Shown here piece after piece: positions 1 to 35,706 of a DNA stretch of 35,706 bases. The notes under the pieces were generated by a model that had not been told where the DNA came from, ran no database searches, and worked only from the letters and a program-made list of their open reading frames with translations. The position numbers and the translations under genes were made by a program. This stretch comes from Candidatus Poribacteria bacterium (lineage in GTDB: Bacteria > Poribacteria > WGA-4E > GCA-2687025), in the NCBI GenBank assembly GCA_002687025.1, contig NYZG01000302.1, positions 1 through 35,706 on the forward strand, read 5' to 3'. Every line of letters starts with the position of its first letter. The stretch's first letter is position 1.

Positions 1-1
1 A

Positions 2-670
2 CCCAACAACGTCGCTAGCTTGTCGTTTACGAGGCACAGCACGCGCCTGCGGGCGGGCAGCCAAACCGCAGACGACCTCATGAAATGGCCCTGGGAAATG
101 AGCTCCGTGCACTGGATCGGCAGCATTGAAGATGGCCTGAACGCGCCTGTTGGCGACTGGTTCAACGTGGCGATGCAGTTCCACCCGCGGCCGCCGTCCC
201 CCGTTACCTTCTTCGTACACGAGCCCATGGCGGATCTCTCCGTTGGCGAGGAATGGTTCCCGTTCACGCTACCTGAGGGAGACGGCCTGCTATACATCGG
301 CACACCGCGGGTCGGGGACGGCCCACACGGCTTCCCTGCGCAGATCGGCACGGGCATCTCTGGATTTCGCGGCCTCGTCGACGAGGTTCGCGTGTCCAGC
401 GTCGTCCGCTACGATGGCCCTGATGTCCGCCGTCCACGACACTTCCGACCCGACCGACACACCGTCGCGCTCTGGACGTTCGACGGGAACCGGCCGTTCA
501 ACGACGTGTCGTGGGACGGGAGCCATCGTCTGATTCCCGACGGCGACGTTGGCGTTGAGGCGTTGGCTGTGGATTCCAACGACAAGCTCGCGACGACGTG
601 GGGCCAGATCAGGTCCGCGCGCGGTAACGCTGTGCCTCTGCCCGCTGACAGCGGCCGTGAGAGGCGATGA
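2..670 (+). CDS. LamG-like (concanavalin A-like jellyroll) protein, 5'-truncated by the window edge, with Trp-containing C-terminal motif
   Basis: Frame is open from base 2. LamG-type segments 'DWFNVAMQF', 'LYIG', 'FRGLVDEVRVSSVVRY' and 'TVALWTFD'; tail 'AVDSNDKLATTWGQIR'. Confidence 0.75.
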   Translation, partial: PNNVASLSFTRHSTRLRAGSQTADDLMKWPWEMSSVHWIGSIEDGLNAPVGDWFNVAMQFHPRPPSPVTFFVHEPMADLSVGEEWFPFTLPEGDGLLYIGTPRVGDGPHGFPAQIGTGISGFRGLVDEVRVSSVVRYDGPDVRRPRHFRPDRHTVALWTFDGNRPFNDVSWDGSHRLIPDGDVGVEALAVDSNDKLATTWGQIRSARGNAVPLPADSGRERR

Positions 671-747
671 GGCAGCATACCGAGAAGCTCTCGGCGGCGC
701 TCAGGCGCATCTTGTCAGAGCAGTCCCAGGCTTCCCAGGAGGCGCCA

Positions 748-1517
748 CTAATAAGCCATCTTCAGCTGTCCCCAGACGGGAGCCGACTTGCCCACGGCTG
801 ACACGGGACGCACATCCAGGCGCGGAATCCCGGCGCCACGGATGCGGACATTGTCGTAATGCACGATCGTGTCTTGACCATCCAGCGCCACCGTGCCCTG
901 CTTGTAGGCCTCATCCTCAACTTCAACGAGCAATTCCCCGTCGTAAAATGCCCGGACAGCGATTCCGTCAAACGTCAACTTGACGGTATGGAACCCGCCC
1001 GCCCCAGGCTCGTAGGCGCCTTGGGCCAGAGTCACACGACCGACGTTGATGTCCCAACCGGCGTTGCCATACAGGTTGACAACTCTGTCCGACGGAAACA
1101 GCCACACCGCATAGTTCGAGCCCGTATCCAGGTCGACTCGCCCACGGAGTCCTCCCGCGTAGTTCGCCGCCGCTGCATGTAGCACGTCCACCTCGAACTC
1201 GTAATCCGTCCATGCGCTGGGGCGCCCACGCGGAGCCCGTCGCCGGTGAAACTGAATTGCGAAATCGCCTGAGCCCATGGCACGTCTTGGGGGTCGAAGA
1301 CTAGCTCTGCATTCTGGACGCCCCAGAAGATGTCGCTGTCCACGTTCTGTGGTGAGCGTCCCCACCCCGCCGCATCTTCCGCCCTGAAGTCGTCGAAGAC
1401 CTCTCCCGCAGAACTCACAGATGCGAGGACAAGAACCAGGACAGCGACAAGCGAGCCCCTCTGGCGCCGGAGCGTCTCCCTCGCCAAGAACTCAGAAGCG
1501 GAAGGACGGATCATCAT
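748..1517 (-). pseudogene. Secreted DUF1080/3-keto-disaccharide-hydrolase-like beta-sandwich protein, split by a 1-nt frameshift at ~1219-1223 (pseudogene or sequencing error)
   Basis: ATG at 1517 after a purine-rich SD-like stretch; signal peptide 'LVAVLVLVLASVSSA' then 'FDDF...GW'. The frame reads to 'GLRVG' and continues in another frame as 'PSAWTDYEFEVDV...FHTVKLTFDG...FYDGELL...GTVAL...VHYDNVRI', ending 'PVSAVGKSAPVWGQLKMAY*'. Confidence 0.75.
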
Positions 1518-1678
1518 GCCCTCTGCCTCATGTGCCTTCCTCGCTGATGGACGTACGTGCTCGGCCCGACTGCGCATGGAGATTCTAGTGGCGCGTCCCC
1601 ACGGATGCACGCCTGGCTTCCCCCTGCATTCGAGTCCAACCGAACAGAACGGCCGTGGCGTTCAGTGCGCCGCGCACG

Positions 1679-1743
1679 TGTCGTCTCCTGCATAGAAGTG
1701 CGACACCGCCCTCTCCCCTGCCCTTGCGGAGCCAGTTTCACCG
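1679..1743. repeat. Intergenic ~66-bp dispersed repeat, copy A (contains GTGTCG-N17-CGACAC imperfect palindrome)
   Basis: Manual alignment with 5070-5135 in the same orientation: 54 of 66 columns identical (11 mismatches, 1 gap). Confidence 0.85.
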
Positions 1744-1754
1744 GGGCGCGTAGG

Positions 1755-2759
1755 TCACCGACTCCAGGCGGGCTCTGCGTTATCGCCAACCCCGCCCGTC
1801 AGCCTCTGAACGTCGCCACCGACCGCGTCTACGACATAGATATCCCACGTGCCGCTGCGATCGGATCGGAAGGCAATCCGCCGGCCGTCCGGGGACCACG
1901 TGGGCTCCGAGTCCACACGCACGTGAGTTGTGACACGGCGCGTATTCTCTCCGTCCGCGTCGATCGTGTAGATGTCCCAGTTCTCGTCGCGGTGTGAGGA
2001 ATATGTAATCCGCGACCCATCGGGTGACCACGCGGGATTTACGTCCATATCCAAGGCGACTGTCAGGAACCGGAAGTCGTCACCCGCGTCGTCTGTCGCG
2101 CAGACATCCCAGTTGGCGCCGCCTCCTACGGGACGGTATCGAAACGCGATGCTGGAGCCGTCCGGGGACCACGTGGGCTCGTTCTCAGCGGCCGGGTCGT
2201 TTGTCAGTTGCTCGATGCGTCCGTTTTCCAGGTCTAGCACGTAGATCTGTGACCATCGGCCGTCACGGTCCGATCGGAATGCGATGCGCTGTCCATCCGG
2301 GGCCCACGCCGGTTCCACGTCGACGTGCGGCTCATCCGTCAGGGCTTGCACGTTCCCTCCATCCGCATCCATCACGTAGATGTCCCAGCTTCCCGCGCGG
2401 TCGGAAGCAAAGGCGATCCGCCTGGCATCCGGCGACCACGCCGGCCCTAACTCGGCAGTGGGCGTGTCTGTCAGACGCTGTATATTCGCCCCGTCTACGT
2501 CCATCACGTATATCTCAGCGTTGCCGTCACGGTGTGGTCGGAACGCCAGTCGACCAGGTCCAATTGCGGCAGCTTGCGCGTCGCCTGCGTCCGCGTCACC
2601 GCCATCCACCCCGTCATCGACCTCGTGTACCCCAGGCGTGTCGCCGTCGATCAGGACGTCGACGCCGCCGCCGTCAGTGTCGCCCGCACAGGATAGGAGC
2701 GTCGTCGCCAATGCCACACAAGCCATCAGAGCTCTCAGCTGCGAGCGCCAATCAGTCAT
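1755..2759 (-). CDS. TolB-like PD40 (WD40-like beta-propeller) lipoprotein
   Basis: ATG at 2759 with GGAG SD; lipobox-like 'LLSC'; acidic Gly-rich linker; about six repeats of 'PAWSPDGRRIAFxSDRxGxWDIYVMDADG'. Confidence 0.88.
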   Translation of the reverse strand: MTDWRSQLRALMACVALATTLLSCAGDTDGGGVDVLIDGDTPGVHEVDDGVDGGDADAGDAQAAAIGPGRLAFRPHRDGNAEIYVMDVDGANIQRLTDTPTAELGPAWSPDARRIAFASDRAGSWDIYVMDADGGNVQALTDEPHVDVEPAWAPDGQRIAFRSDRDGRWSQIYVLDLENGRIEQLTNDPAAENEPTWSPDGSSIAFRYRPVGGGANWDVCATDDAGDDFRFLTVALDMDVNPAWSPDGSRITYSSHRDENWDIYTIDADGENTRRVTTHVRVDSEPTWSPDGRRIAFRSDRSGTWDIYVVDAVGGDVQRLTGGVGDNAEPAWSR

Positions 2760-2967
2760 GTTCGTTCTCCGTGCATCCAGACCGTTCCCTGAGACGAGGC
2801 TAAGCCGCAGATGAGCCATCTTGCAGCGAAACACTATCCCAAACGTGTCTCGTTCAGGGCAACGCTCTCTTGCTTCCGCCTCCCGGCCCGTACCAGGATC
2901 ATCCCGAAGAAACCGTCAGGATTCCGTCCCCACGGGTAGTTGTCTATCCGAGGCGGCAAAGATATCC

Positions 2968-4788
2968 ATGAACGACCGAACGGATCCGTTCCATCATCTG
3001 GTGTTGGCACATATCGGACTCATCCGGCACATCGGCGCGAGCACGCTGCGCCGCCGTCGGGAGTTGGACGACTATGTCCAGAGCGTGATCGTGGCCGTGT
3101 ATACCAGCCGCGACCGGGTGCGCTACATGGGGCGCCTGGAGCGTTGGATCGCCGGCGTGGCTCGGAACGTCGCTCACAACTGGAACCGCAAACGCGAGCC
3201 GGCGTTCACGTCCGATCTGCCGGACCTCCCTCTGCCGGTCCCGCCTTTGGACGAAGTGCTGTCGGAGCAGGAACGATGGACACAGCTCCTCGAAGCGCTC
3301 GCGAAGCTGAGTCCACAGGAACGGGAGTTGGTGCGGTCGTATTACCTGGACGAGCGGACATCCGAAGAGCTAGGGCGGCGCTTGGGGATTTCTCAGGCCG
3401 CCGTCTACAAGCGCCTGGAGCGGGCGCGGCAGTCATTGCGTCGGCGCCTGGGCGTCGTGTCCGGGTTGATCGCATGGTTCTTCGCGCGACCCGAGGCGCG
3501 CGCGTTTGGGCAAGTTCCACGAGGGAGTGATCGAATGAGTACGGCGCTCGCACTGATGACATCGACGCTGACAATCGGACTGCTGGGATTCAGCGCCCAC
3601 CACGTCGAGCAAGCGGCAGTCGACGTGGCCATGGTCTCGCCCCGCGGGGACACGGTTACTCGCATCACACAGGTCGACCGACTGGCGGCCGAATCCCGAC
3701 CGAGAGAGGTGCCGATCGCCAGCGCATTCGGCAGAGAGGACGACGAAAGCATGAGCAAGGTCTTGGGCATTCAGCCGATGCCCAACGTCAGCACCGCTGT
3801 TGGCGCTCTTCACGGGATGATGCAGGGAGTTGAGCAATCGGAATGGTCGCTCGCACGATTGCAGGGCGTAATGGGGCAAGCCTTCAGTTTTGAGATGAGA
3901 GAGGGCGCCGGAGAGCTCTGGCAAGAGGCGAACGTGGACTGGTTTATGTTCTTCGACCTGCTACCGGACTTGGGCCATGATATTCGGATCTTTGACGCGA
4001 AAGACTCCGGCGCACAAGCAGATCGCGTGAAACGCGAGGCGCTAGCCTGGGAGGCCTGGGAAGCCGTACGGGCGAGCATTGATCGGGGCATACCCGCGGT
4101 GGCGTGGGCGCCTATGTCGCGAGAACAGCACGCGGCCGGGCTCATGGCCGCCAATTGGGGTCTGCTGGTCGGCTACGACGAATCCGGTGAGACGTACACC
4201 GCTCGGCACCAATACGTCGATCAAGGCCGCGAGGCCTTCACCGTACGGTATGACGGGTTCGGACATAACGACACCTCCAGATGGTTCTGCGTGCTGGTTC
4301 ACGACAAACCAAAGCCTGTCGACGCGACACGGACGCACGTCAAGGCGCTTCGGAACGCTGTCGCCTTCGCGAAGGGCGCCCGCTACGATCCGAAACACGC
4401 GCCCTATCCTGTAGACGCGCGCGGGTTCGCCGCCTATCAGCTCTGGCGTGAAGCGATCGAATCTGGAGTGGCAGCCGCTGGACATTCTCAACACCATGCC
4501 GAGGTGTTGGGGGCCATGAGGAGAAATGCCGCAGCATATCTGCGAGAACTGATCGAGGTGTTTCCGGCAGCCGCTTCCGACCTTCAACAGGCGGCAGGAC
4601 ACTATGATCGATTGGTCGAGACGTCAAACACGCTGCATGATCTCTGCGGCAAGGCTAAGGACGCGGGAGCGTTCTCCGACGATGCCCGTGCCGAAGCGCG
4701 CGATCTAGTCACTGCTGCGCTAGAGGCGGACAGAGACGCGATCGGCAGGATCGAGGCCACCCTCGCGGCGCTCGAGGAATCGGAGTAA
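2968..4788 (+). CDS. ECF-type sigma-70 factor fused to hydrophobic segment(s) and a large C-terminal domain (BtrH-N/C39 papain-like fold suspected)
   Basis: Sigma2 'DDYVQSVIVAVY...LERWIAGVARN'; sigma4 'LAKLSPQERELVRSYYLDERTSEELGRRLGISQAAVYKRLERARQSLR'; hydrophobic 'ALALMTSTLTIGLLGFSA'; C-domain 'VRASIDRGIPAV...WGLLVGYDE'. Confidence 0.82.
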   Translation: MNDRTDPFHHLVLAHIGLIRHIGASTLRRRRELDDYVQSVIVAVYTSRDRVRYMGRLERWIAGVARNVAHNWNRKREPAFTSDLPDLPLPVPPLDEVLSEQERWTQLLEALAKLSPQERELVRSYYLDERTSEELGRRLGISQAAVYKRLERARQSLRRRLGVVSGLIAWFFARPEARAFGQVPRGSDRMSTALALMTSTLTIGLLGFSAHHVEQAAVDVAMVSPRGDTVTRITQVDRLAAESRPREVPIASAFGREDDESMSKVLGIQPMPNVSTAVGALHGMMQGVEQSEWSLARLQGVMGQAFSFEMREGAGELWQEANVDWFMFFDLLPDLGHDIRIFDAKDSGAQADRVKREALAWEAWEAVRASIDRGIPAVAWAPMSREQHAAGLMAANWGLLVGYDESGETYTARHQYVDQGREAFTVRYDGFGHNDTSRWFCVLVHDKPKPVDATRTHVKALRNAVAFAKGARYDPKHAPYPVDARGFAAYQLWREAIESGVAAAGHSQHHAEVLGAMRRNAAAYLRELIEVFPAAASDLQQAAGHYDRLVETSNTLHDLCGKAKDAGAFSDDARAEARDLVTAALEADRDAIGRIEATLAALEESE

Positions 4789-5069
4789 CCGTCGCCCTAT
4801 CCTCGCCCTGATAGTCCCGTAGGTCGCGCCCCTCTCTCCACGTCCTCAACCACCGCACGGGCCCAGCCGATATTCGGCTCCGCTGTCGATCGGGCGTGAT
4901 CCCGACCCGTCGGTGAAGAAGCGTCTGCAACTCCCTCTCCCACCAGGCTAGCTCTTCATCACAATTCGCCACACCCCATGCCGGTTGCGCGTCCGGGCGT
5001 CAGTCGCGCCCTCCTCTACGCCGCGACACCCTATCTCGACGACGGTACGACGGCTCCTTGTTCCGAGAA

Positions 5070-5135
5070 TGTCGTCTTCTGCATGGAAGTGCGACACGTC
5101 GCTCTTCCCTGCCCTCCCGACGCCAGTATTCATCG
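5070..5135. repeat. Intergenic ~66-bp dispersed repeat, copy B
   Basis: Matches 1679-1743 at 54/66; the TGTCG...CGACA arms are conserved. Confidence 0.85.
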
Positions 5136-5240
5136 ACCGAACGGGCCATCACGGGTCAGGCGGAGAGCTTCAAGGCGCTGACACTGTACATGTGGGCCGT
5201 CTGCCGCGGCGTGCGGGCCGCCCATCGGCCGGTTCAGGCG

Positions 5241-6317
5241 TCAGGCGCACGCCTCCGCGGCCAGCGCAAGCAGGTAACGCAGCACGGCGATGTACCGCGG
5301 CATCAGCGCAATGTCGTCGATCTGCGCCAGCCGCGCGACGCGCAGGCTCCACTGTGTGGGCATGATAGTCGCGAAGGCCTTGCGCACGAGGGCGGCATCG
5401 CCCGTCCAGCCGGCTTCTCGGAGACCTGAGGCGTACGCCTCCAGCGCCGCGCCGGCAAGATCGTCCGCGTCCTCCGTCGGGAAGCTGAAGTACACGAGCG
5501 CTTCCGCGACCATGTCTCCGATGTCCTCGGCGATCGTGCCGATGCCCGCGCAGTCCCAATCCAGCGCGATCGTCGTCGGGCCGTTCGCTACATCAGGGCG
5601 TACGAACACGTTGTCCGCGTGGTAGTCACGATGGCAGAGCGTGCGCGGCAATGCGTCCACCGCATCCAGCAAGACGTTGCGCCGCTCCCAGAGCCGGAGC
5701 GTGTCGCGACTCAGGTCACGCGGCAGCCCCGTGGCCGCCTCCTCACCCTCGCCATTCCGCCACAGGCCGTGGTACGCCGGCGTCCCCCAGAGCCCCACGG
5801 CCGTTGACGCCCATCGCCGGCTGCTCAGCCACGCGTACGCGGGCAGCTCTCGCCCCGCGAGGTACGGCCCCTGCATGCGACCCAGATCGGCCGCCGCGTG
5901 GCGGTAGTGATCTGTCGCCATGTCGCCGCCCGTCACGCCGTGGACGTGTTCCATCCATAGCCATATCTCATCGTCGCGCGTGTCCGCCTGGACCAGCCTC
6001 GGGACGGCAAGGGCGTCCGCAACATCGGCCAGAAGACCAGAGTCGTACATGAGAAACTCGCGACGCCAGCACTCCGGGTCGCCCGGGCGAGCCCACTGGC
6101 GCTGAACCTTCAGCACCAGCGACCACTCCGTCACACGAGCATCGGACGGAGAATGCTGCGCCGTGCCTTCGAGCACGTAGATGTCGCCCACCGTCCCGTC
6201 GTCGACCGTGTGGCTCCGCCAATCGGCGATCTCGGCCTGCGGCAAACAGGTCTCCGCGCGGACGAGCGGGACGAGAAGTTCCGTGTCGACGCATTCGGGC
6301 AGAGAAGGGACGTGCAC
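5241..6317 (-). CDS. Aminoglycoside phosphotransferase/choline kinase (APH-like) family protein
   Basis: GTG at 6317 after AGGAG; 'LVLK', 'LWMEHV', Brenner motif 'LCHRDYHADNV', and 'IALDWD'. Confidence 0.88.
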   Translation of the reverse strand: MHVPSLPECVDTELLVPLVRAETCLPQAEIADWRSHTVDDGTVGDIYVLEGTAQHSPSDARVTEWSLVLKVQRQWARPGDPECWRREFLMYDSGLLADVADALAVPRLVQADTRDDEIWLWMEHVHGVTGGDMATDHYRHAAADLGRMQGPYLAGRELPAYAWLSSRRWASTAVGLWGTPAYHGLWRNGEGEEAATGLPRDLSRDTLRLWERRNVLLDAVDALPRTLCHRDYHADNVFVRPDVANGPTTIALDWDCAGIGTIAEDIGDMVAEALVYFSFPTEDADDLAGAALEAYASGLREAGWTGDAALVRKAFATIMPTQWSLRVARLAQIDDIALMPRYIAVLRYLLALAAEACA

Positions 6318-6439
6318 GGGAGTCTCCTGACTGGGCGGCGGACGGGCGCGCATACTACACCGGTGTGGATGCACGGAGAGCGTCGCCGACGCATCTCAGC
6401 CGTCCGCACCGGGGCGGGCCATCGACGTGCCGTCGCGCG

Positions 6440-6468
6440 TTGAAGGTGGACGCTCCGAATGCTATAGT
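6440..6468 (+). promoter_or_regulatory. Sigma70-type promoter of the icd-sdh-trxB operon
   Basis: TTGAAG-N17-TATAGT with an extended -10 TG, ~75 nt upstream of the icd start. Confidence 0.7.
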
Positions 6469-6544
6469 GCTGCCGCCGTCGATTGGCTTTCCCGCCCGCG
6501 CATCCGATACGATTCCGGTGGATCACTGTGCTTAGGAGGCCCAT

Positions 6545-7861
<1,317 letters not shown>

Positions 7862-7870
7862 GGAAGCGGC

Positions 7871-9598
7871 ATGATTGAGCACGACGTCGTCATCGTAGGA
7901 GCAGGCCTGGCCGGCCAGTCCGCCGCGCTCGCCGCGATCGCGGGCGGCGCGAAGGACGTGGCCATCCTCTCCAAGGTCCATCCCGTGCGATCGCACTCCG
8001 GCGCCGCGCAGGGCGGCATCGCCGCGTCGTTGGGGAACGAGGCCGAAGACTCCGTCGAGATGCACGACTACGACACCGTCAAGGGCGGCGACTTCCTCTC
8101 GGATCAGGACGCAAGTCTGATCCTCACCGAGAGCGCCCCGGAAATGATCTACGCGCTCGAGCACATGGGCGTCGTGTTCAGCCGTACCGAGGACGGGAAG
8201 ATCGCGCAGCGGCCGTTCGGGGGACACAGCAGCCCACGCGCCTGCTTCGCCGCGGATCGGACGGGACACGCCATCCTCCACGGGCTGTTCGAGCAGGTCG
8301 TGAAGCACGACGTCAAGATCTACTCCGAATGGTACATGCTCTCGATTATCGTCCACGACCACGGATGCCACGGCATCGTGGTCATGAACATCGACAGCGG
8401 CGAGATCGAGGTCATCAAGACCAAGGCGGTGATGTTCGGCACCGGCGGGTATGGACGCATCTTCCAGACCACGACAAACGCATTCGCGAGCACGGGCGAC
8501 GGCGCGATCATCTCCTACCGCGCCGGCGTTCCGCTCGAAGACACTGAGTTCATGCAATTCCATCCCACGGGGCTGTACCGGCACGGCATCCTGGCGTCCG
8601 AGGGCGCGCGCGGCGAGGGCGCCTACCTCATCAACGGCGAGGGCGAGCGGTTCATGGAACGCTACGCCGCCGGGATGATGGAACTGGCGCCGCGTGACAT
8701 CGTCTCCCGCGCCGAGCAGACCGAGATCGACGAAGGCCGCGGCGGCGAAGAGGACGGTGACGCCGTGTACCTCGACCTGCGCCACCTCGGGCGCGAGCGG
8801 ATCATGGAGCGGCTGCCACAGATATGGCAGCTCTCGCGCGACTTCCAGGGCATCGACATGATCGAGGAGCCGATTCCGATCCAGCCCACAGCCCACTACT
8901 CGATGGGCGGCATTCCGACGAACGTCGACGGCGAAGTCGTGTACGACGAGGAGAACACGGTGCTGGCGGGCTACTACTCCGCCGGCGAGTGCGCCTGCGT
9001 GTCTACGCACGGGGCGAACCGCCTCGGAACGAACTCGCTGCTGGAGGCGTGCGTCTACGGCGATCGCGCCGGTCGGAGCATCGCCAAGTACCTGAGCGGC
9101 GGATACGAAGAGAGGCCAGCGACGCCGCAGGTCTTCTCCGACGCCGTCGCGCAGGCGACCGAACGGGCCGACCGCGTGCGCGCGATGGATGGCCCGGAAC
9201 GCCTGGGCGACATTCGCAACGACCTGAAGGTCGCGATGACGAACAAGTGCGGCGTCTACCGCGACGAGGGCCCGCTGACAGAGCTCACCGACGAACTGCG
9301 CGAGTTCCGCGGCCGCTACGCCCGGGCGCACATCAGCGACAGGACGCGCCGGTTCAACACGGAATTCCTGGAAGCCGTTGAACTCGACCACATGATCGAG
9401 CTTGCTGAGGTCATGGTCGCGGGCGCGTTGGCGCGGAAGGAATCCCGCGGCGGCCACTCGCGCCGAGACTTCCCCACACGCGACGACGAGAACTTCCTGA
9501 AGCACACCCTCGCCAACCGCGCCGAGGACGGCACGCCGGACCTCACCTACAAGCCGGTGAAGATCATTCGGCACGAACCGGTAGAGAGGACGTACTGA
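7871..9598 (+). CDS. sdhA: Succinate dehydrogenase/fumarate reductase flavoprotein subunit
   Basis: 'GAGLAG', covalent-FAD motif '[10 protein letters not shown]', 'QFHPT', 'SEGARGEG', '[10 protein letters not shown]', 'HYSMGG', '[12 protein letters not shown]', 'ESRGGHSR'. Confidence 0.96.
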
Positions 9599-9600
9599 GC

Positions 9601-10599
9601 ATGCCGGAACCCATCACCATTCGGGTAAAGCGGTTCGACCCGGAGACCGACGCCGAGTCGTACTGGCAGGACTACACCTTCGAGCCGCCGTCCGAGGACT
9701 CGACGCTGCTCGACTGCATCAACCACATCAAGTGGTTCATCGATGGCACGCTCACCTACCGTATGTCGTGCCGCAGCGCCATCTGCGGATCGTGCGCCAT
9801 GCGCGTTAACGGCGGGGGCCAGTTGGTCTGCAACTCGCAGTACCGCGACCACCTCGACGCGGACAACACCATCACCGTCGAGCCGGCGGGGAACATGCCG
9901 GTCGTCAAGGACCTGGTCACCGATGCCACCGGGTTCTGGGAGAAGATCCGCGCCGTCGACCCGTACATCAGGTCCGACAGGGAGCGAGAAGCCGAGGGCG
10001 AGCATCTGATGAGCCCCGAGGACTTCTCGAATATCGACGACGCCTCGACCTGCATCATGTGTGGCGCCTGCTACTCCGAGTGCGCGTCGTACGAGATCGA
10101 CAAGAACTTCCTCGGGCCCGCGGCCCTCGCGAAGGCGCAGCGCGTCGTGCACGACACGCGGGACGAGGAGCAGGGGCCGCGCCTGGCGCGGTTGAGCGAG
10201 TATGGCGGCATGTGGGACTGCGCGCACTGCTTCGCCTGTGTGCAGGCGTGCCCGAAGCCGGTCAACCCGCTGTATCGCATCGTCGATCTGAGGAACGAGG
10301 CCCACCGGCGCAACTTTCACGACAACAACGGCTCGCGCCACGCCCGCGGCTTTGTCGACATCATCGAGGAGTCCGGGTGGCTGGATGAAGCCAAGCTGCC
10401 GCTGAAGTCGGTCGGCTCCCTGAAGGAGTTCGTCACGGACCTGCTGCCGATGGGCATTCGCATGGGCGTGAAGAACAAGTTCAGACCCAACCCGATGCAC
10501 CTGCTGCCGGGCCGCCATCATCCGCCCGTGCCAAAGATGAACGAGATCACGAAGATCATCGACAAGACCAAGGCCGCCGATCCCGCGGACAACGAATAG
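9601..10599 (+). CDS. sdhB: Succinate dehydrogenase iron-sulfur subunit (type-E-like, with C-terminal extension)
   Basis: [2Fe-2S] motif '[10 protein letters not shown]...C'; '[11 protein letters not shown]'; the third cluster motif '[12 protein letters not shown]' has four Cys. Confidence 0.95.
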
Positions 10600-10607
10600 G
10601 ATGCGTC

Positions 10608-11555
10608 ATGGCAAACGAGACTGACGTCCAAGCGGGCGAACCCGGCAAGCGGTACGCGTTCTACCCAGGCTGCGTGTCGAAGGGCGCGTGCAAGGAGCTG
10701 AAGACATCCACCGAGTTGGTGGCGAAGCATCTCGGCATCCAACTCGACGAGCTGCGTGAGGCCGCGTGCTGCGGCGCCGGCGTGACCGACGACGTGAACC
10801 CCGAGATGACCGACGCGCTCAACGCGCGAACGCTCGCGCTCGCGGAGCAGAAGGGTCTCACGTTGCTGACGCAGTGCAGCACGTGTCAGGGCGTCCTCAA
10901 CAAGCTCAACAAGGAAGTGCAGGAGGACGAGAGGAAGCGCGACCGCCTTAACGAAGTGCTGGCGGACACCGGCTACCAGTACAACGGCACGATCGAGGTC
11001 AAACACCTCCTCTGGGTGCTGGTGGACGACGCGGAATACGGGCTGACGCGCCTGCGCGAACAGGTCAAGCAGCCGTTGGACGGCCTTCGGGTCGCGGCGT
11101 TTTACGGATGCTACCTCGTCCGCCCGTCGGACCTGCTCGGGTTCGATCACCCACATCGGCCGACATCGCTCGATGAACTCGTGACGGCGCTGGGCGGCGA
11201 GCCGGTCGAATACGGCGGCAAGACGAAGTGCTGCGGCTTCCCGATCCAGATGATGAACCCCAAGAACTCCTTCGGCATGGCCGGCACGCATCTTGCCGAC
11301 GCCAGGGACAAGGGCGCGGATACGATGGTTACGCCGTGTCCGCTGTGCCATCTCAACCTGGACGCGCGCCAACCTGACGCGGAAGGCGCGCTGCAGGAGC
11401 TCGGAAAGGGCTCCGGCCGGTTGAGCATGCCGGTGCTGCACGTGCCGCAACTCGTGGCGCTGGCGCTGGGATACGACGCAAGGCAGTTGGGAATGGCCAC
11501 GCACATCGTCTCGACCGACGCCGTCGAGGGCAAAGTGGCCGCCGCGGGAGCTTGA
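10608..11555 (+). CDS. CCG-domain (heterodisulfide reductase subunit B-like) subunit; probable monotopic anchor of a type-E succinate dehydrogenase
   Basis: Two CCG domains: 'FYPGC...CCGAG...CSTC' and 'FYGC...KCCG...CPLC'. Directly follows sdhB, with no hydrophobic sdhC/sdhD in the operon. Confidence 0.9.
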
Positions 11556-11560
11556 TCGCA

Positions 11561-12511
11561 ATGGAAACGCGCAACGTCGTCATCATCGGGGCGGGGCCCT
11601 CGGGCTATGCCGCGGGACTTTACGCGGGCCGCGCACAGCTGGAGCCGCTTCTCATCACCGGTCGCGAGTTGGGTGGGCAGCTAACGCTCACGCTCGACGT
11701 TGAGAACTACCCGGGCTACGGTGGCAAGGACGCCGCCGAGCTCATCGCCACGTTCCAGCGGCAGGCCGAGGAGTTCGGCACGGAAATCCGTGTGGACTAC
11801 GTGACCGACGTGGATTTGGACAGCCACCCGTTCACCGTCAGGATGGAGTCCGGCGCGGAGGCCGCCGCGCAGTCCGTCATCGTCGCGACGGGGTCGACGC
11901 CGCGAATGCTGGGCGTGTCAGGCGAGGAGCTCGTCGGCAAGGGCGTGTCGTATTGCGCGACGTGCGACGGCTTCTTCTTCCGAGAGAAGCGGGTGATCGT
12001 CGTTGGTGGTGGTGACGCGGCTGTCGAGGAGGCGCTGTTCCTGACCCGTTTCGCGAGCGAAGTGTTCATCGTCCATCGACGCGATCAGTTGCGCGCCAGC
12101 CCGACGATACAGGAGCGCGCCTTCAAGAACGACCAGGTGAAGATCATCTGGGATTCCGTGGTGGACGAGATCCTCGGGGACGACGAGGCGGGCGTCCACG
12201 GCGCGCGTCTTCGCAACGTGAAGACGGATGAGGTCACGGACTTCCCCGTTGACGGCGTGTTCATCTTCATCGGCCACGTTCCGAACACATCGCTGTTCGA
12301 AGGGAAGCTGGACCTGGACGAGGAAGGCTACCTGATTACGGACCGGCTGCAGCACACGAGCGTGCCGGGTGTCTTCGCCGGCGGGGATGTGCAGGACCGC
12401 GTCTTCCGCCAGGCGATAATGGCGGCCGCGACGGGCGCCGCCTCCGCTATCGAGGCGGAGAAGTTCCTCGCCGAACACGAGAATCGCGCCTATCCCGGCC
12501 ACTCCCAGTAG
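11561..12511 (+). CDS. trxB: Thioredoxin-disulfide reductase
   Basis: 'IIGAGPSG', 'GGQL...VENYPG', 'GVSYCATCDG', 'VGGGDAA', 'VHRRDQLRA', 'GVFAGGDV'. Alternative TTG start at 11552. Confidence 0.96.
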   Translation: METRNVVIIGAGPSGYAAGLYAGRAQLEPLLITGRELGGQLTLTLDVENYPGYGGKDAAELIATFQRQAEEFGTEIRVDYVTDVDLDSHPFTVRMESGAEAAAQSVIVATGSTPRMLGVSGEELVGKGVSYCATCDGFFFREKRVIVVGGGDAAVEEALFLTRFASEVFIVHRRDQLRASPTIQERAFKNDQVKIIWDSVVDEILGDDEAGVHGARLRNVKTDEVTDFPVDGVFIFIGHVPNTSLFEGKLDLDEEGYLITDRLQHTSVPGVFAGGDVQDRVFRQAIMAAATGAASAIEAEKFLAEHENRAYPGHSQ

Positions 12512-12530
12512 TCACGTGGCGAGCTTGAGC

Positions 12531-12566
12531 TGAGAAGGTCGGCCCCGCGATGGGCCGACCTTCTCA
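12531..12566. terminator. Hairpin between convergent trxB and HEAT genes (probable bidirectional terminator)
   Basis: Perfect 15-bp stem TGAGAAGGTCGGCCC / GGGCCGACCTTCTCA with a 6-nt loop; no clear U-tract. Confidence 0.65.
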
Positions 12567-12592
12567 TGCCAGGATTGGCGCGCCGCCTGCCC

Positions 12593-13849
12593 CTATTCGG
12601 GGATCGCGTTCAGGACGCTGCCTAGCTCGTTCTTGACGTTGTCGTTCACCTCGGCCTCCCACAGGTTGGACAGTTCGACCTGCCGGTCGTAGTCCATCCC
12701 CGCGAGCACTGTCGGCTGTCCCAGCGCCGTCGCCAGCCTCAGCCGCAACCCCCACTCCGGCTCTTCCGCGATGTGCGTCAGCAGGGGGCCCACGGCAAGG
12801 TCGCCGCAAGCCGCGAGCGTCGCGATCGCCTCGGCGGCGAGCTCCGTGTTCGTCGTGCGCCGTAGCAGACGGACGAGCGGGTCCACGGCGGGGCGCTTGT
12901 TCTGCACGTTGCGTAGGCCACGCACCGTGACCATCTGCACGTGCATGTCGGCGTCTTCGAGCGTTCCGAGAAGCGAGACGGTGTCGTTCTGTACCACGTG
13001 CGCCGCGACGCGCGCGCTGGCGCGCACACCGGAGTCTGGGTCGTTCTCGGCGCGGTTTTGCAGCGGCGCGATCGCCTTGTCGTCGCCGAGTGCGCCGAGG
13101 GCGCCGACCGCCGCCAGCCGCACGGCGACATCGTCGGATTCGAGGTCGCTCAGCACCTTGTCCACCGCGATGCCGATGCTGTCGGCGTCGCCGATGAGGC
13201 CGATGGCGGTCGCCGCGGCGGCGCGATACGCGGCGTCTTCGTCCAGCAACCCCTGCAGTGCGGGTATGGCTGCGGCGCCCTGCGTCGCGACCTGCTCCGG
13301 GCTGCCCAGCACGAGGTCCAACCGGATCGCGTCTTCGCCTGTGAGCGCCGCGCCACGCGCCTCGAGTGCCTTCGCCGCTTCCTGACGAGTGGTCGCGTCC
13401 TGAGACAGCGCCGTGGCGAGGGCGGCCGTGGATTCCGGGCTCTGAATGCGACCGAGGAGTTCGACTGCGGAGCGTCGGAACGCCGCGTCGTCGGAGCCGA
13501 CGAGGGTGCCCAACGCCGTGGTCACTTCCGTCTGGTGGATCGGCGTGGGCCAGTTCATGACGCCCTGGACGGCCTTCATGCGGACCTGGTCGTCGGCATC
13601 GGTCAGGGCCTCGCCGAGGGCGACCACAGCGTTGGCGCGGCCCTCATTCGTCAGCCGCGCGCTGGAGGCCTCGGCGAGCACCTGGACAGCTTGCAGGCGT
13701 TCGCTCGCGGAACTCGACTTCAGGCCGTCGATGGCCTGGGCGGTGGGATCCTGCTGACAACCGATGCTCAGCGCCAGGATCGCGAGTATGCAAAGGGGTG
13801 AAGAGATGACGGCTGCCCGGCGTACATAGCGCAACGGTCGTACGCGCAT
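12593..13849 (-). CDS. HEAT-repeat (PBS lyase-like) lipoprotein
   Basis: ATG at 13849 after GAGGAGG; hydrophobic stretch ending in lipobox 'LSIGC'; repeats such as 'DADDQVRMKAV', 'DVAVRLAAVGALGALGDDKAIAPL' and 'DPDSGVRASA'. Confidence 0.88.
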   Translation of the reverse strand: MRVRPLRYVRRAAVISSPLCILAILALSIGCQQDPTAQAIDGLKSSSASERLQAVQVLAEASSARLTNEGRANAVVALGEALTDADDQVRMKAVQGVMNWPTPIHQTEVTTALGTLVGSDDAAFRRSAVELLGRIQSPESTAALATALSQDATTRQEAAKALEARGAALTGEDAIRLDLVLGSPEQVATQGAAAIPALQGLLDEDAAYRAAAATAIGLIGDADSIGIAVDKVLSDLESDDVAVRLAAVGALGALGDDKAIAPLQNRAENDPDSGVRASARVAAHVVQNDTVSLLGTLEDADMHVQMVTVRGLRNVQNKRPAVDPLVRLLRRTTNTELAAEAIATLAACGDLAVGPLLTHIAEEPEWGLRLRLATALGQPTVLAGMDYDRQVELSNLWEAEVNDNVKNELGSVLNAIPE

Positions 13850-13910
13850 GAACCAACCTCCTCGCAAGTGAGTACCGATACGACGACGTGCGGACGGTGG
13901 CGACGCACGG

Positions 13911-13939
13911 AGCATACCCGAGTCTGACATTGCTGTAAA
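13911..13939 (-). promoter_or_regulatory. Sigma70-type promoter of the HEAT-repeat gene
   Basis: Minus strand TTTACA-N17-TATGCT, ~60 nt upstream of the ATG. Confidence 0.6.
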
Positions 13940-14083
13940 TCGCCGTCGGTCCTCGCGGACGCGCGACCCACGCGCGCCATCGACCGTGGCGGGCGTTGGA
14001 CGCGTCGCCGCGCTGATCATGCGACGGTCCACGCACCTGTCGGCGGCCAGCTCGTGACGCTACAATGGCCTGCGGAGGCGCGC

Positions 14084-14659
14084 ATGCGCCACACGCTCAT
14101 CGTCCTGGCCATCGCTGCGGCCGTGGGCTGCGACTACGGAAACCCCGCCGCGTTGGGAATCCTCGATCCCGCGGCCACTGACGATATCGGAGCGCGCCTC
14201 ATCCGATGGCAGGCCAAGGGAGCCATCCCTGAGGCGGATGTCAATGGCGATGGCACGGTGGACATCACCGACCTCGTGATCGTCTCGCAGAACTTCGGCA
14301 GGGATGTCGCCGTCGGAACGCTCATCATCGTGCCCGACATCGTGTGGCGGAACGCCGACGGACATCCACACGGCCGCGTCGAGGTCATCAATGGCGGCGA
14401 TACGCCCGTAGCGGACATGCGCGTGCGGCATATCGTCCGGCATCGCGGGCTGCTCGTGGACATCGGCGACGCGTCGCTTATCACCGCGCTGATACCCACG
14501 CCCGGCAGGGACGTCACCTACATCGCGCCAGGGGAACACGGGACGGGATGGCTCTGGGCCGCGGCTGCCGCGTGGGACGACTTCCAGGCGGGAACCGTCA
14601 CCATCGAAGTCGCCATTATCCGGGATGAGGACAGCACGCGTCCGGGCGCGAGACCGTGA
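14084..14659 (+). CDS. Putative lipoprotein with a dockerin-type Ca-binding repeat
   Basis: GGAGG SD and TACAAT (14061-14066) upstream; signal 'MRHTLIVLAIAAAVGC'; 'ADVNGDGTVDITDLVIVSQNFG'. Confidence 0.75.
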   Translation: MRHTLIVLAIAAAVGCDYGNPAALGILDPAATDDIGARLIRWQAKGAIPEADVNGDGTVDITDLVIVSQNFGRDVAVGTLIIVPDIVWRNADGHPHGRVEVINGGDTPVADMRVRHIVRHRGLLVDIGDASLITALIPTPGRDVTYIAPGEHGTGWLWAAAAAWDDFQAGTVTIEVAIIRDEDSTRPGARP

Positions 14660-14722
14660 ACGCGCCGACAACGGCCTGAGTGGCGGCCGGTCCGCTTCGG
14701 CCGTCGGAGGCCATTGCCAGCG

Positions 14723-16276
14723 CTACGCCAGGGAGTCGCGCAGCGCGGCGATCTGCGGGATGCCGCAAAGCGTGCGGAGCGCGTCGGTCGGCTGGTTCTC
14801 GGGATCAAGCGCGTCCTTGGCCAGCGCAAGCGCCCGCTCAGCGGCTTCAGTGTGCCCGGCGACTCCCAGGACCGGCGCGAGCCGCGCCCGCATCCGCGCG
14901 TGCTGTCCTTTCTCCCGGACGGCGTCGGCCACAGGGGGATGCGCCATGAATTCATCCGCGATGGTTAGCGCGTCGCGTGTCTGGCCGCGGTGTAGGGCCA
15001 CTTCGGTCTTCAGCAGACGGATGCGCTGTCGCAGCAGGGAGCGCTCATCCGCGTCCTCGGCATGGGCCTGCGTGTCGTCCAGCCATCTCTCGACGCCTGT
15101 GAGGTTCTTCCAGGCGTGGTTCCACCGCCCCTGCTGGACCATCATCGCGGCCGACTCGAGGTTGCTCAGCGCCGTCAGACGGTCCTGCGCTTCGGGGGCC
15201 AATTCCGCGGGCGTCACCCTGGCGAGGGTAGACCGTATACGCCCGAGCCACTGACGCGCCTCGTCGCGACTCTCCGTCTGCACGAAGCAGTGCAGCCCGA
15301 GCACCTGCGCCGATATGAGCTGAGCCGTGCGGCTCGAGATGTCCAGAGAGCGCAGTCGCCAGATCCGTACCGCGCTTCTGATCGGATCCAGCGCCGGCTC
15401 GTGCGCCCCGAGATGGCACAGAAGCGTCGCCTGAGCGATGAGGAACTCGGCCTTGATGCCGGCCGGGACGTCCTCGCCGCCCGTGGCGGCCGAGTACATC
15501 TCGACGACGCGATCCGGGCGTCCAACCGTGCGGTACGCGTCCGCTGCATGGCGTGTCGCCGCCGCGAATCGCTCCATGTCGCCGATCCGGCGCGCGCGCG
15601 TCGCCGCCTCCTCGTAGGCAGATGCCGCCGACTCCCAGTCATCGTCCCGCGCATAGCTCGTGGCCAGGGCTTCCGCCGTGATCAAGCGAAGCGCGTCGGG
15701 ATACGCGCCGTCCGTGGGACCGTCGTATCGGCGCGTCAAGGCCTCGAACATAGGCCGCGCCGTCCCGGGGCCATCCACCTGCTCGACGAGCGCCGCGCGA
15801 TAGTGATCTGCCCATCCGCGAGCCTTCGCGGAGAACCGGTAGTCCCCGTTCTCCCGCGCGCTCATTTCGTCCAAGAGGCGCGTGTAGAACTCACGGCCGG
15901 CCTCGGCCCGGCCGTTGTCAATGGGCCCGAACAGGCGACGGATGAACTCGTCCTCGCCGTCTGTTGCGACCGGCGAGTCGTCCTTGTCGAGGTCGGTCTC
16001 GGGGGGTCGTCGGGTCAGGAACGGCAGCGCCGACGGAGTTCTCAGCAGCGCCTGCTTCTGCTCCCGGGACATCGGCTGCGCCAGGAAGTCGATGTACTCG
16101 GCGTCCTCGCCGAAGAAATCAGCGCAACGCCCCTGGAGCTTGCGCGAGGGGTTGCACTTGGCGGCTTCCAGAAGGCTGATGTACTGCGGGGTGACGGAGA
16201 GATGCTGGGCGAGTTCCGTCATGCTCATTCCGAGCGCGGCCCGGCGTGTCGTCAGGAACTCCGCGAACGTCAGCAT
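14723..16276 (-). CDS. XRE-family HTH transcriptional regulator with a TPR-like helical C-terminal region
   Basis: 'FAEFLTTRRAALGMSMTELAQHLSVTPQYISLLEAAKCNPS' (HTH_3-like); TPR-like helices 'LATSYARDDDWESAASAYEEA' and 'AADAYRTVGRPDRVVEMY'; GGGGGAG SD. Confidence 0.82.
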   Translation of the reverse strand: MLTFAEFLTTRRAALGMSMTELAQHLSVTPQYISLLEAAKCNPSRKLQGRCADFFGEDAEYIDFLAQPMSREQKQALLRTPSALPFLTRRPPETDLDKDDSPVATDGEDEFIRRLFGPIDNGRAEAGREFYTRLLDEMSARENGDYRFSAKARGWADHYRAALVEQVDGPGTARPMFEALTRRYDGPTDGAYPDALRLITAEALATSYARDDDWESAASAYEEAATRARRIGDMERFAAATRHAADAYRTVGRPDRVVEMYSAATGGEDVPAGIKAEFLIAQATLLCHLGAHEPALDPIRSAVRIWRLRSLDISSRTAQLISAQVLGLHCFVQTESRDEARQWLGRIRSTLARVTPAELAPEAQDRLTALSNLESAAMMVQQGRWNHAWKNLTGVERWLDDTQAHAEDADERSLLRQRIRLLKTEVALHRGQTRDALTIADEFMAHPPVADAVREKGQHARMRARLAPVLGVAGHTEAAERALALAKDALDPENQPTDALRTLCGIPQIAALRDSLA

Positions 16277-16388
16277 GGCTCCCCCTTCGGTGGACAGCAC
16301 GGCACCGACAACACGCGCGCGCCGGTGTCGTCGTCTCTGCCCTACTGTTCCCTGAAAACGCTGGTGGCCAGGCGGCTTGCCGGGCTGA

Positions 16389-16417
16389 ATATTAGCCGCG
16401 AGACAGCAGGGCGACAA
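16389..16417 (-). promoter_or_regulatory. Sigma70-type promoter of the HTH-TPR gene
   Basis: Minus strand TTGTCG-N17-TAATAT. Confidence 0.55.
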
Positions 16418-16462
16418 GCGATTCTGGCCCTCTGAAGCCCGTGCGAGGCCCAGCATCCTCGC

Positions 16463-17380
16463 CTACTCAACGGCCTTCAGCAGCCTCTCCGCGACAACGG
16501 CCTGACCGCGTCGCGCGGACACCTGAGCGCACTCCGCGAGGTAGACTGCGTTCCGCGCGGCGGCTGCCAGCACCGGAACGGGAGCACGCTCGCGGATAGA
16601 CCGCCACACACCCTCGTAGAATGGGCCGGTCGTCGGCGCAGCCGCCGCCGAGTTGTCCGACAGTGTCGACCGCGCGCCGACAGCCAACATGCGCGGCAGG
16701 GCCAGTGGCGCCGAGGCCGCGGCGACGATCACTGTGATCTCGACGGCCGGCGGAGCCTCGAAGCGACACAGCACGGTCAGTGCATGCGAGGGGCTCCCAT
16801 GCCGAAGGCTGGGCGCGGCCGCGACATCCACGAGTTCGGTCGCGTTGAACAGGAGCGCCGCGTCGAACAGGTCGAACCCCTCGCCAAACGGGCCGTCCTC
16901 CAGCGAGCCCACCGCAGTCGCGAGCTTCACGAGCGCGACATCGCCCAGCTCCCCGCCGTCGATGCGTCTGCGCGCGTGGACCAGCGCATTGTCCCACCGA
17001 CGCACGTGCGCCGCCGTCAGGGCCAACCCCTTGCGTCGGGCGAGTGGGATGAGCTGGTCGCACTGTGCCGCCGACGCGGCCATCGGCGGCTCGACGATCA
17101 CATGGCGACCGGCTTCGAGCGCCTGCCGCGCCGCCTCGAAGCGGCCGGAAACCGGGCCGCCCGTGATGAACACGGCCTCTATCTGTCGATGTGCGAGCAA
17201 GTCGTCGAGGCTTTCATAGGCCGCCGCGCGCAAGCGGGATGCCCAATCCAGCGACGCCGACGGCGAACCGTCGTATGCCGCGACGATCTCGAACCGGTCC
17301 GGTTGCGCCTCCATCGCGGCGCGGTGAGGAGAATTCGCGAACGAACCGGCCCCGATGATACCCAGGCGGATCGGCGTCAT
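16463..17380 (-). CDS. Gfo/Idh/MocA-family oxidoreductase (divergent)
   Basis: 'IRLGIIGAGSFA', 'YESLDDLL...IEAVFI', 'ALEAGRHVIVEPPMA', 'IDGGELG'; AGGAG SD. Confidence 0.85.
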   Translation of the reverse strand: MTPIRLGIIGAGSFANSPHRAAMEAQPDRFEIVAAYDGSPSASLDWASRLRAAAYESLDDLLAHRQIEAVFITGGPVSGRFEAARQALEAGRHVIVEPPMAASAAQCDQLIPLARRKGLALTAAHVRRWDNALVHARRRIDGGELGDVALVKLATAVGSLEDGPFGEGFDLFDAALLFNATELVDVAAAPSLRHGSPSHALTVLCRFEAPPAVEITVIVAAASAPLALPRMLAVGARSTLSDNSAAAAPTTGPFYEGVWRSIRERAPVPVLAAAARNAVYLAECAQVSARRGQAVVAERLLKAVE

Positions 17381-17399
17381 GCGCGTGCGCTCCTACTGC

Positions 17400-17519
17400 C
17401 GGCGCGTGGCGTCCGCGACGACGTACAGACGAGAACGCCGGGCGTGCAGGTGTGTGACAGTCCAGCCTGCGCGCCCGGCGGCATTACGGTGTGTTGTGTA
17501 GTGGGACGCCACGGGGCCG
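17400..17519. other. ~120-nt imperfect rod-like inverted repeat in the trxA / Gfo-Idh-MocA intergenic region (candidate structured RNA)
   Basis: Outer stem 17405-17414/17504-17513 (10/10); inner stem 17436-17450/17466-17480 (14 Watson-Crick plus 1 G-U on the + strand); middle segment 17419-17426/17489-17496 pairs with G-U on the + strand. Confidence 0.5.
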
Positions 17520-17525
17520 CGTCCA

Positions 17526-17855
17526 TCAGCCGGCCAGGACGGTGTCCACCTTCTCGGCCAGCGCGGCCTTCGGGACGTATCCGACCACCTGCTGCGCGAC
17601 TTCGCCATCGTTGAAAATGAGGAGCGTCGGGATGCCCCGCACCTGGTACTTGACGGAGAGACCCGGGTTGTCGTCCACATTCACCTTGACGACCTTGAGC
17701 TTGCCGTCGTACTCGCCGGCCAACTCCTCGACGACGGGAGCCACCATCTTGCACGGCCCGCACCAGGGGGCCCAGAAATCTACCAGCACCGGGGTGTCGC
17801 TCTTGAGCACGTCGGCCTCGAATTGATCTTCGCCCGTCTCCAATACATCAGCCAT
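17526..17855 (-). CDS. trxA: Thioredoxin
   Basis: 'PVLVDFWAPWCGPCKMVAP', 'VRGIPTLLIF'; GAGGAG SD. Confidence 0.97.
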   Translation of the reverse strand: MADVLETGEDQFEADVLKSDTPVLVDFWAPWCGPCKMVAPVVEELAGEYDGKLKVVKVNVDDNPGLSVKYQVRGIPTLLIFNDGEVAQQVVGYVPKAALAEKVDTVLAG

Positions 17856-18035
17856 CTTCGTGACTCCTCTACTGCGACGGCTACTCCGCCGCTCGGTGTT
17901 CGTACCCCGGTCCCGCAAGATGCGCGCCACGCGGCCTGCCAGCCCGTCGCGGGTCGCATCCACCCTTAAGAATGAACGATACGGCGACCGCTTGTCGAGC
18001 GTTTCTCGCGGCCGGCCCGCCGGTGCGACTTTCGT

Positions 18036-18065
18036 TTGACCGGCCGAACGGCGCTTGGCTAGGAT
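18036..18065 (+). promoter_or_regulatory. Sigma70-type promoter of tRNA-Glu
   Basis: TTGACC-N18-TAGGAT, ~27 nt upstream of the tRNA. Confidence 0.5.
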
Positions 18066-18092
18066 ATAAGGGTTCTGCGACGAGAACAGGGT

Positions 18093-18170
18093 GACCCCTT
18101 CGTCTAGTCTGGCCTAGGACACCAGCCTTTCACGCTGGCGACACGGGTTCAAATCCCGTAGGGGTCACCA
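18093..18170 (+). tRNA. tRNA-Glu (anticodon UUC)
   Basis: Acceptor stem GACCCCT/AGGGGTC followed by A-CCA; anticodon arm CCAGC-CTTTCAC-GCTGG; T-arm ACGGG-TTCAAAT-CCCGT. Confidence 0.97.
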
Positions 18171-18241
18171 TCTCCCTTCCCATAGACCGCCGCTCCTCTG
18201 CCAAAACGACACGCGACGCCTCGGATCGGCACGCTCGTCGC

Positions 18242-19123
18242 CTACCAGGTGCGTTCCTTGAGCATCTCCTGGATCGCCTCGCGCGGCACGGACAACTCGT
18301 CGATGTGATCTTCGAGCCATCCCGAGAAGTCGCGTTCGATGTCGTCGGTCCACCGCGTATCGATCTGTCCCGGCGTGTATTTCCCCTCGCGCAAGCGCCC
18401 CTTACCGAACGTGTCGCGCAGCTGCACCAGCTCCGACGTCTTCACCAGCTTCTCGGCGAGGTGAGGAGGCACAAACACGACGCCGTCGTCCTTGCCCAGG
18501 ACGACATCCCCGGGCATGACGGTCGCCTGACCGATGCGGATCGGCGTGTTTACGCCGACGAGCATGATCGTCGGTGACGCGTACGACGGATGCCACGCCC
18601 GCGCGAAGCTCGCGAACCCCTCGATCTCCTGGATGCCCTCGCGGTCCCGGAGGGCGGCGTCGTGCACCACTCCGTTCCCGGAGTTCGTGTAGATCGCCGT
18701 GGCGAGGTTGTCGCCCATGACGGCGCCCTGGTCCACCTTCCCGTACACGTCGGCGACGTAGACGTCGCGCTGCGTGAGCATGTCGATGGGCCAGGATATC
18801 TGGTCGCCGACGCAGCCGGCGCGTTCGCCCTTCTCCTCCATGACGGTGCGCATCACGGGCCGACGCGGCATGTACATCGCGGTCAGCGCGCGTCCGACGA
18901 GCGTCTCGCCCGGGTGCGTGCAGAGCCAGTTGTCCTCGTACTGCCAGCGGTAGCCGGCTCCCTGCAAGACGCCCCACGCCTCCGTGACGGTGACGGCGCG
19001 CATGCGGTCGAGGATGTCGTCGGCTACCTTCGGCCGCCCATCCTCGAACCGTTCGCCCGTCCACTCGGGCGTGTATGCCACCAGCTCGTCGGGCGCGAGG
19101 TTGAGGGGCGCGAACTTCTCCAT
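18242..19123 (-). CDS. RraA-like / HMG-aldolase family protein
   Basis: ATG at 19123 after AGGAG; 'GERFEDGRPKVADDIL', 'LVGRALTA', 'AVMGDNLATAI', 'DAALRD', 'ATVMPGDVVLG...GVVFVP'. Confidence 0.85.
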   Translation of the reverse strand: MEKFAPLNLAPDELVAYTPEWTGERFEDGRPKVADDILDRMRAVTVTEAWGVLQGAGYRWQYEDNWLCTHPGETLVGRALTAMYMPRRPVMRTVMEEKGERAGCVGDQISWPIDMLTQRDVYVADVYGKVDQGAVMGDNLATAIYTNSGNGVVHDAALRDREGIQEIEGFASFARAWHPSYASPTIMLVGVNTPIRIGQATVMPGDVVLGKDDGVVFVPPHLAEKLVKTSELVQLRDTFGKGRLREGKYTPGQIDTRWTDDIERDFSGWLEDHIDELSVPREAIQEMLKERTW

Positions 19124-19137
19124 GCGGTCTCCTGTCA

Positions 19138-20283
19138 TCAGCGTTGCACCGTCAGCGCGTAGCCACCGTCGATGTAGGGGAAGATGCCTTCGACGCCGTC
19201 GGCGAGCTCGCCCCCGAGCCCGGGCCGTTCGCCGAAGACGAGGTGGCCGTCCTCGGTGGGCGGCCGGTCGGCGAGCATCTCCCACTGCAGCGGCCCCTGG
19301 ATCATACACAGTTCCAGCACGCGACCGTTGGGAAGCGCGGCCACGGCGTGCCCGTTCGCCAGGCCCATGAGGATGTTGTGCCAGCTATGCGGACACACGT
19401 CGACGCCGTAGCGGGCGGCCATCTTGCCGATCCGCATAAGTTCCGTGATGCCGCACAGTCCCGCGTCCATCTGGACGATGTCGTACGCGCCCGCGTCGAG
19501 ATAAGGTCGGAACTGTTCGAGGGTCGTGAGGCTCTCGCCACCGGTGATCGGCATGTCCACAGCCGCGTTGAGCCGCGCATAGCCGCCGATTTCCGCGTGC
19601 GGAATCGGCTCCTCGAACCACGCGAAGTCGAGCCGGTCGAGCTCCAAGGCTATCTCGAGCGCCTGCGCCTCCGTGAGTCGGCAGTTGCCGTCCAGCATGA
19701 GCTCCATGCGTCCGTCGACGGCGGCGTGCAGTCCGCGCACGAGGTCGAGGAATCGCGCGACCGTCACGCCGTCCCAGGACCACTCCGTGCCGATGCGGAA
19801 CTTCATCGCGGTGTAGCCCAGGGCCACGTACTCCAGCGCCTCGTCGATGAGCTGTTCGGGTCGGTCCCGCCAGTCGTAGCGACATCCACTCGACGCGTAC
19901 AGTCGGACGCGGTCCTCCGCGTCGTCGGCGAGGAGCTTCGCGACGGGCTTACCGGCGATCTTCCCGCGCAGGTCCCACAGGGCGCAGTCGATACCCGCGA
20001 CGGCGGCGTCGTACTGTCGTCCTCGACCGTTCGGGCTGAGCATCGTGGCCGCGTCGTCGGGATGTAGCCCGACCAATGCTGGCGCCAACCAATCGACCAT
20101 GTCGCGGACCAGCAGAGGCCCGCCGTACGCGCTCGCCTCGCCGATGCCCGCGAGTCCTTCGTCGGTGTGCACGACGACGACGACGCAGTCGGCCTTCACG
20201 GTTCGATAGCGCGCGGTGATCCATTGCCGCTCCGGCTCGTGCATCCGTGACAGACACAGCGTTGCTAGCTTCGTGATCTTCAT
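19138..20283 (-). CDS. Mandelate racemase/muconate lactonizing enzyme family (enolase superfamily) protein, probable acid-sugar dehydratase
   Basis: 'HTDEGLAGIGE', 'GIDCALWDLRGK', KxR 'AMKFRIG', 'LMLDGN', 'WFEEP', 'GGES', 'CPHSW', 'RPGLG'. Confidence 0.92.
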   Translation of the reverse strand: MKITKLATLCLSRMHEPERQWITARYRTVKADCVVVVVHTDEGLAGIGEASAYGGPLLVRDMVDWLAPALVGLHPDDAATMLSPNGRGRQYDAAVAGIDCALWDLRGKIAGKPVAKLLADDAEDRVRLYASSGCRYDWRDRPEQLIDEALEYVALGYTAMKFRIGTEWSWDGVTVARFLDLVRGLHAAVDGRMELMLDGNCRLTEAQALEIALELDRLDFAWFEEPIPHAEIGGYARLNAAVDMPITGGESLTTLEQFRPYLDAGAYDIVQMDAGLCGITELMRIGKMAARYGVDVCPHSWHNILMGLANGHAVAALPNGRVLELCMIQGPLQWEMLADRPPTEDGHLVFGERPGLGGELADGVEGIFPYIDGGYALTVQR

Positions 20284-20324
20284 CGGAAGTGGCTTCCTCC
20301 TCTGGGTAGCCGAGAGTCAGGGCA

Positions 20325-20391
20325 AGTATAGCGATCTGTCACGACGGGCGTAACGGCTGCCGTTGCCCGATCGCGAGCCGTGGGGTATGGT
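20325..20391. promoter_or_regulatory. Divergent sigma70-type promoters between the enolase-superfamily and MDR genes
   Basis: Minus strand TTACGC-N17-TATACT (20353-20325); plus strand TTGCCC-N17-TATGGT (20363-20391). Confidence 0.5.
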
Positions 20392-20440
20392 CCGCGTACC
20401 CGGTCGACAACCTGCCGACACCGCTCAGCGCGGAGACAAT

Positions 20441-21412
20441 ATGCCCAAGGAACTCATCGCCACCGCGCCACGGACGCCGACGCTCCGAGAGTACAAGGAC
20501 GGCCCCGTGCCCGAAGGTCACGTGCGCGTCCAGACGGAGTTCGGCGCGCCCAAGCACGGCACGGAAATGACGATGTACCGAGCCACGCGCGGCGCCAATT
20601 TCCCGATGGGGCTGGGCAACATGTGCGTCGGCCGCATCACCGACCTGGGCGACGGCGTGGAAGGCCTGAGCGTCGGCCAACGTATCGCGGGTTACGGCTC
20701 GTTGCGCCAGACGCACACCTGGCGCGCGGGGAACGTCCTCGCGATGACCGACGCCATGACGTGGAAAGAGGCCGTGTGCTACGACCCCGCGCACTTCGCG
20801 CTGGCGGGCGTGCGCGACGCGAAGCTCCGAGCAGGCGATCACGTGGCGGTGTTCGGTCTGGGAGCGCTCGGGCAGATGTCCGCGCAGTTCGCCGCTGTGT
20901 CCGGCGCCGCAACCGTGACGGTCATCGACCCAATCGCGGCGCGTCGACAGGTCGCGCTGGACGCCGGCGCCGACGGCGGCATCGACCCCACGACGGACGA
21001 TGTCGAGGCCTCCCTGCGGGAAGTCTCCGACGGCCGCGGCGTGGACATCATCATCGAAACGAGCGCCAATATGGCGGCGCTGAATACCGCCCTGACGGGT
21101 CTTGCCTACGGTGGCACGCTGGCGTATCTGGGATGGGCGAAGGCGTTCCCGGCGGGGCTCGACCTCGGAGACCGCGCGCACGTCGAGGTCCCCGACATCA
21201 TCTTCTCCCGCGCGTGCAGTGAACCGAACCGAGACCACCCGCGATGGGACTTCAAGCGCATCGAGGACACGTGCTGGGATTGGCTGTCGTCGCAGAGATT
21301 CCGCTGCGAGGGGATCATCGCCCCCGTCGTCGACTTCGCCGATGTCGTCGAGGCGTACCAGGACATCGACAACCACCCCGAGAAGAGCATCAAGACCGGC
21401 GTGCGCTTCTAG
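20441..21412 (+). CDS. MDR-superfamily (zinc-binding alcohol dehydrogenase-like) oxidoreductase
   Basis: 'VGRITDLGDGVEGLSVGQRI', Rossmann 'VAVFGLGALG', 'GRGVDIIIETS'; 'KHGTE' in place of the catalytic Zn Cys; GGAG SD. Confidence 0.88.
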   Translation: MPKELIATAPRTPTLREYKDGPVPEGHVRVQTEFGAPKHGTEMTMYRATRGANFPMGLGNMCVGRITDLGDGVEGLSVGQRIAGYGSLRQTHTWRAGNVLAMTDAMTWKEAVCYDPAHFALAGVRDAKLRAGDHVAVFGLGALGQMSAQFAAVSGAATVTVIDPIAARRQVALDAGADGGIDPTTDDVEASLREVSDGRGVDIIIETSANMAALNTALTGLAYGGTLAYLGWAKAFPAGLDLGDRAHVEVPDIIFSRACSEPNRDHPRWDFKRIEDTCWDWLSSQRFRCEGIIAPVVDFADVVEAYQDIDNHPEKSIKTGVRF

Positions 21413-21442
21413 GCCATTCATCCACACCGGCCGGGGGCCGAC

Positions 21443-22105
21443 ATGCCGAAATCCCTGACGTTCCTACATACCGCCGCGCCGCTGGCGCCTTCGTTCGACG
21501 AACTCGCGTCCGAGATCGCGCCTGACGTCCCAGTCCGACACCTCATCGCCGGAGACCTGCTCGACATGGCTCGCGCTGAGGGCCCTGACGCCACCGCCAC
21601 GCGTTCTCAGGTGCGCGACGCCGTCCTACACGCCGTCGCGGCGGGCGCGCGCGTCGTGCTGTGCACCTGCTCGACCATCGGCGACCCGGCGGAGCGCGCG
21701 GCGGCCGACGCGGACGCGGTCGTGATGCGCGTTGACCGGCCCATGGCGGAGCGCGCCGTCGCGGCGGGCTCGCGCATCCTCGTGGTCGCGACTCTTGAGA
21801 GCACGCTCGGCCCAACGACCGATCTCATACGCGACGCCGCCGCGAAGGCGGGCCGCGACGTGACTGTCTCAACGCTGCTCGCCGACGCCGCGTGGGCGAA
21901 GTTCGAGGCCGGCGACGCGGACGGCTACTACGCCGAGATCGCATCTGCCGTGAAGGCCGGAGCGGGCGACGCCGACGCCATAGTGCTCGCGCAGGGGTCC
22001 ATGGCCCCGGCCGCGGACCTATGCGGCGGCGTGACGGCGCCGGTTCTCAGCAGCCCACGCCTGGGTGTCGAGGCCGCCGTGGCGGCGTTCCGCGCGTCCG
22101 GCTAG
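21443..22105 (+). CDS. Asp/Glu/hydantoin racemase-like protein
   Basis: 'FLHT', 'VLCTCSTIG', 'RVDRPMA', 'VVATLESTLGPT', 'IVLAQGSMA', 'PVLSSP'. Confidence 0.8.
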   Translation: MPKSLTFLHTAAPLAPSFDELASEIAPDVPVRHLIAGDLLDMARAEGPDATATRSQVRDAVLHAVAAGARVVLCTCSTIGDPAERAAADADAVVMRVDRPMAERAVAAGSRILVVATLESTLGPTTDLIRDAAAKAGRDVTVSTLLADAAWAKFEAGDADGYYAEIASAVKAGAGDADAIVLAQGSMAPAADLCGGVTAPVLSSPRLGVEAAVAAFRASG

Positions 22106-23397
22106 TTCGCTCCGTGTTGACGGAGTAGCTCGACGACCTCTGGGTGTGGCGCCGGACCGAGATCGCGCGTCGCGCCCCAATCGCCAGGTGTGTCCGACTT
22201 GTGGTAGCCGTTCGGGAACCGGTCGATGTAGCCCAACGGCGTCACGTCCCGAAGTTCCTCTCCGACGCGCACGTCTGCGCGCGCGTTCACGTCCGCGCCG
22301 GATTCCATGAGCAGTTTCAGGACGTCCCAGCTCACGTTGCAGTTCGTCGTCACCCCGTGGAATACAGGCGTGTGCGTGTTGAACCCGTCTGGAGCGGGCA
22401 TGGCACGGACGTTGGGGTCGGCGCCGCGCCCCAGCGGGAGCCGCGCCTCCTCGACCCAGCCGTATTCCGCGCAGTGGTGCAGGAGCGTCGTGTTCACCAA
22501 TGGCGCGCCGCCATAGACCGCGCCAAACTCCAGTTCGACATCTCTCCCGCCGCGCAGGTCGAAGGGCGCGTTCACGAGCGACGGGTCCGCCCGAAGCCGC
22601 TCGACCAGACGATCCATCCGCCCCGTCAGCAGGTCGTACAGGGCGCTGTCGTCGTGATCGGCTCCCGCCTCGACGAGGATGCGCGCGACCTGTTGGCGGT
22701 TGGGGTTGAGGCACGGATAGGTGTGGAGGCCGTTGTGCAGGGGCGACCACTTGATGCCCGCGCGCCGACAGTCGGGGTCCGCGCCGTTCTCGATCATCCA
22801 ACGCACCCCCTCGACGTTCAGGTCTTCGGTCAATTGGTAGAGGTGCTCGTGGAGATGGTGGACCTCTACCGCACACCGCTCCAGCAGATGGTCGGCCACG
22901 TCTGTTCTGTCTCTGCGCAGGCAGTGGTAGAACACGCCGGGTATGTCGACCTGGCTCTGGGTGCCGTGGCCCAGCAGGACGTCTACCAGCGGCACTGATC
23001 CGCAGGCCGCCGCGTAGCACAGGAGATCCACGGCGCCGCGCCAATGTAGGAACCCGCGCCAGTGCTCCTTGCGGCGGAGCCAGCCCAGGTCAGCCTGTAC
23101 TATCCGGTCCAAAGCCTCGGGATCGTCGCTCAACACGGCCGCCTCGACGAGGCGCAGGTCAGATCGCGCGTACTCCGTCATCGCGCGCCACGTCCCAAAG
23201 CCGTATTCGAGCGCGAGGACGTGCTGCGCGTCGGCGAGCTGCATCTCGCCCTTGCGGGTGTCGCCGGATCGTGGATGGCGATCCATTCGTGCGAGCGCGT
23301 CGGGGTCGTCCGCGCGGAGCGCCTTTAGCAGCGCCTTCGCTTCCTTCTTCAGGTGTTCGAGGCTGGGATTCGTCGGAAGTTGACGCACGGCAGGCAT
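22102..23397 (-). CDS. Ankyrin-repeat protein with N-terminal 'LPxxPSLEHLKKEAK...LADAQxxLAxEYGFxxW' domain
   Basis: ATG at 23397 after GAGAGGG; ankyrin repeats 'WSPLHNG...ILVEAGAD', 'TLLHHCAEYGW...GRGADPN', 'HTPVFH...LLMESGADVNA', 'VTPLGY'. Confidence 0.88.
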   Translation of the reverse strand: MPAVRQLPTNPSLEHLKKEAKALLKALRADDPDALARMDRHPRSGDTRKGEMQLADAQHVLALEYGFGTWRAMTEYARSDLRLVEAAVLSDDPEALDRIVQADLGWLRRKEHWRGFLHWRGAVDLLCYAAACGSVPLVDVLLGHGTQSQVDIPGVFYHCLRRDRTDVADHLLERCAVEVHHLHEHLYQLTEDLNVEGVRWMIENGADPDCRRAGIKWSPLHNGLHTYPCLNPNRQQVARILVEAGADHDDSALYDLLTGRMDRLVERLRADPSLVNAPFDLRGGRDVELEFGAVYGGAPLVNTTLLHHCAEYGWVEEARLPLGRGADPNVRAMPAPDGFNTHTPVFHGVTTNCNVSWDVLKLLMESGADVNARADVRVGEELRDVTPLGYIDRFPNGYHKSDTPGDWGATRDLGPAPHPEVVELLRQHGAN

Positions 23398-23530
23398 AGT
23401 CAACCCTCTCTCATCGTCGCGCCCGTTGTCCGCATAGCCGGGCAGACAGAAGGTTGCGTCGTACCGCGGCCGGGTGAAGGTGGGCTAGGCCCTTTACGCG
23501 GACCGACGGCTCCCTTTCGAGCTCCAACCC
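23398..23530 (-). ncRNA. Candidate structured 5' leader RNA (pseudoknot plus anti-SD stem) of the ankyrin gene
   Basis: GUCCGCGUA (23503-23495) is complementary to UAUGCGGAC (23436-23428), which lies in the loop of the GCCCG/CGGGC hairpin; CAACCUUCU pairs with SD-containing AGAGGGUUG; TTGACA at 23559-23554 upstream. Confidence 0.6.
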
Positions 23531-23675
23531 TCTATCGGCCGTGGAGCGGACGATGTCAACCATGTCGTACACCATGCCATCCCCGGTGCATCCCCAGCGT
23601 GGGGACTGTGGGAGCGGCCGCCATGCGGCTCACCAGCTACCCGCCACCATGTGATGCGCACAGAGGAGACTTGAC

Positions 23676-24173
23676 GTGACCGCGACCGCAGACGCCGGCC
23701 CGGGCCCAACCGACGCCCGAGGAGAGATACGCCCCTTCGATCCGGCGGACGAGACCGCGACGGCCGAAGTCTGGCATCGATCCGGCCGCGCCGCGTACCC
23801 CTACCTTCCGACCTGGCAGGCCTTCCCCCTCGACGACGCGCGAGACGTCTTCCGCGACGTCATCATGCAGGAGTGCCGACTGTGGGTAGGGACACGCGAT
23901 GGCGAGATCGTCGCATTCTTGGGCATGGAGGGGTCTTACCTCGACCGCCTGTACGTCGATCCGGCCGAATGGCGACGCGGGTGGGGCGGCCGCTTCGTCG
24001 TTCTGGCGAAGGACGTCAGCCCGGACGGGATCGAGCTATACACGCACCAGGAGAACTACGCGGCGCGCGCGCTGTACGAGCGGCACGGCTTTATCGCCGT
24101 TGAGTTCGGGATCAGCCCGCCGCCTGAGTCGGCGCCCGACGTGAAGTACCGATGGAGACCACGGCCGTCCTGA
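23676..24173 (+). CDS. GNAT-family N-acetyltransferase
   Basis: 'LDRLYVDPAEWRRGWGG' (motif A), 'LYTHQENYAARALYERHGF'; GAGGAG SD. Confidence 0.9.
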   Translation: MTATADAGPGPTDARGEIRPFDPADETATAEVWHRSGRAAYPYLPTWQAFPLDDARDVFRDVIMQECRLWVGTRDGEIVAFLGMEGSYLDRLYVDPAEWRRGWGGRFVVLAKDVSPDGIELYTHQENYAARALYERHGFIAVEFGISPPPESAPDVKYRWRPRPS

Positions 24174-24220
24174 TCGCCAAGTGCGCGCTACCTGCGTGCC
24201 GGGCGGCTCCGCGCGACCCA

Positions 24221-24976
24221 TCAGTTCCGGCCGGCCTTCAGCGCCGCCCACGAGGAAGCGATCTTCCCACGTGGATCGACCGCCTTCAGGCCGAGCACGT
24301 ACTCCACGCCGTTGGCCATCGCGTCGCCGACCGTCTTCGCGTCGATCGCGTCGTTCAGCAGCAGCACGTCATCGACGATGCACGCGGTGTGCCAATTGCC
24401 TTTGTCGGTCGCGATCCACGCGGACTGCGCCCCGCCGCCGAGCGACATGCCCGGCGCTCCCTGCTCGACCTGCAGTTGGCCGTCGACGTAGATGCGCACG
24501 GTCGAACCGTCCAGCACGTTGGCAACGTGGTACCACGTGTTCTCCTCCACCTGGAATCCACTGGCGACGTTCCACGAATTGCTCCACAGATGCAGGATAT
24601 GCCCGTCCGTTTTGTACGGCACGATGCGCTGACTGCCGCCGTCCCAGATGGCGAAGTAGTTCTGCTGACCGGGGACGTCCGTGAACTGGACCCACATCAT
24701 CACCGTCAGCCGGTCCTGGATGGACTCCGCCGGGAGCGGGATTTGCACCGTATCGCCCTTGGCGAACTCGATGGCGCCGCTGAACTCGCCATCCACCCAA
24801 TCGCCACCTTGGAGCTGGCCGATGCGCCCGTTCGCCGATATGTCGGCGACGTCCACGCCATCCCCGTCGTCGAGAGGCCACGCTCCGACCACCAGGCCCG
24901 GGTCGATAGCCGCGCGCGCCGTGCCGCTCAGGCTAGCCACCAGCGCCACACCAAGCGCCCACTTCCAACTTAGCAT
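24221..24976 (-). CDS. Secreted LamG-like jellyroll protein with Trp-containing C-terminal motif
   Basis: ATG at 24976 after GGAGGAG; signal peptide ending 'ARA'; 'WPLDDGDG..VADISANG', 'TWYHVANVLDGSTVRIYVDG', 'IVDDV'; tail 'AVDPRGKIASSWAALKAGRN*'. Confidence 0.88.
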   Translation of the reverse strand: MLSWKWALGVALVASLSGTARAAIDPGLVVGAWPLDDGDGVDVADISANGRIGQLQGGDWVDGEFSGAIEFAKGDTVQIPLPAESIQDRLTVMMWVQFTDVPGQQNYFAIWDGGSQRIVPYKTDGHILHLWSNSWNVASGFQVEENTWYHVANVLDGSTVRIYVDGQLQVEQGAPGMSLGGGAQSAWIATDKGNWHTACIVDDVLLLNDAIDAKTVGDAMANGVEYVLGLKAVDPRGKIASSWAALKAGRN

Positions 24977-25239
24977 CCCGCGTCTCCTCCGTTGACTCTC
25001 GCCCCAGGAACACCCCTTGCCGCCCAAGGCACATGTTGACAGTAGCCGACGCGCGCGCCAATCACACACGCCGGCCTCCAGCCGACGAGCCCGCTGCGCC
25101 CAAGCCGCGGATGACCCCAACGGCCTACCATCGAAACACCTCCCGGCCGACGGCCGCGGCGCGGGTGTGGCCGATGCAACGCGGAGCCCGCGACGGACGT
25201 ATGGCCGGACACGACGTGGCAGAACCCAGAGGAACCCCG

Positions 25240-26805
25240 ATGGACTTCGTATCCGGCCCGCCCGAGGTGACGCTCATCGACGCGACCGACCGGCCGTATG
25301 AGACGGCCGTCGGCGCGGCGCGGACCTGCTACTCCTCGCGCGGCCTGATCCTGCCAGACCAGGTCTCCGGCACGCGGAAGGCACGCGCGTTGCGCGACCG
25401 CATCGCGTCCAGCACCCTCACGGCCGGCCACCTGACCACGCGACAGCATGCGACGTTCATCTTCGGCATCGACAAGGTGTCCCGCGCGGCCGTCTGGTCG
25501 TTCCTGCACAGCCACCCGTTCTACAACTCCGAGCAGGTGAGTCAGCGCTACGTCGAGGTGCAGCCCGGCACGTACGCGGTCCCGAATCTGGAACCCGAGG
25601 CGCTAGACATCTACGAGGCGACGGTGCGCATGCAGACCGAAGCGTACCGACGTCTCATCGAGCTGCTCGAACCGACCATCCGCGACGAGTTCCACACGCT
25701 GTTCCCGGCCCGCGCCAAGCGGCCCGAGCGTTGGGGACGCTACCTCGAACGCAAGGCGTACGAGGTCGCCCGTTACGTCCTGCCCGTCGCGACGTACACC
25801 TATCTCTACCACACGGTCAGCGCGCTCACGCTGATGCGCTACGCGCGTCTTGCGTCGTACTTCGACGCCCCGACGGAGCAGCGCGCGCTCATCGAAGCAA
25901 TGCTCGCGGCCGTTACCGCACAAGACGAACTGTTCACCCGCGAGTTGGACGACCCGATACCCCTGGATCAGACGCCTGAGTACACGTTCCTCGCAGGCGT
26001 GGACCCGCAGACGCGGCAGGCGCGCGCGACGGAATACAGACGCGACTTCGACGCCCGTCTGGACGGCCACACGTCCATCATGATCGGCCACGCGCAGAAC
26101 GCTGAACGCACGCTCGCGGACGCGGTGCGCGGCGTCCTGGGCGCCCCGGAGAGCGCCCTCCCGGACGGCGAGGCGCTCGCGCTGCTCCTGGACCCCTCGC
26201 GCAACGCGTACTACACCGAGACGATGAACGTGCACACGCTCACGAAGATCTCCCGGGCGATGAACCACGTGAACTACACGTTCGCGAAGAAGCTCAGCCA
26301 CACCGCAGACTCGCAGGACCAACGGCATCGGATGGTCCCCGCCTCCCGACCCGTGCTGAGCGCGGTCTACTCCGGGGCTCCCGACACAGTGACGCCCAAG
26401 CTCATCGCCCTGAACGAAGCGGCGCGCGAGGCGTACGACGACGTGAATTCGCTCGCATTCGAGAACATCAACAGACTGCTCGACGCCGGCGTACCGGACG
26501 AATACGCTTTCTACCTCCTGCCCAACGCATATTCGATCCGCATGATCGAGTCCGGCTCGCTGATGGACCTGCACCACAAGTGGCGCACGCGTCTCTGCTA
26601 CACGGCGCAGGAGGAGATATTCCACGCCTCCGTGGACGAGGTGGAGCAGGTGCGCGAGGTCCACCCGACAATCGGCAAGTACCTCCACGCCCCATGCTGG
26701 TTCCGCATGGAAACGCCGCAGACGCCCTATTGTCCCGAAGGCGACCGGTTCTGTGGCGTGCCCGTCTGGAAGCTGCAACCAGACGCCTTCGAGCGTGTCC
26801 TCTAG
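25240..26805 (+). CDS. thyX: FAD-dependent thymidylate synthase, tandem two-domain type
   Basis: Domain 1 'ARTCYS...GHLTTRQH.TFIFGIDKVSR...EQVSQRYV...EVARYVLP'; domain 2 'SHTADSQDQRHR...YLLPNA...RLCYTAQEEI'. Confidence 0.88.
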   Translation: MDFVSGPPEVTLIDATDRPYETAVGAARTCYSSRGLILPDQVSGTRKARALRDRIASSTLTAGHLTTRQHATFIFGIDKVSRAAVWSFLHSHPFYNSEQVSQRYVEVQPGTYAVPNLEPEALDIYEATVRMQTEAYRRLIELLEPTIRDEFHTLFPARAKRPERWGRYLERKAYEVARYVLPVATYTYLYHTVSALTLMRYARLASYFDAPTEQRALIEAMLAAVTAQDELFTRELDDPIPLDQTPEYTFLAGVDPQTRQARATEYRRDFDARLDGHTSIMIGHAQNAERTLADAVRGVLGAPESALPDGEALALLLDPSRNAYYTETMNVHTLTKISRAMNHVNYTFAKKLSHTADSQDQRHRMVPASRPVLSAVYSGAPDTVTPKLIALNEAAREAYDDVNSLAFENINRLLDAGVPDEYAFYLLPNAYSIRMIESGSLMDLHHKWRTRLCYTAQEEIFHASVDEVEQVREVHPTIGKYLHAPCWFRMETPQTPYCPEGDRFCGVPVWKLQPDAFERVL

Positions 26806-26843
26806 CCGCCTCTCTCCCGTCCACGCAGCCGAAGCGCGTCTCC

Positions 26844-26872
26844 TTGTCGGCGCGTGGGTCGGGTGGTAAGTT
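26844..26872 (+). promoter_or_regulatory. Sigma70-type promoter of the mobA-moeA operon
   Basis: TTGTCG-N17-TAAGTT with an extended -10 TG. Confidence 0.5.
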
Positions 26873-26924
26873 TCCCCCGTTCGAGCGCGCTCTTCTCCGC
26901 GAACGGCACACCTCGGGACACGCA

Positions 26925-27521
26925 ATGGAACGCGTGACGGGCATACTCCCCGCCGGCGGCCGCAGCCGCAGGATGGGGGCCGACAAGGCCCTGATCGACC
27001 TGGCCGGCGAGAGCGTCGTCTCGCGTATCCTCCGCCAGCTCCGCGAATGCGCCCACGAAACGTACATCATCGGCGACCGACCCGAACGCTTCACCGACCT
27101 CGGCGCGCCCGTCTTGTCGGACGACATCCCCGGCTTGGGAGTCATCGGCGGCATCGCGACAGGTCTCCGCGCGGCGGAAGAGGGTATCGTAGTGTGTGTC
27201 GCCTGCGACATGCCGTTCGTGAACGCCGAACTCATGCGCCATCTCGTGGGCGCGGTCGGAGCGGCCGATGGCGCGATCATTCGGACGCCGCACGGGTACG
27301 AGCCGCTCTGCGCAGTCTACCGCACTGACATCCTCCCGGCCGTGAAGGCCATGATACGGGAGGGCGACCTGGCCGCGCAGGCAATCGCCCGACGTATGGA
27401 CCTGACGACCGTAGAAGAAGCGGACCTCGCGGCCTCGGGGCTGGACGCCCGACGCCTGTTCAACATGAACACCCCAGACGACCTCGACGAGGCCCGCGAA
27501 CTCGCGCTGATTTTGGGATAG
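26925..27521 (+). CDS. mobA: Molybdenum cofactor guanylyltransferase
   Basis: 'AGGRSRRMGADKAL', 'VACDMPFV', 'YEPLCAVY', 'FNMNTPDDL'. Confidence 0.92.
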   Translation: MERVTGILPAGGRSRRMGADKALIDLAGESVVSRILRQLRECAHETYIIGDRPERFTDLGAPVLSDDIPGLGVIGGIATGLRAAEEGIVVCVACDMPFVNAELMRHLVGAVGAADGAIIRTPHGYEPLCAVYRTDILPAVKAMIREGDLAAQAIARRMDLTTVEEADLAASGLDARRLFNMNTPDDLDEARELALILG

Positions 27522-27529
27522 GAAACAGT

Positions 27530-28759
27530 ATGGCGGACATGCTCAGCGTCGCGGAGGCGAGCGCTCGGATGCTCGCGACCATCACGACCGCTCGCGCAGA
27601 ACGGGCGCCGGTGCTCGAATGCCTCGGACGCGTCCTCGCCGAGGACGCCGCAGCGACCGAGGACAACCCACCGTTCGACAACTCCGCGATGGACGGTTTC
27701 GCCGTGCGAGCAGCGGACCTCGCCGACGCGAGCGAACAGAACGCCGTCACACTGCCCGTGATTGAGGACATCCCCGCCGGGATCGCCCCGACGCAGGTCG
27801 TGCGCGCGGGCGCCGTCTCCCGCATTATGACCGGCGCCATGCTGCCCGAAGGCGCCGACGCGGTCGTGATGGTCGAGAGCACGCGGCCCGATGGCGACAA
27901 CGTCGCGATTACGGAGGCGCCGCGCCTAAGACAACACATCCGACCCGCGGGCGAGAGCGTTCGCGTGGGCGATGTCGTCCTGCGGGCCGGCACGATGATC
28001 CAACCGGCGGAGATGGCGATGCTGGCGTCCCTCAACATCCCCGAGCCGTCGGTGTACCGGCGTCCACGAGTGGCCGTCATCTCGACCGGCGACGAGCTGA
28101 CGCCGCCCGGCGCCCCGCTAGAGCCGGGCAAGATACGCGACAGCAACCGGTACGGGCTCTACGGCCAGATAATCGAAGCAGGGGCCGAGCCGGTCGACCT
28201 CGGCATAGTCTCCGACGACGCGGCAGACGTTGAGGATCGCCTGCGCCGCGCCGTCGAGGAAGCCGACGCACTGGTCACCAGCGGAGGCGTCAGCGTCGGC
28301 GACTACGACGTCGTTAAGGACGTGCTGCTCAAACTCGGCACGCTCGACTTCTGGCGCGTGGCCATGAAGCCCGGTAAGCCGCAGGCGTTTGGGCAGATCG
28401 AGGGGAGACCCGTCTTCGCCCTCCCCGGCAACCCGGTGTCGTCTATGGTGGTGTTCGAGCTGTTCGCGCGGCCCGCGCTGCTGAAGATGGGCGGCCATGC
28501 GCGAGTGCGCCGACAGATGGTCCGCGCGCTGATGGACGAGGAGATCGCCAACGACGCGCGTGGTCGCGCGAACTACATGCGCGTTACACTGGAGCGGCGA
28601 GATGGCCGACTTCACGCGCGAACCACCGGCACCCAGGGCTCCGGCGTGCTGAGGTCGCTCGTGCTCGCGGACGGGCTGGCGGTCATAGGCGACGACGGCG
28701 TCCCGGTCGGCGGCGAGGTGGACGTAATCCTCACGTCCGCGGCCCCACGATCCTCCTAG
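27530..28759 (+). CDS. moeA: Molybdopterin molybdenumtransferase MoeA (gephyrin-like)
   Basis: 'PPFDNSAMDGFAV', 'IMTGAMLPEGADAVVMVE', 'STGDEL', 'SGGVSVGDYD', 'MKPGKP', 'LPGNPVS'. Confidence 0.96.
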   Translation: MADMLSVAEASARMLATITTARAERAPVLECLGRVLAEDAAATEDNPPFDNSAMDGFAVRAADLADASEQNAVTLPVIEDIPAGIAPTQVVRAGAVSRIMTGAMLPEGADAVVMVESTRPDGDNVAITEAPRLRQHIRPAGESVRVGDVVLRAGTMIQPAEMAMLASLNIPEPSVYRRPRVAVISTGDELTPPGAPLEPGKIRDSNRYGLYGQIIEAGAEPVDLGIVSDDAADVEDRLRRAVEEADALVTSGGVSVGDYDVVKDVLLKLGTLDFWRVAMKPGKPQAFGQIEGRPVFALPGNPVSSMVVFELFARPALLKMGGHARVRRQMVRALMDEEIANDARGRANYMRVTLERRDGRLHARTTGTQGSGVLRSLVLADGLAVIGDDGVPVGGEVDVILTSAAPRSS

Positions 28760-28790
28760 AACGCGGCAGCTCTGGACGAGAGGCACATCG

Positions 28791-29807
28791 ATGGACCGAC
28801 GCACCTTCATACGGGTATCCGCGATCAGCGCCGCGGGTATCTGGCTGCCGGTCAAGGACGGCAAGGCGGCCCCGTCTGAGCAGGCCGCTTCCGCCGAGCC
28901 CCGTGACGACGTAAAGCCGTCATCCTGGCTCACACCGAACGACGAGTTCTACGTCCAGGACATCACGGCGGGCGAGCGGCCCGATGTAGACATCGCCAAG
29001 TGGAAACTCATCGTCAACGGCCTGGTGAAGAGGCCGAAGCTGATAAAGTACGACGACATCCTCGCGGCCCCGTCGGTGACGACGGATCGCGCCCTCGCGT
29101 GTATCGGCGACCCGGTCGGCGGCGAACAGATCGGCAACGCCGTGTGGAAAGGCGTGTGGGTCAGCACGCTGTTGGAGGCGCCACAGGTGCGCGACCAGGC
29201 GACGCGCGTCGTCTTCAAGTCCGCCGACGGCTACCAAACGGGCGTTCCGCTGGACGACGCGCTGCACGAAGACGCCGTCCTCGCCTACGAGATGAATGGC
29301 GAGCCCCTGCCGCCCGCGCACGGCTTCCCGCTGCGATTCCTGAATCCCGGCAAGTACGGGCAGAAGTGCCCTAAGTGGGTCATCAACATGGAACTGGTAG
29401 CCAGGGAGTACCTCGGCTACTGGGAAAGCCGCGGCTGGGACGACACGGCGGCCGTTCGAATGGCAACGCGGATCAACGTCCCAGAGGCCGGGGACGCATT
29501 GCCGTCCGGCACGTACCGTATCAGCGGGTCGGCGTACGATGGCGGCAACCACGGTGGCATCGCGCGCGTCGAGGTTAGCGCCGATGGCGGTGACACATGG
29601 GACGCGGCGAGCATCTGGGCCTCGGGATCCGTCGGTTCGTGGTACCTATGGGAGTATGAGTGGACGGTCCCCGACGGCGAGCGCACGGCGAAGATACTTG
29701 CCCGGTCGATCGGCGCGGACGGCGACGTGCAGACGTCGAAGCCCGAGGACGGCCACCCGCGCGGCGCAAGCGGCTACCACACGCTCGAAGTTGAGATCAG
29801 CGCCTAG
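28791..29807 (+). CDS. Tat-exported sulfite-oxidase-family molybdoenzyme (Mo domain plus Ig-like dimerisation domain)
   Basis: Tat motif 'MDRRTFI'; 'LTPNDEFYV', Mo-ligand Cys 'LACIG', 'GNAVWKGV', 'LAYEMNGEPLPPAHGFPLR', 'GKYGQKCPKW', 'RVEVSADGGDTW'. Confidence 0.9.
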   Translation: MDRRTFIRVSAISAAGIWLPVKDGKAAPSEQAASAEPRDDVKPSSWLTPNDEFYVQDITAGERPDVDIAKWKLIVNGLVKRPKLIKYDDILAAPSVTTDRALACIGDPVGGEQIGNAVWKGVWVSTLLEAPQVRDQATRVVFKSADGYQTGVPLDDALHEDAVLAYEMNGEPLPPAHGFPLRFLNPGKYGQKCPKWVINMELVAREYLGYWESRGWDDTAAVRMATRINVPEAGDALPSGTYRISGSAYDGGNHGGIARVEVSADGGDTWDAASIWASGSVGSWYLWEYEWTVPDGERTAKILARSIGADGDVQTSKPEDGHPRGASGYHTLEVEISA

Positions 29808-29833
29808 AAGCATGACAGCGGAGTGAACGGCCG

Positions 29834-30910
29834 ATGAACGAGACGGTGTACGACATCGCTGTGATTGGGGCCGGCCCGGCGGGCGCGCAGGCGGCGATCT
29901 CCGGCAGCCACCAGATGCGCCACGTGCTGGTCCTGGACGCCGGTCGCATCAGTCGGCGCGAGGGACGCGCGTACTGGTCCAAGACCGTCGAGTTCGAGGA
30001 TGTACCCGTATTCAAGGGCATCACCGGGCCGCAATTCAAGAAGTCGCTGCGCGAGTGGATGGAGGCCCGACCTGTCCAGGACGTGGTGATCGCAGGCGAC
30101 AGCCGGAAGTTCGGCATCGACATCCAGAACGCCGTTCTGCTCAACCTGACACGCGGCGAGGACGATGTCTTCCTGCTCGACACGTCCGTCGACAAGCTCG
30201 GCTCCGACGGCGCCCTCCAGGAGACGGCGACGTTCCTAGCGCGCCGCGTGATCGTCGCCGCCGGCTTCGAAGACAAGTGGCCAAACATCGAGATCGACCA
30301 ATCCGTCGAGCGCATGTTCGACCAGTACCGGGTCGTCTTCCGTTACGCGGGGAATCGCCGAGGATGGCACACATGCATCCGCTGTGACGGTCATCTGCAC
30401 GTCGACGAACGGATGGCGTTTTACGGCGTCGGCGACTACATCTACGAGATGGTGGTCGGCGCGCAGGACTTCACGGACAAGCTCACCATCCTCACCGACG
30501 GACGTCCGCACGGGATGTCCGAGAAGGTCTACGCCCAGGCGCAGGCGCAGGGCGTCGAGATCGACGAGCGCAAGATCGCGCGGCACATCGGCGAGAAGAC
30601 CGACCTCCTCGGCTTCGAGATGGAGGACGGCTCCGAGGTGTTCTTCCACGGATGCTTCGTCGACGAAGGGCTCGAACCGAACACGCGCTTCCTCACCGGG
30701 TGGGACACCAGGACCGACGGGGATGGCCTCCTGGCCGTCGATGAGGACGGTCAGGTTCTGGACTCGGCCGGCGAAGCAGTGCCCGGGCTTTACGCCGCGG
30801 GTGACATCGTCGCGGGCGAACGCAAGCTCATCGCAGCGGCCCTCGCGATGGGACAGAACGCCGGTCTCAGCGCCTCCGACTCGCTTCGGGCCTGGAGCTT
30901 CCCACGGTGA
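29834..30910 (+). CDS. Thioredoxin-reductase-like FAD-dependent oxidoreductase
   Basis: 'IAVIGAGPAG', redox motif 'HTCIRCDG', 'VPGLYAAGDI'. Confidence 0.85.
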   Translation: MNETVYDIAVIGAGPAGAQAAISGSHQMRHVLVLDAGRISRREGRAYWSKTVEFEDVPVFKGITGPQFKKSLREWMEARPVQDVVIAGDSRKFGIDIQNAVLLNLTRGEDDVFLLDTSVDKLGSDGALQETATFLARRVIVAAGFEDKWPNIEIDQSVERMFDQYRVVFRYAGNRRGWHTCIRCDGHLHVDERMAFYGVGDYIYEMVVGAQDFTDKLTILTDGRPHGMSEKVYAQAQAQGVEIDERKIARHIGEKTDLLGFEMEDGSEVFFHGCFVDEGLEPNTRFLTGWDTRTDGDGLLAVDEDGQVLDSAGEAVPGLYAAGDIVAGERKLIAAALAMGQNAGLSASDSLRAWSFPR

Positions 30911-31794
30911 GCCGGTGGCCCCATGTAGCGGCCTTGGCCCTCGTCGTCGCGACATCGGCCGTGCAGGCCGACCCGCTCTTCGACCGCGGCGAGGCCCTCG
31001 CGGCGCTCGCAAGCGACCTTGTGGACGCCGAGGACGCCGGCGACGCCGCCGCGGTCGCGGACCTGTTCGCATCCGACGACGACATCGCCTACTACGAGGC
31101 CGCGAACGAACACGTCGGACGCGACGCAGCCCTGGTGGCGTTCGCCGCGCGGCTTGCCGGGCTGCCCAAGGGCTCCCTCGTCGCCACCGCGCCGAGAATA
31201 CTCGTCGAGGCGGCAACCGGCTGGATCGTCGTCGAGTGGGAGTGGGACGGAGACACCGGCCGTCACATAGCGCGGGCCAAACGCGAGGACGGCGTCTGGA
31301 GCCTCGACGCCCTCGACTTCGATGGAGGCAGCGCCGATGCGCCGATCGGCGCCTTCGACGCCTCCGTGGCCGCCGACGCCATCGACGGCCCTGTTCGGAT
31401 GATGGAAAAGGCCGCGACCGCGTTCGCCGAAGGCGATCAAGGCGCGATCGAGTCGCTCATCGTCAAGGAGCGGGACGACTTCCTCTTCATCTCGGACGAT
31501 GGCGTCCGATGGGAGGGAACGGACGGCATCCTCATAGCCGTCGCGGCCGCGGCGTTCGGCCAAGTGCCTGAGGGCATCTCGCGCGAGGCGATGGCGCTGT
31601 TTGTCGGGGCAGGGCTGGGTCGAGCCATTGCGTTCCAGGACATCGACGGCACGCGCGTCTCGCTGCAACTCGAACGCCGAGACGGATGGCGAATCGTCAA
31701 GGCTTCGCTCAGCGCCCCACTCGATGTCCTGCCCGTCTCGCCCACCGGAGGCGTCATCACGACGTGGGCGAATCTGCGGCGCGCCACACGATGA
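30907..31794 (+). CDS. Secreted protein with two NTF2/SnoaL-like domains and Trp-containing C-terminal motif
   Basis: GTGA overlap with the upstream stop; signal peptide ending 'VQA'; 'AGDAAAVADLFASD...GRDA...KREDGVWSL' and 'FAEGDQGAIESL...LERRDGWRIV'; tail 'PVSPTGGVITTWANLRRATR*'. Confidence 0.7.
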   Translation: MSRWPHVAALALVVATSAVQADPLFDRGEALAALASDLVDAEDAGDAAAVADLFASDDDIAYYEAANEHVGRDAALVAFAARLAGLPKGSLVATAPRILVEAATGWIVVEWEWDGDTGRHIARAKREDGVWSLDALDFDGGSADAPIGAFDASVAADAIDGPVRMMEKAATAFAEGDQGAIESLIVKERDDFLFISDDGVRWEGTDGILIAVAAAAFGQVPEGISREAMALFVGAGLGRAIAFQDIDGTRVSLQLERRDGWRIVKASLSAPLDVLPVSPTGGVITTWANLRRATR

Positions 31795-32086
31795 TATTGC
31801 CGCTCGAAAGCCACCCGGCCGAAACGGCCTGCGCCGTACGCGCGTAGAGAGTAATTGCGCGGAATCTCGCAGGCGTCTTGACGACTCGCTACAACGTCCC
31901 ATGTCCTGCTCGTGGGTACGGTGGTATTCTTGAGGCGATGCCGGGCGCTCGCCCGGCGTGTGTGGTTCACCACCTCACGACTCGCGCCCCAGAGCGCGCT
32001 AGGCGCCGAACGCATCCACCTCGCCCCGTTCCAGGATGGGTTGCGTCACAGGAATCTACGTATCCGTGTCTTCGTGAAAGAGACCC

Positions 32087-35000
32087 ATGAACGACCCTGA
32101 TCGAACGCCACCGGAGCATTCCGCCCCGGCATTCGAGACCATCACCGTCAGGGGCGCGCGCGAGCACAACCTCCAGAACATCCAGCTCGAGCTACCCAAG
32201 AACCACCTCATCTGCTTCACGGGCGTCAGTGGCTCCGGCAAGTCCTCGCTCGCCTTCGACACGCTCTACGCCGAGGGACAGCGGCGGTATATCGAGTCGC
32301 TCTCGGCCTATGCCAGGCAGTTTCTGGGGCAGATGCAGAAGCCGGACGTGGACTTCATCGGCGGGCTGTCCCCGACGATTTCCATCGACCAGAAATCCAC
32401 CGGCTACAACCCGCGCTCGACCGTCGCCACGATCACCGAGATATACGACTATCTGCGTCTGCTCTTCGCCCGCGTCGGGACCATGTTCTGCCTGGAATGC
32501 GGCACGGAAGTGGGCGCGCAGACCCGTGATGAGATCGTCGACCAGTTGCTCGCCCTCCCCGAAGGGCAGCGGCTGCAGCTGCTTGCTCCCGTGGTGCGCG
32601 GCCGCAAGGGCGAGTACCGCGAGGAGCTCGAGGACGCCCTCAAGGCCGGCTTCGCCCGCGCCCGTGTCGACGGCCAGTTGCACGAACTCACCGAGACGAT
32701 CCACCTCGACCGGCAGTTGCGCCACGACATCGAAATAGTCGTCGACCGCATCGTCATCAAGGACGGCATCCGCGACCGGATCGCGGAATCCGTCGAGACG
32801 GCGGTCAAGCTCTCCGGCGGGCTCATCATCGCCGACACGATGGACGGCGAGGAGCTGCTGTTTAGCCAGCATTACTCGTGCCCGGACTGCGCCGCTAGCT
32901 ACGAGGAACCGTCGCCCCAGCTGTTCTCGTTCAACAGTCCCAAGGGCGCCTGCCCGGAATGCAACGGTATTGGCGGCACGACGCAGGGATCGCTGGCCAA
33001 GGTCGTCCCGGACACCAGCAAATCGATCCGCGAAGGCGCCATCGCCACGTGGGGAGAGCTCAAAGACTACAATCCGATGGCCGAGGCGGTGGCGGCGCGT
33101 CTGAAGTTCTCGCTCGACACGCCGTGGAAGGATCTGACGAAGAAGGTCCGCGAGAAGCTCATGGACGGCTTGGGCGACAAGCGCATACCCGTAACGGTCT
33201 ATCGCGACGGCAAGGCCCGTCAGCGGCGGTGGCGCTTCGGCGGAGTGCTCCGCAGCATCGAACACCGATGGCGGGAGACGAGCTCCGAGGGCGTGCGTCG
33301 CCACTACGCGAAGTACATGGACACGCTCAAGTGCCCCGACTGCGAGGGCACGCGTCTGCGTCGTGAGGCGCACGCAGTCAAGGTCGCGGACAGGACCATC
33401 TTCGACGTCACCGGCATGAGCGTCGGCGACGCGCAGGAGTTCTTCGAGTCCATCGACTTGACGCCGCGCCAGGCGACCATCGCCGAGCAGGTGCTCAAGG
33501 AGGTGCGCGCGCGCCTTTGGTTCCTACGTAACGTCGGTCTGCACTACCTCTCGCTCGGCCGCACCGCGCCGACGCTCTCGGGTGGCGAGTCCCAACGCAT
33601 CCGGCTGGCAAGCCAAATCGGGACCGGCCTCGTGGGCGTGGTCTACATCCTCGACGAGCCCAGCATCGGCCTCCACGCGCGGGACAACAAGAAACTACTC
33701 GACACGCTCAAGCATCTGCGCGACATCGGCAACACGATCATCATCGTCGAGCACGACGAAGAGACGATGCGCGAGTCCGACTACATCGTGGACTTCGGTC
33801 CAGGGGCGGGGATTCAGGGCGGAGAGGGCGTCGTCTCCGGCGCTCCCGGCAAGGTAATGAGCGAGGCGGCGTCCATCACGGGGCGGTACCTGTCGCACGA
33901 GCTGCAGATACCCATTCCCGACGAGCGCCGCGCGCCCAACGGCAGTTGGTTGGCGGTGAAGGGCGCGCGGCAGAACAACCTCAAGGGCCTCGATGTAGAC
34001 ATCCCGATCGGTCTGTTTACGTGCGTGACCGGCGTGTCCGGCTCCGGTAAGTCCTCGCTTGTCAACGACATCGTCTGCAAAGCCCTCGCGCGCGACCTCA
34101 TGCGCGCCGAGGAGGCGCCGGGAGCCCACGACGCGATCGAGGGCATCGAGCATCTCAACAAGATCATCACGATCGACCAGTCGCCGATCGGACGCACGCC
34201 ACGCTCGAATCCCGCGACGTACGTGAAAGTCTGGGACCAGGTCCGCGAGCTGTACTCCCAGATGCCGGAGTCCCGCGTCCGCGGCTACAAGCCCGGCAGG
34301 TTCAGCTTCAACGTGAAGGCCGGCCGGTGCGAAGCATGCCAGGGACATGGGTACAAGAAGGTCGAGATGCAGTTGCTCGCCGACGTCTGGGTGAAGTGCG
34401 AGGTCTGCAACGGCACGCGCTTCAACGACGAGACGCTCGACATCCGCTACAAGGGCAAGAGCATCGCCGACGCCCTCGACATGGACATCTCGCAGGCGCT
34501 CGAACACTTCGGGGACATACCCAAGATCGCCCGCAAGCTGAAGACACTCCACGATGTCGGGCTCGATTACATCAAGCTCGGGCAGCCTGCGCCGACGCTC
34601 TCCGGCGGCGAGGCGCAACGCGTGAAGCTCTCCAAGGAGCTCAGCCGCGTCGCCACGGGTCAGACGCTGTACGTGCTCGACGAACCGACGACGGGCCTGC
34701 ACTTCGAGGACGTGCGCAAGCTGCTTGAGGTTCTGCACGAGCTCGCGGATCGCGGCAACACGGTCGTCGTGATCGAGCACAACATGGAGGTCATCAAGAC
34801 CGCCGACCACATCATCGACCTCGGCCCCGAGGGCGGCGAAGAGGGTGGCTACCTGATCGGCGTCGGAGCGCCGGAGGTGATCGCGCAGACGGACTCCCCC
34901 GACGAAGAGCCGGCGACGGAGACCGGCCGGTTCCTTCGCGCGGCCCTACGCGCGGCGACGGCGGGCGGCCCCGAACCCCTCGACGACGCGGCCCTGCCGC

Positions 35001-35706
35001 CACGCGGCAAGGCGATGGACACCATCAGCGTGCGCGGGGCGACCGAGCACAACCTCAAGTCCATCGACGTGGACATCCCGCAGCGAGAGATGGTCGCCTT
35101 CACCGGAGTCTCGGGGTCCGGCAAGACATCGCTCGCCCTGGACACGATCTACGCCGAGGGACAACGCCGCTACGTCGAGTCGCTGTCGGCGTACGCGCGG
35201 CAGTTCTTGGGGCGCGTCGAGAAGCCCCACGTCGAGCACATTGAGGGGCTCTCACCGGCGATCGCCATCGACCAGAAGGCGCCCAGCAAGAGCCCCCGCT
35301 CCACCGTCGGCACCGTCACGGAGATATACGACTACCTGCGCATACTCTACGCTCGAGCGGGAACGGCGCACTGCCCGACCTGTCACGAGCCGGTCGGCAG
35401 CCAGACGTCCCAGCAGGTCGTCGATAGCATCTTCCAGCTTCCTCCCGAGAGCCGCCTACACGTGCTCGCGCCGGTCGTCCTGGTGCGGGGCGAGGAGTAC
35501 GAGGAGCAGTTCGAGCGCGCGCGCAGATCCGGCTTCGCCCGCGTGTGGGTGAACGGCGAAGTCCGGGAACTCGACGAGAAGATTGAGCTCGACCGGCGCA
35601 TCAAGCACGATGTCGCCATCGTCGCCGACCGCCTGATCCTGCGGGAGGACGACCGCTCCAGGCTCGCGGAGGCCGTCGAGGTCGCGCTCCGCGAGGGCAA
35701 GGGCGT
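32087..35706 (+). CDS. uvrA: Excinuclease ABC subunit A, double-length (two fused UvrA units), 3'-truncated by the window edge
   Basis: Absent from the ORF track, consistent with no stop before the edge. Reads 'ITVRGAREHNL...FTGVSGSGKSSLAFDTLYAEGQRRY', 'LSGGESQRIRLA', 'TGVSGSGKSSL', 'LSGGEAQRVKL', 'IIDLGPEGG', then an in-frame linker and a second unit from 35015 'MDTISVRGATEHNLK...FTGVSGSGKTSLALDTIYAEGQRRY'. Confidence 0.95.
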   Translation, partial: MNDPDRTPPEHSAPAFETITVRGAREHNLQNIQLELPKNHLICFTGVSGSGKSSLAFDTLYAEGQRRYIESLSAYARQFLGQMQKPDVDFIGGLSPTISIDQKSTGYNPRSTVATITEIYDYLRLLFARVGTMFCLECGTEVGAQTRDEIVDQLLALPEGQRLQLLAPVVRGRKGEYREELEDALKAGFARARVDGQLHELTETIHLDRQLRHDIEIVVDRIVIKDGIRDRIAESVETAVKLSGGLIIADTMDGEELLFSQHYSCPDCAASYEEPSPQLFSFNSPKGACPECNGIGGTTQGSLAKVVPDTSKSIREGAIATWGELKDYNPMAEAVAARLKFSLDTPWKDLTKKVREKLMDGLGDKRIPVTVYRDGKARQRRWRFGGVLRSIEHRWRETSSEGVRRHYAKYMDTLKCPDCEGTRLRREAHAVKVADRTIFDVTGMSVGDAQEFFESIDLTPRQATIAEQVLKEVRARLWFLRNVGLHYLSLGRTAPTLSGGESQRIRLASQIGTGLVGVVYILDEPSIGLHARDNKKLLDTLKHLRDIGNTIIIVEHDEETMRESDYIVDFGPGAGIQGGEGVVSGAPGKVMSEAASITGRYLSHELQIPIPDERRAPNGSWLAVKGARQNNLKGLDVDIPIGLFTCVTGVSGSGKSSLVNDIVCKALARDLMRAEEAPGAHDAIEGIEHLNKIITIDQSPIGRTPRSNPATYVKVWDQVRELYSQMPESRVRGYKPGRFSFNVKAGRCEACQGHGYKKVEMQLLADVWVKCEVCNGTRFNDETLDIRYKGKSIADALDMDISQALEHFGDIPKIARKLKTLHDVGLDYIKLGQPAPTLSGGEAQRVKLSKELSRVATGQTLYVLDEPTTGLHFEDVRKLLEVLHELADRGNTVVVIEHNMEVIKTADHIIDLGPEGGEEGGYLIGVGAPEVIAQTDSPDEEPATETGRFLRAALRAATAGGPEPLDDAALPPRGKAMDTISVRGATEHNLKSIDVDIPQREMVAFTGVSGSGKTSLALDTIYAEGQRRYVESLSAYARQFLGRVEKPHVEHIEGLSPAIAIDQKAPSKSPRSTVGTVTEIYDYLRILYARAGTAHCPTCHEPVGSQTSQQVVDSIFQLPPESRLHVLAPVVLVRGEEYEEQFERARRSGFARVWVNGEVRELDEKIELDRRIKHDVAIVADRLILREDDRSRLAEAVEVALREGKG

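Follow-up and report, generated by a model that had tools for sequence, protein, structure and literature searches.

The locus and its features

The window analysed here, a stretch of 35,706 nucleotides, raises the question of what occupies the intergenic region between two divergent genes, a GNAT gene on the plus strand (23676-24173) and an ankyrin gene on the minus strand, and of what it responds to. An earlier note, made from the letters alone, had described there a pseudoknotted leader of the ankyrin gene that sequesters the Shine-Dalgarno sequence (SD), and a sequence check found all of the elements that it listed at their minus-strand coordinates. The leader copy spans 23395-23522 of the window on the minus strand and comprises four helices, P1 to P4, and two pseudoknots, PK-A and PK-B. 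The features of the locus are as follows, in the direction of transcription.

23554-23559, minus strand: -35 hexamer TTGACA of the putative leader promoter
23531-23536, minus strand: weak -10-like hexamer GATAGA, 17 nt past the -35
23522-23519 / 23512-23509, minus strand: P1 hairpin GCUC/GAGC, loop GAAAGG
23513-23516, minus strand: 5' strand of PK-A, AAGG, in the P1 loop
23498-23503, minus strand: 5' strand of PK-B, GUCCGC; pairing reaches 23495 in the window copy only
23497-23493, minus strand: conserved junction (G)GnAA, here GUAAA, 5' of P2
23482-23492, minus strand: P2 hairpin GGGC-CUA-GCCC
23477-23480, minus strand: 3' strand of PK-A, CCUU, immediately 3' of P2
23457-23476, minus strand: variable linker; contains CGACG, not conserved
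23445-23456, minus strand: 5' strand of P4, the anti-Shine-Dalgarno CAACCUUCUGUC
23421-23443, minus strand: P3 hairpin GCCCG (23443-23439)/CGGGC (23425-23421)
23433-23428, minus strand: 3' strand of PK-B, GCGGAC, within the P3 loop
23401-23412, minus strand: 3' strand of P4, carrying the Shine-Dalgarno GAGAGGG (23410-23404)
23395-23397, minus strand: AUG start codon of the ankyrin gene
23158-23397, minus strand: coding region of the N-terminal helical domain of about 80 aa (LPxxPxLExLKKQAK...DAQLVVAREYGFxSW), which travels with the leader
22102-23397, minus strand: whole ankyrin gene, N-terminal domain plus ankyrin repeats, 431 aa (ORF list, Pfam)

Pfam detects ankyrin repeats only in the product of the ankyrin gene. 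The TTGACA with its weak -10, also part of the earlier description, is present, and a similar hexamer, TTGAC(A/G) or in one case TTGAAA, stands at the same place in 9 of 11 upstream regions compared (not in L004 and L005). There it is followed after about 17 nt by a TAnnnT-like hexamer and then by the same series of elements; in the paralogues the -10 position reads CATAAA, TATGCT, TATAGC, TATCAA or TATAAT. The RNA probably starts at about 23525-23522. A scan of the window for a strict consensus promoter and for terminators found neither.

A conserved double-pseudoknot structure

Ten poribacterial leaders, with nested helices only, served to build a covariance model (R1). It matched directly 5' of the start codon at 79 of 80 loci chosen by the protein domain alone (the exception being L041), with E values from 1e-8 to 1e-37. 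The leader models end at the AUG in all members, and the leader DNA is 75-86% identical upstream of paralogues in the same genome and in relatives. Pairing was counted in 95 and then in 86 model-aligned leaders from many phyla and compared with 500 shuffles. Paired cells amounted to 88.3% against 76.4% in shuffles for the 95 leaders and to 83.7% against 72.3% for the 86, values that none of the 500 shuffles reached in either case; slid controls for these whole-leader counts gave 42-50%. Changes on both sides were seen in 37 of 42 pairs (86 leaders), and compensatory changes in 34-37 pairs. By helix, the counts were:

P1: 4 pairs, 92% of cells paired, 2 of the 4 pairs change on both sides
P2 (GGGC/GCCC): 4 pairs, 100% paired, all 4 change on both sides
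P3 (GCCYG/CRGGC): 5 pairs, 97% paired
P4 (anti-SD/SD): 12 pairs, 90% paired, all 12 change on both sides

G-U pairs are frequent on the leader strand (UG, for example, 22-26 times per P4 pair), which indicates that the signal is that of the sense RNA of the gene.

Since the pseudoknots lie outside the covariance model, the alignment was not fitted to them. Counted alone they were 87.9% paired, compared with 80.7% in shuffles (reached by 0/500) and 33-46% when slid. PK-A, paired in 80% of cells (86 leaders), is formed by the last 4-5 nt of the P1 loop and the nucleotides directly 3' of P2. It varies freely in sequence with pairing kept, as AAGG/CCUU, CAGG/CCUG, GAGG/CCUC, CCGG/CCGG, GGGG/CCCC and CAAG/CUUG; one of its pairs is AU 54 times, GC 11, CG 5 and UA 3, and the next is CG 29 times, GC 16 and AU 8. 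PK-B, with 89-94% of cells paired (94% over 6 pairs), is nearly invariant as GUCCGC/GCGGAC, with the rare compensatory variants GUCGGC/GCCGAC, GUCCGUG/CACGGAC, CACGUGC/GCACGUG and GCUCGC/GCGAGC.

The leader falls into two domains, a 5' domain of P1, P2 and PK-A and a 3' domain in which P4 (9-12 bp) is built around P3, and PK-B ties the two together. Its consensus is GC-P1-GC..CC.GUCCGCGGnAAGGGCnnnGCCCACC...CYnYUUU..GCCYG(n5)GCGGAC(n2)CRGGC...RARGRRG(n5)YAUG, in which the core elements GUCCGC, GGnAA, GGGC/GCCC and GCGGAC are near-invariant and the outer helices covary. The SD lies buried 5-8 nt ahead of the AUG in the folded state, and when the 3' domain (P4 and P3) was folded it was paired in the MFE structure of 84 of 86 leaders (mean -22.5 kcal/mol).

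These comparisons uphold the central proposal of the earlier note, a pseudoknotted leader in which the SD is buried, and the pair counts and the 79 of 80 model matches show it to be conserved and covarying; in the upstream regions of homologues, where the note had suggested looking for covariation, the pairing lies beyond all 500 shuffles. Several details are redrawn. The 9-bp stem CAACCUUCU (23456-23448)/AGAGGGUUG (23409-23401) is present and buries the SD, but the helix is longer: in the window, 23456-23445 and 23412-23401 form 11 pairs with a single G-G mismatch. From the 9-nt pseudoknot between GUCCGCGUA (23503-23495) and UAUGCGGAC (23436-23428), the six pairs GUCCGC/GCGGAC hold family-wide, whereas the additional three (G-U, U-A and A-U) fail to form in 37-52 of about 87 sequences. 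A helix between CGUCG (23508-23504) and CGACG (23461-23457) was paired in only 28-31% of cells and is therefore not a family feature. CCUUCACC, which had been taken as unpaired, contains CCUU (23480-23477), which pairs with AAGG (23516-23513) in the P1 loop to form the covarying PK-A.

Folding of the window sequence alone gave energies no better than those of shuffles, with z = -1.53 for 23390-23560 and z = +0.13 for 23385-23526, which begins at the presumed 5' end. For the predicted leader structure the comparative evidence, unlike the single-sequence fold, is decisive. In the MFE fold of 23390-23560 the partner of the anti-SD is a second AGAGGGUUG farther upstream (23533-23525), which only the window has; as it overlaps the -10 region and the paralogues lack it, it was rejected as a switch partner. 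Also rejected was the first RNAalifold consensus, in which PK-B was nested and GGGC of P2 paired with GCCC of P3, since the covariation shows P2 and P3 to be local hairpins. A search for a conserved anti-anti-SD gave best competitors of the anti-SD strand with a mean of only -8 kcal/mol, in about 40% of leaders the GnAAGGG junction, and no conserved alternative ON fold was found among the leaders.

A pattern search of five genomes for a ribosomal RNA or other genomic mimic of the core matched about as often as its reversed control in four of the five and roughly twice as often in G042, with a repeated site in none. The 8-mer GUCCGCGG also occurs in the BWYV frameshift pseudoknot sequence as quoted in the FARFAR2 preprint, a match that we judged to be a short coincidence.

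Taken together, the alignments show a conserved, covarying double-pseudoknot leader whose predicted folded state buries the SD, and we regard it as very probable that this is a real class of structured cis-regulatory leader.

The leader is not in Rfam

The region 22900-24000 was searched with cmscan against Rfam 15 (4227 models, including sul1 and all riboswitch classes). At E<=10 it gave three sub-threshold chance matches only, SECIS_3 (opposite strand), ASdes and PVT1_3, none of them on the leader strand at the leader; the same search of 20 related loci from many phyla, at E<=1, returned no Rfam family at the leader. The earlier remark that the leader resembles no recognisable riboswitch thus agrees with Rfam 15. 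Text searches of the literature, which covered articles without their supplements (the motif lists of PMC5737381 and PMC11109978, for example, might contain it), found no description, and the word ankyrin is absent from the main text of PMC5737381 and from passages of bioRxiv 10.64898/2026.10.21.760802. We infer that the leader belongs to a new and widespread class of cis-acting 5'-UTR RNAs and that its role is the control of translation initiation.

The leader is linked to one N-terminal domain

The domain that follows the leader recurs within the same genome, where the first 80 residues of the ankyrin protein are found again at the start of five other genes. A domain alignment (A1) drew 267 relatives from a collection of species genomes, the nearest being poribacterial and 75% identical. 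The 80 that were kept come from Poribacteria, Gemmatimonadota, Acidobacteriota, Planctomycetota, Verrucomicrobiota, Chloroflexota, Actinomycetota, Myxococcota, Alphaproteobacteria (Inquilinus), Spirochaetia and Armatimonadota, and the leader spans more than 10 phyla. Starting from the protein, the leader was present at 79 of the 80 domain loci; numbers of RNA matches against domain genes in single genomes were 10/10, 16/17, 3/3, 4/4 and 1/2. Starting from the RNA, the domain lay downstream in 216 of 225 assessable cases (231 examined, in part from the matches listed), where the sets were pooled without de-duplication and may overlap. Both directions bear out the statement of the earlier note that similar leaders precede genes for the same domain in other phyla. 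The RNA-first sets were:

Own genome: 5 of 6 matches precede intact domain genes
Five complete genomes, new matches: 2 of 3, both domain-ankyrin genes
Actinomycete class, 13 new matches: 11 of 12 assessable precede the domain; 1 at a contig end
Five further genomes, 26 matches: 20 of 20 new matches domain-linked, one via an operon
Phylum of G196, best 29 loci: 27 of 29 with the domain; 2 with its first residues only
Phylum of G196, 40 lowest-scoring of the listed matches, deliberately picked: 36 of 40 with the domain
Loci found by the 22-base core pattern alone: 115 of 115 assessable with the domain, among the matches listed

The exception in the own genome (C390:6602-6742) stands before no more than 17 initial codons of the domain, after which the frame is broken. 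Others stand before a GNAT gene of a Microlunatus genome (L108, the third new match in the five complete genomes), before an ankyrin gene that lacks the domain (L112, actinomycete class) and, among the four low scorers, before a FliG-like gene with a domain stub and three orthologous SnoaL-like genes (L212, L214 and L215). One leader in the five further genomes lies 5' of a 96-aa FliG_C ORF that overlaps a gene with two N-terminal domains and FliG_C, and in two of the 36 domain-linked low scorers the domain likewise comes after a FliG_C ORF. The 22-base core pattern had at least 120 matches across all species genomes; the remaining 5 of those listed have no more than 100 nt of downstream sequence. 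At the 80 loci measured, the domain starts 72-156 nt past the pattern. A transporter or a biosynthetic or other pathway operon was found downstream of the leader in none of the sets examined.

The leader occurs in 13 of 151 genomes of the actinomycete class, in 22 of 151 of the window's own phylum (10 copies in G002) and in 58 of 151, with about 189 matches, of the phylum of G196, a Gemmatimonadetes MAG that carries 16 copies. Among the carriers are the cultured Streptomyces sp. P1-3, several Amycolatopsis, Nonomuraea typhae, Microlunatus parietis DSM 22083 and Inquilinus spp. The GNAT neighbour seen in the window does not recur in the flanks of 180 leader loci, and no candidate for a recurrent partner gene was found in the leader flanks.

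The N-terminal domain and its partners

The domain belongs to no Pfam or NCBIfam family (NCBIfam gave a chance match only). Searches with it met no PDB sequence below E 0.05 and, with Foldseek, no fold at E<=0.001 and no recognised RNA-binding fold; PADLOC found nothing but a weak match in the ankyrin region. The AF2 model of the domain (pLDDT 76) has five helices. A structure search of the Atlas returned unnamed clusters only; it also lists a methyltransferase as a partner of the domain, which we take as a lead only. The family nevertheless counts 10,072 representative clusters at E<=0.001 (about 10,000 at 50% identity). Its members almost always occupy residues 1 to about 85, often as 2-3 tandem copies, and of the 150 best representatives 145 have the domain starting no later than residue 18; there are also stand-alone forms of 86-136 aa. 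The domain is basic, with a mean net charge of +3.7 and conserved Lys or Arg at positions 17, 21, 25, 28, 37 and 63, the first four of which lie along helix 1. This basic helix 1 is the sole indirect pointer to a possible binding of the leader by the domain.

In 104 RNA-linked ORFs the C-terminal partners were ankyrin repeats (77), FliG_C (6), Clp_N with BFN (2) and HhH (2), with single cases of sigma-54 AAA+, sulfotransferase, ClpS, FHA, GGDEF, DUF2442 and GNAT. LRR, T2SSE, Lon-N, glyoxalase and FliM occur as further partners outside those ORFs. This wide diversity argues against a shared metabolic theme, and no metabolic or transport theme was found among the regulated genes.

What the leader may respond to

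An effector may bind the nearly invariant core formed by PK-B, the GGnAA junction and P2, lock the knotted fold and so exclude the ribosome, which would make the leader an OFF switch. The effector could be the basic helical N-terminal domain of about 80 aa that the regulated genes themselves encode, in an autogenous feedback. Because the domain emerges first from the ribosome, it might act in cis on the mRNA under translation. Promoter, leader and N-terminal domain would then make up a portable cassette, joined by fusion to many different C-terminal domains. We slightly favour the domain as effector over a small-molecule riboswitch, tentatively and at somewhat less than even chances, because the link between leader and domain is near one-to-one in both directions and independent of the remainder of the protein, and because the domain is basic and stands at the N-terminus. 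Like an autogenous operator, the leader is specific to the family of genes from which the presumed binder is made. The full cassette reading, in which a new RNA-binding domain clamps its own double-pseudoknot leader before more than 15 kinds of effector domain in more than 10 phyla, we hold to be rather doubtful. Against the domain as effector, it resembles no known RNA-binding fold or solved structure. The RNA also precedes genes without the domain (GNAT in L108, SnoaL-like in L212, L214 and L215, ankyrin in L112), so that the effector must be able to act in trans, which is natural for a small molecule. Riboswitch aptamers, too, look like this, with an invariant core and outer helices that covary freely. 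P4 and P3 are very stable by themselves, and how translation is ever permitted remains a difficulty. The tight gene link could, moreover, be mere co-inheritance of the 5' end of the gene.

A riboswitch for a small molecule or ion, which we regard as nearly as likely as the domain and likewise at less than even chances, would make the double-pseudoknot core an aptamer for a metabolite or a signalling nucleotide. Its ligand would stabilise PK-B, and hence the platform of P3 and P4, and turn translation off; the N-terminal domain family would be its regulon or would bind the same ligand. The conserved, covarying 5'-UTR structure is indeed aptamer-like, with GUCCGC, GGnAA, GGGC/GCCC and GCGGAC invariant while the outer helices covary. 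The SD lies inside the conserved structure, in P4 in 84 of 86 leaders, where its occlusion would provide an expression platform; a terminator-like site is absent, and the arrangement does not by itself imply switching. Up to 16 copies occur per genome, and recruitment to genes of small-molecule enzymes without the domain (GNAT, SnoaL-like) calls for a trans-acting signal. Fusion partners such as glyoxalase, sulfotransferase and GGDEF, and methyltransferase as a lead only, would also suit this explanation. It fits poorly, however, with the near one-to-one association with a single domain (216/225 from the RNA, 79/80 from the protein) whatever the rest of the protein, with the lack of a transporter or biosynthetic operon in any of the sets examined and with the small number of conserved unpaired nucleotides, and the leader matches no riboswitch in Rfam.

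The leader might instead answer to something else, such as a co-inherited trans-acting protein or sRNA, temperature, or ribosome standby on the variable linker, or the structured leader might simply keep expression constitutively low or stabilise the mRNA. This we think unlikely. In its favour, the SD helix needs no effector to be very stable, the linker varies and probably lacks structure, and a conserved alternative fold was not found; yet PK-B, P2 and the junction stay invariant in sequence over more than 10 phyla, which exceeds what SD occlusion or thermosensing needs, and the flanks contain no recurring candidate for a partner gene. It is extremely improbable that there is no RNA structure at all, and that chance complementarity or a DNA-level operator or promoter element between divergent genes accounts for the conservation. 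The unremarkable single-sequence folding energy and the position between divergent genes would suit such an element, but compensatory changes affect 34-37 pairs, the sense strand has many G-U pairs, and the element keeps a fixed register relative to the start codon and is present whatever lies upstream. As judged from the alignments, covariation already contradicts it.

Significance

The leader is a well-defined orphan RNA class with two covarying pseudoknots, very widespread and absent from Rfam 15. It offers an experimental handle on an uncharacterised family of N-terminal domains that head many 'eukaryote-like' proteins with ankyrin repeats or LRRs, both in sponge symbionts (Poribacteria) and in soil bacteria, and the cultured carriers make experimental tests feasible. 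If it is a riboswitch, it points to an unknown signal that controls the domain proteins; if it is an operator for its own domain, it would reveal a new RNA-binding fold and a modular feedback cassette. Should the cassette reading be true, clamping in cis could mean that each message is translated only once or a few times.

Comparison with known systems

Orphan motifs specific to a gene family, with names based on DUFs, were reportedly described by Weinberg et al. in 2017. The present leader is like them in being defined by its position 5' of one protein family of unknown function; it differs in that their Rfam models do not match it and in being far more widespread. The sul1 motif, which we take to be RF03058, is likewise a candidate cis-regulatory 5'-UTR motif whose ligand is unknown. 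The earlier note had suggested a link with sul1, which the results do not support: cmscan gave no match, and whereas the genes downstream of the leader encode proteins with the N-terminal domain, sul1 RNAs precede sulfate transporters and genes of sulfur metabolism and methionine, according to passages of PMC5737381.

The leader works like either of two kinds of known element, the SD-occluding pseudoknot riboswitches and the protein-bound pseudoknot operators, and belongs to neither known set. The riboswitches in which a pseudoknot sequesters the SD include SAM-II/SAM-V, preQ1-II/III, guanidine-III and NAD+-II. They share with the leader a compact H-type pseudoknot fold in the 5' UTR, a ribosome-binding site within the conserved structure and a translational OFF logic. 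The Rfam models of none of them match the leader, which is larger (about 125 nt), has two pseudoknots that bridge two domains, holds the SD in the long nested helix P4 rather than in the pseudoknot itself, and is tied to one protein domain and not to a pathway. Autoregulatory leaders are exemplified by the pseudoknot operator of E. coli rpsO for S15, by other ribosomal-protein leaders and by the cspA 5' UTR of the cold-shock paralogues. Here the likeness lies in a structured leader that is specific to one family and stands on each paralogue, with a pseudoknot that includes or abuts the initiation region. The proteins of those systems are known RNA binders, and their leaders are usually confined to one phylum, whereas the present domain is uncharacterised and without homology to RNA-binding proteins, and the RNA extends across more than 10 phyla in front of proteins whose remainder is highly variable.

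Leaders on genes without the N-terminal domain, and a shortened leader

At several loci the conserved RNA leader precedes genes whose products do not contain the N-terminal domain; at another locus, L179, a gene with the domain has an incomplete leader.

G042:C1:5702233-5702374 (L108), Microlunatus parietis: full leader, scoring 53 bits against the covariance model
L212 (genome G438), L214 (G437) and L215 (G455): leader ahead of three orthologous proteins without the domain
G042:C1:1640700-1642000 (L179): second N-terminal-domain gene of Microlunatus

The L108 leader lies immediately 5' of a gene for a GNAT acetyltransferase devoid of the domain, and the gene that follows may, from its translation read by eye, be MerR-like. 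The three orthologous proteins have a hydrophobic N-terminus and tandem SnoaL-like/DUF4440 (NTF2-like) matches that fall below Pfam cut-offs; the core of their leaders deviates slightly, with GUCCGCC in place of GUCCGCG. The L179 leader is shortened in its 3' part and reduced to the 5' half, comprising helix P1, the 5' strand of pseudoknot PK-B and helix P2 (13.5 bits).

Gemmatimonadota arrangements

A stand-alone 96-residue FliG_C-like ORF sometimes lies behind the leader in Gemmatimonadota, and one Gemmatimonadaceae MAG carries a pair of leaders.

L180 (G196:C61:35600-37300), likewise L200 and L213: leader with FliG_C-like ORF
L056, 837-974 (minus) and 1052-1185 (plus), Gemmatimonadaceae MAG: back-to-back leaders

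PK-B at L180 is the compensatory variant GCUCGC/GCGAGC. The ORF overlaps the 5' end of a gene encoding two copies of the N-terminal domain and FliG_C. Each L056 leader stands ahead of one of two divergent N-terminal-domain genes.

Apparently interrupted domain genes

L024/L010, OZ245030.1 (Candidatus Poribacteria chromosome), about 1189-1455: N-terminal-domain gene with leader
C390:6602-6742 (L101, 1501-1641), minus: sixth leader copy of the window's genome

The first has an intact leader (116 bits). Its domain gene carries a stop in frame near codon 43, to be explained by pseudogenization, by a sequencing error or by recoding. Behind the sixth copy, the domain sequence is present for just its first 17 codons before the frame is broken, and a 456-residue repeat protein lies downstream in a different frame. 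This cassette appears to have decayed or been rearranged, and its PK-B strands are degraded as well.

Other features of the window

25033-26805, plus: unusually long ThyX, 590 residues
23525-23533, minus: exact second copy of the Shine-Dalgarno-containing 9-mer AGAGGGUUG, in the -10/TSS region

ThyX contains two Thy1-matching stretches and may be a thymidylate synthase that was duplicated or fused. The second 9-mer is not present in the paralogues and is therefore probably due to chance. If transcribed, it would be predicted to pair with the anti-Shine-Dalgarno strand; were the TSS further upstream, it could render the window's leader leaky.
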